A program made the translations under genes and the position numbers. Below the pieces are notes generated by a model. It saw only the letters and a program-made list of their open reading frames with translations, did no database searches and had not been told where the DNA came from. Positions 1 to 64,000 of a DNA stretch of 64,000 bases are shown piece by piece. Origin of the DNA: Bacteroidota bacterium (lineage in GTDB: Bacteria; Bacteroidota; Bacteroidia; AKYH767-A; OLB10); NCBI GenBank assembly GCA_023251535.1, contig JAHEYP010000001.1:288868-352867 (forward strand), written 5' to 3'. Positions within the stretch are counted from its first letter, which is position 1. Each line of letters starts with the position of its first letter.

Positions 1-1
1 A

Positions 2-73
2 TTACCAAACGATCCTTGTCCTTGTGGAAGCGGAAAGAAATACAAAAAATGTCACGGAGCAATGGATCATTAA
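2..73 (+). CDS. secA: 3' end of a SEC-C motif protein, most likely preprotein translocase SecA (partial)
   Basis: Frame starting at nt 2 reads LPNDPCPCGSGKKYKKCHGAMDH*, the canonical C-terminal SEC-C zinc motif. It is followed by a terminator. Only the last 23 codons are visible. Confidence 0.7.
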   Translation, partial: LPNDPCPCGSGKKYKKCHGAMDH

Positions 74-91
74 TCCCTGATAAAATATTTG

Positions 92-124
92 AAAAGCAGC
101 ATTGGAAACGATGCTGCTTTTTTT
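92..124 (+). terminator. Intrinsic terminator after the SEC-C gene
   Basis: AAAAGCAGCAT-TGGAAACG-ATGCTGCTTTT hairpin followed by a T-run. Confidence 0.85.
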
Positions 125-270
125 GTGCGCAAGAATATTCATCTTCACATTTCCCTCCTAAACTACCTCCTATTCACTATAACCTATTGATGCAATTTAG
201 GAATTAATAATTGTTGAAGTAAACAAATCGGTTTAATTAAGGCTCATTAGCAAATAATTTCTGTTGCAAT

Positions 271-300
271 AAAAAAGGGATGACTCTTTCGAATCATCCC
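271..300 (-). terminator. Intrinsic terminator of the giant secreted protein gene
   Basis: Minus strand reads GGGATGATTC-GAAA-GAGTCATCCC-TTTTTT. Confidence 0.85.
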
Positions 301-329
301 GTAAAACCTGAAAAACTACTGAGAAATCT

Positions 330-3300
330 TTATGGACAAGTATGATTAAATTGAGAAAGTAGAATTAAGAAGTCGACATTATTCACCAAACCATTATTAT
401 CTAAATCCTGTGTGCAAGTACAGTTTTGATTAAACAATCCTAATAAAGTTAAGAAGTCGCTATTGTTGGTCACGTTATCATGATTGAAATCGGATACTAA
501 AGCTGGAGTAATATTCACAGGTGTAGAAGTTGCCACACAACCTAATCTAGAATTCGAAACAGTTACACTATACGATTGGATAGAGTCAACTGTAATCGCC
601 TGAGTTGTATCTCCTGTAGACCATAAATAAGTATTATGAGAACCACTCGGAGCAGAAAGAGTTACGCTGCTTCCATAACAAATACTTGTGCTCCCTGAAG
701 GAGTGATACTAGCGTTGTAATTTGAGCAAATATCTAAATCAAGATTTTCAACAATATCAGATCTGAATTTTCTCAATTTATAATCACCAAAATCTTTTGC
801 TTCTACGCTATCTTGATAAAGAATATTAGCTCCACCATCGGTAATAATTTGCAAACTATTGCTTGAAAGTGCACCAGTTGAATCCACACCTTGCATAAGT
901 CCTTCAACATTTAATATTCCTCCAATTGGATTACTGATTAGCAGCGGAGCATCATCTGCATATCCAGACCATTTATACAGATTATTAACTCCTCCATCAT
1001 CAATTGGGCTACCAGCAACAATGATGTAAGTACCATTATTTAAACGAGTGATATCGCGAATTCCTCTGAAATCAAGGTTAAGTTCAATTGGATTACCGAA
1101 TGTTGGATTTCCTGTAGGTGAACCATTATTAAACCATGCTTCAAAATTCAACACAGGCACAATTACTGCGTTATGTCTAAAGTTTGTAGGAACAAGAGGT
1201 GCTCTTAATCCCAAGTACATGGTAGTACTATCAGGTCCTACAACCATTCCCTCTAAAGAGAATCCTGCCATCGCCTTAGAATTAACACCTGCTGCGGCAG
1301 AAGCAGTGAAATTATATCCATTAGCATCACCCCAAGCAAGAAGTGAACTTCTGAAATTATAATATCCTACAAACGTAAAAGAGGTACTATCACCTGTTCC
1401 ATTTATATCAGTAGCAAAGAATCGATCGCGATTAGGTTTATTGTCATAAGGTAATTTTCCATTACTCATAGAACCTGTCCAATAAACGCGATTAGCAATT
1501 TTCATGCTTCTTGTACCTGCTTCAACATCTACTTCAGGTTTTCCAGGATCAGGCAATGCTAAACTAGAAGTGTAGTTATAACTTTTCACTTGTAGACCTG
1601 AATGATGACGAGAATACACATTCAACAAGTTCAATTCATCATCTCCGACTACGTAAAAGTTTTGATCTAATGCTACTGCATCAGAACCATCAGACATACC
1701 CGTATGCCAAAATTCCTTATTTACATTTAAAACAGGATCAGCAGATGAAGCAGCAAAATTTATTACATAAGAAGTGCTCAACAACCCATCAGAAACTGAC
1801 ACAGTAATATTTGAATAACCAACCGCTGTAGGAATAATTTTCACGTTTCTTATTGCACCTAATCCTGAAATAATAACATTTGAATCGGCAACTACGAGTT
1901 GATTACTACTACTAACAGAAAGTGTTAATGAGCTATCACTAGTTTCTATATCACTAATTAAAAAATTAATTCCTTCATGCGCTGCAGGATCAGTTAAATC
2001 TCCAATCACACCGCTCAATCCAAAAGGAGACGGAGAAACTAAATTGCCATTATCAATATAGTTTGAAGTAGAAACATGCATTGAAATTACAGGAGCATTA
2101 TTGGAATCATCGTCAATCAATTTAAGAGATGTAGAAACAACATTTCCTAATTGAATTCCTGTTGAAGGATTACTAATAGTAAATAATGCAATTTCTGTTC
2201 CTTCATCAGTTGCATCATTAACTACAGTAAATGACACACTACCTGAAGTTGCTCCATTAGGAATCAATATTGTTGTATCACTTAAAATATAATCACCGGA
2301 TGTAATTCCTAGTCCACTAATTGACAACTTCACATATTGGTTTCCTATTACTGGGGCCGAAGAAGTTGCTATAATATTAACAATACTAGAAGTTGATTCG
2401 AATGCAGAGTCTTTACTAGCTGAAAGCGTTACAGTAGGAATACCGGTTTCAATTGGAGAGAATGAAATTCCTTTATTAAATACTCCTACTGTTGCAGGAA
2501 CTATTGTTGTTGCTGTAGAACCTACACCATTATCAATTATTTTAACAACTCTATTACCTGTGGTTTCAAAAGTAGTTGCATAAATTATTGGAGATGATTG
2601 AGTATAATCAACAATAATACCATAAGCACCAATATTACTTGCACCTGTACCTAATGTATAAGCAAGAGACCATGTGCTACCAGACATAATCCACTTTTGA
2701 ACACCACCAGCAGAAGTATTTAAATTTACTGCTATATAGCAAACATCTAATGAAGGATTAAATGAGAAATCTTCAGGGATAATTGTTCCAGTATTTATTA
2801 CTTGAGAAACCGTTACGCTACCCGACGTAGGAAGTCCGCCACTTAGTTTAAAGATTCCTAATTGAGAAGCTGTATTCGAAGGGCCAGCTTTTTGTGTTGA
2901 ATAATAAATCTCGCCATTAAAAATTCGAATGCCGTACGACTTTGGCGGAACAGCACCTGTTGCTAATCCTATTTGTGTTCCTGGACCAAAATAATTTATA
3001 CCATCTACATTAGCTACTGATGCTCCTGATGCCCAAAAGTTTGTTCCGTCAGAAACACCACCTCTAATATCATTGAGATTGTAAAACAAATTACTTGTAG
3101 CAAATGGAACATACGAACCTGAGGCTGTAACTTTTCCAATTACTCTTGGCACGGTTGAGGAAGTTGTTCCTGTAATATCTGCGAAAGATGCTGATGTATT
3201 ATAACCCGAAACAACTAAATACTTTCCATCAGTTGATGTAGTTAAAAATCCTTCAGATCCACCATAAACACCTGCAGTTTGAATTGCGTTAACTCCTGTA

Positions 3301-6152
3301 GAAGGTAGAACAACAGAAGCTCCTTGAGCACCAGTAACAGAATACTCTTTTAAAATAATAGGAGAAGATGATTTGCTTACAGTAGTATTTGTTTGAAGTA
3401 CCACTAAATTTCCTGCAGAAAAACTTGATGAATTTACAACTATGTTTATTGTTCTTGCGATACTTGCTCCACAATTATTAGTTGCAATTACACTTAAAGT
3501 TCCACCTGTAGCGCTTAAAGAAAAATCAATAGCAATACTACTCGAGCTACCAATAATTGTTGCACCGGTTCCTGAATAACTCCATGTATATGTTACAGAC
3601 GAATCTGCTGGAACAGAATAAATCACACCTGATTGTCCAGGACTAACAAATGAACTGCTTTGTATGAATGAGCCAGGTTGATTTGCAATAGTTTTTACAT
3701 TAACATGAACAGCGTTCGATGTTTTTGCACAAATTCCTTGAGCAATTACTGCATAATAGTCACCCGATTGCTTAACAACTATTGAACTAGTCGTATCACC
3801 ATTCGACCATAAGTAACTAAATCCAGAAGGTGCTTGAAGCATCACTGAATCACCATTACAAAAAGTTAATGAACCTACAATATTAATTGTTGCAGGTATC
3901 GATATTACATGAATTGTATCGTTTAAAGAACTTACTAATGAAGAAGTAACGCACGATTCAGACGAAGTCATGGTGCAATAAACTATTGTGCTATCAGTAA
4001 ACAAACTATCAGTATAGTTAAGGGAATTATTACCAACTGGCAAACCATTCTTATACCATTGATATATCGGAGTCAACCCACTATTCAATCCTTGAGCTGT
4101 AAAAGTAATAGTAGTACCCTCACAAATATTCAATGGTTTATCAGCTGAAATTTGCACAGACGGTTGTACTAATGATTTTACTACAATTGAAATTGTATCA
4201 GATGAACTTATGCAACCAGATCCATTATTAACTTGAACAGAATAATTTCCTGAAGTTAAAACAGTAATGCTTTGAGTAGTATCACCTGTAGACCATAAAT
4301 AGGTGCTTCCCAATGATGAAGTAAGAATCGTTGAATCACCTTGACAAAAACTTAATGGTCCGCTAGAAGAAATCGTAGCAATACCACTACTAATATGAAT
4401 TGTATCACCAATCGAACTAATAATAGCTTGTGAAATACAGCTAGCATTAGAGGTAAGTGTACAGGTAATAACATCCCCCTCTATTAGAGATGAAGAAGAG
4501 AAGGTTGAACTAGAACCAACTGAGACACCATTGACCTTCCAATCATAGCTTGGGGAACTTCCTCCGTTCGACACTTGGGCTGAAAAAACAATATTCGTCC
4601 CGTTACAAATAGAGAATCCAGGATTCGCCAAAACAGAAATGGAGGGAGTAACTATTGGATTAACATTTACAATTACATTATTTGAAGTAGATGAACATCC
4701 AAATGCATTTGTAACAACAACCGAATTATCACTTGATGTATTTACTTTAATTGATGAACTTGTATCGCCATTTGACCAGAGATTTGAGTTTCCTGAAGTA
4801 ACTGATAAGATCACTGAATCTCCTTGACAAAAACTCAGTGGCCCAGAAGCTGTAATAATAGAGCTAGGAGTCGCATTAATAACAACTGAAGTTGTTGTTG
4901 AAGTTGTTCCGCACAAGTTCGTAACTGTTAGTGAATAAACACCGGTACCAGCTTCAGCAACTTGACTAATAGAAGGTGATTGTAAAGAGGAAGAAAACGA
5001 GTTTGGCCCTGTCCAAGCATATGTTAATGGAGAGGTTCCGGATATGTTACTTGTCAAATTCAATGTAGTACCACTACACAATGGAGTATTTGAACTAATT
5101 GAAGATATGGTAGGTGCTGTACAATTTGTTTTTGGAGCAAAAGCTATACCTTTTATTATACCACTATTTGAAAGAGTATAAAGCACTAAATTATTCGCTG
5201 TAGTAATACTAATATTAGAGTTATAGCCTGCAACATCTGTAAGTTTAACTACCTTATTGTTAACAGTAGCTCCTGTTCCGCTTGTTACAAAAATGTCAGA
5301 ACCTACAGTTTGCTTTTTTGCGCAGATACCAAATCCACCAAAATTTGTTGTATAAGTTGAGTTATCTACCCAAACACCACTCACTAAAGAGTATTTATGA
5401 ATTACTCCTACAGTAGCCGAAGTACTCTCAAGAGTATATAAGATATCAAACTGTGAGCCATTTGCACCGGAAGAAACCAAATAAAAATCTTGGAAAGTAG
5501 CATTATTTGTAAGGCCAGGCAATCCAGTAATTGTTCCAGGAGAAATAGCATTAACAGTATTAACGCAAATAGAAGTAGTTGTTGAACTTTGTATTCCTAC
5601 ATAAACAGTTCCTCCAAACGATTTCGCTGCTCTTAAATTAGCTACAGTGATTGCCGCAGTTGAATTATTAGTGTATAAACCTCCCTGATCGGCAATAAAC
5701 CAATTCGAATTATCTAATGATGTTGCGCCACGTGTTTGGTTTCCGGAAGTGCCTGTGTAACTTGCTGCAATAGACACTGCGTATGAAGGAGAAATTGCAG
5801 CAACTACTCGAGGATTTAGCGTATTTGCATTGGAAGTTGAGTTGGTGTTATTCACTCCCGTAAATTCTAACAATGAGCCATCATTTGAATTAGCTAAATA
5901 ACATGTTGAGGTAGCACTTCCTGAAACCCTTATTGCATTTGCACCTGTACCACTAATATTTAGTGAGTTCACTGGTGTTGTATTTGAAATAGAAGGATTA
6001 ATTTCAAGTATACTTGCCGTAGTATTTGAAGCACTTGCAGCTGCTACTACAATGGCAAGATTACCCGGAGTAAAAGATTGGGCAAAGGATTGGGATGTGA
6101 CACTCAATAAACTACTTAATAATAAAATTAGAAAACTTAGTTTGTTTTTCAT
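330..6152 (-). CDS. Giant secreted multidomain protein (~1940 aa): two 'FT/SxGNLxV...GIxFxP' domains, Ig/PKD-like repeats, Calx-beta, cadherin-like, DUF3616-like domain and C-terminal dockerin-like EF-hand pair
   Basis: Signal peptide MKNKLSF...SFAQ (ATG at 6152 preferred over TTG at 6176). Repeated 'GPLSFCQGDS..YLWSTG' Ig units. Calx-beta-like 'GDY...SGSVSFTVVNDATDEGTE...IDDD'. DUF3616-like 'VVGDDE..DVEAG..YWTGS..LEGM..LGLRAPL..GIRDI'. Tail DFNHDNVTNNSDFLTLL / DLDNNGLVNNVDFLILL. Confidence 0.8.
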   Translation of the reverse strand: MKNKLSFLILLLSSLLSVTSQSFAQSFTPGNLAIVVAAASASNTTASILEINPSISNTTPVNSLNISGTGANAIRVSGSATSTCYLANSNDGSLLEFTGVNNTNSTSNANTLNPRVVAAISPSYAVSIAASYTGTSGNQTRGATSLDNSNWFIADQGGLYTNNSTAAITVANLRAAKSFGGTVYVGIQSSTTTSICVNTVNAISPGTITGLPGLTNNATFQDFYLVSSGANGSQFDILYTLESTSATVGVIHKYSLVSGVWVDNSTYTTNFGGFGICAKKQTVGSDIFVTSGTGATVNNKVVKLTDVAGYNSNISITTANNLVLYTLSNSGIIKGIAFAPKTNCTAPTISSISSNTPLCSGTTLNLTSNISGTSPLTYAWTGPNSFSSSLQSPSISQVAEAGTGVYSLTVTNLCGTTSTTTSVVINATPSSIITASGPLSFCQGDSVILSVTSGNSNLWSNGDTSSSIKVNTSSDNSVVVTNAFGCSSTSNNVIVNVNPIVTPSISVLANPGFSICNGTNIVFSAQVSNGGSSPSYDWKVNGVSVGSSSTFSSSSLIEGDVITCTLTSNASCISQAIISSIGDTIHISSGIATISSSGPLSFCQGDSTILTSSLGSTYLWSTGDTTQSITVLTSGNYSVQVNNGSGCISSSDTISIVVKSLVQPSVQISADKPLNICEGTTITFTAQGLNSGLTPIYQWYKNGLPVGNNSLNYTDSLFTDSTIVYCTMTSSESCVTSSLVSSLNDTIHVISIPATINIVGSLTFCNGDSVMLQAPSGFSYLWSNGDTTSSIVVKQSGDYYAVIAQGICAKTSNAVHVNVKTIANQPGSFIQSSSFVSPGQSGVIYSVPADSSVTYTWSYSGTGATIIGSSSSIAIDFSLSATGGTLSVIATNNCGASIARTINIVVNSSSFSAGNLVVLQTNTTVSKSSSPIILKEYSVTGAQGASVVLPSTGVNAIQTAGVYGGSEGFLTTSTDGKYLVVSGYNTSASFADITGTTSSTVPRVIGKVTASGSYVPFATSNLFYNLNDIRGGVSDGTNFWASGASVANVDGINYFGPGTQIGLATGAVPPKSYGIRIFNGEIYYSTQKAGPSNTASQLGIFKLSGGLPTSGSVTVSQVINTGTIIPEDFSFNPSLDVCYIAVNLNTSAGGVQKWIMSGSTWSLAYTLGTGASNIGAYGIIVDYTQSSPIIYATTFETTGNRVVKIIDNGVGSTATTIVPATVGVFNKGISFSPIETGIPTVTLSASKDSAFESTSSIVNIIATSSAPVIGNQYVKLSISGLGITSGDYILSDTTILIPNGATSGSVSFTVVNDATDEGTEIALFTISNPSTGIQLGNVVSTSLKLIDDDSNNAPVISMHVSTSNYIDNGNLVSPSPFGLSGVIGDLTDPAAHEGINFLISDIETSDSSLTLSVSSSNQLVVADSNVIISGLGAIRNVKIIPTAVGYSNITVSVSDGLLSTSYVINFAASSADPVLNVNKEFWHTGMSDGSDAVALDQNFYVVGDDELNLLNVYSRHHSGLQVKSYNYTSSLALPDPGKPEVDVEAGTRSMKIANRVYWTGSMSNGKLPYDNKPNRDRFFATDINGTGDSTSFTFVGYYNFRSSLLAWGDANGYNFTASAAAGVNSKAMAGFSLEGMVVGPDSTTMYLGLRAPLVPTNFRHNAVIVPVLNFEAWFNNGSPTGNPTFGNPIELNLDFRGIRDITRLNNGTYIIVAGSPIDDGGVNNLYKWSGYADDAPLLISNPIGGILNVEGLMQGVDSTGALSSNSLQIITDGGANILYQDSVEAKDFGDYKLRKFRSDIVENLDLDICSNYNASITPSGSTSICYGSSVTLSAPSGSHNTYLWSTGDTTQAITVDSIQSYSVTVSNSRLGCVATSTPVNITPALVSDFNHDNVTNNSDFLTLLGLFNQNCTCTQDLDNNGLVNNVDFLILLSQFNHTCP

Positions 6153-6667
6153 TGAATTAGAATTTTGGTCCGACAAAGTACCTTCTTTAAATCGCTATTT
6201 AAATTACCGTTCATTTAAAGAATCATTAACCTATTTACAGTTTAATGTTATCTAAAACCAAAAAAATCATTAACACTCAAGAAAAATCGGAAGGCAAACA
6301 ATAGGCAAAATATTTTTCATGTTTTTACCGATGGGAATATTTCGCCAACTATACTAGGTTCGTGGCCCATAGAAAACCTTTAATAAAATGACCACACAAA
6401 ATATCAGAAGTATTCGATGCCTTAACATTAATTCACATTTCAAAGCTACATTAACTAATTGTTATTTCATTTCGACAGGATAGCTTTTTACTAATCTAAA
6501 CTACTTACCCCCTAACTTTAATTAGTTTTTCAGCTACGTATTGTGTTTGTTTCATCTTTAAAGATAGGACGAAGGTTACATTTACGCATAACATCATTTT
6601 TCGCGATAAGTCATTCGATAGTTTTACTTCGATTTCAAACTAAATCGAACATAAAAACTATCATAAA

Positions 6668-7699
6668 ATGAAAAAACAATCTCTACTCCTAACCTTCGCG
6701 TTACTTGTATTCTCGATAGCCGCAAAAGCCACTGTCATAACAGTATCTAATAGTCCAATTTCAGGCGGACAATATACGGATGCGCAAACTGCTATTAACG
6801 CTGCATTAGTTGACGATACTATTTATTTACATGGTTCAGGAATTTCTTATGGAAATCTTACTATTACCAAACGCATAACATTAATAGGCGCAGGATATAA
6901 TCCAACGGGTACACAGTTCGTACAGCCTACGATAGTTGGATCAGTTTCGTTAGACACCGTAGCATTTACTAATCCTGTAAGTGGATTACATATCATCGGA
7001 ATACAAGCGAACGACTTTTCGACTTACAATCCTATTAACAACGTACATTTTGAAAGATGTGCAGGTACGTTTAATTATGTGAGAGGGGACGGATGGATTG
7101 TTGAGCATTGCATTATTTATTCTTTTTATTGCTTTAGCACACCATTTAGCAGCAGAATACTTCGCAATAATATTATCTACGGTAGTGGTGCAATTAGTTT
7201 CAACGGAGCAACAAATGGTGCAGGAATGTTGATTGATCATAATATTATTCAAGGCACTATCAGTTACCTTCAATATGCAGTAATTACAAATAATGTTTTT
7301 ACTTTTAGTGGAATAGCCAATTCGGCTGGAAACTCTTTTAATACATATAACAACAATATCACTGTAAACACAGTTCCCGATGCGATTCCTCTAACAAATA
7401 ATTCAGGAAGCGGTAATATCAACAATGCTAATCCAGCAACAATATTTATTGGTAACGTAACTTCAGCACAAAGCTATCCGGCGTTACTTAATGTTAACTG
7501 GCACCTCACTCCTACTTCACCTGGACATAATGCTGCTACCGATGGAACTGATGTTGGTATTTATGGTGGAGCTAATCCGATGCTGAATTTAACTGGTGCT
7601 TCAACACTTCCACAGATGACAGAGTTGAATATTCAAAACCCAAGCTTACCAGTAAACGGAACATTGAACTATCAATTCAAAGCTCGCAAGCAGAATTAA
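6668..7699 (+). CDS. Secreted right-handed parallel beta-helix (pectin-lyase-like fold) protein, no T9SS CTD
   Basis: Signal peptide; 'YTDAQTAINAA..DTIYL..YGNLTITKRITLIGAG' beta-helix cap; NN-rich coils; 'SPGHNAATDGTDVGIYGG' closing motif. Confidence 0.8.
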   Translation: MKKQSLLLTFALLVFSIAAKATVITVSNSPISGGQYTDAQTAINAALVDDTIYLHGSGISYGNLTITKRITLIGAGYNPTGTQFVQPTIVGSVSLDTVAFTNPVSGLHIIGIQANDFSTYNPINNVHFERCAGTFNYVRGDGWIVEHCIIYSFYCFSTPFSSRILRNNIIYGSGAISFNGATNGAGMLIDHNIIQGTISYLQYAVITNNVFTFSGIANSAGNSFNTYNNNITVNTVPDAIPLTNNSGSGNINNANPATIFIGNVTSAQSYPALLNVNWHLTPTSPGHNAATDGTDVGIYGGANPMLNLTGASTLPQMTELNIQNPSLPVNGTLNYQFKARKQN

Positions 7700-7728
7700 T
7701 CAATTTCATCTGACAAAAATATGTTCAT

Positions 7729-8997
7729 ATGAAAAAGATCATTCAAAAATGGAGTATTCTGCTGATGATACTTTCAGCATACTCCGGCTACGGACAACAG
7801 ATAAATCGAGGGGAATATTTTATCGATACTGATCCCGGTGTAGGTAATGGTACTGCCATAACAATTACTTCTGCCGATTCTGTTGATATTTCGAGCAGCA
7901 TCAATTTAACGGGAATAAGTCCCGGATTTCATACACTGCACGTACGTGTGCGATACAATAATACAGGCATACGCGAATGGAGTTTATTCGAAGGTCGCAG
8001 GTTTTATATCAACCCGTCTTCTAACGGTAGTGCATCACCGCAAGTTGTCGCAGCTGAACGTTTCATTGATACAGATCCGGGGTTAGGAAACGGGACGCCT
8101 ATCAATACAGGTGCAGCTGCCGATTCAATTACAAAATCTGCAACATTAAGCACTAACGGATTGGCACCAGGATTTCATCATTTATTCGTTAGAGTAAAAG
8201 ATGCTTCAGGCAAATGGAGTTTATATGAGCCTCGCGTTTTTTATATTATTCCTCCTTCTACTGCGAATCAAGCTCAAATTGCTTCGGCAGAATATTTCTT
8301 TGATGTAGATCCGGGCTTGGGCAACGGGACGTCTGTTGCAACAGGAGCAAATGCCGACTCAATTAATATTTCTTCAACTGCATCAATAGCGGGATTAACA
8401 GAAGGATTTCATCATTTCTTTGTTAGAGTAAAAAGCACTGATGGCATCTGGAGTTTATACGCTGCGCGAAATTTTTACATCAATGCTTCTGGAACAATTG
8501 TAAGCGCTCAGATATCAAATGCTGAATACTTCTATGATACCGATCCGGGAGAAGGCAATGGAACAGCTGTTACTCCATCTTTCTCTCCTGCAGATTCAGT
8601 GAATATTTCCGCCAATACTGTAGTCACAGGATTAACACCCGGATATCATTACATGTTTGTTAGAGCACAAGACCAAGATGGAAAATGGAGTTTGCCGGTT
8701 TCAGATACTTTATGGATCGGTACTGCGGGCATAAACGAATTGGTAGCTAATACTAATGTTAATTTGAGTCCGAATCCTGTTCAATCATCTTGCATTATTT
8801 CATATCATGGAGTTCAACCGAATTCCTATTTAAAATTATGCGACCTTTCAGGAAGAGTTGTTTACAATGAAAGCCTCCAAGGACAAGAAGGCAAACAATT
8901 TATCACATTACCCGAACTAGCCAATGGAGTTTATTATTGGACTACCTACAGCGGATATAAAAATTCTGCCAAAGGAAAAATAATAGTCGCACATTAA
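7729..8997 (+). CDS. T9SS type A sorting-domain protein with four 'EYFxDxDPGxGNG' Ig-like repeats
   Basis: Signal peptide. Four repeats of 78-81 aa (Glu codons at 7813, 8056, 8290, 8524). C-terminal 'LSPNPV...DLSGRVV...LANGVYY...KIIVAH' CTD. Confidence 0.85.
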   Translation: MKKIIQKWSILLMILSAYSGYGQQINRGEYFIDTDPGVGNGTAITITSADSVDISSSINLTGISPGFHTLHVRVRYNNTGIREWSLFEGRRFYINPSSNGSASPQVVAAERFIDTDPGLGNGTPINTGAAADSITKSATLSTNGLAPGFHHLFVRVKDASGKWSLYEPRVFYIIPPSTANQAQIASAEYFFDVDPGLGNGTSVATGANADSINISSTASIAGLTEGFHHFFVRVKSTDGIWSLYAARNFYINASGTIVSAQISNAEYFYDTDPGEGNGTAVTPSFSPADSVNISANTVVTGLTPGYHYMFVRAQDQDGKWSLPVSDTLWIGTAGINELVANTNVNLSPNPVQSSCIISYHGVQPNSYLKLCDLSGRVVYNESLQGQEGKQFITLPELANGVYYWTTYSGYKNSAKGKIIVAH

Positions 8998-9005
8998 TGT
9001 TAAGT

Positions 9006-9039
9006 AAAAGCCCCGTTGATTTTTCACGGGGCTTTTTAT
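9006..9039 (+). terminator. Intrinsic, probably bidirectional, terminator between convergent genes
   Basis: AAAAGCCCCG-TTGATTTTTCA-CGGGGCTTTT. Confidence 0.85.
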
Positions 9040-9080
9040 TTAAACGTCAACCAATAATACTTTCAGTCTTCATCAGCATA

Positions 9081-9584
9081 TTATTGCTTATACCCTATTT
9101 TTCTTCTAGGCTTTTCCTCTTGAATAAGTAATTGCTTCACCATAGAAAATACATATTGAATTTCTTTGCTATGATCACTTAGTTGATTTTCTATTTTTTC
9201 GATTTTATAAAGTATATCTTTTTGAGAGGTTAGCATTTCCCTCATCTTAACGAACACATCAATAATTCTGATACTTACTTGAATTGCCACTTCGCTTCTC
9301 AATACATTAGAAAGCATCAATACTCCATGTTCGCTAAAAGCATAAGGAAGATATTTTGAATGAGCTCCTTGTTTTAAGGTCGCAAATTGCGACCTTAAAA
9401 CAAGGTATTCCTCTTTGGTCAGTTCAAACATAAAGTGAGAAGGAAACCTGCTGATATTTCTTTTCACTTGCTCCTTTAAACGTTTCGTTTCCACGCCATA
9501 CATATCTGCTAAGTCACTATCAAGAATCACCTTAACGCCTCGGACATAGCGAATCTTACGAATAATTATTTCTTCAGGTATCAT
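9081..9584 (-). CDS. ORF6N domain DNA-binding protein
   Basis: 'IRYVRGVKVILDSDLADMYGVETKRLKEQVKRNISRFPSHFMFELT...LRSQFAT...LPYAFSEHGVLMLS...RKIGY' is the typical stand-alone ORF6N pattern. ATG 9584 is preferred because it avoids overlap with comM. Confidence 0.85.
   Translation of the reverse strand: MIPEEIIIRKIRYVRGVKVILDSDLADMYGVETKRLKEQVKRNISRFPSHFMFELTKEEYLVLRSQFATLKQGAHSKYLPYAFSEHGVLMLSNVLRSEVAIQVSIRIIDVFVKMREMLTSQKDILYKIEKIENQLSDHSKEIQYVFSMVKQLLIQEEKPRRKIGYKQ
9367..9405. repeat. Perfect 39-bp inverted repeat inside the ORF6N coding sequence
   Basis: CCTTGTTTTAAGGTCGCAA-A-TTGCGACCTTAAAACAAGG (19-bp arms, 1-nt spacer). Confidence 0.95.
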
Positions 9585-9595
9585 ATTCTTCTGTT

Positions 9596-11134
9596 TTACC
9601 CTGCCCATCCGTCGCGGTCGAGACTCCTATATAAAATCGCCTCGGCTAAGTGCTCTGTCATTATATCCTCACTATTTGCTAAATCGGCAATCGTTCTTGC
9701 GACCTTTAGAATTCGATCATAAGCCCGAGCTGATAATCCCAAGCGATCCATTGCCGTTTTTAACATCTCATTACTTTCATTATTGATCTTGCATACCTTT
9801 CGCAGCATCCTCGACGACATCTGAGCGTTGCAATAAACACCTTCCATTCCTTCAAATCGCCTTTCCTGAATGATTCTAGCCCCTACAACGCGTTCTCGTA
9901 TACTACTGCTACTCTCAGAGAGTCGACTTTTAGAAAGCTCGCTAAAAGGCACAGGAATCACTTCTACATGCAAGTCGATGCGATCGAGCAATGGCCCTGA
10001 TAAGCGATTAAGGTATTTCTGAACGACACCTGGAGCGCATACACATTCCTTTTCGGGGTGATTGTAAAATCCGCATGGACAAGGATTCATACTCGATACC
10101 AACATAAAACTTGCTGGATATTCTACTGAAAACTTCGCGCGCGAGATGGTTACTTTTCTTTCTTCTAAGGGTTGACGCATCACTTCGAGAACGGTGCGTT
10201 TAAACTCCGGAAGTTCATCAAGGAATAATACTCCGTTGTGAGCAAGTGATATTTCCCCCGGCTGCGGATTACCTCCACCTCCTACCAATGCAATATCGCT
10301 GATGGTATGATGCGGTGATCGAAACGGACGCGTTGTAATTACGCCTCTATGCTTCGCGACTTTTCCGGCTACCGAATGAATCTTTGTTGTTTCGAGTGAT
10401 TCCTCTAAAGTGAGGGGCGGTAGAATAGTAGGAAGTCGTTTTGCAAGCATCGTTTTACCTGCTCCTGGAGGTCCAATTAATATTACATTATGTCCGCCTG
10501 CAGCTGCAATTTCTAAAGCGCGTTTAATATTTTCTTGGCCTTTCACATCCGAAAAATCGAATTCGATTTCTTGCTGATCACGTACAAACTCTTCTCGGAT
10601 ATCCACCACCGTTAGTTGTGTATCATAATGCCCTTCGAAGAAGTTAATTACCTCTTGCAATGTTTTCATTCCGTAAACTTCGAGCCCTTGTACTACTGCT
10701 GCTTCACGGGCATTCTCTTCAGGCAAAATGATTCCTTTGAATCCGTCGTTTTTCGCTTGCACAGCAATGGGCAATGCTCCACGAATAGGAAGCAGATGTC
10801 CGTCGAGCGACAATTCACCCATAATGATATAATCATCAAAATTAGTTGCCGCAATTTGCTCCGATGCAGAGAGTATACAAAGAGCAATCGGCAAATCATA
10901 AGCCGAACCTTCCTTGCGAATATCGGCGGGAGCCAAGTTGATTACAATACGTTTCCCGGGCCAACGATAGTTGTTCGTTTTCAAGGCAGCCTCGATCCGC
11001 TGCTGACTTTCTTTGATGGCGTTATCGGGCAAACCGACCAAAAAAACTTTTACGCCATTGGTCATGTGCACTTCAATTACAATATTGATAGCCGACACTC
11101 CATTGAGTGCGCTTCCATAAGCTTTAACAAGCAT
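9596..11134 (-). CDS. comM: YifB/ComM family Mg-chelatase-like AAA+ ATPase
   Basis: '[11 protein letters not shown]', '[20 protein letters not shown]', Walker A GPPGAGKT, 'RPFRSPHHT', 'LFLDELPEF', 'MNPCPCG', 'SGPLLDRID'. Confidence 0.95.
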
Positions 11135-11181
11135 AATAAAATAATTTTCGAACCGATAAAAAACGAGTTCATGATGAGGTG

Positions 11182-11189
11182 CAAAAATA
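11182..11189 (-). promoter_or_regulatory. Bacteroidota -7 promoter box for comM
   Basis: TATTTTTG on the minus strand (TAnnTTTG consensus), ~50 nt upstream of the ATG. Confidence 0.6.
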
Positions 11190-11254
11190 AGTTGGGGGAA
11201 GGAGAATAGGCGTTTACAAGTACTTAATTTTATAAAGGATGCATGATGTCAAAT

Positions 11255-11324
11255 ATCTGCCATCTATCATCTACTATCGATCATCAATCATCAATCATCA
11301 ATCATCAATCATCGATCATCAATT
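11255..11324. repeat. Heptamer tandem repeat (ATCaATC) x10, degenerate
   Basis: atctgcc atctatc atctact atcgatc atcaatc atcaatc atcaatc atcaatc atcgatc atcaatt. Confidence 0.9.
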
Positions 11325-11361
11325 AAAAAAAAATCCCGACCACAAATGTGATCGGGATTTT
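11325..11361 (-). terminator. Intrinsic terminator of the 1594-aa T9SS gene
   Basis: Minus strand reads AAAATCCCGATCAC-ATTT-GTGGTCGGGATTTTTTTTT. Confidence 0.9.
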
Positions 11362-11380
11362 CTTTTAATGATTTTAAAAA

Positions 11381-14300
11381 TTAGTATACAAACTTGCGGC
11401 TCACAACATCTTCACTGTTTTTCAGTGTGATAAAGTATAAACCATGAGGCAAGGAGCTATTTAATTTTATGCTGTTTTCACCTTTAGTAGCTGCAACGTT
11501 GTCTTCTTTGTAAAGTAGTTTCCCAGTTACGTCAGTAATCACTACTGTTACTGGCTCATTGCTGTTGTACATAAAGTCTACATTGATATCATTTGAAGCT
11601 GAAGCTTCACCATAAACATTTGTAATATCGAATGGAGCACGTGAACCAAACCAAACTGCACGAGGTTCAGAGTAAGTGTACTCACCATTGAAGTCAGTTT
11701 GTTTCAAACGATAGTATTGTAAACCGTAAACAGGATGCTCATCATAAGTTGAATAATTCAACATGATATTACTATTATGCATGTATGAGTTCACACGATC
11801 AATATAGCTGTAATCTTTAGCATCTAATGAACGCTCAACAGTGAAGTAATCGTTATCAATTTCAGAAGCAGTAGTCCAATCTAAACGAACTCGTTTTCCT
11901 TCAGCTTTCGCTTTAAAGTCTACTAACTCGATAGGAAGTGGAGTATTGTTGTTAGAGATTGTCCATGGAGTGAAATCACCAATAGGCGCCGCAGGATAGT
12001 TATAAGGAACACCTTGAGCAGGAGCCGTTGGCCAATCCCAGCTAGTAATACGAACACTGTCTAGTGCTTGAGCAGCAACTTGAGTATATGTCTGCACATA
12101 GTTCAACGATGTTTGCTGAACATTGTAGTTTGTTGCACCTGCAACAGGAGCACCAGTTACGGTACCTGCAACAGTAGAGGCACCTAAACTCGTAGGGTTC
12201 GCAATTGTAAATGTGGTAGCTGTTACCGCAGTTACAGTAGCACCAACAATATTGTAACCTGCCGGTGTAATACCTGTCATTGTTACCGCTTGTCCCACTG
12301 CAATTGCATGCGCTACAGATGTGGTATAAGTAATTGTAGTACCATTAGCACTTACACCACCCACTGGAATTGTATACACATTTAATGTCGCATTTGCCGA
12401 GATTCTCATCCATTGCCATGAACCTGCTCTCCAAGGTTGAGCTCTTCCTTGATTCAAGGCCGACATTGCTGTTGTACGTTCAGTTGCCGGAACGGCCGTA
12501 TTAGAGAAACGTAATGTTAAGTCAACAACAGGGTAGTTAACAGCAGGATTTTGAGGACCTGTTTTGCCGATCATCCAATAACGATCAACAGTTTGAGTAG
12601 CATTACTTGCAGTGCTATTATAAGTATCAATATGAGTTACTGTTGGAGGATCAGGTAATACGTTCGCCGACCAGTATTTAGTACCTGCCTTGAATGTTCC
12701 TAAGTCACCAGTTTTATGTAAGAACGTAACCGGCAAATATGTAATAGCCGCAGATACAGTATCGATACGATTTCCGAAAGGAATCGCTCTTCCAACTGCA
12801 GGTGCAGTATAAGCACCAATATTCCAATTTACAACTGAGTTTGGATTTTCACTGATTAAGAATCCTGTACCAACTCCTGCAGGCGTACCTGTAGCTTGAA
12901 CTAATTGTGTTCTCCAGAACGCTGAAGGGCGAGGATCTGTCATAGTAAGTGACTTACCGTTCATGATCATTTGTCCTGCAGTTAAGTAGAACGTATCTTG
13001 AATTGAAATATCTTGATCTAAGTAAATCGGACGAGCATTAGAAGCAGTAGCTGTTTCAACAGAAGCAACACCTGTTCCTGAAGAAGCACCTGTTTGAGTT
13101 CCTGCTATAGTAAACGACACCCCAGCAACAACCGCAGAGATTGTACCTGAAGCATTATAACCTGCCGGTGTTAAGCCTGTAATTTCAACTAACTGTCCAA
13201 CGCTGTAAGTATGTCCCGCAGCCGAGTAAGTAATAGAAGTACCATTACCTAACGCTGAAGTTACTGTAGCATTCGTAGCAGTTACTTTATTCATCGTGAA
13301 CGTATAGAATGTAGTTGGCTGTGTTCCGCCGATACGATTCGATTTATAAGAATCCATGATGAAGCTACTTGTTCCTGCAAGGAATGAGTTATTATTAACC
13401 CAGCTACCTTGAACTACCACTTTAGGTTTACCATAAGGGCGGCTTAATACAAACGTAGCATTCGGACGGAACTGAGAAAGAACGTTAATTAACGGTGTTG
13501 CCACTGTTCCTCCATTTGCAGTGATGTCACCCGCAACCGGAGCAACGAATGAACAAGCAGCAGGAGCGCCTGCAGCAGAGGCAACTAAACGACCTAAGAT
13601 AAGTGTTGAGTTACGACCTGTAGTTTGTGTAACATCGATATAGTCATTATTAGTTGATCCTGTTGTACCAACGTTTGTATAGCAATATTGTATACAGATG
13701 TTATTTACACCATCCCAAGTGATTGGAGAACCTAATGTTAAGGTATTTACACCAAACACGATTGGTTGAGCAGCATTATTATAAACTGTTGTAAATGCTC
13801 CAGCAATAGCTGTAGTATTAGCATATGCAGAGAAAACTGCAGCTGAATTCAGATAACTAATAGAGAAGTTATTATATGTTCTTGTTGGAGTAACTAAATC
13901 GTTATTCTTCACATTTAATTTGATTGCAGTGATTTGATCACCTGCAAGCATACCATAAGTAGCTAACTCCGCAGCAGTATAAATAATTTGCGTTTGTCCT
14001 GCTTTATATGTTTTACCTGGAAGTGGCGTTTGCGTAAAGTTCAATAATGTTCCAGTAGCAACATTGATTGTTGGAGTATAAGAAGTAGTAAATCTTATTT
14101 GTCCATTGTTTGTTACAGTTCCTTTCGCTTTGAAAGAAGCTGCTGATGGATTTGGTGCATCAATTGTTAAAGTATCGGTTACAGCAATTGAAATGTTTTT
14201 ACAAGTTGCAAGAATACCACTCTTAATTACAGGATTGTAATATGTTCCTGATGGAGCGGCCAATGTTTTATTGATTACAACATCATCATTAATTGTTGGA

Positions 14301-16165
14301 ATCGAAGGACACCAGTTAGCTGGGTTATTCCAATCGTTAGTATTACCTAACCATAATTTATATAAACCTGAACAGTTAGGGATGATTGTTACTACGAAAT
14401 CTTCACATTCTCCGTAAGTATATTGTGAACATGGATCAGGATTAGTTACTGCGAACACCTCACGAACACGAAGACGTGTATTTCCAGTAAATCCTGCAGC
14501 AGGAACCGTAAACGGATAAGTTGCAGTTGCATTCGCAGCTAAACTCGTTGACCCTAAACTTTCAGTTGCCTCAAACACGCCATTGTGGTTATAATCAATC
14601 CAAGCACGAATATTATTACTTGAGAACCATGTCCCGGCTTGTACTGTAATTGAATAAGAAGCACCTTGTTGAAGTGTAACCGCTTGGTTAGCTACTCCAG
14701 GACTACGGTATTCGTAATCCGGCGGATGTTGCACAAATCGGCAGTTAGGATAACAAGGTAATGAAGCTAACTGTAAGCTAACCGCATTAGTAGTTGTATT
14801 GATATTTGTTCCACCGTAACCAACTAATGATACCGATTGAACATAGTCATTATTAGTATAACCTGCCCATGCAGTACCAACTATATAAGTAGGGATACAA
14901 TAAGGAATATCAACTTGAAGGGCACCTGACATTGTAAATGTAGCAGGTAATAATGCAGAAGAAGTTCCTCCTGGAGAAGGACAAGTTAATGCGGTTCCTC
15001 CAACGGCTGCACCGCGGAAGTCGGCATCGAGATAGTTATTACCCGCAGCAGTTGCCGAGATATCGTAAGTAATCCAGAAATAAGTTGTATCATATTCTAA
15101 GAAGAAACATGATGCAGCAGCATTGGTGAAATCGATATTCGTTCCGATAGAAGAAAGCGTTGAACCAAACTGCGTTTTAGGATATGACGTACCTGCAGGT
15201 ATACCAGCTGTAGGGAAAGGAGTTACATAACCTGTGCTAAACAAGTTAGAACCTCCTGTATAATATATTTTAGCATTTACGATATCGGCAACATTACTAG
15301 TTCCGTTCGTATTGAATAATAAAGAGTCTAATTTAACAGGTAGCGGACCATTTAAGTTACCGCAACCACTTGTTCCTCCAACAACACAACGAACTCCAAG
15401 AATCCATTGGTTAGTAGCAGATTGTGCAGTTGTTGATTGATTTTGTTGAACTAAATCGAAAGTAACATCACCCGGGCTCATTGAGGTAGGATAAGTATTA
15501 CAAACAAAATTGTCCATATACATATTTTGACCAAACTGGCTAATTCCGTGAATTACAAAATAATTTCTCTTAGCATTATATGTTGCAGCAGGTAACGTGA
15601 ATGTATATTGATACCAGCCTGCAACAGCTACAACAGGGAAGCTACCCATAGGACGGTTAATATAATTAACACCGGCAGCATGGTTAATAGCAACTAAACC
15701 TGTAGTTGTAGGAGTATTATTCCAATAAACCTCGATTTTATCATTTACACCTGCACTTCCTGCATCGCGATACATCCAAAAGCTAAATACCGGATTGTTA
15801 CCACTGTTATTACTGAAATCGAACGGCTTCGAAATCATATAATAATCATCATTGGTGCCCGAACTCCACGAGTTAAACATTACAATATTAGCACCACCGC
15901 CAGGAGCAGCTCCGCAAGCAGGGTTTGCAGCCGAAGCAGCCGCAACACGAGTGAAATTACTCACGTTACTTGCCGGGTTATTAGGCCCTTTAATTGCTTT
16001 CCAACCGGGTGCCGGGAAGATGGATCCTTCAACACTTTCCGTTTGCGTAACAAGAATTTGCGCTTGTGATGTGAAAGGGAAGAGTACGCTAACAACAGTC
16101 AGAATCGCTAATGCCGTAAGCGTTTTTCCGAGAGATGAAACATTCATTGCGTAGTTGTTTTTCAT
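11381..16165 (-). CDS. Large T9SS type A cargo protein (cleaved-adhesin/MAM-like, BNR-associated N-like, GEVED, beta-helical region, 'LPIELxxF' domain, CTD)
   Basis: Signal peptide; GEVED-like 'AWIDYNHNGVFE...GNTRLRVR...YGECEDF'; 'WLGNTNDWNNPANW'; 'PLPIELVDFKA...WTTASEIDNDYFTVERS...YYRLKQTDFNG'; CTD 'DVTGKLL...GLYFITL...KFVY'. Confidence 0.85.
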   Translation of the reverse strand: MKNNYAMNVSSLGKTLTALAILTVVSVLFPFTSQAQILVTQTESVEGSIFPAPGWKAIKGPNNPASNVSNFTRVAAASAANPACGAAPGGGANIVMFNSWSSGTNDDYYMISKPFDFSNNSGNNPVFSFWMYRDAGSAGVNDKIEVYWNNTPTTTGLVAINHAAGVNYINRPMGSFPVVAVAGWYQYTFTLPAATYNAKRNYFVIHGISQFGQNMYMDNFVCNTYPTSMSPGDVTFDLVQQNQSTTAQSATNQWILGVRCVVGGTSGCGNLNGPLPVKLDSLLFNTNGTSNVADIVNAKIYYTGGSNLFSTGYVTPFPTAGIPAGTSYPKTQFGSTLSSIGTNIDFTNAAASCFFLEYDTTYFWITYDISATAAGNNYLDADFRGAAVGGTALTCPSPGGTSSALLPATFTMSGALQVDIPYCIPTYIVGTAWAGYTNNDYVQSVSLVGYGGTNINTTTNAVSLQLASLPCYPNCRFVQHPPDYEYRSPGVANQAVTLQQGASYSITVQAGTWFSSNNIRAWIDYNHNGVFEATESLGSTSLAANATATYPFTVPAAGFTGNTRLRVREVFAVTNPDPCSQYTYGECEDFVVTIIPNCSGLYKLWLGNTNDWNNPANWCPSIPTINDDVVINKTLAAPSGTYYNPVIKSGILATCKNISIAVTDTLTIDAPNPSAASFKAKGTVTNNGQIRFTTSYTPTINVATGTLLNFTQTPLPGKTYKAGQTQIIYTAAELATYGMLAGDQITAIKLNVKNNDLVTPTRTYNNFSISYLNSAAVFSAYANTTAIAGAFTTVYNNAAQPIVFGVNTLTLGSPITWDGVNNICIQYCYTNVGTTGSTNNDYIDVTQTTGRNSTLILGRLVASAAGAPAACSFVAPVAGDITANGGTVATPLINVLSQFRPNATFVLSRPYGKPKVVVQGSWVNNNSFLAGTSSFIMDSYKSNRIGGTQPTTFYTFTMNKVTATNATVTSALGNGTSITYSAAGHTYSVGQLVEITGLTPAGYNASGTISAVVAGVSFTIAGTQTGASSGTGVASVETATASNARPIYLDQDISIQDTFYLTAGQMIMNGKSLTMTDPRPSAFWRTQLVQATGTPAGVGTGFLISENPNSVVNWNIGAYTAPAVGRAIPFGNRIDTVSAAITYLPVTFLHKTGDLGTFKAGTKYWSANVLPDPPTVTHIDTYNSTASNATQTVDRYWMIGKTGPQNPAVNYPVVDLTLRFSNTAVPATERTTAMSALNQGRAQPWRAGSWQWMRISANATLNVYTIPVGGVSANGTTITYTTSVAHAIAVGQAVTMTGITPAGYNIVGATVTAVTATTFTIANPTSLGASTVAGTVTGAPVAGATNYNVQQTSLNYVQTYTQVAAQALDSVRITSWDWPTAPAQGVPYNYPAAPIGDFTPWTISNNNTPLPIELVDFKAKAEGKRVRLDWTTASEIDNDYFTVERSLDAKDYSYIDRVNSYMHNSNIMLNYSTYDEHPVYGLQYYRLKQTDFNGEYTYSEPRAVWFGSRAPFDITNVYGEASASNDINVDFMYNSNEPVTVVITDVTGKLLYKEDNVAATKGENSIKLNSSLPHGLYFITLKNSEDVVSRKFVY

Positions 16166-16633
16166 GCTTTACAGGTTTGAACTAATACTAATTCGTGTAG
16201 ATATGTCTGATGTAAGATAATTGGGAAATTAATTCGGTTTTGCCAGATAAATGTACGGATAAATTTCCCTTAATCGAATCAGTAAGACTCACGAATCTTC
16301 GAAAAGTTTCAAAGTATCGTAAGATTTTACTGTAAGTTCCGATTAATTTATCCTCATTTTATCATTAATTTCTGGGTAAATGTAGTAATCCAATTTAAAA
16401 ATTGCAAGTAGTTTTTACCTGTTCGGACCTCATTTAAGCTAAATCAAAGGATTTAATTGGTAAAAGTGACTTATTTCTGGGTGAAAAATCCAAACCAAAT
16501 CAAGGAAGTTTGAAAAACCACTTACTTGTTGAAAGTCAATTATTTAACTCATTTCTTGACTTTTTAGATTTCCTTTCGGATTTTATCTTTTCTATTTCAT
16601 TATCCGTTTTTTTGACCTTAACTTCGCCATCTC

Positions 16634-17959
16634 ATGACCGGAAAAATTTCTTCTATTTTTAATACTTGGGGGTCCGAAAAAACGGCTCGCGCACTCACAA
16701 TTGCGTCCAAACGGTTCAATTGTTTTAGCATTTTGGAAACCGGTCGATTGAAATCCGAATCAAATGGCAATAAATCAATTGGTTACGATTTCGTATGTGC
16801 CATTAATACCGACAAAGAAATCAGCTCGAATACAGCTCAATTTTCTGAAATTCAAGATTTTATAACCAAAAACCAGGGGCATTGGATTTTTGGGCACTTC
16901 AACTACGATATCAAAAATTCGATCGAACCATCTCTTTCCGGTGGCCTCCCCGACCCTGTCGGATTCCCCGACTTCCAACTTTTCGTTCCCAAAACGGTGG
17001 TAATTTGCCAAAATGGGCGTATCAGCATTTCGGGTGATGAGTCAGTACTCCTTGAAGTTTTAGATGCCGATTCGGACGAACTCTTGCCATCACTTAAGCG
17101 AGAACCCGGATTCACTTCCCAAGTTTCGTTTGAAGAATATCAACGCAACTTCGAAAAAATCAAGTTCCACCTTCAACGTGGCGATATCTACGAAATCAAT
17201 TATTGTATTCCGTTTATCGCCCATGACGCGGAGTTAAACCTACCAGCACTTCGTTTAAAGCAAAGAAACTTATCCCCTGCCCCTTTTTCGGTTTTGTATA
17301 AATCGGATATCCACTGGCTAAGTTGCGCCAGCCCCGAACGCTTCATCCGCAAATCGGGAAATAAAATAATCAGCCAACCAATTAAAGGTACGGCACGCCG
17401 TAGTGGGAACAGCGCTACGGACGCTATTGCGAAAAGCAATTTATTGAATAGCGAAAAAGAAAAAGCAGAGAATATTATGATCGTTGACTTAGTGCGCAAC
17501 GATTTAAGTAGAATTGCTCAAAAAGGAAGTGTAAATGTCGATGAACTCTTCGGTATTTATGAATTTGCCCATGTGTTTCAGATGATCTCTACTATCTCGG
17601 CTACCCTAAAAGAAAATATAAAGTTTACGGATATCCTAAAAGCACTATTCCCGGCAGGCTCTATGACCGGAGCACCGAAGATCAGTGCAATGAAAATTAT
17701 TGAAGAAACCGAATCTTTTAAACGCGGATTATTCAGCGGAACTGTCGGATATATCGACCCCAACGGCGATTTCGACTTCAACGTTGTTATTAGAAGTATT
17801 TTATACAATGAAGAAACCAAAACAGCGTTAATTCCTGCCGGTGGAGCCCTCACTGTAAAATGTAATGCTCTAGATGAATACAATGAGTGCCTTTTAAAAG
17901 CACAGGCTAACCTCGAATTATTAGCTGACACGAAGGCTGAATTCGAAAAAGCAGAATAA
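16634..17959 (+). CDS. pabB: Aminodeoxychorismate synthase component I (chorismate-binding family)
   Basis: 'GDIYEINY', 'SPERF', 'PIKGT', 'KEKAENIMIVDLVRNDL', 'FPAGSMTGAPK', 'NVVIRS'. Confidence 0.9.
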   Translation: MTGKISSIFNTWGSEKTARALTIASKRFNCFSILETGRLKSESNGNKSIGYDFVCAINTDKEISSNTAQFSEIQDFITKNQGHWIFGHFNYDIKNSIEPSLSGGLPDPVGFPDFQLFVPKTVVICQNGRISISGDESVLLEVLDADSDELLPSLKREPGFTSQVSFEEYQRNFEKIKFHLQRGDIYEINYCIPFIAHDAELNLPALRLKQRNLSPAPFSVLYKSDIHWLSCASPERFIRKSGNKIISQPIKGTARRSGNSATDAIAKSNLLNSEKEKAENIMIVDLVRNDLSRIAQKGSVNVDELFGIYEFAHVFQMISTISATLKENIKFTDILKALFPAGSMTGAPKISAMKIIEETESFKRGLFSGTVGYIDPNGDFDFNVVIRSILYNEETKTALIPAGGALTVKCNALDEYNECLLKAQANLELLADTKAEFEKAE

Positions 17960-17966
17960 CAAAACT

Positions 17967-19298
17967 ATGGAGCAGAAATTTCTTCAATACATTCTTCATC
18001 AGCACCTCTTCAATAAAGAGGATCGTTTGCTATTGACTGTTTCGGGAGGAGTTGATTCGATGGTGATGCTTCACCTATTACATAAGCATGGATTTCAAAT
18101 TACTGTTGCTCATTGCAATTTCGGTTTGCGCGGAAAGGAAAGTGATGGCGACGCTTCATTGGTAGAAGAAACTTGTCAGCAATTAAAAACCCCTTGTTTC
18201 ATTCGTCAATTTGACACAACCCAATTCGCCAATGAAAATGGCATTTCTATTCAGATGGCGGCACGTGAATTGCGTTATTCATGGTTCGAAGAATTACGTA
18301 AAAATCATGGGTTTGATTATATCCTAACTGCACATCATGCCGATGATCAACTGGAGACCATTCTATTGAATTTAGTCCGAGGCAAAGGCCCTTCGGCATG
18401 GAGTGGAATTCCTGTAAAAAACGGATTCATCGTTCGCCCGATGCTATCCCTTTTCAAAGAAGAAATTCATAGCTACGCTAAAGAACAAAATATCTCCTAT
18501 CGCGATGATAGCAGTAATTTAAAATCCGACTACGAAAGAAACTTCATCCGACATCGAATTACTCCACTTCTTAAAGAGTTAAATCCTTCCGCCGTAAATA
18601 CATTTACTCAACTTGGAGAAATGGCAGGCATCAGAGAAGAGATGATTAAAGATTACCTAGAATTAATTAAACCCAAGCTCTTAAAAAGCGAGAATAATTC
18701 ATGGGAAATTGATTTAATGAAGCTCAATAAAAAGTCGGCAGCAGCAGGAATTCTCTATGAGCTTATTTCACAAAAAGGATTTACCTATGAGCAATGCAGT
18801 TCAATAATTGATACTGGTAAAGAATCAAGCGGAAAACAATATTTAAGTGGAGATTATCGCGCCATTGTCAACCGTGGAACATTAGTTATTAAAGAAAAAG
18901 TCAGCAAGGGAATTAGCACTGTTGCTTTCACTTTGAATGAAAAAGAAGTCCTTTTTGCTCACGGAAAAATTAACATTAGGCTTACCGATAAAACATCTAT
19001 CGACTACAAAAACTTGGCCTCCAACGAGGCTTGCATGGATGCAGAATTAATTGGGACAAGCCTCCACATCAGAGGATCACAAATGGGCGATTCCTTCATG
19101 CCGCTGGGGATGAATCACAAAAAACTGCTCAGTGATTTTTACATCGACAAAAAAATGTCGATCTTCGAAAAAGAAGAAACCGGATTACTGGTTAACGAAA
19201 ATGACATTATTTGGGTAATTGGGCATCGTATCGACCAACGTTATCGCATTACCGAAAAAACAAAAAAAGTACTACATCTTACATGGATACCGGAATGA
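17967..19298 (+). CDS. tilS: tRNA(Ile)-lysidine synthetase
   Basis: PP-loop SGGVDS, 'AHCNFGLRG', 'AARELRY', 'TAHHADDQLET', 'RNFIRH'. Confidence 0.95.
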   Translation: MEQKFLQYILHQHLFNKEDRLLLTVSGGVDSMVMLHLLHKHGFQITVAHCNFGLRGKESDGDASLVEETCQQLKTPCFIRQFDTTQFANENGISIQMAARELRYSWFEELRKNHGFDYILTAHHADDQLETILLNLVRGKGPSAWSGIPVKNGFIVRPMLSLFKEEIHSYAKEQNISYRDDSSNLKSDYERNFIRHRITPLLKELNPSAVNTFTQLGEMAGIREEMIKDYLELIKPKLLKSENNSWEIDLMKLNKKSAAAGILYELISQKGFTYEQCSSIIDTGKESSGKQYLSGDYRAIVNRGTLVIKEKVSKGISTVAFTLNEKEVLFAHGKINIRLTDKTSIDYKNLASNEACMDAELIGTSLHIRGSQMGDSFMPLGMNHKKLLSDFYIDKKMSIFEKEETGLLVNENDIIWVIGHRIDQRYRITEKTKKVLHLTWIPE

Positions 19299-19771
19299 GT
19301 GCATTGAAATACGACGAAAAACAAACGCTGGGATACAACAGCTATTCTACCAGCCGTAGGACGGTATTAGCCATCTTTTGCTTTGTGGCCTATTACTATA
19401 CCGAAAATCGATCGCAAGATGCCGATTTGCTTTTTGTTGTCGGAATCTTCATTCTACTTTTAAGTATCGCACTTATTTTCGTGACTTATCTGCGAATTTC
19501 ACTTACTGATAGCGAAATCATCCTTTCGAACCTGTGGAACAACAAGAAAATCAAACTTTCATACAGTGAGATTCAATCGATTGAGGCCACTGTTTATAGT
19601 AAATACCATCTAAACAACCCGGCCTTTAACGTTCACCAAGACGGGCAAATTAAATTCTACGCTGCCGGTAGCCAGGCGGTGAAAATTGCCCTCAAAAACG
19701 GTGAAAACTACCTTATTGGCAGCTATCACCCCGACAGAATCATTCAAATTGTTAAGGAACAGTCAAAGTAA
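19295..19771 (+). CDS. Small membrane protein (two TM segments and a PH-like beta domain), translationally coupled to tilS
   Basis: ATGA overlap with the tilS stop; two hydrophobic helices; 'AVKIALKNGENYLIGS..P' tail. Confidence 0.65.
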   Translation: MSALKYDEKQTLGYNSYSTSRRTVLAIFCFVAYYYTENRSQDADLLFVVGIFILLLSIALIFVTYLRISLTDSEIILSNLWNNKKIKLSYSEIQSIEATVYSKYHLNNPAFNVHQDGQIKFYAAGSQAVKIALKNGENYLIGSYHPDRIIQIVKEQSK

Positions 19772-19793
19772 CAAACGACATCCTTAAATTCCC

Positions 19794-19801
19794 TATTTTT
19801 G
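19794..19801 (+). promoter_or_regulatory. Bacteroidota -7 promoter box
   Basis: TATTTTTG 30 nt upstream of the DHS-like gene. Confidence 0.6.
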
Positions 19802-19830
19802 CCCCTTCAAAATTATAATACAATACAAGT

Positions 19831-20805
19831 ATGCAACGAGGACCGATTTCTCAATTTATGGAGAAGCACTACCTGCATTTCAATGCAGCAGCAATGGTAG
19901 ATGCCGCGAAAGGATATGAACAACACTTACTGGAAGGAGGTAAAATGATGATTACCCTTGCCGGAGCGATGAGTACCGCTGAATTAGGTATTTCATTGGC
20001 GGATATGATCCGTGCCGGAAAGGTTGATATTATCTCTTGTACAGGAGCTAACCTCGAAGAGGACATCATGAACTTAGTTGCGCACTCGCACTACAAAAGA
20101 GTTCCTCACTACCGCGATTTGAGTCCGCAGGATGAGTGGGAATTATTAGAAGGTGGCTTTAACCGTGTAACCGACACTTGTATTCCTGAAGAAGAAGCAT
20201 TCCGCAGAATTCAAAAGCATATTCACAAGCAATGGAAAAATGCTGAAGATGCAGGTGAACGTTTCTTCCCGCATGAGTATATGTACAAAATGTTACTCAG
20301 CAAAGAGATGGAACAATACTATGAAATCGATCCGAAAAACAGCTGGATGTTAGCTGCTGCGGAAAGAAATCTTCCGATCATTGTTCCAGGTTGGGAAGAC
20401 AGTACTATGGGAAACATCTTCGCTTCATATTGTATCAAAGGACAGTTAAAGCCTTCTACAATGAAAAGCGGAATTGAATACATGACGTGGTTAGCTGACT
20501 GGTATATTAAAAACTCAGGAGGTAAAGGCGTAGGATTCTTCCAAATCGGCGGTGGTATTGCCGGCGACTTCCCAATCTGCGTAGTTCCGATGTTATATCA
20601 AGACATGGAAATGACAGATATTCCTTTCTGGGGATACTTCTGCCAAATCAGTGATTCAACTACCAGCTACGGATCATATTCGGGAGCGGTACCAAACGAA
20701 AAAATCACGTGGGGAAAACTCGACATTCACACTCCGAAATTTATCGTTGAGTCGGATGCATCGATTGTTGCTCCATTAATTTTTGCGTGGATCTTAAAAC
20801 AATAA
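19831..20805 (+). CDS. Deoxyhypusine synthase family protein (probable homospermidine synthase-type)
   Basis: 'TLAGAMST', 'CTGANLEEDI', 'NRVTD', 'IGGGIAGDF', 'GSYSGAVPNEKITWGK' with the catalytic-type Lys. Confidence 0.9.
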   Translation: MQRGPISQFMEKHYLHFNAAAMVDAAKGYEQHLLEGGKMMITLAGAMSTAELGISLADMIRAGKVDIISCTGANLEEDIMNLVAHSHYKRVPHYRDLSPQDEWELLEGGFNRVTDTCIPEEEAFRRIQKHIHKQWKNAEDAGERFFPHEYMYKMLLSKEMEQYYEIDPKNSWMLAAAERNLPIIVPGWEDSTMGNIFASYCIKGQLKPSTMKSGIEYMTWLADWYIKNSGGKGVGFFQIGGGIAGDFPICVVPMLYQDMEMTDIPFWGYFCQISDSTTSYGSYSGAVPNEKITWGKLDIHTPKFIVESDASIVAPLIFAWILKQ

Positions 20806-20817
20806 TTGATTAGATAA

Positions 20818-21552
20818 ATGTCTGATTCGTTAATCATCATCCCCACTTACAACGAGAAGGAGAACATAGGTCGTATGTTACATACGGTTATGAATCTACC
20901 TCACCCGTTTCACGTGCTTATTGTGGATGACAATTCGAAAGACGGGACATCACAAATAGTAAAAAATATTCAGCGCGAGTTTCCCGACAGGATCTTCATG
21001 GAAGAGAGAGCAGGGAAACTCGGGTTGGGTACTGCATATATTCACGGATTCAAGTGGGCACTGAAGAAGAATTATTCGTTCATCTTCGAGATGGATGCCG
21101 ATTTCTCGCACAATCCCGATGACCTGATTCGCTTGTATAACGCTTGCGCTAACGACGGTGCCGATATGAGTATTGGATCGAGATACATCACCGGCGTGAA
21201 TGTTGTAAACTGGCCGATGGGTCGTGTGATGATGTCGTATTTCGCATCGAAATATGTACGAATCGTTACAGGAATGCAAATCAGAGATACTACTGCAGGA
21301 TTTAAATGCTACTCTCGAAAAGTACTTGAGGCTATCAACTTCGACAAGATTCGTTTCACGGGATATGCCTTTCAGATAGAAATGAAATTTGCTGCATGGA
21401 AATTAGGATTTAAAATAAAAGAAGTGCCAATCATTTTCACCGACCGTAGCGAAGGACAATCGAAGATGAGCGGAGGGATTTTCAAAGAAGCAATCTTCGG
21501 AGTACTCTCCATAAAAATTAAAAGCTGGTTTTCCAGTTACAAAAAAAGGTAA
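20818..21552 (+). CDS. Polyprenol monophosphomannose synthase (Dpm1-like GT2)
   Basis: 'IIPTYNEKENI', 'VDDNSKDGT', 'KLGLGTAY', 'EMDADFSH', 'GSRY', 'GYAFQIE', 'EVPIIFTDR'. Confidence 0.9.
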   Translation: MSDSLIIIPTYNEKENIGRMLHTVMNLPHPFHVLIVDDNSKDGTSQIVKNIQREFPDRIFMEERAGKLGLGTAYIHGFKWALKKNYSFIFEMDADFSHNPDDLIRLYNACANDGADMSIGSRYITGVNVVNWPMGRVMMSYFASKYVRIVTGMQIRDTTAGFKCYSRKVLEAINFDKIRFTGYAFQIEMKFAAWKLGFKIKEVPIIFTDRSEGQSKMSGGIFKEAIFGVLSIKIKSWFSSYKKR

Positions 21553-21593
21553 GACATACATCTTACCTTTTTTTATTTCCATAGGAATAATCG

Positions 21594-22679
21594 TTAAACG
21601 AACTTATCCCCTTTTTTCATTTTCACATCACTCACAAACTGACGAATTTGTTGCTCATCCGTCTTGCGGCAAACTAGAAGAATATTATCAGATTCAACAA
21701 CGATATAATCGTCGAGTCCCTGCAATACAACTAATTTATCTTTTGGAACATTCACGATACAATTATGCGTATCGTATGTTAATACCGATTTCCCTACGAT
21801 TGCATTTTTATGTTCATCGTGTTTTACATGTTCATATAAAGAACCGTAAGTACCTAAGTCGCTCCATCCGAATTCAGCACTCATCACATGCACATTCTTC
21901 GCTTTCTCCATGATGGCAAAGTCGATAGAAATATTAGTGCATTGCTCATACGCTTTATGGATAAAATCATTTTCGGCTGCTGTATCGTATGCTGCTTGAC
22001 CTTCACTGAAGATAGCATCCATCTCAGGCAAATGCTCTTTGAAAGCTTTTACAATTGATTTAGCACTCCAGATAAAAATACCTGCGTTCCACAAAAACTC
22101 TCCTGTTTGAAGGAAGAACTTCGCCATTTCAAGATCAGGCTTTTCGGTAAAGGTTTTCACCTTCGAAATTTTATTTACCTGTTCTGATTTATCATCAATA
22201 AACTGAATATAACCATAACCTGTATCGGGGCGACTAGGCTTAATTCCTAGTGTTAACAATACATCTTTATCGGCTGTAAAATCGAGACAACCTTTTACTG
22301 CATCAACAAAGGCCTGCTCTTTCAAGATCACATGATCAGAAGGAGCAACAACCATATTTGCATCAGGGTTACGCTTTAAAATTTTATTTGCTGCGTAAGC
22401 GATACAAGGAGCGGTATTACGACGAGAAGGCTCCGACAAAACTTGATCGGGCTTCATATCGGGAAGTTGTTCGAGAACGAGAGAAGTATAATCGGCGTTA
22501 GTAACAACAATTATATTTTCCTTCGGACAAACCTGCAAGAAGCGCTCATAGGTTTGTTGAATTAACGTTTTTCCGGTTCCCAGGATATCAAGAAACTGTT
22601 TAGGACGGGCGTTACGGCTCATAGGCCAAAAGCGGCTTCCTACTCCACCGGCCATAATTACACAATAGTTATTTTTCAT
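21594..22679 (-). CDS. manC: Mannose-1-phosphate guanylyltransferase
   Basis: 'IMAGGVGSRFWPMSR..PKQFL', 'RNTAPCI', 'PSDH', 'TGYGYI', 'FTEKP', 'WNAGIF', 'WSDLGT'. Confidence 0.92.
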   Translation of the reverse strand: MKNNYCVIMAGGVGSRFWPMSRNARPKQFLDILGTGKTLIQQTYERFLQVCPKENIIVVTNADYTSLVLEQLPDMKPDQVLSEPSRRNTAPCIAYAANKILKRNPDANMVVAPSDHVILKEQAFVDAVKGCLDFTADKDVLLTLGIKPSRPDTGYGYIQFIDDKSEQVNKISKVKTFTEKPDLEMAKFFLQTGEFLWNAGIFIWSAKSIVKAFKEHLPEMDAIFSEGQAAYDTAAENDFIHKAYEQCTNISIDFAIMEKAKNVHVMSAEFGWSDLGTYGSLYEHVKHDEHKNAIVGKSVLTYDTHNCIVNVPKDKLVVLQGLDDYIVVESDNILLVCRKTDEQQIRQFVSDVKMKKGDKFV

Positions 22680-22757
22680 AGTAAAAATCAAAGTTGGCTT
22701 CTATACGAAATACAAGATAAATTGTTCCGAAGAAGCGTTAGAATTTCAACTGATGCA

Positions 22758-24044
22758 CTAAGAGAGGCTGCTGAGTGCAGTTCTCAAGGTCTCGAGCATA
22801 GAAGGAATCATTTCCTTTTTGCACGTCCCTACCGACAAGCGATACCACGTAGAATCCTTCGAAGCACCGAAAGCGGCAAACGGAACGATAGCCATTTTAG
22901 CCTCATTCAAGATAAACGCAGTAATGTCTTCGGATGTTGCTAACACTTTGCCTGATGCAGTTTTCTTTCCCTTCAAATCGAATTGAACGGTAAGATAGAT
23001 AGCAGCCATCGGCTCGATACATCTAACACCTAAACCTGCATTATGCATCTCGGTAAATCCGTCGTAAAAAGCATGCAAACGATCTTCCACTTCCTTCTTG
23101 AAGTTGATCATATATTCTTCCACAGCAGCAGTATTTGCCATGAATCGACCGGCAGCCACTTGTTCAGCCTTCGGCGACCAAGCACCTACGTGTGAAAGAA
23201 TTGATTTCATTTTATCGATCACATTCACCGGACCGAAAGCCCAGCCTACACGAATACCAGTAGCGGCAATCGACTTCGATAATCCATCAACAAAAATGGT
23301 ATAAGGGCGTAAATCGGGACATAAGGAAACAGGATCATAGTGATTATTATCGCCAAAAGTGAGCGCGCTGTAAATCTGATCATACATCAAATACAACGGT
23401 TTTTCATCAGGGCGACGACTATTATTCTCCTCTAAAACCATATCGCAAATCACCTGCAATTGATCCTTTGTAAATACAGTTCCCGTAGGATTCTGAGGAG
23501 AGCAAAGCGCGAGTAAAACAGCACCCCTTAAGTGAGGGCGAATAGCATCTGCCGTAGGCATGAAATTATTCTCAGGCAACGCTTCAACAGCAACACCTTT
23601 CGCTTGCATTAAATGACAATAGTGATTGTTATTCCAGCTTGGCACAGGATAAATTACTTTATCACCTGGATCGATAAGCGTAGAATAGATTCCATAGATT
23701 ACAGGACGTGCACCACCTGCGATTAACACCTCATCGGGGCTGTACTTCAATCCTTGGAAACGCTCAATAAACGCAGAAACTTCCTTGCGCAAGTCGAGCA
23801 TTCCGTTAGCAACGGGATAATTCGTATGACCTTCTTGATAGGCTTTAATGATTTCATCACGCAATACAGTAGGAATCGGGAAAACAGCAGGATCGAAATC
23901 GCCAATGGTGAGATTGGCTATTTTTTCACCTTTCTTGATTAATTCGTTAACCTCATTTGCGAGCTTAATAATTTCAGATCCGATTAAATGTTCTGCCATG
24001 TGAGAAACAGGAAAAACGGAGGGCTTTTGAAGAGTAGTTGACAT
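22758..24044 (-). CDS. PLP-dependent aminotransferase class I/II
   Basis: 'NLTIGDFD', 'SPQNPTG', 'YDQIY', 'GLSKSIAATGIRVGW', 'YRLS'. Confidence 0.9.
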   Translation of the reverse strand: MSTTLQKPSVFPVSHMAEHLIGSEIIKLANEVNELIKKGEKIANLTIGDFDPAVFPIPTVLRDEIIKAYQEGHTNYPVANGMLDLRKEVSAFIERFQGLKYSPDEVLIAGGARPVIYGIYSTLIDPGDKVIYPVPSWNNNHYCHLMQAKGVAVEALPENNFMPTADAIRPHLRGAVLLALCSPQNPTGTVFTKDQLQVICDMVLEENNSRRPDEKPLYLMYDQIYSALTFGDNNHYDPVSLCPDLRPYTIFVDGLSKSIAATGIRVGWAFGPVNVIDKMKSILSHVGAWSPKAEQVAAGRFMANTAAVEEYMINFKKEVEDRLHAFYDGFTEMHNAGLGVRCIEPMAAIYLTVQFDLKGKKTASGKVLATSEDITAFILNEAKMAIVPFAAFGASKDSTWYRLSVGTCKKEMIPSMLETLRTALSSLS

Positions 24045-24063
24045 TGGTATAAATACTATGTTG

Positions 24064-24071
24064 CAAACCTA
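24064..24071 (-). promoter_or_regulatory. Bacteroidota -7 promoter box
   Basis: TAGGTTTG on the minus strand, 20 nt upstream of the aminotransferase ATG. Confidence 0.6.
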
Positions 24072-24276
24072 CATAAAAGAAGGCGGAAGGCCTCGTTTTT
24101 TATGGTATTTTATGAGGAATTTTTATTGTGGATGTTGATAAATTTTACGGTCGCGACAGCCATTCTGCAATTCATGTATTTTGATATCAGTGCTTTAAGT
24201 AGTTTGGGTTGATAATTGTTAGAAATATTCAGCTAGGAGGCATCGGATGGGCTGAATAGTATCCTAATTTTGCTGC

Positions 24277-25488
24277 ATGAGATCGAAACCGGTTTATCTG
24301 ATTTTTTCGTTGCTGATGGCATTATTCTTTACCAATGCTTTGGCGGGTAAAGTTCAAAAAAAGGCAGTGGTAGCAAAAGTGTATCCTGTTATTACCGAAC
24401 CCGCACTTCAGGACATACTAACGCGTGCAGTTCAGAGCTGGCAAGCAGGTAATGCGTCGGATGCATATGCTACTCTCGATAGCATCAACTACCAAGAGTT
24501 GAATGAAACGAATGCCTCCTCGAAAGCGAAGGCAGCACTATGGACAGCCACCTATTTACAAGCTCAATATAAATTTCGTCAAGCGGCTATTTACCTTGAT
24601 AGTGCAATGATGTTTTCGACGAAATTTTCGAAAGCAGATGAATTGAAACGCACCTACGAAGCTTATTCATCGTACTATTTAGCAACAGGAAATGCAAAAG
24701 GAGCTATTGCGTCGATGCAAGCGGCAACTAAAATTAAAGACAGCATTTCACAAGCTGCATCTGCTCAAACCATCGACTCATTACAAAAGGCAGTTGCAAA
24801 ATATCGTCAAGAATCAGAAAATGCTGTACCTGCAGAAAGTGTTACCGATAATAAAAATGTAAATGCCATTGGCACCACTACCATTATGCTGGGTGTTGTT
24901 ATCGGCTTATTATTAATTGTGGTTTTAATGCTTTACGGAAAACTACAACGCTTACGCAGCCTTCCTCCTGCTCCTATTACGCGAAAAATTGAAAAGCCTA
25001 CTCCGACGCCAGCACAAGAAAAGAAACAAGAATCGGCGTCAGGAGAAGAAAACAAAACGAGCAAGCCAGAAACAGGCTTTCCGAAACTAGAACAACAAGT
25101 AATAGCTCATGCTCCAAATAACCTAACGGCACGCCTATCCGAAGTTGAATTAGTTTTAATCAGAGCAGATGTTCTAAGTAATTATGGTGATCAAAAATCG
25201 ATTAAGAGTTTATTAACGGAATACAATACACAGTTACCGTTGATCATGAAAAATCTCGATGATTCAATTACCTTAAACGAAAACGAACCAATTATTAGAT
25301 CTCTCGAATACTTGAAGCCTTACTTATCGGCTTTCGGAATGCAGAGCACTTTAGTGATGTTAAAAGAAATAGAAGACGAAGCGCCAACATCGAAGCCGAC
25401 AAAATTATTATCGAGAGTTTTTCAAGTGAGAAATCACTGCCGCCGAGCGCTCGACGAATCGAAATCGCTTCTCGAAAAAATCAACTGA
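24277..25488 (+). CDS. Membrane protein with periplasmic TPR-like region, single TM, Pro/Glu/Lys linker and degenerate HPt-like C-terminal domain
   Basis: Signal peptide; TPR-like helices ending 'KIKDSI'; TM 'IMLGVVIGLLLIVVLMLY'; C-terminal 'IIRSLEYLKPYLSAFGM'. TAATTTTG box at 24265-24272. Confidence 0.7.
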   Translation: MRSKPVYLIFSLLMALFFTNALAGKVQKKAVVAKVYPVITEPALQDILTRAVQSWQAGNASDAYATLDSINYQELNETNASSKAKAALWTATYLQAQYKFRQAAIYLDSAMMFSTKFSKADELKRTYEAYSSYYLATGNAKGAIASMQAATKIKDSISQAASAQTIDSLQKAVAKYRQESENAVPAESVTDNKNVNAIGTTTIMLGVVIGLLLIVVLMLYGKLQRLRSLPPAPITRKIEKPTPTPAQEKKQESASGEENKTSKPETGFPKLEQQVIAHAPNNLTARLSEVELVLIRADVLSNYGDQKSIKSLLTEYNTQLPLIMKNLDDSITLNENEPIIRSLEYLKPYLSAFGMQSTLVMLKEIEDEAPTSKPTKLLSRVFQVRNHCRRALDESKSLLEKIN

Positions 25489-25493
25489 TAAAA

Positions 25494-25521
25494 AAAAGAC
25501 ATTCATTGCTGAATGTCTTTT
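25494..25521. terminator. Bidirectional terminator between convergent genes
   Basis: AAAAGACATTCA-TTGC-TGAATGTCTTTT. Confidence 0.85.
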
Positions 25522-25534
25522 TATGCTTTATGTA

Positions 25535-26884
25535 TTATTTAAAATACTCTAACATTGAAATTATTTTCTCTTCTACTTCAGGAGTATTCCACTTATTCTC
25601 GATATCAGGCATATTCATTACTTGTTGCATAATCGATTCTTGCTTTTGTCCTTCGCGATATGCTTCGCTGTATCTGATATGCGGACTATACGTTACCATA
25701 GTGTACAATGGAATCCATTTATCGGGATGTTTTTCACTAAACCAATTCTCGATTTTCTTTTGCAATAAGAAAGAAGGCTTACCTACTCTATCACGCATCT
25801 CAACAAAATTATCGAGTGCAAGTTGAGCGATAGCATCAGAATCAGGCTTACGTGACTTCTGGAATTCTTCAAAGATAGTATCCCAATCTTCTCCGTATTT
25901 CTCCATCATCTTATCGAGCACCACACAATCTTCAAATCCGCAATTCATACCTTGTCCATAGAAAGGAACAATACCATGTGCTGAATCACCCACCATCAAG
26001 AATTTATCTTGATATCTCCATGGATAACAACGAACTGTCATCAATGAAGAAGTAGGATTCGTAAAGAATTCTTTCTCAAGATTCGGAATCATTGGAACGA
26101 AATCGGCGAAATTCGTTTTAAAGAATTCCAATGCTTTCTCTTCTGAATTAATTGTTTTAAATGACGTCTCACCATCGAAAGGAAAAAACAATGTACAAGT
26201 AAACGATTTATCCATGTTTGGCAAAGCAATCAACATATACGAATCGCGTGGCCAGATATGCAAAGCATTCGGCTCCATAGCAAACTCACCGCTTGCTGTT
26301 GGAGGAATGGTTAACTCTTTATAGCCATGTTCGAGATACGTTTGAGAATACGTAAATAAATCGGTAGACAATTGCATTTGCAAACGACCAGCAGAAAACG
26401 CACCATCGGTAGAGAACACGCGATCTGCAGATACTTCAACAATTTCTTTAGTGTCGTTATCTTCAAAATGAGCAACGGCAGTTTTCAAATCAATATGCGT
26501 ACAACGTTTATTGAAATGAATTTTCACACCATGCTTCTCTGCAAGATCCATCAATACACAATTCAATCCTCCTCGAGAAACCGAATTGATAGCTTGACCA
26601 TCTTTACCATAAGCTTGATACGTCAACTTCCCGTCTTTGCTATGCATCATACGTCCTGCCATTGGAATAGCGACCTTTTTAATTTCGTCGACAATACCGA
26701 CACCTGCTAGTCCTGCCCAGCCTCTATCACTTAAAGCTAAGTTGATAGATCGTCCGGCGCTGATACGATTTTTACGTAAATCGGGACGACGTTCATAAAC
26801 AGTAACGTTATAACCTCGCTTTGCGAGATAAATACTTAACAAAGATCCAACGAGTCCGGACCCGATAAGTGTAAAATTCTTCAT
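25535..26884 (-). CDS. kmo: Kynurenine 3-monooxygenase
   Basis: GSGLVG FAD motif, 'GRSINLALSDRG', 'HGYKEL', 'ALHIWPR', 'GDSAHGIVPFYGQGMNCGFED', 'NFVEMRD'. Confidence 0.95.
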   Translation of the reverse strand: MKNFTLIGSGLVGSLLSIYLAKRGYNVTVYERRPDLRKNRISAGRSINLALSDRGWAGLAGVGIVDEIKKVAIPMAGRMMHSKDGKLTYQAYGKDGQAINSVSRGGLNCVLMDLAEKHGVKIHFNKRCTHIDLKTAVAHFEDNDTKEIVEVSADRVFSTDGAFSAGRLQMQLSTDLFTYSQTYLEHGYKELTIPPTASGEFAMEPNALHIWPRDSYMLIALPNMDKSFTCTLFFPFDGETSFKTINSEEKALEFFKTNFADFVPMIPNLEKEFFTNPTSSLMTVRCYPWRYQDKFLMVGDSAHGIVPFYGQGMNCGFEDCVVLDKMMEKYGEDWDTIFEEFQKSRKPDSDAIAQLALDNFVEMRDRVGKPSFLLQKKIENWFSEKHPDKWIPLYTMVTYSPHIRYSEAYREGQKQESIMQQVMNMPDIENKWNTPEVEEKIISMLEYFK

Positions 26885-26987
26885 GAGATTAATTATGAAT
26901 TTGCGATTGAGTGCCCCAAATTAGTGAAAACCCTTTGAATAAATCCTTAGTTTTGTAAATCCTGATTAATATCAAACAAAATTCTTC

Positions 26988-28223
26988 ATGTCACAGGTAC
27001 GATTAGTGCTTCTTGCGATACTTATAAGCTGTTTTTCTACCATCTCCTACGCACAAACAAAAATATTATTCGATGCTTCAAAAGCCGAAGCGGCGGGCAA
27101 TGCCGATTGGGTGATTGATGCTGATGCTCACAATATTGGTTATTTCAACGGACCTGCTCAAATTGGGGGCACCGAATCGAATGCGCAAAAGATTCCTACT
27201 CCATTGCAAGCGACAATTACGACGAGTACCGCAGAAACCTATTGGATGGGAGGAATATCTAATTGGGGAATTGATTGCGTTAAGAAAGGATATACAGTAG
27301 AATCACTTCCATACAATGGAGCCATCACATACGGACAATCGAGCAATACACAAGACCTTTCAAACTATAAGGTATTTGTTATTTGCGAACCGAATATTTT
27401 ATTTACTGCGGCTCAAAAAACGGCAATGCTTCAATTCGTTCAAAATGGAGGAGGATTGTTTATGGTATGTGATCATGGAAATAGCGATCGCAACGGAGAT
27501 GGGTACGATTCGCAAATGATATGGAACGACTTCATGACGAACAATAGTGTGCAAGCTAATCCTTTTGGATTTTCATTCGACTCACTCGACTTCTCACAAA
27601 CAAGCAACAACATTGCAAGCATTGCAACCGATACTATACTTCATGGGCCTTATGGAAATGTAACATCAATCGATTTCAACGGCGGTACTGCAATGACGTT
27701 ATATCCATCTGTTAATGCGAATGTAAAAGGACTGATTTATAAAAGTGGTAGCAGCAGTACAGGGAATACGAATGCACTAATGGTTCGCTCGAGATATGGA
27801 CTCGGAAAAGTTGCTGCCATTGGAGATAGCTCACCTGCTGATGACGGAACAGGAGATGCAAATGATGTTTTATACGACGGATATATTACTGGTGCTAACG
27901 GCAACAATCGCAAAGCCATCATGAATGCAACGTATTGGTTAGCGACGAATAATAATGTAACAGGAATATCGGACAATGAAACTACATCATTTAATATTTT
28001 TCCGAATCCTGCACAAGAAGAACTTACAATCATTCCATTCAATGAAATTAAGATCGGCACATTTACGTTAGTAAATATTTTAGGAGAAGAAATATTTTCA
28101 GAAAGCCTAAACGGCCAAGATCGTATATCCGTTAACGTTAGTTCCTTTAGCAATGGAATATATTTCGCCAGTATTTTATCTGAAGGAAATAAAAGCTCAC
28201 GGAAAATTATTGTAGCGCATTAA
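26988..28223 (+). CDS. T9SS type A protein with class I GATase-like (ThuA/GIFT-like) domain of unknown function
   Basis: Signal peptide; 'ILFDASKAEAAGNADWVID', 'EPNILFT', 'FVQNGGGLFMVCDH..SDRNGDG', 'GKVAAIGDSSP.DDG'; CTD 'IFPNPA...NILG...GIYF...KIIVAH'. TAGTTTTG box at 26948-26955. Confidence 0.8.
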   Translation: MSQVRLVLLAILISCFSTISYAQTKILFDASKAEAAGNADWVIDADAHNIGYFNGPAQIGGTESNAQKIPTPLQATITTSTAETYWMGGISNWGIDCVKKGYTVESLPYNGAITYGQSSNTQDLSNYKVFVICEPNILFTAAQKTAMLQFVQNGGGLFMVCDHGNSDRNGDGYDSQMIWNDFMTNNSVQANPFGFSFDSLDFSQTSNNIASIATDTILHGPYGNVTSIDFNGGTAMTLYPSVNANVKGLIYKSGSSSTGNTNALMVRSRYGLGKVAAIGDSSPADDGTGDANDVLYDGYITGANGNNRKAIMNATYWLATNNNVTGISDNETTSFNIFPNPAQEELTIIPFNEIKIGTFTLVNILGEEIFSESLNGQDRISVNVSSFSNGIYFASILSEGNKSSRKIIVAH

Positions 28224-28229
28224 TGATCA

Positions 28230-28838
28230 TTATTTATAATGATCATTTAACCCTTTGCGTTGATCAACTAAATCGATTACTTTATCGAGACGCTTTAGTC
28301 GTGTTTCATCTCGTTTAGCATCGGTTATCCACATCACCATTTCCTTACGTTTATAATATGCTAACTCGTCGAATGCCTTTGTAAGTTTTAACTTAGCGAG
28401 AGCCTTTTTAAGATCGTCGGGAACCACAACTACTTTTTCATCGGGTGCAACTTTTACAACCACTCCAGCTTTATTATTCGCGGCTGCTTCCTTCAGATAG
28501 GCTTTTAAAATAGTTGCCTTAATTTCTTTAACATCGGTAAACTTAATATTTCTATTATGTTGGTTACCTGGATTAGTGATTAATATTTTATGCGGATCTT
28601 TAAGCATTGCGCCTTGAAAAAAAGCGATGGCCACATGCGATTTAAACGCACCGAAGCCGCATACCATACCATGATAATAAAAATTCGGGCCCCATTTCCA
28701 ATCTTCGATAACATCAGGAATCGCTGCATGAATTAACTCACGCAACTTAACACAAATTTCGTGAGAGAAAGGAGGCAACGCATCAATATACTCTGTAATA
28801 AGTAATGAAGCACCAGGATGATGTTTAGACTTCGCCAT
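28230..28838 (-). CDS. YdeI/OmpD-associated family protein (DUF1801 + OmdA)
   Basis: 'LRELIH...EDWKWGP..AFKSHV..FFQGA.LKDP' and 'VPDDLKKAL..AFDEL..KEMVMWITDAKRDETRLKR'. Confidence 0.85.
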   Translation of the reverse strand: MAKSKHHPGASLLITEYIDALPPFSHEICVKLRELIHAAIPDVIEDWKWGPNFYYHGMVCGFGAFKSHVAIAFFQGAMLKDPHKILITNPGNQHNRNIKFTDVKEIKATILKAYLKEAAANNKAGVVVKVAPDEKVVVVPDDLKKALAKLKLTKAFDELAYYKRKEMVMWITDAKRDETRLKRLDKVIDLVDQRKGLNDHYK

Positions 28839-28846
28839 ACTCCAAT

Positions 28847-29389
28847 TTATTTCAAATTATGGAAATCTTCTAGCGTCATTACCCATTGCTTCACGGGTTG
28901 TTCGAAATTGATTGGACCTGGAACAGTAACATACTCTTTCACGAAAGTAAATCCCGCTTTAGGCAATGTTTTATTGGGAGCATCATTTAATGCATAAGGC
29001 TCACAAATTAATTTTTTCAAACTAAAATTCTTGAAGAAAAAAGGCAGTGACAATTTCACCAGCTCAGCTCCATATCCCGAGCGGCGCAATAACGGTTCCC
29101 ACAAATGCAAATGCATATGTGCTTCTTCACCGAATGAAATCATATTGATATTACAATGACCTACGGCTCGATTATTCACATACCAAATTACAGGATATGC
29201 TTGTTTCTCAGCATAAGGAAGAGCATATTGATGAGTCAAGCGATCAATCAACACATCGCCAGAAACGCGTTTCGATAAATCGACGCCTAAACTTTCTAAA
29301 AAAGAATCGGAAGCCTTATCCCAATACTCCGCAATTAAACGGATATCCTGCAGAGTTGCTTCTTTAACATCGATAGACAGGTCAGCCAT
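28847..29389 (-). CDS. GNAT (RimJ/RimL-like) N-acetyltransferase
   Basis: 'HMHLHLW...RRSGYG', 'EPYALNDAPNKTLPKAGF'. Confidence 0.8.
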   Translation of the reverse strand: MADLSIDVKEATLQDIRLIAEYWDKASDSFLESLGVDLSKRVSGDVLIDRLTHQYALPYAEKQAYPVIWYVNNRAVGHCNINMISFGEEAHMHLHLWEPLLRRSGYGAELVKLSLPFFFKNFSLKKLICEPYALNDAPNKTLPKAGFTFVKEYVTVPGPINFEQPVKQWVMTLEDFHNLK

Positions 29390-29400
29390 GAGATCATCGT

Positions 29401-30702
29401 TTAAATCGCATCTTTCAGCAATTGTCCGAAGCGATATGCGTCAACATATGAATTGTATAACGGCACTGGAGCTACGCGAATTACTCCACTACCTCTACCC
29501 TCTTGATCAGGTTCGCGCCAATCGGCGATAACACCTGCCCTAGTTAAATCATCAAAAATTTGTTTTCCGTCTGTAGCGAATTGCAAAGAAAGTTGGCAAC
29601 CCTGTTGTTGTTTTTCGAAAGGAGTAATAACTGAGATAAGATTTTCTTTCCCTTTCTCTTTAAGCACTTCTCTAATTACAAATAGCAGGTATGAAGTTAG
29701 CTCCAAACTTTTCGAAACAAGTTTATCCATGGTTGCTTCATCGAACAACTCGAGTGATGCACGTAAGGCAGCTAATTCTAATATTGGTGCATTACTTAAC
29801 TGCCAACTATCGGCAGAAAGAACTGGCGTAAACTGGTGTGGCATTTTAAATCGCGTTTCAGGATCATTACCCCACCAACCTGCAAAGCGAGGGAGGTGTG
29901 GATTTTTTGCGTGACGTTCATTGACAAAAATCCCACCCACTGTTCCAGGACCACCATTTAAATATTTATACGAACACCATGCTGCGAAATCGACATTCCA
30001 ATTATGCAATTCGAGTTTCAAATTTCCTGCAGCGTGAGCTAAATCAAATCCTGCGTAAGCACCTACTTCATGCGCAGCATCCGTTATCAATTTCATATTA
30101 AGGACTTGCCCAGTAAAATAATGTACGCCACCAAACATCACTAAGGCTAGTTCATCACCACAATCATCAATCGCTTTAAGAATATCTTCATTCGAAATAA
30201 GTTCACTTCCTTTTGAAGGCTCTAATTCAATAATAGCATCATCTGGATCGAAACCATGGAAGCGCGCTTGCGATTGCAAAGCATAACGATCGGAAGGGAA
30301 GGCACCTGCTTCACAAATAATTTTATAGCGATCTTTTGTTGGGCGATAGAATGAAACAAGAAGTAAATGGAGATTCACCGTTAAGTGATTCATCACAGCA
30401 ACTTCTAACGGTGACGCACCTACGACATTTGCAATTGACTCACGCACCAACTCGTGATACTTAAACCAACCTGTTTTAGGTTTAAAGTGGCCTTCAACTC
30501 CAAGGCGTGCCCAGTCTTGCAATTCTTCATTCACATAAACAGTAGTATTCTTAGGTTGGAGACCTAAAGAGTTACCACAGAAATAAACACAATCATGACC
30601 CTCATGTTGCGGAATAAAAAATTTATTTCTGAAAGAAGACAAAGAATCCTGCTGATCCTTTTTTTGGGCGAAGTCGATTGAATTTTCGAACGAAGAGCTC
30701 AT
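29401..30702 (-). CDS. kynU: Kynureninase
   Basis: 'YFCGNSLGLQP', 'TVNLHLLLVSFYRP', 'AFPSD', 'GFDLAHAAGN', 'WCSYKYLNGGPG', 'GWWG', 'RVAPVPLYN'. ATG 30702 preferred. Confidence 0.95.
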   Translation of the reverse strand: MSSSFENSIDFAQKKDQQDSLSSFRNKFFIPQHEGHDCVYFCGNSLGLQPKNTTVYVNEELQDWARLGVEGHFKPKTGWFKYHELVRESIANVVGASPLEVAVMNHLTVNLHLLLVSFYRPTKDRYKIICEAGAFPSDRYALQSQARFHGFDPDDAIIELEPSKGSELISNEDILKAIDDCGDELALVMFGGVHYFTGQVLNMKLITDAAHEVGAYAGFDLAHAAGNLKLELHNWNVDFAAWCSYKYLNGGPGTVGGIFVNERHAKNPHLPRFAGWWGNDPETRFKMPHQFTPVLSADSWQLSNAPILELAALRASLELFDEATMDKLVSKSLELTSYLLFVIREVLKEKGKENLISVITPFEKQQQGCQLSLQFATDGKQIFDDLTRAGVIADWREPDQEGRGSGVIRVAPVPLYNSYVDAYRFGQLLKDAI

Positions 30703-30792
30703 TGTATGAATATCGTAATTACGAACAATCAAAGATAGAATTGAAGAATGAATAGTACACGAAATACTTCATAATATTTTCGACACAAAACA

Positions 30793-30821
30793 AAGAAGGC
30801 ACTCGAGTGGAGTGCCTTCTT
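30793..30821 (-). terminator. Hairpin/terminator at the end of the ACIII-oxidase operon
   Basis: AAGAAGGCACTC-GAGTG-GAGTGCCTTCTT, followed on the minus strand by TTTGTTTT. Confidence 0.75.
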
Positions 30822-30837
30822 AAATATAAGAATCAGA

Positions 30838-32691
30838 TTAGTGATCGTGTGGTGTATTACTTTCTGGTGTTTCAGAGAAAGGAACAGTTTGACAGATAAA
30901 GTCTTCCTTAGCTCCTGGCTTACCGTAATCGTATGGCCAACGATGTACCTCAGGAATTGCACCAGGCCAGTTTCCGTGAAGATGCTCGATTGGAGTTGTC
31001 CATTCAAGCGTATTAGATTTCCAAGGATTCTGAGATGACTTCTTGCCATTTTTAATGCTATAGTAGAAGTTAAATAAGAAAATAAACTGAGCAAGACCAC
31101 CGATGATAGCAAACACAGTAACAACGTGATTGATGTTAATTAGGTTAGCAAAACCATCATAAGCAGTATTAGCATAATAACGACGAGGAACACCAGCAAG
31201 TCCCAAGAAGTGCATTGGGAAGAATGTACCATACAATCCGATTATTGTTAACCAGAAGTGTATGAATCCTAATTTCTTGTTCATCAATCGACCATACATT
31301 TTAGGGAACCAATGGTAAACTCCGGCAAACATACCGAAGATAGCAGATGACCCCATTACGATGTGGAAGTGAGCAACAACGAAATACGTATCGTGAACAT
31401 TAATATCTAACGCAGAGTCTCCAAGGATGATACCTGTAAGACCACCTGTAATGAAAGTAGAAACGAGACCGATACCGAACAACATCTGCGGAGTAAACTG
31501 AATATTACCTCTCCATAGAGTAGTGATATAGTTAAACACCTTTACAGCGGAAGGAATCGCAACCAATAAAGTAGTGAATACGAATACAGAACCTAAGAAA
31601 GGATTCATACCTGTAACGAACATGTGGTGACCCCAAACGATAAACGAAAGGAAAGCGATAACCAACATTGAACCGATCATGGCTTTGTAACCGAAGATAG
31701 GTTTACGAGAGTTTACAGAGATAACCTCAGAAGCAAGACCTAAGGCAGGTAATAATACGATATAAACCTCAGGGTGACCTAAGAACCAGAATAAGTGTTG
31801 GTATAAAATCGGAGAACCACCGGCATGATCTAATGGTGCGCCATCGATAAAGATATCGCTCAAGTAGAAACTTGTTCCGAAGCTACGGTCGAACACCAAT
31901 AACAATGCAGCAGCAAGAAGTACAGGGAACGATAATACCCCAAGGATAGCAGTAATGAAGAACGCCCAGATAGTAAGCGGCATTCTAGTCATTGCCATAC
32001 CTTTCGTACGAAGGTTAATGATTGTAGAGATGTAGTTAATACTTCCTAATAACGAAGAAGCGATGAAGAACACCATCGAAACCAACCATAAAGTCATACC
32101 TAATCCAGAACCCGGAATTGCTTGCGGCAATGCACTTAACGGAGGATAAACTGTCCATCCACCAGATGCAGGACCTGTTTCAATTCCCAATGAGAATAAC
32201 ATGATGATACTCGACAAAGCGAAGAACCAGAACGAAAGAGCATTCAAGAAACCTGATGCCATATCTCGTGCTCCGAGTTGAAGAGGAATGAGTAAGTTCG
32301 AGAAGGTACCGCTCAAACCTGCAGTTAATACAAAGAATACCATGATAGTACCATGGATTGTAACTAACGCTAAGTAGAAGCCGGGATCTAGTTTACCATC
32401 TTTTCCCCATTTACCGATTACGTCCTCTAAGAAAGGAAGTTTTGCATCAGGCCAAGCCAATTGCATACGGAAAATAAGCGACATAAACATCGCGAGGAAG
32501 CCCATAAAGATTGCAACATTCAAATACTGTTTTGCAATCATTTTATGGTCGGTAGAGAAGATATACTTCGACCAGAAGTTATCTTCGTGATCATGATCAT
32601 GATCGTGACCGTGGTGATCGTGTGAATGACCATGTGCATGCTCATCGGCATGAGCTCCATGGGCCATACTGTTATGTGGATTCACTTCCAT
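30838..32691 (-). CDS. ctaD: Cytochrome c oxidase subunit I (type A1, aa3)
   Basis: 'HGTIM', 'GWTVYPPL', 'YQHLFWFLGHPEVY', 'WGHHMF', 'HDTYFVVAHFH', 'PRRY'. Confidence 0.97.
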   Translation of the reverse strand: MEVNPHNSMAHGAHADEHAHGHSHDHHGHDHDHDHEDNFWSKYIFSTDHKMIAKQYLNVAIFMGFLAMFMSLIFRMQLAWPDAKLPFLEDVIGKWGKDGKLDPGFYLALVTIHGTIMVFFVLTAGLSGTFSNLLIPLQLGARDMASGFLNALSFWFFALSSIIMLFSLGIETGPASGGWTVYPPLSALPQAIPGSGLGMTLWLVSMVFFIASSLLGSINYISTIINLRTKGMAMTRMPLTIWAFFITAILGVLSFPVLLAAALLLVFDRSFGTSFYLSDIFIDGAPLDHAGGSPILYQHLFWFLGHPEVYIVLLPALGLASEVISVNSRKPIFGYKAMIGSMLVIAFLSFIVWGHHMFVTGMNPFLGSVFVFTTLLVAIPSAVKVFNYITTLWRGNIQFTPQMLFGIGLVSTFITGGLTGIILGDSALDINVHDTYFVVAHFHIVMGSSAIFGMFAGVYHWFPKMYGRLMNKKLGFIHFWLTIIGLYGTFFPMHFLGLAGVPRRYYANTAYDGFANLININHVVTVFAIIGGLAQFIFLFNFYYSIKNGKKSSQNPWKSNTLEWTTPIEHLHGNWPGAIPEVHRWPYDYGKPGAKEDFICQTVPFSETPESNTPHDH

Positions 32692-32752
32692 GTGAATATT
32701 GTTTTCTTGCTTTGAAATTTATAACGAACGATTACTTACTTTTTTTTGCGGA

Positions 32753-33784
32753 TTACTTCGCCATTGAAGTAGCTGCAGAATCAGCAGGTGCCGGAGTTGC
32801 GGCAGGAGCAGCAGCTTCTTCTTTAGGGAATACAGCAGACTGTGTTTTCAACCACTCTTCATATTCTGCTGGTTCAACAACACGAACAGGCATTTTCATA
32901 TTATAGTGAGCTACACCGCAAATTTTATTACATAACATGATAAACTCGAACTTCGGATTACCTGTTTCTTTCTGCATTTCTGCAGTCGTTTTTGTAGGCT
33001 TGAATGCGAAGCGAGTAGTCATTCCCGGTACCGCGTTCATTTGAACACGGAAGTGAGGAAGGTAAACCGAGTGAATAACATCGCGAGAGTTAATCATCAA
33101 TTGTACTTCAGCACCTTTAGGCAATACTAATTCTTTAGCGATTAAATCGTCAGCAGTAGCTGCATCAGATGAATCGATACCTAAAGGATTTGTATCGGTG
33201 ATACTACGGAAGAATGAAGATCCTAACTTATTATCTTTTCCTGCATAGCGAGCAGTAAAATCAAATTGTTTAGCATAGATCTGAATTACAATTCCCTTCA
33301 TAGAAGCTGACTTCTTAGTGATTTCATTCCACTCACTCATACCTGTAGTAATTAATGCTGCAAGTACAATTGTAGGGATGATCGTCCAAATTGCTTCTAA
33401 TTTATTGTTATCGTGGAAATAGAATGATCTTCTGTTTTTATTATAACGGTATTTATACGCAAAAAAGAAAAGAAGAATTTGCGTAATAAAGAACGTAATG
33501 AATAAAACTGTCCAATTGATTGTCATTAACCCATCAATTGCTTCACCATGTTCAGACGCTGCTTTAGGTAAAGTTAAAGGGAGGTACAGGTTCATGATGT
33601 AAACCATCACGGATAACCCGATTATCAAGAACGCGATCATACCGATACTATTCCATCGGTTAGCACTTTCCTGTTCTGCTTCTTCGTTCTCTCCTGAAAG
33701 TTTCGATGCAAGAGCCGCTACATTGGCTAAACGCACCAGAACCAAGGTTCCAAAAACGACCGCTAAGATGAGCAAGATGTTCAT
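32753..33784 (-). CDS. ctaC: Cytochrome c oxidase subunit II
   Basis: 'LEAIWTIIP', 'DVIHS', 'AVPG', CuA motif 'CNKICGVAHYNM'. Confidence 0.95.
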   Translation of the reverse strand: MNILLILAVVFGTLVLVRLANVAALASKLSGENEEAEQESANRWNSIGMIAFLIIGLSVMVYIMNLYLPLTLPKAASEHGEAIDGLMTINWTVLFITFFITQILLFFFAYKYRYNKNRRSFYFHDNNKLEAIWTIIPTIVLAALITTGMSEWNEITKKSASMKGIVIQIYAKQFDFTARYAGKDNKLGSSFFRSITDTNPLGIDSSDAATADDLIAKELVLPKGAEVQLMINSRDVIHSVYLPHFRVQMNAVPGMTTRFAFKPTKTTAEMQKETGNPKFEFIMLCNKICGVAHYNMKMPVRVVEPAEYEEWLKTQSAVFPKEEAAAPAATPAPADSAATSMAK

Positions 33785-33834
33785 AGCTTGTTGTTAGTTG
33801 TGGAGTATTGAGATAATATTATTTCTTCTACTAA

Positions 33835-35106
33835 TTAAATTGCATGATGCAAGCTTTCTTCCATCATTGGGTGGTTTTTAGCCACTAATGGAGATTTGCT
33901 TAAATAATGCTGAACTAAATACATGAATAAACCGATGAATCCGATAGTAGTACCGATTTCCATTAAGCCGATTGATCCGATTGAAATTGCAGCTTCGCCA
34001 TGTTCTGCAACATGAGCAGCACCTTCTGCTGCATGGTGACCTGCTGTAATCATTGAACCAGGGATGATCATAACGAATGTATCGATCCAGTGACCAATAA
34101 AGACTACGATAGACATTCCCATCAATAGATATAATTTACGTTTTGCATCTCTAGTCATTAAAATCACAAACGGAGTAATGAAGTTAATGAAGAAAGAAGC
34201 TAACCATAGACCACGGTAGTGATCTTGACGTAACATGAAATAAGTGATTTCCTCAGGGATGTTAGAATACCAGATTAACATAAACTGGCAGAACCATAAG
34301 TATGTCCAAAAGATACTGAACGCAAACATAAACTTACCGATATCGTGTAAGTGGTGCTCAGTTACTTCTTGTAAATATCCTTTCGACTTAAGGTAAGTAA
34401 CAGTAAATACTAATGCAGCGATTGACGTTACAAATATTCCTGAGAACGTATACCAAGCAAACAACGTACTGAACCAGTGAGTATCAACGCTCATTACAAA
34501 ATCCCATGACATGGTAGATTCAGTAACAGCAAATAATACTAAGAATTTAGCAGCTGCAGCTCTATTTTTTCTCCAGTAACCTACTCCGTCACCTTCGTCG
34601 CTTAACATTGAATTTTTACGGAATAACTTCGCGAAGTATGTCCAGATTACGAAATACGCCACCACACGAATCCAGAAGAAAGTTGGATTCAAGAATCCGC
34701 TTTTCCCTGCTATGATTTCATCGTATTTAGGTGATTTAGGATCGAACAACTCTGCATCCATCCAATGGTAAAGGTGATGACCACCTAATGCAATAATTAC
34801 GATCATGATACCACCTGCTACAGGTAATGACTGACCCATTGCTTCCAACGGACGTTTGATTACAGCGCTCCATCCTACTTCAGCCACATACTGTACAGCT
34901 AAAAAGAATGTTGCACATAAGGCCATACCCATAAACATGAAATTATTCATGAGGAGGTTAGACCATGTTTGTTCATGATGAGTTGCAAACTGAGCGATAA
35001 TGGCCAGAAGACCGATTATCATCATGACTCCTGCAATCATCCGATTTTTTCGGGTGAATTCGTAAGGCTTCGTACTTGTTACCTCGATATGATGATGGTG
35101 TCCCAT
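33835..35106 (-). CDS. actF: Alternative complex III subunit F (quinol:cytochrome c oxidoreductase membrane subunit)
   Basis: Multi-TM; 'LYHW', 'WDFVMS..HWFST', 'HLHDIGKF', 'QFMLIWYSNIPEE'; operon position. Confidence 0.92.
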   Translation of the reverse strand: MGHHHHIEVTSTKPYEFTRKNRMIAGVMMIIGLLAIIAQFATHHEQTWSNLLMNNFMFMGMALCATFFLAVQYVAEVGWSAVIKRPLEAMGQSLPVAGGIMIVIIALGGHHLYHWMDAELFDPKSPKYDEIIAGKSGFLNPTFFWIRVVAYFVIWTYFAKLFRKNSMLSDEGDGVGYWRKNRAAAAKFLVLFAVTESTMSWDFVMSVDTHWFSTLFAWYTFSGIFVTSIAALVFTVTYLKSKGYLQEVTEHHLHDIGKFMFAFSIFWTYLWFCQFMLIWYSNIPEEITYFMLRQDHYRGLWLASFFINFITPFVILMTRDAKRKLYLLMGMSIVVFIGHWIDTFVMIIPGSMITAGHHAAEGAAHVAEHGEAAISIGSIGLMEIGTTIGFIGLFMYLVQHYLSKSPLVAKNHPMMEESLHHAI

Positions 35107-35127
35107 AATTGATCGTTGATCGGTAGT

Positions 35128-35784
35128 TTATTTTGCCAAGGCAGTTACCTTGGATGAATCTTTAGTTGCTGTTGCTGTAGTACTGTCAGAACCAATCGGA
35201 GAAGCTCCGTCGTTCTGTAATTGATGGATGTACATTACAATTCTCCAACGATCTTCCGGTGCAATTTGAGCAGCATGTGCGCCCATCAAGTTGATACCGT
35301 AAGTAATTGTATGGAAAATTTTTCCATCGGTAAGATCTTTCATCAAACCTCCACGAGAAGAATTACCTTTTGAGTAAGACGGAGGAGGAGGAAACTTACC
35401 GATAGCTACGATACTTCCATCACCTTGACCTGTAGAACCATGGCAATGAACACAGAAAATTTCATACTGACGTTTTCCTTCAGCAAGATTTTCTTTGTTT
35501 AGCACCAATGGGTTTTTCACGTCGCGACCAGCTGCTTCATAACCTTCGTTAGTTGCAGGGTAGTGAAAGAAAGTATAGTTACGTGGAACAGTTCCGTCAA
35601 CCGGATGTTGCATCGTTAAACTATCTGAGAAATTCGGGTTCGCTGAATACACCTCATAAGACGGTGAGCGATACATGTCCGGCATATATTCCAGGCCGGG
35701 TTTCTTAGGGTCCTTGCTACATGACGTTGCTAGCATCATCACTGACGCTGCTCCGGCACAAAGGATCGCTATGGTATTCTTCAT
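35128..35784 (-). CDS. actE: Alternative complex III subunit E (monoheme cytochrome c lipoprotein)
   Basis: Lipobox 'LATSC', 'EYMPDMY', CVHCH, 'DGKIFHTIT.G..LM'. Confidence 0.92.
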   Translation of the reverse strand: MKNTIAILCAGAASVMMLATSCSKDPKKPGLEYMPDMYRSPSYEVYSANPNFSDSLTMQHPVDGTVPRNYTFFHYPATNEGYEAAGRDVKNPLVLNKENLAEGKRQYEIFCVHCHGSTGQGDGSIVAIGKFPPPPSYSKGNSSRGGLMKDLTDGKIFHTITYGINLMGAHAAQIAPEDRWRIVMYIHQLQNDGASPIGSDSTTATATKDSSKVTALAK

Positions 35785-35818
35785 ATCCTGGTTGGTATGG
35801 ATGTGGAAGGTTCGCTAA

Positions 35819-36349
35819 TTATTTATTTATAAATTCTACTGCACCTGCTGATTTCAACTGTGCTTCAACGTTTGCAATTTCAGAGTCATCCTTAATCTGG
35901 ATTGCCATAACGAAGTGGTCGTCAGCCATGCGTGGATGTATTACATTAGGTTCTACGCCCGGTAATAATTTACTTCTCAATAAGAAAGTAATAACCATAC
36001 CGTGAGCAGCACATAATACCGTACTTTCAAATGTTACAGGGATAAACGCCGGTAAATTTTTGTAGAAAGCATAACTAGGCTTTCCGCCGATATCCATTGG
36101 CCAATCAAAGATGTTCATATACCAGATCATCAATAACGCTAAGCTCATTCCTGTCATCCCATAAAGGAAAGCGCAAATTGAGATACGTGTACGATCTAAT
36201 CCTAGTTCATGATCTAAACCGTGAATCGGGAACGGAGAAATTACATCTTTCACTTTCAGTCCTTTCTTACGAAGGGAACCGATAGCATTCAGCACTACTT
36301 CATCATCGTTGAAGATGCCGTAAACGAATTTTTTTGTTGAAGCGCTCAT
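35819..36349 (-). CDS. actD: Alternative complex III subunit D (DUF3341)
   Basis: 'SPFPIHGLD', 'DWPMDIGGKP', 'PAFIPVTFE'. Confidence 0.92.
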   Translation of the reverse strand: MSASTKKFVYGIFNDDEVVLNAIGSLRKKGLKVKDVISPFPIHGLDHELGLDRTRISICAFLYGMTGMSLALLMIWYMNIFDWPMDIGGKPSYAFYKNLPAFIPVTFESTVLCAAHGMVITFLLRSKLLPGVEPNVIHPRMADDHFVMAIQIKDDSEIANVEAQLKSAGAVEFINK

Positions 36350-37749
36350 GCGTGTGATTCTGACTTATTAGAATGTTTAGCAGCTTTTTTCTTTTCGCCT
36401 TCTGAAGAAGACTTAATGATTGTCTTCAACTCACTCATTGCAATTACAGGGAATACCCTAGCGAAGAGGAGGAAGCACGTGAAGAATAATCCGATTGATC
36501 CGATATAGATACCAGCTTCTACCCAAGTTGGATGATACATCGCCCAGCTTGAAGGAATATAATCACGGTGAAGAGAAGTAACGATAATTACAAAACGCTC
36601 GAACCACATACCCACATTTACGAAGATCGAAATGATGAATGTTGCGAATACGTTCTCACGTAATTTAGAAGACCAGAATAACTGAGGAGTAATAACGTTA
36701 CATGTCATCATACTCCAATATGCCCACCAGTAAGGACCAGTAGCACGGTTGATGAACGCATATTGTTCGTACTCAACTCCTGAATACCAAGCGATGAAGA
36801 ACTCAGTGATATACGCCACACCTACGATAGATCCCGTGATCAAGATGATACGGTTCATCATATCGATATGGTAGATGGTAATATAATCTTCAAGGTTTAA
36901 TACTTTACGAACGATAATCAACAACGTTTGCACCATGGCAAAACCAGAGAAGATCGCACCCGCAACGAAGTATGGAGGGAAGATGGTAGTATGCCATCCC
37001 GGAATCACCGACGTAGCGAAGTCCATCGATACCACCGAGTGTACAGAAAGTACAAGTGGAGTTGAAAGACCTGCAAGTACTAGAGATACCTCTTCAAAGC
37101 GTTGCCAGTTTTTAGCACTACCTACCCAACCGAAGCTTAAGATAGTATAGATGCGTTTCGACATTTTTGTTTTTGCACGATCACGGATTACTGCGAAATC
37201 AGGAATAAGTCCTGTATACCAGAATACCAGTGATACAGAGAAATACGTCGAGATCGCGAATACGTCCCATACAAGTGGTGAGTTAAAGTTTACCCATAAC
37301 GAACCGAATTGGTTAGCTAAAGGTAAAGGCCAGTAACCTACCCAAGGACGTCCCATGTGCGATACGATAAACGTTGCAGCACAGATAACGGCGAAGATGG
37401 TCATCGCCTCTGCTGAACGGTTAATCGATAAACGCCATTTCTGACGGAATAATAATAAGATCGCTGAGATGAGGGTTCCGGCGTGACCGATACCTACCCA
37501 CCATACGAAATTGGTGATATCCCAAGCCCAACCTACAGTTTTGTTAAGTCCCCAAACTCCGAGGCCTGTTCCTAAGGTGTAGGATACTGAGATGATCCAC
37601 CACAACAAAGCTGCTGATGACACGCTGAATGCGAGCCACCACCATTTGTTTGCTTTTGACTCTACCGGGCGGCAGACATCTTCTGTGATATCGTGCCAGG
37701 TTTTATCGCCTAGAATTAGTGGCGGCCTGAGTTCCGATTCTTTATGCAT
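36346..37749 (-). CDS. actC: Alternative complex III subunit C (NrfD/polysulfide reductase-type)
   Basis: 'WDITNFVWWVGIGHAGTLISA', 'HMGRPW', 'NFNSPLVWDVFA', 'HSVVSMDFA', 'WFERF'. Confidence 0.95.
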   Translation of the reverse strand: MHKESELRPPLILGDKTWHDITEDVCRPVESKANKWWWLAFSVSSAALLWWIISVSYTLGTGLGVWGLNKTVGWAWDITNFVWWVGIGHAGTLISAILLLFRQKWRLSINRSAEAMTIFAVICAATFIVSHMGRPWVGYWPLPLANQFGSLWVNFNSPLVWDVFAISTYFSVSLVFWYTGLIPDFAVIRDRAKTKMSKRIYTILSFGWVGSAKNWQRFEEVSLVLAGLSTPLVLSVHSVVSMDFATSVIPGWHTTIFPPYFVAGAIFSGFAMVQTLLIIVRKVLNLEDYITIYHIDMMNRIILITGSIVGVAYITEFFIAWYSGVEYEQYAFINRATGPYWWAYWSMMTCNVITPQLFWSSKLRENVFATFIISIFVNVGMWFERFVIIVTSLHRDYIPSSWAMYHPTWVEAGIYIGSIGLFFTCFLLFARVFPVIAMSELKTIIKSSSEGEKKKAAKHSNKSESHA

Positions 37750-37797
37750 AGGTGACGAATTCTTACTTCGTTTATATTAATTTTATCTATTCTTTAA

Positions 37798-40700
37798 TTA
37801 AGCGTGACCTTCTTCTTTGTTACGAACCTTTGTTTGATAGAACACTGAAGGTTGTACATTGATTTCTGCCAATAAGTGGTAACTGCGAGGATCTGCAAGT
37901 AATTTGTTTACCTCACTGTTTTTGTCGTTGTAATCTCCGAATACGATTGCATTCGTAGGACAAGACTGTGCACAAGCTGTTTTTATTTCTCCGTCTCCTG
38001 GGCGGCGACCTGCTTTCTTCGCTTCCAACTTACCATACTGGATACGTTGAACGCACATTGAGCATTTTTCCATTACCCCACGTGAACGAACTACTACATC
38101 TGGGTTAAGTACCATTTTACCTAACTGATCCTGCATGTTATAAGGGAACTGTTCGTTATCACTGTATTTAAACCAGTTGAAACGACGTACTTTATAAGGA
38201 CAGTTGTTAGCGCAATAACGAGTACCCACACAACGGTTATAAGCCATCATGTTTAATCCTTCAGAGCTATGTGTTGTTGCTGCAACCGGACAAACCGTTT
38301 CACACGGAGCGTGGTTACAATGTTGACACATTACTGGTTGGAAGAATACTTCCGGATTATCAGCAGCAGGTTTTTCCATCTCTCCATACATCGAGAGTTT
38401 TCCAAGACCTTTTTCTTTTGCGTTTTCTTTTGTTGTATCAGAAGTATAGTAACGATCGATACGGATCCAATGCATTTCACGTGCACGGCCGATTTCATCT
38501 TTACCAACTACAGGAACGTTGTTTTCTGCATTACATGCAACCACACAAGCTCCGCAACCGATACAAGCGTTTAAGTCGATTCCTAATCCCCAGTTATGAT
38601 TTGGTTTTTCATGCTCAGGGTTAGCAGTAGTAGCCCATAAGTCTAATTTCTCAGGAGTTTTAGGTCCGTAAGGAGACTCAATTAACACATCAGGATTTCC
38701 TGCTTTAGCATCTTTTAACCAAGATGATAAAGTAGTTTCCTTCACAATCTCACGACCCATCATAGTGTGGTGAGTTTGTGTTGCTGCTAACGTGATATCT
38801 TCATCTACTGTTTTTGCTACTGTTGCACCTGCAGCTACATAGCTGAAAGCACCATTTGATACAGAAGCGAAAGGATATGCATTAAACCCTACTCCGTTTC
38901 CTGCTTTTCCTACGTTTGTTCTTCCGTAACCAACAGCTACCGCAATTGTGTTATCAGCCATTGCAGGTTGTAATAATACCGGTCCTTTGATCGATACATT
39001 TCCTACCTTAACTTCGATAACATTTCCTTGAGTAACTTTTAATTTATCTGCGTATGAAGGAAGGATAGCAAAATAGTTATCCCAACATACTTTAGAGATA
39101 GGATCAGGTAACTCTTGTAACCAAGGATTATTCGCTTGATTTCCGTTTCCTAAACCTGTTTTTTGGTAAAGAATTACATCTGTACCTGCACTTGGCTTCA
39201 TTAATTTAGAAGCTGCATCAGATACATTTCCAACGAATGCTGCTGCACTTGTTCCTGCAACTGCTGCTTCAAAAACTCCGTCTTGTAATGATTTTGTCCA
39301 GAATGCATCGAAAGATGTCATTCCGCTTTGCATCGGATAAATTGCCGCTGCCCAGAAATCACGTAAATAAGTATAGTAATCAGCTTGCGCTGCTCCAGCC
39401 CACTTCATTAAGCTCTCAGCTCCCTGACGAGTACTGAACAATGGACGGATTGTTGGTTGTGATAATGTAAAGTATCCTTTGTAAGGTTCAACATCTCCCC
39501 ATGATTCTAACCAGTGGTGATCAGGGCAAACATAATCGCAATTTGAAGCTGTCTCATCTTCGCGATCTGCCAATGAAATTTTACAAGATACTTTTGCTAA
39601 TGCTGCAGAGAATGCTTTAGCATCAGGCATTGAATAAACCGGATTAGTATTCCAGAAAATTACAGCACCCACTTGACCTGCATTCATCTCGCCAAGTAAT
39701 TCAACAACTGCTGCATCATTACTTGATTGCAAATTACTAGTTACATCAAGGTTGATAGTAGAACCATAATTACCAAGCATGCTGTTGATAGCATTCACCA
39801 ACACTTGCTCGTTAGGATCGTTAGATCCGCTGATCACTACACTCTTTCCTTTAGCAGCCCAAAGTTCAGCAGCAATTTTACCTGCTGCAGCATCAATTGG
39901 AGAAGCTCCTGACGAAACAGAAGAACCACCTGCTAAAGCAGCTACTTTATTATAAACAGCAGCAACAGAAGCTGACTGCTCACTAGGTTTTACTTTATAA
40001 CGTGCATCTGCATTTGATCCTGCTAATGATAAAGCAGATTCAACTTGGATGTGACGTGACATTGATTTTTTGCCATCACGTAATTTTCTTCCTACGCCAT
40101 ATTGACGAGAGAATTCGATTGGTGATAACCAAGAAGAAAGGAAGTCAGCTCCAAAGCTTAAGATCACCTCTGCATTATCGAAACGATAAGAAGGAACTAC
40201 GGCTTTGCCAAACGACATTTCATTTCCTTTTACGATACCGTAAGAAGAAACTGCATCGTAAGTTACCAACTTAGCTGTTGGATATTTAGCGATGAAATCA
40301 GCAACGATTTTCTTAGCGGAAGGACTTGCAATTGATGAAGAAACGATTGCAATTTTCTTTCCTGATGCAGAAGCATCTGCTAATTTCTTAGTGATTTCAG
40401 CATCGATTGCTGTCCACTCAGCCTTTTTCTTTCCAGCTAAAGGACCTGCTAAACGAGCGCTATCATATAAACTTAAAACGGAAGCTTGAACACGAGCATT
40501 CGTACCACCTTTAGTGATTGACGAAAGTTCGTTTCCTTCAATTTTAATAGGGCGACCTTCGCGTGTTTTAACTAAAACACTGCAGTAGTCTGTTCCGTCA
40601 TAATATGTAGAAGCATAATAATTAGGAATACCTAATGTTACTTCTTCCGGTTTTACTACGTAAGGGATTGCCTTTTTTACAGGAGCTTCGCAAGCTGCTA

Positions 40701-40890
40701 ATGAAGCTGCAGCAACGCTGAATCCTAAAAATTTAAGGAAGTCCCTGCGGGTAGTTGACGAATCTGATGCAGCCTTTCTATTCAGGACTTCATCAACGGG
40801 TAAGTGCTCAAAAAACTCATTGTCGCGCAGGCGAACAAACTCAGGAGTGTTATTGAGTTCTTCTACACCTTTCCAATATCGTTTTTCCAT
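37798..40890 (-). CDS. actB: Alternative complex III subunit B (TAT-variant molybdopterin oxidoreductase-like + Fe-S)
   Basis: 'YWKGVEEL..RRDFLKFLG...AAC'; Fe-S motifs CIGCGAC, CQHCNHAPCETVCP, CVGTRYCANNCP, CSMC..CAQSCP. Confidence 0.95.
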   Translation of the reverse strand: MEKRYWKGVEELNNTPEFVRLRDNEFFEHLPVDEVLNRKAASDSSTTRRDFLKFLGFSVAAASLAACEAPVKKAIPYVVKPEEVTLGIPNYYASTYYDGTDYCSVLVKTREGRPIKIEGNELSSITKGGTNARVQASVLSLYDSARLAGPLAGKKKAEWTAIDAEITKKLADASASGKKIAIVSSSIASPSAKKIVADFIAKYPTAKLVTYDAVSSYGIVKGNEMSFGKAVVPSYRFDNAEVILSFGADFLSSWLSPIEFSRQYGVGRKLRDGKKSMSRHIQVESALSLAGSNADARYKVKPSEQSASVAAVYNKVAALAGGSSVSSGASPIDAAAGKIAAELWAAKGKSVVISGSNDPNEQVLVNAINSMLGNYGSTINLDVTSNLQSSNDAAVVELLGEMNAGQVGAVIFWNTNPVYSMPDAKAFSAALAKVSCKISLADREDETASNCDYVCPDHHWLESWGDVEPYKGYFTLSQPTIRPLFSTRQGAESLMKWAGAAQADYYTYLRDFWAAAIYPMQSGMTSFDAFWTKSLQDGVFEAAVAGTSAAAFVGNVSDAASKLMKPSAGTDVILYQKTGLGNGNQANNPWLQELPDPISKVCWDNYFAILPSYADKLKVTQGNVIEVKVGNVSIKGPVLLQPAMADNTIAVAVGYGRTNVGKAGNGVGFNAYPFASVSNGAFSYVAAGATVAKTVDEDITLAATQTHHTMMGREIVKETTLSSWLKDAKAGNPDVLIESPYGPKTPEKLDLWATTANPEHEKPNHNWGLGIDLNACIGCGACVVACNAENNVPVVGKDEIGRAREMHWIRIDRYYTSDTTKENAKEKGLGKLSMYGEMEKPAADNPEVFFQPVMCQHCNHAPCETVCPVAATTHSSEGLNMMAYNRCVGTRYCANNCPYKVRRFNWFKYSDNEQFPYNMQDQLGKMVLNPDVVVRSRGVMEKCSMCVQRIQYGKLEAKKAGRRPGDGEIKTACAQSCPTNAIVFGDYNDKNSEVNKLLADPRSYHLLAEINVQPSVFYQTKVRNKEEGHA

Positions 40891-40940
40891 ATCAGTGATG
40901 GGAGGATTATCTGTGGTAAAGTATTCTTAATTATAAATTA

Positions 40941-42173
40941 TTAGTAGTGACAACGCGCACATTCAAGTCCGCCGATTTTCTCTACTGTAAGTTTGGCATC
41001 AGGACCATACTGTTTTTTCAATTTCTCATGAAGTTCAGTATAATATCCATTACCTTCCATTTTTACTTCAGTTTCACGGTGACAGTTGATACACCATCCC
41101 ATTGTTAATGGAGATGCTTGTTTCATTACTTCCATCTTCTCAACTTCTCCATGGCAAGTTTGACAAGCAACTTGTCCAACTTTCACGTGTTGAGCGTGAT
41201 TAAAGTATGCCAAATCAGGAAGGTTGTGAATTCTAACCCACTGGATAGCTTCTGTTTTACCTGTGTATTGTTGTTTGTCTTTATCCCAACCTACAGCCTT
41301 GTAAATCTTAGCGATTTCTTCAGTACCATATTTAGGTCCTTGTTGAACATACTTATGGCAGTTCATACAAAGTGATGGCGAAGGGATACTTGCATTCTTC
41401 GACTTTTCAGCACCTGAATGGCAATAACGACAATCAATTTTATTTTGTCCTACGTGCAAAGCATGCGAGAACTTAATCGGTTGATCAGGCTCGTAACCTT
41501 GAGAAACTCCGATTTCTTTTAAAGCATACCAGCCTTTCACGCTACCGAAAACTAAACCTAAGATTAGGATCACGGCAACAAGTTTCTTGTGCTCTCGAAT
41601 CCAAGCCTTTCCTCTGTAAACAGCAGGCTCAGGTAATCCTTCACGTTGACGGATAACTTTTTCGAGGCTCTTCTTTGCTCTGTTCAAGACAAAGTATAAA
41701 GCCACCAATAAAGCTGTCACCAACAAAAGAACGATTGGGCTATTGTCGTCTTCCTCAGCTGTTGCACCGGCAGTACCAGCAGCAGCACCAGGAGCAGCGG
41801 CAGCAGGAGCCTTTTCGCTTTCCGTTTTGATGTAAGCAATTAGTGCTTTAATCTCATCGTCTTTGAGATTAAATGCAGGCATGGCAATTTTGTTGTTCTC
41901 TTCGAACAACTTAACTGCATCAGCATCACCTGATTTAATTAGGGCTGATGAATTTTTAATCCATTTCAGCAACCATTCTTCACTTCTTCTTTGATGCACA
42001 TTTTTCAATCCCGGCCCTACAACTTTATTTTCACCCACCACGTGGCATGAAGTACAGTTGGCTTTGAAGATAGACTCTCCGTTGGCCTGCGCTTTCGCTT
42101 GGAATTGAGAAATTACGCTCAGGAAGACTGCTAACAGCGTGATTGTCAAATACCTGGATACGTAACGAGACAT
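40941..42173 (-). CDS. actA: Alternative complex III subunit A (monoheme + pentaheme cytochrome c)
   Basis: Six CxxCH motifs: CTSCH, then CRYCH, CMNCH, CQTCH, CINCH, CARCH; 'QPIKFSHALH', 'LTMGWC'. Confidence 0.95.
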   Translation of the reverse strand: MSRYVSRYLTITLLAVFLSVISQFQAKAQANGESIFKANCTSCHVVGENKVVGPGLKNVHQRRSEEWLLKWIKNSSALIKSGDADAVKLFEENNKIAMPAFNLKDDEIKALIAYIKTESEKAPAAAAPGAAAGTAGATAEEDDNSPIVLLLVTALLVALYFVLNRAKKSLEKVIRQREGLPEPAVYRGKAWIREHKKLVAVILILGLVFGSVKGWYALKEIGVSQGYEPDQPIKFSHALHVGQNKIDCRYCHSGAEKSKNASIPSPSLCMNCHKYVQQGPKYGTEEIAKIYKAVGWDKDKQQYTGKTEAIQWVRIHNLPDLAYFNHAQHVKVGQVACQTCHGEVEKMEVMKQASPLTMGWCINCHRETEVKMEGNGYYTELHEKLKKQYGPDAKLTVEKIGGLECARCHY

Positions 42174-42251
42174 ATGTAGTCGATTAAATTGTTTAAGATT
42201 AGGAGGCTTTTTTTACCAAATGTTGACAATAAAGCCCATTTTTCCAGCCGC

Positions 42252-42259
42252 CAAATTTA
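42252..42259 (-). promoter_or_regulatory. Bacteroidota -7 promoter box for the act-cox operon
   Basis: TAAATTTG on the minus strand, ~80 nt upstream of actA. Confidence 0.6.
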
Positions 42260-42400
42260 TAACAAAAGTCAATTCATAGGAGAAAAAAAATCACAATAAA
42301 TTGAAAATTTAAATTCAATCTAAGTTGTTTATAAAGATTCTAAAAAAGGAGGTCAAAAGTTAAACAGCCATAAAGTCAGGTTTATTTGTACTTTTGACCC

Positions 42401-42814
42401 ATGAAGAACACCTCTGCCGTATTAATTACTTGCCTGATTATTAGCCTCTTTTCTTCAAAATCATGGGCTCAAACATCTAATTCGGATACCAAATCCGACA
42501 GTTTAGCGCGTGAATTAGTGGAACGTCATAAAAAGGCAAATGCCACCAAAATGAGCATGACGGGGTTCAGAATTCAGATCTATTTTGGGTCAGAAAGAGC
42601 AAAAGCGACCGAAATTCGCGCCGATTTCACCAAAAACTTTCCTGAAATCGCTTCATATTTGATCTACCAACAGCCATATTTCAAAATTCGCGTTGGAGAT
42701 TTCAAAACCAGAATCGAAGCTTCGGGGTTCCTAAAAAAGCTCGAAGATCATTACACGACCGCTTTTATTGTTCCGGATGAGGTTAAATTGCCAAGCTCTG
42801 AACAAGATCATTAA
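42401..42814 (+). CDS. SPOR domain-containing protein
   Basis: Signal peptide; 'GFRIQIY', 'YQQPYFKIRVGDFKTRIEA', 'AFIVPD'. TACTTTTG box at 42389-42396. Confidence 0.88.
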   Translation: MKNTSAVLITCLIISLFSSKSWAQTSNSDTKSDSLARELVERHKKANATKMSMTGFRIQIYFGSERAKATEIRADFTKNFPEIASYLIYQQPYFKIRVGDFKTRIEASGFLKKLEDHYTTAFIVPDEVKLPSSEQDH

Positions 42815-42818
42815 TTCA

Positions 42819-43325
42819 TTATTCTTTCCGCACAATCTTATGTGGCCTGCGTTTGCGGCTGCTTCTTTGCTGATAGTTGTCGGACAGAATACTGATATTC
42901 CCATCAGCTTCCAACACAGCCAAATCGACTTTTCGGATGCTATTGACTCCGTGCTCACGCATGGCAGCTAAAAGTTCTTCTTCGGTTAAACGGACTTTTT
43001 CAAGGTGATTCTTTAAAATCACTCCATCGTGCACCAACATAATAGGCTCTCCTTGCAGAAACTTGCTGATCGACTTACTTTTATAGGTAATACGCTTAAT
43101 TATAAAATTGAGGAGGAACAATCCTCCGGCAGCTGTTAGGCCGCCTGCCAAAGACGTATCAGGACCTACCATGGCATTTTGCACCGAGTTACTGATCAAT
43201 AAAATAAAAACAAGGTCGGTAACCGACAACTGAGCTAATTCTGTTTTGCCAAATAACCGAATGGCTAGTATGATAAATAGGTAAACACTGATCGTTCTTA
43301 AAACGATTTCAAAATAGCTTTCCAT
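42819..43325 (-). CDS. DUF421 / YetF family membrane protein
   Basis: 'RLFGKTELAQLSVTDLV', 'GEPIMLVHDG', 'LAVLEADGNIS'. Confidence 0.9.
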   Translation of the reverse strand: MESYFEIVLRTISVYLFIILAIRLFGKTELAQLSVTDLVFILLISNSVQNAMVGPDTSLAGGLTAAGGLFLLNFIIKRITYKSKSISKFLQGEPIMLVHDGVILKNHLEKVRLTEEELLAAMREHGVNSIRKVDLAVLEADGNISILSDNYQQRSSRKRRPHKIVRKE

Positions 43326-43370
43326 TTTCGATGAATATTTACCTCAAAGAAAACAGAATTAAATGAAGAT

Positions 43371-43658
43371 TTACTTTCGCTTCGATATTTTGTTTGATGT
43401 AATAGTACGCTGACGGCTACATTTAAACCGCGTAACATCATCTGTTCGTTTCATGGCATGTTTAGTGGCCCTGCCTCCTACTCTTCGCCTCCATCGCTTA
43501 AAAGCAGGTTCACTAATGTTTCTGCGCATTAGTTTTATTACTCCCGACTCGTCTATTCCAAATTGACTTTTTATAGCGTCGAATGGAGTCCGATCTTCCC
43601 ATGCCATTTCAATAACACGGTTTATGTTTTCGTCTGAGAGTTCCGTTTGCAATTTCAT
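43371..43658 (-). CDS. TIGR03643 / DUF2805 family protein
   Basis: 'RVIEMAWEDRTPFDAI..QFG..E..VIKLMR...FKRWRRRV.GR.TKH'. Confidence 0.9.
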   Translation of the reverse strand: MKLQTELSDENINRVIEMAWEDRTPFDAIKSQFGIDESGVIKLMRRNISEPAFKRWRRRVGGRATKHAMKRTDDVTRFKCSRQRTITSNKISKRK

Positions 43659-44375
43659 TTATATAGCTTGATGATTAAAAGGCTGTATGACCATTTCTGA
43701 AACAACGGCATTTGTAGGCTGCTGACACAAAAACCATATTGCTTTGCCTGCTTCTTCTGAAATAATCATTTTGTCGCGTTGTACTCTTAAATCGATTGTA
43801 TCCCAAAAAGGAGAATCTACGCCACCTAAAAACAATTGTGTAATTCTGATTTCAGTTCGCTTAAGTTCTTCACGAAGTGATTTCATCATTCCGTTGAGAC
43901 CGTATTTAGAAGCAGAATATGCTGCGGCTCCCGCCATTGGAGTTTTTCCCAATACTCCAGGGATATTTATAATTAATCCTTTTTTCTGTTCTTTCATCGA
44001 AGGAAGTACTGCTTGTAAAAGCATAAACGGCCCTAATAAATTCACTTGCATTGTTCTTCTCATATCCTCCACCGTTAGTTGTTCGAAGTTTTTAATAATC
44101 CCAACACCTACTGCATTTATTAGAATATCGATTTTCGATTCTTTGGATAGGATAGTTTCAACAACCGATGAAATACTTGATTCGTTTTCGAAATCAAGCA
44201 TAAAACTTCTTCCTTCTACTAAACCCAATTCAGCTGTTAAACCGTTTAACTTTTCTACTGAACGGGAAGTGATATAGACCTTTGCTCCAGATCTATGCAA
44301 CTGTTTAGCGGCAGCGGCTCCAATTCCACCCGTAGCACCAACAATAAAAACAACTTTATCTGTTAACTTTTCCAT
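43659..44375 (-). CDS. Short-chain dehydrogenase/reductase
   Basis: 'VGATGGIG', 'DILINAVG', catalytic 'YSASK'. ATG 44375 preferred. Confidence 0.9.
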   Translation of the reverse strand: MEKLTDKVVFIVGATGGIGAAAAKQLHRSGAKVYITSRSVEKLNGLTAELGLVEGRSFMLDFENESSISSVVETILSKESKIDILINAVGVGIIKNFEQLTVEDMRRTMQVNLLGPFMLLQAVLPSMKEQKKGLIINIPGVLGKTPMAGAAAYSASKYGLNGMMKSLREELKRTEIRITQLFLGGVDSPFWDTIDLRVQRDKMIISEEAGKAIWFLCQQPTNAVVSEMVIQPFNHQAI

Positions 44376-44426
44376 AATTTGATTTTGAGGATAAACAATA
44401 TTGTGATCCATTTGTTTTAACAAACT

Positions 44427-45899
44427 ATGTCCTCTGTTAGCCTAATATTTCCTCATCAGCTATTTAAAGACCATCCTTCTCTGCACAAGAGCAGAGCGAT
44501 TTTTATTATAGAAGATCCTCTTTTTTTTAGGCAATTTGCATTCCACAAACAAAAGCTAGTTTTTCATAGAGCAACAATGAAGCAATATGCCGAGGATTTA
44601 GCACACCAAGGTTTTGAAGTGACATACATAGATAGCCAGGAACCTTTGTCAGCAACCGAAAAACTTTTCGATCATTTAAAGAGATCCAGAATACAATCTA
44701 TCTATTTATGTGATCCTGTCGATTACCTTCTTGATCGTAGAATAAGGCGATATGCAACTAGAAACAAAATTCAGCTACACATTGAAGAAAGTCCGAATTT
44801 CTTAAGTTCGAACAAATCCAACATAGCGTTTTTTTCGGAACGCAAGCGTTACTTCATGAATGATTATTATATCCATCAACGCAAAGAATTGCAGATATTA
44901 ATCAGCGATAACAAACCTGAAGGAGGCAAATGGACTTATGACACTGAAAACAGAAATAAAATTCCGAAAGGCACTGCTATTCCCGAATATAGAATCCCTA
45001 ACGTTAATAGATATACGAAAGAAGCTATTGATTATGTTGAAAAGAACTTCTCCAGAAATCCCGGTAATTCATTTCCGTTTTATTATCCAATTTCTCATGA
45101 TAGCGCACTTCAGCAACTCGACAATTTCTTAAGAGAGCGTTTTAACAAATACGGAACCTATCAAGATGCTATTGTCCCCTCAGAGACTTTTCTGTTTCAT
45201 AGTATCATTTCACCATTGTTGAATATTGGATTACTAGATCCAACTGCAATTGTTGATCGAACTATTGAATTTGCCAATAAGAATAACATACCATTAAACT
45301 CATTAGAAGGATTTATCCGACAAATTATAGGTTGGCGTGAGTTCATACGAGCAGTTTACAACGACAAAGGAACTTTTCAACGAAAAAATAATTTCTTAAA
45401 TCATCATAGAAAACTTCCTGCTTCTTTTTACAATGGAACTACCGGAATTACACCTGTTGATGACGCTATAAAAAAAGCACTTGCCACAGGTTATGTACAT
45501 CACATAGAACGACTCATGGTACTTGGCAATTTTATGCTTCTCTGCGAGGTAGATCCTAATGATATTTACCAATGGTTTATGGAAATGTTTATCGACTCTT
45601 ACGATTGGGTAATGGTTCCGAACGTTTACGGAATGAGTCAATATGCCGACGGAGGATTGATGAGCACGAAGCCTTACATTTCGGGTTCGAATTACATTTT
45701 AAAAATGAGTAATTACAAGAAAGATGATTGGTGTGAAATTTGGGATGCCCTTTATTGGAATTTCATTATTAAGCATCGAGAGTTGTTTTCAAAAAATCCA
45801 AGAATGAGTATGATGGTAATGCAAGTAAACAAAATGAGTGAAGAAAAAATTCACAACATTAAAAGCACATCGGAAAAATTTCTTTTAAAGCTAAAATAA
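44427..45899 (+). CDS. Cryptochrome/photolyase family protein (PhrB-like bacterial (6-4) photolyase clade), Fe-S-less variant
   Basis: 'FPHQLF', 'HKQKL', 'GGKWTYDTENR', 'YQDA', 'HSIISPLLNIGLL', 'EGFIRQIIGWREF', 'HHIERLM', 'DSYDWVMVPNV', 'KPYISGSNYI.KMS'. Confidence 0.9.
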   Translation: MSSVSLIFPHQLFKDHPSLHKSRAIFIIEDPLFFRQFAFHKQKLVFHRATMKQYAEDLAHQGFEVTYIDSQEPLSATEKLFDHLKRSRIQSIYLCDPVDYLLDRRIRRYATRNKIQLHIEESPNFLSSNKSNIAFFSERKRYFMNDYYIHQRKELQILISDNKPEGGKWTYDTENRNKIPKGTAIPEYRIPNVNRYTKEAIDYVEKNFSRNPGNSFPFYYPISHDSALQQLDNFLRERFNKYGTYQDAIVPSETFLFHSIISPLLNIGLLDPTAIVDRTIEFANKNNIPLNSLEGFIRQIIGWREFIRAVYNDKGTFQRKNNFLNHHRKLPASFYNGTTGITPVDDAIKKALATGYVHHIERLMVLGNFMLLCEVDPNDIYQWFMEMFIDSYDWVMVPNVYGMSQYADGGLMSTKPYISGSNYILKMSNYKKDDWCEIWDALYWNFIIKHRELFSKNPRMSMMVMQVNKMSEEKIHNIKSTSEKFLLKLK

Positions 45900-45934
45900 A
45901 AAAGGGAGTCGCAGTTAAACCACGACTCCCTTTT
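45898..45934. terminator. Bidirectional terminator between photolyase and S46 peptidase
   Basis: AAAAGGGAGTCG-CAGTTAAACCA-CGACTCCCTTTT. Confidence 0.88.
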
Positions 45935-45950
45935 CAAATTGGAATATCAA

Positions 45951-48125
45951 TTATTCAATAATCTTCATTTCTTTTAAGAGATTTCCTGCACCACCAAATT
46001 TATCAACGATAAATAAAGTATAGCGGATATCAACGCAAATAGTTCTTTGCAATTCAGGTTCGAATGCGAAGTCACTAGCAATTGCTTCCCAGTTACCATC
46101 GAATGCTGTTCCGATTAATTCACCTTTTGCATTTAACACAGGCGAACCTGAGTTACCACCTGTAATATCGTTATCAGTTAAGAAGCAAGCATGTAAATCG
46201 CCATCTTTATCAGCATAGCGACCAAAGTCTTTTGCTTTCATCATATCGATTAACTTTTTAGGAGCATCGAATTCGATATCACCCGGTGTATATTTCTCAA
46301 GGATACCTTTAGCAGTAGTAAATTCACGGAAGTGTTCTGCATCTTTTCCATCATAAGGAAGGATACGTCCGTAAGTTAAACGCATAGTACCATTTGCATC
46401 AGGAGAATACAATTTATTAGGATCCATTTCAAGCATACCTGATTGGAACAAACGATTTGCGCGACCTAACTTGAAGTTGATATCAGTATAGATTGGTTTA
46501 AGATCAACAGAAATTTTATTTACATAATTACTTGTAATTACATAAATCATATCCTTTTGCATTGCTTTGTACGAAGGCTTAGCAAGGAATTTAGCCATTT
46601 TCTCTTTCGAAGTTAAGAACGACTTTTCATATAATACAGTCGCCATCTTCGTATAATCTTTCTTGTATTTAGCAGAAAGATCTATTAATTGCTGAGGAAG
46701 ATTTGCATGATCTAAATCTTCAGTAATGTGCATTAACACAGAAGCAAGAACTTTAACTTCGATAGGATCGAAATATTCTTTGTATTGCTCATCAAGATCT
46801 TTTGATAACTCTTCTGCCATTTTCTTAGCATCTTCAGCTTTGGTTTTATCTTTCAATAATGCTTCCATTTTCGAAAGTCCCATAGCGAATACCATTGGCT
46901 GAGAATTGCTTACTCCATCTTGTAAATATGTGCTATACAAACCGTAAGTATTTAATTGGCTGTAAGACTTGTTATATAAGTCAAACACTTCACCATACTT
47001 CGCTGATTTATTATTGTCTTTAATCCATTGTGCAAAGCGATCTTCTTCTGCTTTACGGCGCTCGTAGATATGAAGTTTAGTCAATGAAGTAGACTCACCC
47101 ATATACTTTTTCCAGTAGTTACTTAAGCCTGCAAATTTATCGGCATACATCAATTTAATTTTCGGATCAGCATGCATGAATTCTTCGTAGATATCGAGGA
47201 TATCGCGACGAACTTTCACACGCATTGGGCGTTCCTTAGAAACATAATATTTAATTCCTTCGCTGTATGTATAACGTTGCGTTCTTCCAGGATAACCCAT
47301 GATCATAGCAAAGTCTTCTGGCTTTTTACCTTGAAGATTGATAGGGAAATAGTGACCTGGTTTATACGGCTTATTGCTTGCATTAAATTCAGCAGGTTTA
47401 TTTTCACCATTTGCATAAATACGGAACATACTAAAATCGCAAGTGTGACGAGGCCACATCCAGTTATCAGTTTCTCCTCCGAATTTTCCGATATTTTCAG
47501 GAGGTGTTCCTACTAAACGGATATCGCGGTAAACCATATAGTACATTGCTAAATAACGATTCCCTGAAAAGAAAGGAACGATATCTACCACGTAATTGTC
47601 TTTATCAGCACCTAATTCTTCTTTTAACTTTGAAGTCATCTTTGTTAAACGATCTGCAAGTGCTTTTGATCGTACTGCTTCTTCATCAGTAATGTTGATG
47701 CTATCTAAAACACGATCAGTAATATCTTCAACACGCGTTAACAAACCGATGTTAAAGTTTGCTTTACGTTCTTCGCTTTGATTTTTAGCCCAAAATCCGT
47801 TTGCAAGAATATTATCTTCGTTGGTACTTAATTCTTGAATAGAACCATATCCGCAGTGGTGGTTCGTTAAGAATAATCCTTGCTCACTAATGATTTCACC
47901 TGTACAGAACATACGGTTTTGTTTTGTCATCAAACGAACAACGGCATCTTTAGCACATTCTTTGTTGATGCTGTAGATGTCTTCAGCGGTTAGTTTTAAT
48001 CCGCGAGCTTGCATGTTATCCTGTAATTTTTGAATCAGGATTAAAGGCCACATGCCTTCATCGGCGCGCAACTGACCGAAAATGATAAGGAACCCGAGTA
48101 CGAGTCCAAGTATTCTTTTCTTCAT
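45951..48125 (-). CDS. S46 family dipeptidyl peptidase (DPP7-like)
   Basis: 'ADEGMW', 'TNHHC', 'DNWMWPRHT.DF', 'DITGGNSGSPV'; 'FDGNWEA' has Gly at the S1 position, as in DPP7. Confidence 0.93.
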   Translation of the reverse strand: MKKRILGLVLGFLIIFGQLRADEGMWPLILIQKLQDNMQARGLKLTAEDIYSINKECAKDAVVRLMTKQNRMFCTGEIISEQGLFLTNHHCGYGSIQELSTNEDNILANGFWAKNQSEERKANFNIGLLTRVEDITDRVLDSINITDEEAVRSKALADRLTKMTSKLKEELGADKDNYVVDIVPFFSGNRYLAMYYMVYRDIRLVGTPPENIGKFGGETDNWMWPRHTCDFSMFRIYANGENKPAEFNASNKPYKPGHYFPINLQGKKPEDFAMIMGYPGRTQRYTYSEGIKYYVSKERPMRVKVRRDILDIYEEFMHADPKIKLMYADKFAGLSNYWKKYMGESTSLTKLHIYERRKAEEDRFAQWIKDNNKSAKYGEVFDLYNKSYSQLNTYGLYSTYLQDGVSNSQPMVFAMGLSKMEALLKDKTKAEDAKKMAEELSKDLDEQYKEYFDPIEVKVLASVLMHITEDLDHANLPQQLIDLSAKYKKDYTKMATVLYEKSFLTSKEKMAKFLAKPSYKAMQKDMIYVITSNYVNKISVDLKPIYTDINFKLGRANRLFQSGMLEMDPNKLYSPDANGTMRLTYGRILPYDGKDAEHFREFTTAKGILEKYTPGDIEFDAPKKLIDMMKAKDFGRYADKDGDLHACFLTDNDITGGNSGSPVLNAKGELIGTAFDGNWEAIASDFAFEPELQRTICVDIRYTLFIVDKFGGAGNLLKEMKIIE

Positions 48126-48209
48126 GGTATTTTTAAATATGACTGCAAAGTAAATAGAAAACCACGTTTGTTCCTATGCGATTGGTCGAGGAAACTCGGG
48201 TTTTGGTCT

Positions 48210-48248
48210 AAAAAAAAGCCCGAAACCTCATTTTCAGAGATTTCGGGC
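48210..48248 (-). terminator. Intrinsic terminator of the PNGase-like gene
   Basis: Minus strand reads GCCCGAAA..TTTCGGGC-TTTTTTTT. Confidence 0.8.
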
Positions 48249-48269
48249 CAATTATGGTTTGAATCTTAA

Positions 48270-51200
48270 CTACTTTTTGATGACTAACTTCTTGGTGATT
48301 TTTTCAGTTCCAGAAGATAAAGTTACAACATAAATTCCTGCACTGAATTTCGACAAATCGATCTGCATTGAACCAGCGGTTGTCATTGAAGTGTTTTTAT
48401 CATAAATCTTTTCTCCAACCATATCGAAGATTTCGATTACTGCATCACTTCTTGATTTAAGATTATAGTCGATGTTTACCAATCCTTCAGTAGGATTAGG
48501 GAATACATTTAATTCGTTTTTATCGGTGAGGATGTAATCTTGTACTCCCACTGTTGTTAAACCTACAACAAATTGCTTGTATACTTGTCCGCCGAAATCT
48601 GAATTCCAATTATAAATCGGAACTCCATTCACATCTTTAAAGCGAATTAACCCTGCACCTTGCGCTGTATTTGCCCACCATGATAATCCATCTTCACCAG
48701 CATCCAATAATTCGAATTTATAACAACCATCAGTAAGTACTACTGTATCACGATAAATTGTATTTGCGCTTAATCCACTTTTAGATAAAATAATATTCCC
48801 TGATCCGTCTTTTAACGTGTAGCTATTTTCAGACGGAGCATTGTTTGTTTGCAATTCGATTACAAATGAAGTAGGCATTACTGAAGGATAACTATACACC
48901 GATTTCATTGTATCGTTGTATGCGTATTGATCTGTTGCACCATTTGGATTACTGATGTAGGCATAGAATTGAGTAGCACCTCCAATCCAATTGAAATTCG
49001 GTAATGTTATTGTAGACGATTGCATAAACGCAAGGCTACCTGTCCATGTATAAGTTGTAGGTGTTCCACCTGTTAATCCGTAAGTAATAGTTGCCGATGT
49101 CATTGTAGTAGCACCAGTATTTTTAATTACGATAATTGGGCTTCCGCACACCGCATTTTTTCTCGACCACATTTGATTATCTGATGGAGCGATGATATCT
49201 TCAATTGCTGCATCATTTGTAAAATTAGCAGGACCGTAGCTCACTAATTGATCTTCGATTTGATAGTAATCCCAACCTGTAGTATGATTGTATGCTTGCA
49301 CATCGTGATCGAGTGAAAAGCTTGTTCCTGGAGTTACCCAGTTGCTAATTTCCCAATCATACGTCCACACTTCAGCTCCAGGACACCAGTTCGAGCGATC
49401 GTATACCCAAGTACCACCTTGAGGATATAAAGGATTGTAATCGCAATTATCTCTCCATACTTGCTTTGTATAACGATTCACTCCATTCACTTTATAGTAA
49501 TGTGATTTAGGACAAAATTCTGCACAGTTTGAAGGAGTATCCATTCCGTGACCAGTTACACGCGACTTCCAACGCGCCATTGCTGCATTTGCGGGTATGC
49601 TTACCGTTAGTGCTTGCAAATGATTATCGATTGGATCAGAAGGAATACCATAATCGAAATTACCATTCCATAAATTTTGAATGCTGAGAATATTACGCGG
49701 AGGCGTTCCTTTGATCATCACAAATTTCAGATCCAATAATTCTTGCCAGTTACCTGCTGATAAATGAACGCTATCTGCAAGTAATGTTCTATAATCACTA
49801 ACATCGAAAGTCCATGTCCAACCATTACCTAACGAGAGCCCATTACCATAAGGAGTAATATAACGCGCCAACTCATAACGAATTACATTAGGAGCGTAAG
49901 TATAGTACATATGTGTTGCTTGATTATATGTTCCATCAGGAGTAACCAAACTTGAATCAGTGGCTTGACCTTGTGCGTTGAAAATATAATTCGAATAATA
50001 CAATGGCCATACCATCGTAGTATCAAGAGGTGTTCCTACTTGATTTAAAGTATCGTAAGTAATTACTTGAACTGGAGGAATCATGGTTGAATCAACCACC
50101 AATGCTGAATCCATATACGAAGTATAAATTCCTTTTTCAAAAATTACATTCGGACGTAAATTAGTTTCAGTAAATCCGAAGTTCACTTCTGTAGCAGGCT
50201 TCAAAGGATTATCGGCACCCAAATTAAATGTTGCAGGAGCATGAACAACCGGAGCACCATCTGCTGCAGTAACATAATTACCATCATTAAAATTATAGTA
50301 TGCGACCAAATTATTGTAATAAGGATTTGATGCATCTATTTTACTCTTCATATTATTTTGAATAGCTGTTAAAGGCAAATCAATATTAAATACAGCAAAC
50401 TCATCCATTCTTCCATCGTAAGAAAGTGATCCATTCCAATGACCTCTACCAATTCTAAAGCTTGAAATACCACTCATCAATTTTGTTTTCCCTGCAGTAG
50501 TAAAGAAGGTAGTGCCATTCACATAAATTTTCATTGCACCTGTTTGGCAATTCTTAGTAAATGTCCAATAGTTCCATTGACCTTTAATTTGCGCAGCTGT
50601 TGCCAACTTAGAAATACGATCATAAGTAGAACCTGTAGCACCTGCATCCCAATACACTTTACTATCAGACCAAGGGCAATGAGAATTTAATATTCTATTT
50701 CCTGAAGCATCAACAGCTTCGAACGCTGTTCCATCCATTGGTTGATATAGCGGATCGCCATACGACCAAAAACAAACAGTAACGAAAGAATCTATTGCTG
50801 CGATATCCGGATTTACAGGAACATCCACAAAAGAATTATAGTGGAATGCTGCAGTACGATCATTAGCGGCTGTAGTAACGCCTGATTTAAATGAAGTCGA
50901 TGTAGACTGAATAACATTATCAGCACCTGCAACTGAATTATCGTAAGTTATTTCGATAATAATATTTGAAGTGCCATCCCAGTTAAACGGAGTTGTTAAT
51001 TGAATAGAATTCCAACCCGAACCTGTTGAAGCGAAAGAAGTGTTTTTCGAATATACCGTAGTGAATCCTGCCGAAGTTGTTGTTGCTGCAGTTAAAGTAT
51101 CTACAGTAACCAATTTCATTCTGATTGCCAACTTATGCATATCGGCTCCTACATTTTGAAGATAGAAACGTAATCCGGAAATATCTCCTGCACTCATACC

Positions 51201-51713
51201 CGCAGCCGTTAGTTCCGACGCTCGCCATAAATATTGCGATTTAGAAACAGTAGCTGATGTTCCGAAAGGATGATTCGCTGTTGTTGTTGCATTACCTACT
51301 TGATAAGTGGAAAGCGATGTTGTTGCAGTATGAACTAAAAAATGATCCCAATAACGAATATAATTATACGCTGGATGAGTGATGTATTGATATGTTGGAA
51401 TATCGGCACCATTGAACGAATATAAATTCTGAGCGTGCAAAGTACTATCGATCAGTCCTGTGTTCTTATAGATATAAGTGTTTGTTAAATAATCCCACTC
51501 TCCACAATTCGGGAATTGATTCGGATTACATTTCAGTGTATACAACATCTGAATTTTTTCGAAGCTTACAGTATCCGAAGGGAATACAAACCAAGCATCT
51601 TGAGGAGACCCGAATGTAAAAGTCTGCACCACTACGGTGTCGCCATTAGAGGCTGATGCTCTATAGCTAAATGCAATTAACAACAGTGTTAAACCGAGTA
51701 TAATTTTCTTCAT
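48270..51713 (-). CDS. Peptide-N-glycosidase F-related T9SS protein with inserted LamG and other domains
   Basis: 'CGEWDY', 'ELARYITPYG', 'FDVSDY', 'TGHG', 'CAEFC', 'GTWVYDRSNWCPG'; LamG-like 'QWNYWTF..MKIYVNG..GRMDEF'; CTD 'VFPNP...GIYVV...KLVIKK'. Confidence 0.85.
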   Translation of the reverse strand: MKKIILGLTLLLIAFSYRASASNGDTVVVQTFTFGSPQDAWFVFPSDTVSFEKIQMLYTLKCNPNQFPNCGEWDYLTNTYIYKNTGLIDSTLHAQNLYSFNGADIPTYQYITHPAYNYIRYWDHFLVHTATTSLSTYQVGNATTTANHPFGTSATVSKSQYLWRASELTAAGMSAGDISGLRFYLQNVGADMHKLAIRMKLVTVDTLTAATTTSAGFTTVYSKNTSFASTGSGWNSIQLTTPFNWDGTSNIIIEITYDNSVAGADNVIQSTSTSFKSGVTTAANDRTAAFHYNSFVDVPVNPDIAAIDSFVTVCFWSYGDPLYQPMDGTAFEAVDASGNRILNSHCPWSDSKVYWDAGATGSTYDRISKLATAAQIKGQWNYWTFTKNCQTGAMKIYVNGTTFFTTAGKTKLMSGISSFRIGRGHWNGSLSYDGRMDEFAVFNIDLPLTAIQNNMKSKIDASNPYYNNLVAYYNFNDGNYVTAADGAPVVHAPATFNLGADNPLKPATEVNFGFTETNLRPNVIFEKGIYTSYMDSALVVDSTMIPPVQVITYDTLNQVGTPLDTTMVWPLYYSNYIFNAQGQATDSSLVTPDGTYNQATHMYYTYAPNVIRYELARYITPYGNGLSLGNGWTWTFDVSDYRTLLADSVHLSAGNWQELLDLKFVMIKGTPPRNILSIQNLWNGNFDYGIPSDPIDNHLQALTVSIPANAAMARWKSRVTGHGMDTPSNCAEFCPKSHYYKVNGVNRYTKQVWRDNCDYNPLYPQGGTWVYDRSNWCPGAEVWTYDWEISNWVTPGTSFSLDHDVQAYNHTTGWDYYQIEDQLVSYGPANFTNDAAIEDIIAPSDNQMWSRKNAVCGSPIIVIKNTGATTMTSATITYGLTGGTPTTYTWTGSLAFMQSSTITLPNFNWIGGATQFYAYISNPNGATDQYAYNDTMKSVYSYPSVMPTSFVIELQTNNAPSENSYTLKDGSGNIILSKSGLSANTIYRDTVVLTDGCYKFELLDAGEDGLSWWANTAQGAGLIRFKDVNGVPIYNWNSDFGGQVYKQFVVGLTTVGVQDYILTDKNELNVFPNPTEGLVNIDYNLKSRSDAVIEIFDMVGEKIYDKNTSMTTAGSMQIDLSKFSAGIYVVTLSSGTEKITKKLVIKK

Positions 51714-51826
51714 GATAGGGTATAAGGAATTGGGAAATAAAGATAGGAAACGAAACTATACTGAACAACTGAAAATTTCAAGATTAACTGCCACAAAATC
51801 TAGTTTTTTTTTCAAAATTTATGCGC

Positions 51827-51860
51827 AAAAAAAATCCCGATTCTTTCGAACCGGGATTTT
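51827..51860 (-). terminator. Intrinsic terminator after infB
   Basis: Minus strand reads AAAATCCCGGTTC-GAAA-GAATCGGGATTTTTTTT. Confidence 0.9.
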
Positions 51861-51877
51861 CTATTATATAGTTGTTA

Positions 51878-54800
51878 TTATGCCAACGTACGTTTAACCG
51901 CCACGTTTTCATATCCTTCAACTACGTCGCCTTCGCGAATATCGTTGAAGTTGTTGATGTTCAATCCGCATTCCATTCCTGCTTGTACATCTTTCGCATC
52001 ATCTTTGAATCGTTTCAAGGAAGCTAATTCACCGCTATGAACTACGATACCATCGCGTACTACGCGGATTTTCGTATTACGGCTGATTTTTCCTTCGAGT
52101 ACCATACAACCTGCAATTGTTCCGACTTTCGGTATTTTGAATACCTCACGCACTTGAACGTTACAGATAATTTTCTCTTCGAATTCAGGAGCCAACATAC
52201 CTTCCATCGCTGCTTTCACTTCATTGATTGCATCGTAGATGATAGAGTAAAGTCGGATATCGATTTGTTCATTTTCAGCTAGCTTACGCGCACTTACTGA
52301 AGGACGCACCTGGAATCCGATAATGATTGCATTTGATGCAGAAGCAAGGTTCACATCCGATTCGGAAATTTGACCTACTCCTTTCATAATAACATTCACC
52401 TGAATCTCTTGGTTCGACAACTTCAATAATGAATCTGCCAATGCCTCCACTGAACCATCCACGTCACCTTTTACAATTACGTTCAACTCTTTGAAGTTAC
52501 CGACAGCCAAACGACGACCGATTTCATCTAATGTAATATGCTTATGTGTACGTATTCCTTGTTCACGTTGTAATTGTAAACGTTTGTTAGCGATTTCACG
52601 TGCTTCACGTTCATCTTCCATTACATTGAATTGATCACCGGCTTGTGGCGCACCACTCATACCGAGAATCATTGCTGGTGCCGAAGGACCTGCTTCCGTG
52701 ATACGCGCACCACGTTCGTTAAACATCGCTTTTACACGACCGCTATAACATCCTGCAAGTACAACATCTCCAATTTTCAATGTTCCGCTTTGAACAAGAA
52801 TTGTTGTTACATATCCACGACCTTTATCAAGAGACGATTCAATTACTGCCCCTTTTGCAAGACGATCTGGATTCGCTTTTAAGTCGAGTAATTCAGCTTC
52901 TAATAAAACGCGGTCTAATAATTTATCTACGTTCAATCCTTTCTTCGCTGAAATATCCTGACTCTGATATTTACCACCCCAATCTTCCACGAGTAAATTC
53001 ATAGCAGCAAGTTGCTCCTTGATTTTCTCTGGATTAGCATCGGGCTTATCAATTTTATTAATTGCAAATACGATAGGTACTCCTGCTGCTTGCGCGTGAT
53101 TAATTGCTTCACGTGTTTGCGGCATCACACTATCATCGGCAGAAACTACGATGATGGCAACGTCGGTAATTTTCGCTCCACGGGCACGCATTGCGGTAAA
53201 CGCCTCGTGACCTGGAGTATCGAGGAAGGTGATTTTTCTTCCGTCTTCCAATTTCACTTCATATGCTCCGATATGCTGTGTGATACCTCCGGCTTCACCG
53301 GCGATAACGTTTGCTTTTCGGATATAATCGAGTAATGATGTTTTACCATGATCGACGTGACCCATTACGGTAACAATTGGTGCACGAGATGTTAAATCAT
53401 TCGGATCATCAACATCATCAGAGATTGCTTCTTGTACGTCGGCCGATACGAATTCAACTGTATAACCGAACTCTTCTGCTACAACCGAAATAGTTTCAGC
53501 ATCGAGACGTTGATTAATCGAAACGAACAATCCTAAACTCATACAAGTAGCGATGATCTGATTCACCTGCACGTTCATCATCTTCGCTAACTCATTCGCC
53601 GAAACGAATTCAGTTACCTTAATGATTTTCTCTGCCGATTGATCATCCATTTGCTCCTGGCGCTTCGCGTGAAGATCACGTTTCTCTTTGCGGAACTTAG
53701 AAGCCTTCGACTTACCTGTTCCGCTCAGACGAGCTAGAGTTGCTTTAATTTGATCTTGAATTTCCTTTTCAGTAGGTTCAACTTTAGGACCTTGGTTAGG
53801 ACCTCCTGGACGGCGATTGCCTCCTGGACCTCCCGGACCACGGTTAGGACCTCCTGGACCGCGGTTAGGACCACCTTGTCCGGGACCACGATTAGGGCCT
53901 CCTGGACCACGGTTTGGACCACCTTGTCCTGGACCACGGTTTGGACCGCCTTGTCCTGGACCACGATTTTGTCCACCTTGACCCTGGCCTTGACCTGGAC
54001 CACGGTTTTGACCACCTTGGTTATTTCCGCCTTGTGGATTTCCACCTGGCTTATCTTTACGCTTACGTTTACGCTGACCACCTTCAAAATCAGAAGAAGA
54101 AGCCACAGGCTTTTTCTTTGGAGGATCGACAGGTAGAATAATCTTACCAATAATATTCGGTCCCGTTAGTTTATCAACTCGGATACCGATATGTTCAGGA
54201 CCTGATGGTGCTGCATCAGCAGGTGGCGTTGGAGGAGGAACATCATCGCTCTTAGGCTTTTCAGCCACAGGAGCGGCAGGTTTCTCAGCAACAGGAGCTT
54301 TCTTCTCTTCAGCTTTAGGAGCAGCAGGTGCCGGTTTTTCGGCAACAGGCTCAGCAGGCTTAGCTTTTGGCTCTTCTACTTTCGCTTTAGGAGCAGCAGG
54401 TTTCTCTGCTACCGGCTCAACAGGCGCAGCCTTTGGAGCTTCGTCTTCAGCCTTCTTAGCTTTCACTACAGGCTTTTTAGGCGCAGGAACTTCCTCAACG
54501 GCAGGTGCAGCAGGCGCAGCAGCTACTGGAGTTTCTGCCACAGGAGCAACTGGTTCAACAGCAGGAGTTTCCTCCTTCTTCTTACCTTTCTTCTTTCCTG
54601 CGTCAAGATCTATTTTTCCGAGAATTTTCGGAGATTCAACACCAGCCTTAGCCTTGATAACTTCAGGCTCTTCCGGTTTCTCTTCTACTTTTTTAGCTTT
54701 TGCAGCCGGTTTCTTCTCCACAGGAGCTGATGCTGACATCTTAATCTCATCGAGACTTTTCTTCAGCGAATCATCATTATCCTGATCGGTGTCCACCTTC

Positions 54801-55066
54801 TTTACTTCCCCCTGACCCGGCTTAGCTTCGATCACGATATTATCGCGCTTTAACTTCTCACGGGTTACTTCTTGAGCATCCAGCTTCGCTAGACGATCCG
54901 GTTGATATTTATCTTGTAAAAGGGAATAGATTTCCTGCGAAACTTTAGCGTTCGGGTTACTATCAACCTTCACACCTTTCGATTCGAGGAATTCTACCAC
55001 GTGAGTAAGTCCCACGTTGAACTCTTTGGCTACCTTACTCAGGCGTATCGCTTTGTCTTCTGCCAT
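51878..55066 (-). CDS. infB: Translation initiation factor IF-2
   Basis: '[20 protein letters not shown]', '[12 protein letters not shown]', 'DTPGHEAF', 'NKID', 'SLKRFKDD'; follows nusA. Confidence 0.98.
53787..54020 (-). repeat. Coding tandem repeat in the IF-2 linker (GG[P/Q]NRGP[GQ]; 21/27-nt units)
   Basis: About 8-9 units, e.g. [25 protein letters not shown], with synonymous variation. Confidence 0.9.
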
Positions 55067-55189
55067 TCGTGTTCTGTTCAGTTCTTTAATTTAGATCGAC
55101 TATGGAATTACAGTCGGTCGGGGTTGTCCGTATCTTTTACATCTTTCCGGAACGATGTGTATTCATATTCAATATATAGCATTAAGCTA

Positions 55190-56425
55190 TTACTCAAACT
55201 CAGAGCTCAAGATGCGTACTACCTCGCGAATTGTTTCTTCTTCAAGGTCGGTACGGCTTACTAATTCTTCAACAGGAATTGCTAATACGCTCTTCGCAGT
55301 ATCGCAACCGATTGCTTTCAATTCATCGATAATCCATGAATCGATTTCATCGCTGAATTCTTCAAGATCAACATCCTCCTCTTCATCTTCGCTATCGCGA
55401 TAAACGTCGATTTCGTATCCTGATAAACGTCCTGCTAATTTAATATTATGTCCGCCTTTACCAATAGCCAACGACACTTGATCAGGCTTCATATAAACTG
55501 CTGCGCGACGGTTCTCGTCGTCGAGTTTAATAGAAGTGATTTTCGCCGGACTCAAAGCGCGGGTAATATATAATTGGATGTTGTTCGTATAATTAATAAC
55601 GTCGATATTCTCGTTACGTAACTCACGAACAATACCGTGGATACGAGAACCTTTCATCCCAACGCAAGCACCTACAGGATCGATACGATCGTCGTAAGAC
55701 TCAACAGCAACCTTAGCACGCTCACCCGGCTCACGAACAATATTTTTGATCGTAATTAAACCATCGAATACCTCTGGAACTTCTTGCTCGAATAAACGCT
55801 CAAGGAAAACAGGAGAAGTACGTGATAAGATAATTTTAGGATTACTATTAACCATTTCAACACGTTGGATTACCGAACGAACGGCATCACCTTTCTTGAA
55901 GAAATCGGCAGGAATAGTTTCGTTTTTAGGAAGTACTAATTCATTTCCTTCGTCATCGAGAACAAGGATTTCCTTCTTCCAAATTTGATATACTTCACCG
56001 GTAAGAATTTCACCTACACGATCTTTGTATTTACGATAGATACCGTCTTTCTCTAATTCACTGATACGTGATACCAGATTTTGGCGTAATGCCAAAACTG
56101 AACGACGACCGAAATCTTCCAATTTAACAGACTCAGTTAAATCTTCGCCAACTTCGAAGTCAGGTTCAATTTTAATGGCTTCTGAGTACGCGATCTGCGT
56201 CACAGGATCTTCCACCATACCGTCTTCAACGATAACACGATTACGGTATAATTCAAGGTCACCCTTGTCAATGTTGATAATCACGTCGAAGTTATCGGCA
56301 GTACCATAGCGCTTGCGTAACATTCCACGAATCACATCTTCTAAGATGCTCATCATTGTTGCGCGGTCAATGTTTTTTACCTCTTTAAACTCCGAGAAGG
56401 ATTCTATCAATACGTGATGGTCCAT
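55190..56425 (-). CDS. nusA: Transcription termination/antitermination factor NusA
   Basis: 'FGRR', 'ILSRTS', 'EVPEV', 'REPGERAKVAV', 'DPVGACVGMKGSRI', 'SLAIGKGGHNIKLA'. Confidence 0.98.
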   Translation of the reverse strand: MDHHVLIESFSEFKEVKNIDRATMMSILEDVIRGMLRKRYGTADNFDVIINIDKGDLELYRNRVIVEDGMVEDPVTQIAYSEAIKIEPDFEVGEDLTESVKLEDFGRRSVLALRQNLVSRISELEKDGIYRKYKDRVGEILTGEVYQIWKKEILVLDDEGNELVLPKNETIPADFFKKGDAVRSVIQRVEMVNSNPKIILSRTSPVFLERLFEQEVPEVFDGLITIKNIVREPGERAKVAVESYDDRIDPVGACVGMKGSRIHGIVRELRNENIDVINYTNNIQLYITRALSPAKITSIKLDDENRRAAVYMKPDQVSLAIGKGGHNIKLAGRLSGYEIDVYRDSEDEEEDVDLEEFSDEIDSWIIDELKAIGCDTAKSVLAIPVEELVSRTDLEEETIREVVRILSSEFE

Positions 56426-56432
56426 TTCTACT

Positions 56433-56903
56433 CTATTTAAATTTGAAGTTAATTACAAGTTTTGCTTCGCGAATCTCACCAAAGGTTAATTGGTGGGTAA
56501 CTTCGCTAATTATTTTCTTTTTGTTCTCTTTTCTGGAAGTAGTTTCTTTCAGCTGAATACCGTTGTCATCGGCGCTTTCAAGAATTCCTTTGATCTCACG
56601 GCCTTCGGTAGTAACCACCTTTAGCTCTCTTCCCAAGCGACGCAAATACTGCTGCGGCACCATTAACGGACTGTCCATACCCGGACTGCCCACTTCTACT
56701 TCATGCGTTTCGAGGAAACCAGAAGGCTCCAACTGATCGATAATAAAGCGACTTAAAGAAGTGCACTCTTCCAAGGTAATTCCTGTGGGCTTATCGATTG
56801 AAACACCTAATCTATTGACAGACAGTTTAATATCGACGAGAAACTGATCGGTTCCCGCGATATGCTCCTGCACTAACTCTTGTATTTTAGCCTTATCAAT
56901 CAT
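56433..56903 (-). CDS. rimP: Ribosome maturation factor RimP
   Basis: 'GITLEECTSLSR', 'EVGSPG..PL..PQQY...GR.LKV'; first gene of rimP-nusA-infB. Start at MIDKAK (56903). Confidence 0.92.
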   Translation of the reverse strand: MIDKAKIQELVQEHIAGTDQFLVDIKLSVNRLGVSIDKPTGITLEECTSLSRFIIDQLEPSGFLETHEVEVGSPGMDSPLMVPQQYLRRLGRELKVVTTEGREIKGILESADDNGIQLKETTSRKENKKKIISEVTHQLTFGEIREAKLVINFKFK

Positions 56904-56915
56904 AATTTTAAGCAA

Positions 56916-56938
56916 AGAGGGGACTGTGGGTCCCCTCT
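56916..56938 (-). promoter_or_regulatory. rimP leader hairpin
   Basis: AGAGGGGAC-CCACA-GTCCCCTCT (minus strand), lying between a TATATTTG -7 box (56959-56966) and the rimP ATG. It resembles the GGG..CCC rimP-leader hairpin known from many bacteria. Confidence 0.7.
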
Positions 56939-57083
56939 CGATCTTAGTATTCTCACTGCAAATATACGTTTTATTTTCTTCCATATTGAAAAGTATTGAA
57001 TTATGATTCTTATTAGTGCCTGATTTATCACAGGATAGCACTTTCATGGGGGTTTCATAGCATATTTGTAACTTCGCGGCCTT

Positions 57084-58121
57084 ATGTTTCATCCCGGGTT
57101 ACCCGACAAAATCGTTAATATTTCATCTATTCTGTTATCTAAACTGATAAACGGAGGGAAGGATATGCGGACAATGGATTTTTCGAATATCCTGTGTATT
57201 CGTCAGGATGAAATCGGTGATATGTGCTATTCCCTCCACATTTTCAAGCTGTTACGTGAGCGATACCCTTTAGCGAAAATTACGGTTTTATGTAAACCTG
57301 CAGCTTCGGGCATCATCAAAAACGACCCCAACATTAACCTGATTGTTACCGATGTTAAGCAACTGAAGGGTAAATTTGACCTTACGGTGGACTTACGCGG
57401 GCGCTGGACTGGTGTCTTATATTCTTTGTTTCATCCTTCAAAAATTCGTTTGGAGCGAGGTTCGGTACGTTTAAAAAACAAGCTTGCCAAAGGTCAACCT
57501 CACGAAGCAGTTACCAATTTCGAGATCATTCAGCCCTTGTTGAGGAATCCTGAGATGAAGATGCCTCTTCCTGTTATCACTTCTTCGCAAGATGAAATTG
57601 CTGCTGCCGAGAAATACTTATCCGACCACGGATTAAAGCGTTTTGCCATTATGCATACGCAAGTAAAACGAGAACTTCGTCAGTGGCCAGGTGAGCGCTT
57701 TGCGGCAACGGCTGCTTTGTTGAAAAATGAATACGGATTAGATATCGTTTTCTGCGGTGATAAAACAGAAGTTGAAGGAATCGCTTCAATTCAGAAACAA
57801 ATCGATTTCCCTACTTACTCAGTAGCAGGAGTATTAAACTTAGGTGCATTTGCAGCACTATCTCGCAAAGCAACCTTCTTTATTGGCAACGATAGTTCCC
57901 CATTGCATATAGCTACTTTAAGTGGTGTTCCATCATTAGGATTATTTGGACCCGGGCAATCGGATACCTTCTTCCCTATCACTGAAAATTCGGGTTATTT
58001 ACATCATTTATTGCCATGCAATCCTTGTCACCAAATCAAATGTGTGCATCCCGACAATCCGTGCATTAAGCGTATAACGATTGACGAAGTGAAAGCGAAA
58101 ATCGCAACCTTATTGGTGTAA
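57084..58121 (+). CDS. Glycosyltransferase family 9 (heptosyltransferase-like)
   Basis: 'RQDEIGD', 'RQWPGERF', 'FIGNDSSPLHIA', 'GLFGP', 'LPCNPC'. Confidence 0.9.
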   Translation: MFHPGLPDKIVNISSILLSKLINGGKDMRTMDFSNILCIRQDEIGDMCYSLHIFKLLRERYPLAKITVLCKPAASGIIKNDPNINLIVTDVKQLKGKFDLTVDLRGRWTGVLYSLFHPSKIRLERGSVRLKNKLAKGQPHEAVTNFEIIQPLLRNPEMKMPLPVITSSQDEIAAAEKYLSDHGLKRFAIMHTQVKRELRQWPGERFAATAALLKNEYGLDIVFCGDKTEVEGIASIQKQIDFPTYSVAGVLNLGAFAALSRKATFFIGNDSSPLHIATLSGVPSLGLFGPGQSDTFFPITENSGYLHHLLPCNPCHQIKCVHPDNPCIKRITIDEVKAKIATLLV

Positions 58122-58187
58122 ATAAAAATTTCTTTTTTTACACAGAGGTCTCAAAGAAGCAGAAAGATTTTTCTTTGAAATACTAAA

Positions 58188-58847
58188 CTATGCGTTTGAA
58201 TTCTCCTCTGAAGAAGTGATTTCAGCAGGATTAACTTCTTGCTCTTTTTGATCGTGCATATTTCCGAATACTCGCTTTTGAAACACGATCATTAATATAA
58301 CACCCATAGAGATACTAGCATCTGCCACATTAAACACGGGACGGAAAAACAAGAATTCGTCGCCACCCCACAATGGGAACCACTCAGGATATTGCCCTTG
58401 CAAAACAGGGAAGTAAAACATATCGACCACTTTCCCATGCAGCAATGAAGAATAACCACCATTTGCTGGCAAGAACGAAGCTAATTGAAAATCACTTCCA
58501 CTAAACCAAACACCATAGAAAGTACTATCGATAATATTCCCTGCAGCACCAGCGATAACCATTGCAATACAAGTAATATAAAATGAATTCGCTTTTTCTT
58601 TTACTAGCTGAGTGAGGTACCAAAATATTCCGGCAACAAAGAAAATTCTGAAAATACTTAACGCAAGTTTCCCGTAAGCTCCTCCGAATTCCATTCCGAA
58701 AGCCATTCCGTTATTCTCGGTAAAATGAATGATAGCCCAGTCGGCGAAACGGAATTCCTGACCGAGGTACATATGAGTCTTCACCCAGAATTTAACTGCC
58801 TGATCGATTAATAAAATCAGGAATATTAACAGCAGCGGACGTTTCAA
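58188..58847 (-). CDS. lspA: Lipoprotein signal peptidase II
   Basis: 'DQAVK', 'ENNGMAFG', 'GAAGNIID', 'GKVVDM', 'PVFNVADASI'; ileS-dksA-lspA synteny; TTG start. Confidence 0.95.
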   Translation of the reverse strand: MKRPLLLIFLILLIDQAVKFWVKTHMYLGQEFRFADWAIIHFTENNGMAFGMEFGGAYGKLALSIFRIFFVAGIFWYLTQLVKEKANSFYITCIAMVIAGAAGNIIDSTFYGVWFSGSDFQLASFLPANGGYSSLLHGKVVDMFYFPVLQGQYPEWFPLWGGDEFLFFRPVFNVADASISMGVILMIVFQKRVFGNMHDQKEQEVNPAEITSSEENSNA

Positions 58848-58882
58848 TTGAAATGGATAGATTAAGAAATGGACTAGAATAT

Positions 58883-58925
58883 AAAAAAGTAACCTGCAAT
58901 TTTCAAATCAGAACTTGCAGGTTAC
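58883..58925 (-). terminator. Terminator-like hairpin between dksA and lspA
   Basis: Minus strand reads GTAACCTGCAA...TTGCAGGTTAC-TTTTTT. Confidence 0.75.
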
Positions 58926-58944
58926 CTTTCTCAATAAAGAATTA

Positions 58945-59853
58945 TTAGTCTTTGTATTGTTGAAGTTTGGCTTCCATACTTTGAGTAGTATGAGGCACTG
59001 CACGTAAGCGTTCCTTTGGGATCAGTTTACCTGTTACTCGGCAAATTCCGTATGTTTTGTTTTCAATACGAACTAAAGCCGCTTCAAGTTGTTCGATAAA
59101 TTTCTTCTGACGAGCAGCAAGATTTGCTGCTTCTTCTTTCGCTAAAGTATCAGATCCATCTTCTAACATTTTAAAAGAAGAGCCTGTATCATCAGTTCCG
59201 TTTTCGTTAGCATTCACGATTTGCGCTTGTAAATTGATTAATTCAGCGCGGGCATCCGTAAGTTTATTTACTATAAGCTCTTTGAACTCTTTAAGTTCAG
59301 TGTCGCTATATCGCGTTTTATCATTCGGTGTATTCGAAGTCTTCTGCACGTTACTCATCGTTGATTTTACTGGTATTGAATATTCTGGTTTTTTAAATAA
59401 TGGTCTTTGCGCCTCCGGTTTAGGAGCAGGAGCTGCCGGTTTAACGGGCGCAGCTTTTTTCACCGCTACTGCTTTCACAGGAGCTTTAGGAGCAGGAGCC
59501 GCCTTTTTAACAGGGGCTGCTTTTTTCACAACTACTTTCTTGGCAGGAGCTGCTTTTTTTACTGGAGCTGCCTTCTCTGCCGCTTTCTTTGATACGACTT
59601 TTTTAGGAGCCGGTTTCTTAGCAACGGCTTTTTTTGCAGAAGATTTTACGGGAGCTGCTTTTTTTGCAGGTGCTTTCTTAGCAGGAGCTTTTTTTGCTAC
59701 TGCCTTTTTCGCAGGCGCATTTTTAGCGGGTGCTTTTTTAGCAGGTGCTGCTTTCTTAACTACCTTTTTAGCTGCAGGTTTAGCCGCAACTTTTTTAGCT
59801 GCTTTTTTTGCCGTTGGTTTCTTCGACTTTGGAAGAGGTTTTTTAGTGGCCAT
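58945..59853 (-). CDS. TraR/DksA family regulator with long N-terminal histone H1-like Lys/Ala/Pro tail
   Basis: C-terminal '[14 protein letters not shown]...[40 protein letters not shown]'. The N-terminal ~150 aa are KKAAP/AKK repeats. Confidence 0.9.
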
Positions 59854-62800
59854 TGCTGTACTTATTTACTTCAGTTAAAATATTGAGGTTCTCATCCACC
59901 TCCACAGAAATTGCATCAGCACTATCAAGTTTGTCAACCAAATCGAACGAGGTTGCCAAAATTTCGCTGCGAATATAGTCGAAATTGTTCATTATTGAGC
60001 GGCGCACTTGATCAGGGGCTTCCATTTTTACTGTAATCCGATCGGTGATTTCGAACCCTTTATCCTTACGGATATTCTGGATTCTGTTGATCACTTCACG
60101 AGCTAACCCTTTCTCTTTCAGCTCATCAGAGATTGTAATATCTAATGCAACCGTTAATCTTCCTTGGTTTGCAACCTGCCATCCCGGAATATCTTCGCTC
60201 ATCACTTCCACATCGGATAGCAATAAGTCGAACATCACGTCGCCAAATTTTAACGGAAGGATACCTTCCATCTCCAAATGCGCAATTTGCTCTTGGTTCA
60301 ATTCGGCTACTTTAGCTGTTAGCTGTTTCATCAACCCTCCGATCTTAGGACCTAAGGCTTTGAAATTTGGCTTCACTTTCTTCACCAAAATTCCGGCAGT
60401 CTCCGACATAAACTCTACTTCTTCAACATTCACCTCACTCAACACTAAGTCGCGGATTGCTTCGATACGTGCTCTGAACTTTTCGTCACTAGCAGGGATT
60501 AATATCTTCTGCAACGGCTGACGAACTTTGATATTTACCTTCTTACGAAGCGACAATACCATTGAAGAAATATCTTGCGCCAACTGCATTCTTTCTTCGA
60601 GATCTTTATCGATAGAAGAAGCATCGCTCTCTGGGAATGAAGCTAAGTGAACGCTATCGTTTTTATCGCGACCCGACGATGCATTTAAATCATTAAATAA
60701 ATGATCGGCAAAGAACGGAGCTACTGGAGCCATCAAGCGAGAAATCACATCCAAACAAGTATAAAGTGTTTGGTAAGCTGCAATTTTATCGTCTGAATAT
60801 TCTCCTTTCCAGAAACGGCGGCGACTTAAGCGTACATACCAATTACTTAAATGTTCAGAGACAAAATCAGTAATCAATCGTGTAGCTTTGGTAGGCTCAT
60901 AATCTGCGTAGCAAGCATCTACATCTCTTATCAACGAATTCAAGAGAGAGATAACCCAACGATCGAGTTCGGTGCGGTCAGCAAGCGGAATTTCTTTCTC
61001 AGAGAAAGTAAATCCGTCGATGTTCGCATACACCGCAAAGAAATTATAAGTATTGTAAAGTGTACCGAAGAACTTACGTTGAACTTCACCGATACCTTCG
61101 GTATTAAATTTCAAGTTATCCCAAGGCTGTGCATTGCTGATCATATACCAGCGAGTAGCATCGGGACCAAATGTCTCAAGTGTTTCAAAAGGATCGGCTG
61201 CGTTACCCAAACGTTTCGACATTTTATTGCCGTTTTTATCGAGTACTAGTCCGTTCGAAACAACATTTTTAAACGCCACGCTATCAAACAACATTACTGC
61301 GATAGCATGCAAAGTAAAGAACCATCCACGAGTTTGGTCAACTCCCTCAGCGATGAAATCCGCAGGGAAAGCACCTTTAAATTGCTCTACATTCTCGAAA
61401 GGATAATGCCACTGCGCATAAGGCATAGCACCACTATCGAACCAAACATCAATCAAATCTGTTTCACGAGTCATCGGTTTCCCTGTAGGAGAAACTAAAA
61501 CAACATGATCGACATACGGGCGATGTAAATCGAAATCAGGTTTCGAAGGATCGATATGTTCCATCTTCGCTGCATCCATCACACCGGCTTTAACAGCAGC
61601 TTCAATTTCCAAACGTAACTCTTCAACAGATCCGATACACTTCTCTTCTCCATCTTCACTTCTCCAGATTGGAAGAGGAATTCCCCAATAACGAGAGCGA
61701 GAAAGATTCCAATCCACTAAGTTATCGAGCCAATTACCAAATCGTCCGGTACCCGTACTTTCAGGTTTCCAGTTGATGGTTTTATTCAACTCAATCATTC
61801 GCTCTTTGCAAGCAGTAGTTTTGATAAACCACGAATCGAGCGGATAATATAAAACGGGCTTATCTGTTCTCCAGCAATGCGGGTAAGTATGTTCATACTT
61901 CTCCACTTTGAAAGCCTTATTTTCTTGTTTTAATTTGATAGAGATACGCTCATCCACCGATAAATATTTATCGCGGCCTTGCTTCACTCTAGCCTCTTCT
62001 TTTTCTGTTTCGTTGAGGTATTCTTCCTTCACATATTCGAGAGGGAAATCGGTTACCTCTTTCACAAATCGTCCTTGCTTATCAACTAACGGCATCGGCT
62101 TACCGCTATCGTCATTTATCATGATAGCAGGCACGTTGTGCTGTTTCGCTACGCGGAAGTCATCGGCACCGAAAGTAGGAGCGATATGCACGATACCAGT
62201 ACCATCTTCGGTAGATACAAAATCGCCTGTGATCACTCTAAAAGCATCACCTTCAGGTTGCACATAAGGCAATAACTGTTCGAAGCGGATATCCTGCAAC
62301 TCGCGGCCTTTAAACTCAGCGATTACCTTGTAAGGGATATTCTTATTTCCATCTTGATAATCTTCTATCAAGAGTTCAGCATTCTTTGTGTTAAAATGTT
62401 TACCAACGAGGTCTTTTGCAAGCACCACGCACATTGGCTTGAAGGTATACTGATTAAAAGTACGTACCAACACATAAGTGATATCGGCACCAACAGCGAG
62501 CGCTGCATTCGAAGGCAATGTCCACGGTGTGGTTGTCCAAGCCAAGAAGTACAAAGGCGCATCTGCTTTAGCGAACAAGAACTCACTTTTATCGTCGCGA
62601 ATAGCAGTAAACTGAGCCACGATAGTAGTATCCTTCACAAGCTTATACGTTCCGGGTTGATTAAGCTCATGGGAACTTAATCCGGTACCTGCAGCAGGAG
62701 AATACGGTTGGATAGTATAACCTTTGTAAAGTAGGCCTTTTTTATAAAGCTGTTGGAGCAAATTCCAGCAAGTCTCGATATAATTATTCTCGAAAGTGAT

Positions 62801-63247
62801 ATAAGGGTTCTCGAGGTCGACCCAATAGCCCATTTTACGGGTAAGATCATCCCATACCGACTTATACTTCATCACCTCCTTACGGCAAGCTTTGTTATAA
62901 TCCTCGATAGAGATCTTAATACCGATATCCTCTTTGGTGATACCTAAGGTCTTCTCGACACTAATTTCGATAGGTAGTCCGTGAGTATCCCAGCCGCCCT
63001 TACGTTTTACTTGGAATCCTTTTTGGGTTTTATAGCGACAAAAAATGTCTTTGATACTCCTCGCCATCACGTGGTGGATGCCTGGGAGACCGTTTGCTGA
63101 AGGCGGGCCTTCGTAGAAAGTATAAGAAGGATTTCCCTCACGTTCAGAGATGGAACGTTCGAAAACCTTTTTGTCTTGCCAGTTGCGGAGCACCTGCTCA
63201 GCGAGATTCGGCAAATTCAATTGTTTATATTCGGGATACTTAGCCAT
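59843..63247 (-). CDS. ileS: Isoleucine--tRNA ligase (type 2)
   Basis: '[15 protein letters not shown]', 'GWDTHGLP', 'WTTTPWTLP', 'GTGIVHIAP', 'SRSRYWG', '[10 protein letters not shown]', 'KMSKR'; IleRS2 C-terminus 'KVRQPL'. Confidence 0.98.
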
Positions 63248-63260
63248 GATAAAGAAGGTG

Positions 63261-63268
63261 CAAAATTA
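63261..63268 (-). promoter_or_regulatory. Bacteroidota -7 promoter box for ileS
   Basis: TAATTTTG on the minus strand, 14 nt upstream of the ATG. Confidence 0.65.
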
Positions 63269-63279
63269 CGGAAAAAAAT

Positions 63280-63305
63280 AAAGCGGCCTTAGGGAGCCGC
63301 TTTTT
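63280..63305. terminator. Terminator-like hairpin upstream of the ileS promoter
   Basis: AAAGCGGC-CTTAGGGA-GCCGCTTTTT with A/T runs on both sides. Confidence 0.7.
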
Positions 63306-63671
63306 GCCACGCTTTGAAAAGCCTCTGACTTTTCGGTATAAAGAACGATCTTATTTCATGGGGGGCGGGACAACCACCGGATTGACCCTTATTTTATTGA
63401 TGAAGCAAAGAAACATCGGGGAAGGGGTGATTTCAAAAGAGATGAGGTGAATAGGGTAAAATGGGGGTTGAATGGGAAATTGATTTTGGATTTTGGATTA
63501 GGCTCCCTTTGGTTTCTTTAACTTTACACGAAATCCTCTTTTTAAACGCGGCGGATGCAATGGAAAGGCTTGGACGAGAGTTAAGCTACGGATGCTTTTT
63601 ACGGGAGCAGCGATTGCTTCGCAATTTTGTCTCCCATTAGTTTATTGTTACAATTTAAAGATTGAATATAG

Positions 63672-64000
63672 AACACGGATACGCTCCAACTGTGCAAGCA
63701 CGTCGGAGCTAAAAGGATTTGAAGGGGATTTAAAAGGATGCTGGCGCATATTAGGGCTGGCGCATACAGGATCGCCTGGCGGCGAGATGGATTTACGGCT
63801 GCGACGTGGATTTATCTCCCATTGGGTTCTTCACTGGAAAGGAGATTCATTTAACCGCGGCGAGCGCTACGGCGCATTGCTTGATGGGCCGCAGATTTTT
63901 ATGGTTTATATGGCTTGTTATGATTTAATACTACTATCCCATGAGTAGCTTTTTATTTTTAGAGATTAAAGTAAAACACGGATACGCTCCAACTGCGCAA
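63672..64000. repeat. 26-bp direct repeat, two copies 303 bp apart, leading into a hairpin
   Basis: AACACGGATACGCTCCAACTG(T/C)GCAA at 63672-63697 and 63975-64000. The second copy is cut by the window edge. Confidence 0.9.

Follow-up and report, generated by a model that had tools for sequence, protein, structure and literature searches.

Strand donation in pili is one of the closest described parallels to the arrangement that we report here. In chaperone-usher pili and in the type V pili of the Bacteroidota (FimA/Mfa1), a subunit gives a single strand to another of its kind and a polymer is built, with the help of a chaperone and an usher or of proteolytic priming; background on strand complementation and exchange in pili is given in PMC4789730. 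What we propose shares with these systems an incomplete Ig-like unit that would be completed in the periplasm by another polypeptide. Unlike in pili, however, it is the two-strand tail of an unrelated beta-helix protein that would fill the repeats of a T9SS cargo, and neither gene of the pair (gene 1 and gene 2) matched a pilin, usher or chaperone family in Pfam or NCBIfam. The cohesin-dockerin scaffoldins of cellulosomes and amylosomes offer another likeness, in that tandem acceptor modules and a short terminal tag on the passenger would serve multivalent surface display. This arrangement differs from them in having no sequence relation (gene 1, gene 2 and the single repeats gave no cohesin or dockerin match), in the fold and binding mode to be expected, and in an anchoring that would go through a T9SS C-terminal sorting domain (CTD). 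Finally, in Tat hitchhiker co-export and in peroxisomal piggy-back import, a folded protein without a signal is carried over a membrane in complex with a partner that has one. The T9SS is counted among the transporters of folded proteins in a review (PMC9251779), the available part of which describes no T9SS piggy-back. In contrast to the Tat and peroxisomal cases, the membrane crossed here would be the outer one, and the signal would be a C-terminal domain. Among the T9SS cargos with a type A CTD, gene 2 takes its place by sequence and by fold, whereas gene 1 does not.

The two genes lie in a 64,000-nucleotide stretch of DNA from a Bacteroidota bacterium, hereafter the window. We suggest, as the best reading of the results below and with about an even chance of being right, that the product of gene 1 docks on the product of gene 2 and hitchhikes with it. 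The CTD is the only feature by which T9SS secretomes are predicted; should proteins without one travel on CTD cargos, an entire class of surface proteins is being overlooked, and the family of gene 1 by itself counts 3169 representatives at E ≤ 1e-30. If true, no hitchhiker route would have been put forward for the T9SS before this one, strand complementation would gain a new use beyond pili, and the 30-aa tag and its 77-aa acceptor could become a tool for surface display in the Bacteroidota. The main texts of openly accessible articles, in the parts available, described neither T9SS piggy-back nor this gene pair.

Results

Anatomy of the gene pair

Table 1. Features of the gene pair, in positions of the window
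Feature	Coordinates	Strand	Description
Gene 1	6668..7699	+	ORF of 343 aa, Sec-exported, CTD-less, ending in the tail
Gene 1 signal peptide	6668..6730	+	aa 1-21, predicted cleavage after A-K-A, read from the sequence
C-terminal tail of gene 1	7607..7696	+	30 aa; two alternating-hydrophobic segments flanking a P-x-N-G turn; family consensus
Intergenic spacer	7700..7728	+	29 bp; reading frame differs between the two genes
Gene 2	7729..8997	+	422 aa; T9SS cargo made up of a signal peptide, four repeats and a type A CTD
Gene 2 signal peptide	7729..7794	+	aa 1-22, predicted from the sequence
Gene 2 repeat 1	7795..8028	+	repeat alignment, AlphaFold2 model
Gene 2 repeat 2	8038..8271	+	repeat alignment, AlphaFold2 model
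Gene 2 repeat 3	8272..8505	+	repeat alignment, AlphaFold2 model
Gene 2 repeat 4	8506..8739	+	last-repeat type, final strand divergent
Gene 2 T9SS type A C-terminal sorting domain	8770..8988	+	aa 348-420; PF18962, TIGR04183

Gene 1 reads as a protein with a hydrophobic N-terminal leader and no cysteine, and the conservation of its family begins in the alignment directly past the signal peptide, at 'ATVxTVSN' (the leaders of both genes were read from the sequence by eye). At E ≤ 1 it matched nothing beyond noise among the Pfam and NCBIfam families, and no recognised CTD of type A, type B or CHU_C. An earlier note on this DNA had described it as a secreted protein that lacks a T9SS CTD and closes with a 30-aa tail, and both the sequence and the two collections bear this out. 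The family, which includes 167 matches of near length, lacks any Pfam or NCBIfam model. By sequence likeness, gene 1 is probably a right-handed beta-helix; one relative (P0047) is named a right-handed parallel beta-helix protein by a source, the nearest named Atlas clusters among feature neighbours belong to PF13229 (score 0.94), and the Pfam Beta_helix model PF13229 matches 3 of 36 relatives at E ≤ 0.01, gene 1 itself being unmatched.

An HMM of the tail matched 119 of 120 members of the gene 1 family, finishing 0-4 aa from the C-terminus, and this retention at the terminus indicates that the tail is probably under selection. Beyond the family its sole match was a fusion protein (P0121, below), and the 120 gene 2 relatives searched, CTD-bearing ones included, contained no tail-like segment. 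Among the best 150 of the 3169 representatives, 147 are 312-390 aa long, with the match reaching the tail. We also considered that the tail might be a truncated CTD; we rejected this because it gives no CTD match and because what follows it in fusions is a repeat and not the remainder of a CTD.

The mature gene 2 product would begin with Q, and the 'EYF' of repeat 1 follows after 5-6 residues, a layout shared by the partners at other loci. Its repeats begin at about aa 23, 104, 182 and 260, with a period of 78-81 aa, and share 43-51% identity with the first repeat and 24 invariant columns. The earlier note's account of four repeats of about 78 aa plus a CTD, 29 bp downstream of gene 1, is accurate, with the reservation that the four are not fully alike: the final strand of the fourth is divergent, which is the rule for last repeats throughout the family. 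The statement that gene 2 is nothing but repeats and a CTD is true of this gene and untrue of its family, whose partners are between 266 and at least 2270 aa long and carry additional domains. The first repeat begins at aa 15-35 in 111 of the 120 relatives, split partners hold 3-10 repeats each, and first and middle repeats differ by a Jensen-Shannon divergence of at most 0.1 at every column past the first four. Conservation within the repeats is highest at aromatic or charged residues (E, Y, F, D, H, R, W), which, in our reading of the strand alternation, sit on both faces of the sheet.

Gene 2 fits the T9SS cargos with a type A CTD in every respect that we compared. Its CTD scores 30.7 bits with PF18962 (cut-off 27, E 4e-7) and 32.7 bits with TIGR04183 (cut-off 23, E 5.4e-8), at aa 347/348-420; the AlphaFold2 model shows seven strands at 344-420 and superposes on solved CTDs (8qb1_A, Z 11.0, rmsd 2.0, 75 residues aligned; 8glk_D, Z 10.6); the protein has a Sec leader, and SprA (TIGR04189, 2690 bits) is encoded in the same genome. 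PF18962 was also found in 10 of 13 complete partners and in the partner at L039. Two of the 13 (L018, L051) had no CTD match at E ≤ 0.001, and L044 matched FlgD_ig only.

A scan for promoters and terminators gave counts that were not above those of shuffled sequences, with no terminator-like site between the two genes. Joining of the two products by readthrough or frameshift was rejected because the reading frames of the genes differ, a separate signal peptide stands at the start of gene 2 and the length of the spacer varies between loci.

Pairing across the Bacteroidota

In all 39 resolvable loci with a tail-bearing gene 1, a repeat-bearing ORF lies directly downstream. Of 29 loci fetched from 29 genomes, 27 have this ORF on the same strand; in another (G237) the downstream ORF carries its repeats internally, at aa 545-930, and not at the N-terminus, and the last (G198) is a tail-less homologue. 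Ten more loci were paired, among them L039, a second, divergent pair in the genome of the window. At those other loci for which a script placed a start codon, the spacer to the nearest upstream copy of gene 1 is at most 95 nt. Conversely, 52 of the 55 repeat-ORF clusters listed stand directly downstream of a gene 1 match, going by coordinates read by eye.

Among 401 genomes, gene 1 (strong matches, E < 1e-25) occurs in 44 and the repeats (E ≤ 1e-5) in 46, with both in 42, gene 1 only in 2 and the repeats only in 4; genomes that belong to one phylum do not count as independent samples. Five of these six one-part genomes resolved as a divergent pair, a contig end or the tail-less variant: divergent repeats lie downstream of gene 1 in G243, divergent tailed beta-helix genes lie upstream of the repeats in G123 and G010, and the repeats of G113 and G220 are located at contig ends, several of the divergent gene 1 calls being based on low-scoring HMM matches and on visual judgement of the tails. 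The strict co-occurrence that the earlier note had asked about is nearly realised in both directions. The pair is a widespread, near-obligate module of the Bacteroidota, carried by several complete single-contig genomes among others, and the arrangement is far beyond chance because both genes have large families.

Four natural fusions (P0121, P0258, P0301 and P0313) run from beta-helix to tail to repeat to PKD-like domains to CTD, and so supply the fused tail-repeat forms that had been proposed as a check. Directly after the tail stand two repeats in P0121 and one in each of the others. From the 'KAR' of the tail to the 'EYF' of the repeat there are 10 residues in P0258, versus 3+6 in the window, where the split falls between them. 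The tail-less G198 protein is a strong gene 1 homologue fused to other domains, with an end that looks CTD-like by eye, and its genome contains no repeats at E ≤ 1e-5.

Fold of the repeats

With an alignment of 85 sequences, AlphaFold2 modelled gene 2 at pLDDT 86.7 and pTM 0.38 (pLDDT 38.9 from the single sequence), and every repeat folded with high confidence in the absence of the tail (pLDDT mostly 85-95). The repeats may therefore be complete, stable domains on their own. In repeat 1, strands were assigned at 25-32, 42-44, 66-78, 81-84 and 88-94, and 45-65 was not assigned as strand. Each repeat shows about four paired strands and an unpaired segment of 20 aa, whereas seven strands are present in the CTD, which is of equal length. 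A unit of 77 aa has room for seven strands, as the CTD witnesses.

No repeat in the 120 gene 2 relatives carries two extra strands in cis, judging from the tail HMM and from the repeat-to-repeat periods, 491 of 491 of which fall within 69-85 aa. Matches of partner repeats to Big_7 (PF17957) begin at model position 26-31 of 70 and run to 70, rising above the cut-off in one partner only (26.2 versus 24.1 bits), and the repeats of the window had no Big_7 match. Y_Y_Y (PF07495) reaches 21.3 bits on gene 2, against a cut-off of 26.6, over positions 29-63 of 65, and Big_13, GbpA_D3 and fn3_PAP matches are likewise restricted to the later parts of their models. Almost all of these Ig-model matches lie under the curated cut-offs, and none covers the whole of Big_7 or Y_Y_Y. 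The claim that the first two strands of an Ig-like domain are absent from the repeats is in agreement with these periods, with the lack of a tail-like segment and with the late start of the Big_7 matches. In the four fused tail-plus-repeat segments, no Pfam Ig model spans the tail.

Foldseek with the whole gene 2 model returned generic tandem-Ig arrays only, and in a wide structure search the CTD alone was matched. Sequence searches of the PDB with profiles of the repeats, one built from 4 rows and one from 85, gave a best E of 0.12, and the likeness to a mannanase carbohydrate-binding module, chain 2bgo_A, is weak and non-significant (E 0.16). Prediction of a complex between gene 2 aa 23-340 and gene 1 aa 22-343, with alignments for both chains, scored 0.41, 0.29 and 0.50 against 0.00 and 0.00 for controls with the partner replaced, and fell short of its mark because replacement of chain 1 still left a control score of 0.33; the prediction weighs on neither side of the question of binding.

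Discussion

The module and the link between tail and repeat are real, and we posit the following pathway for them. The gene 1 product would be exported by Sec to the periplasm as a beta-helix that lacks a T9SS signal. There it would meet the gene 2 product, a type A CTD cargo with an array of beta-sheet repeats of about 77 aa at its mature N-terminus, each resembling the last two thirds of an Ig-like domain and too short to hold its first two strands as well. The tail would act as a docking tag, its two strands joining the sheet of a repeat; the beta-helix would leave the cell as a passenger of the CTD-bearing carrier and be displayed at the N-terminal end of that carrier, distal to the CTD. 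The tail probably docks on the repeats, since the tailed gene is nearly always found just upstream of the repeat-bearing cargo, and the fusions, by joining the beta-helix to a CTD-bearing chain, place it covalently on an exported molecule. Physical binding, the geometry of strand addition, stoichiometry, co-export and the role of the beta-helix are the parts of this scheme that we infer.

It is also conceivable, if somewhat unlikely, that the two proteins are functional partners that do not dock through the tail, with the beta-helix as an enzyme or binder, the repeats as surface modules that bind a ligand, and synteny and fusion as signs of a shared pathway only. Fusions of enzymes with binding modules are common, and adjacency and fusion are equally expected of an enzyme and its binding-module partner; the tail may merely cap its own beta-helix. 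Such a partnership would also suit repeats that AlphaFold2 folds confidently alone, that display conserved aromatic and charged residues on both sheet faces like binding modules, and that bear a faint, non-significant likeness to 2bgo_A. However, a CTD-less gene 1 product would then remain periplasmic, while the fusions put the beta-helix on the exported chain, and there would be no explanation for the retention of the tail in all but one of the 120 members, for its absence from G198, with its CTD-like end and a genome without repeats, or for the position of the repeats at the mature N-terminus, directly after the gene of the tail, in nearly all loci. Even without docking, two uncurated families emerge from the near-obligate pairing, together with a functional link that can be tested. 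We regard it as very improbable that gene 1 serves in the periplasm as a chaperone or maturation factor, which would hold or modify the repeats ahead of the T9SS and be released at export. Chaperone-usher chaperones do hold pilins via a donated strand, and a Sec signal without a CTD, the near-obligate adjacency and the strand-poor look of the isolated repeats in the AlphaFold2 model would all accord with such a role. Yet a beta-helix of 300 aa is an unusual chaperone, it is covalently part of the exported cargo in four fusions, and the CTD-like end of the tail-less G198 homologue indicates a role at the surface.

Within the docking reading that we prefer, the number of sites filled is a further matter. 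The tail might bind a single repeat, the others being spacers or ligand binders, so that the pair would be one split domain and not a multivalent carrier; we consider this improbable. Exactly one repeat follows the tail in three of the four fusions, and the first repeat stands at the mature N-terminus in most loci, so the boundary between the genes seems to fall neatly from one strand to the next. Against this stand the 3-10 repeats of the split partners and the lack of any distinction between first and middle repeats, which makes more than one beta-helix per carrier plausible; it is solely from the latter that we infer occupancy of all four sites. A full split-Ig system, wider than the one envisaged in the earlier note, would go further, with the tag completing each of the 3-10 strand-poor repeats that head various T9SS cargos and with beta-helices, sometimes paralogues, hitchhiking via the T9SS to a multivalent display at the distal tips of stalks that are anchored to the surface and measure between 266 and more than 2000 aa; in that form it is possible but doubtful. 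The co-occurrence, the fusions and the lack of the strands in cis speak for the interpretation in the earlier note, whereas the confident folding of the repeats without a tail speaks against it; and were a tail required by each repeat, 3-10 sites would fall to a single gene 1 product. At L013, L016, L048 and L051, tandem gene 1 copies precede one single partner, and this sharing of a partner between paralogues also argues against a carrier with only one site.

The gene pair and its setting

Gene 1, encoding a candidate beta-helix protein, and gene 2, encoding a T9SS cargo, lie on the same strand in different frames. The flanking genes lie on the opposite strand: upstream is one for an Ig/PKD-rich protein, downstream are those for an ORF6N protein and an Mg-chelatase-like ATPase. 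We therefore regard the pair as a unit of its own. The genome also encodes SprA. The leader at the start of gene 1 is hydrophobic and has no lipobox Cys, and the body of the protein is likely a right-handed beta-helix. The earlier note had described it as lacking a T9SS C-terminal sorting domain (CTD) and ending in a 30-aa tail, and this reading stands, given the ORF coordinates and the absence of any sorting-domain match in Pfam and NCBIfam even at E<=1. The description of gene 2 as four repeats and a CTD, 29 bp 3' of gene 1, was likewise borne out; it also has a leader, and its type A CTD exceeds both curated cut-offs (Pfam, NCBIfam) and aligns to solved T9SS CTDs with Z of 10.6-11.0.

At E<=0.001 no CTD was matched in the upstream Ig/PKD-rich protein. 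Its C-terminal end is a duplicated segment rich in Asp and Asn, which by eye we take to resemble a dockerin-like calcium-binding pair.

Coordinates of the features discussed (within the window unless a locus, L, is named; G, genome; C, contig)
Feature	Position	Strand	Remark
Ig/PKD-rich protein, 1948 aa	330-6176	-	upstream of gene 1
Gene 1	6668-7699	+	ORF, 343 aa
Gene 1 tail, last 30 residues	7607-7696	+	read from sequence
Gene 2	7729-8997	+	ORF, 422 aa: leader, four repeats, type A CTD
ADS, then V or I	about 7870-7881, 8122-8133, 8353-8364, 8593-8604		in all four gene 2 repeats
ORF6N gene	9081-9608	-	
Perfect hairpin, 18-bp stem, 39 nt	9367-9405	+	inside ORF6N gene; terminator scan
Second, divergent module copy, upstream member	L039 (G000 contig C11) 4772-6025	-	418-aa ORF
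Second, divergent module copy, downstream member	L039 (G000 contig C11) 2335-4749	-	805-aa protein
Tail-less gene-1 homologue, 656 aa	L041 (G198:C14) 2781-4748	+	
2270-aa partner	L046 (G237:C4) 1549-8358	+	five repeats at aa 545-930

The tail and its association with repeats

The gene-1 family is large and uncurated, with 167 matches of near length; against 1.84 billion representatives its profile returned 23232 matches at E<=1e-3 and 3169 at E<=1e-30. Nearly all of the best 150 matches in the library (147) are 312-390 aa long and match to the profile end. The tail has a clear consensus, with an invariant Pro at position 315 (36 sequences), and its HMM matches 119 of 120 family members, stopping 0-4 residues before the C-terminus; it found no credible match in 120 gene-2 relatives.

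Co-occurrence was examined in 401 genomes of the phylum, which are related and hence not independent samples. Strong gene-1 matches (E<1e-25) occur in 44 genomes and repeats (E<=1e-5) in 46, and 42 carry both, as the linkage proposed earlier would predict. Of the six exceptions, one genome (G243) has divergent repeats directly downstream of gene 1, two (G123, G010) carry, immediately 5' of the repeats, divergent beta-helix genes whose ends resemble the tail, and in two more (G113, G220) the repeats are situated at contig ends; the sixth (G198) is described below. A repeat ORF lies directly downstream on the same strand in 27 of 29 fetched loci (29 genomes), and likewise at the G237 locus, where the repeats are internal. 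Ten further loci are paired in the same way, including the second pair in the window's own genome, whose upstream member is a very weak gene-1 match with a tail-like end and whose downstream member carries four 'EYFWDTDPG' repeats, a PKD_6 domain and a CTD; such divergent gene-1 copies were called from weak HMM scores and their tails judged by eye. Every tail-bearing locus that could be resolved (39/39) is paired with a repeat ORF, and 52 of the 55 repeat clusters listed sit just downstream of a gene-1 match, by coordinates read by hand.

Architecture of the repeats

The gene 2 repeats have a period of 78-81 aa, 43-51% identity to the first and 24 invariant columns; none matches a Pfam family, and sequence searches yielded no relative with a solved structure. 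Among 120 gene-2 relatives, repeats number 3-10 (mode 5), and the first begins at aa 15-35, directly behind the signal peptide, in 111. All 491 repeat-to-repeat periods fall within 69-85 aa, so that there is no room for two extra strands in cis. Apart from the first four columns, first repeats cannot be told from middle ones; the final strand diverges in last repeats.

In the AlphaFold2 model of gene 2 (85-sequence alignment; pLDDT 86.7, pTM 0.38) the repeats are confidently predicted beads that do not pack against one another in a fixed way. DSSP assigns about four paired strands to each repeat and leaves a stretch of ~20 aa without strand partners (aa 45-65 in repeat 1); the modelled CTD, equal in length to a repeat, has seven strands. 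Weak matches of the repeats cover only later parts of known models: Big_7 (beginning at position 26-31 of 70), Big_13 (49-90 of 102), GbpA_D3 (52-94 of 97), fn3_PAP (74-112 of 118) and Y_Y_Y (29-63 of 65). A single one of these hits exceeds a curated cut-off. The ADS[VI] motif, which agrees with D-[ST]-[AILVMT], the sequon for O-glycosylation in Bacteroidota, is not conserved in the wider repeat family.

Fusions and a proposed docking mode

A search for natural fused forms, suggested by the earlier note, was successful: in four proteins, all from one lineage (P0121, P0258, P0301, P0313), a beta-helix is followed by the tail, immediately by repeats (two in P0121, one in the others), then by PKD-like domains and a CTD. 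The linker between the last strand of the tail and the first of the repeat is about the length of both ends across the window's gene split. Judged from sequence, these fusions place the beta-helix on an exported molecule, with the tail beside a repeat.

The reading we favour, at roughly an even chance, takes the tail as a tag by which gene 1 docks on the repeats, probably through strand addition. Riding on its repeat-bearing partner, the CTD-less beta-helix would leave through the T9SS and be displayed at the partner's N-terminal end. The repeats may also be complete domains, since in the model they fold confidently without the tail, and the tail may cap its own beta-helix. That gene 1 is an enzyme and gene 2 its binding-module partner, with no docking by the tail, we consider somewhat improbable; a 1:1 split domain with the remaining repeats spare seems to us unlikely. 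A role for gene 1 as a periplasmic chaperone is very doubtful, being made unlikely by the four fusions.

Docking of tail on repeat would work like donor-strand complementation in pili and would functionally resemble cohesin-dockerin scaffolds, as the proposed carriage would Tat hitchhiking; by Pfam and NCBIfam, the pair belongs to none of these families. In the openly accessible articles searched, and in passages of one review (PMC9251779), we found neither this gene pair nor piggy-back export by the T9SS described.

Variation among the modules

The shortest partner has 266 aa and the longest at least 2270 aa, with open frames up to 4923 aa; PKD-like and other domains also occur in the partners. 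Among the 13 complete partners PF18962 is present in ten; of the others, one has an FlgD_ig match alone and two have neither. In the L046 partner an N-terminal region of ~540 aa precedes the repeats, so that repeats are not always at the mature N-terminus. One genome (G198) offers the single case of a strong gene-1 homologue without the tail, fused to other domains, with a CTD-like end by eye; no repeats were found in that genome (E<=1e-5), and the fused segment, again by eye, we take to be of concanavalin/LamG type. Four loci (L013, L016, L048, L051) have two gene-1 paralogues in tandem ahead of one repeat partner. The proximal copy of L013 has an in-frame TAA within its tail, and L051 has a third gene-1 copy behind the partner.
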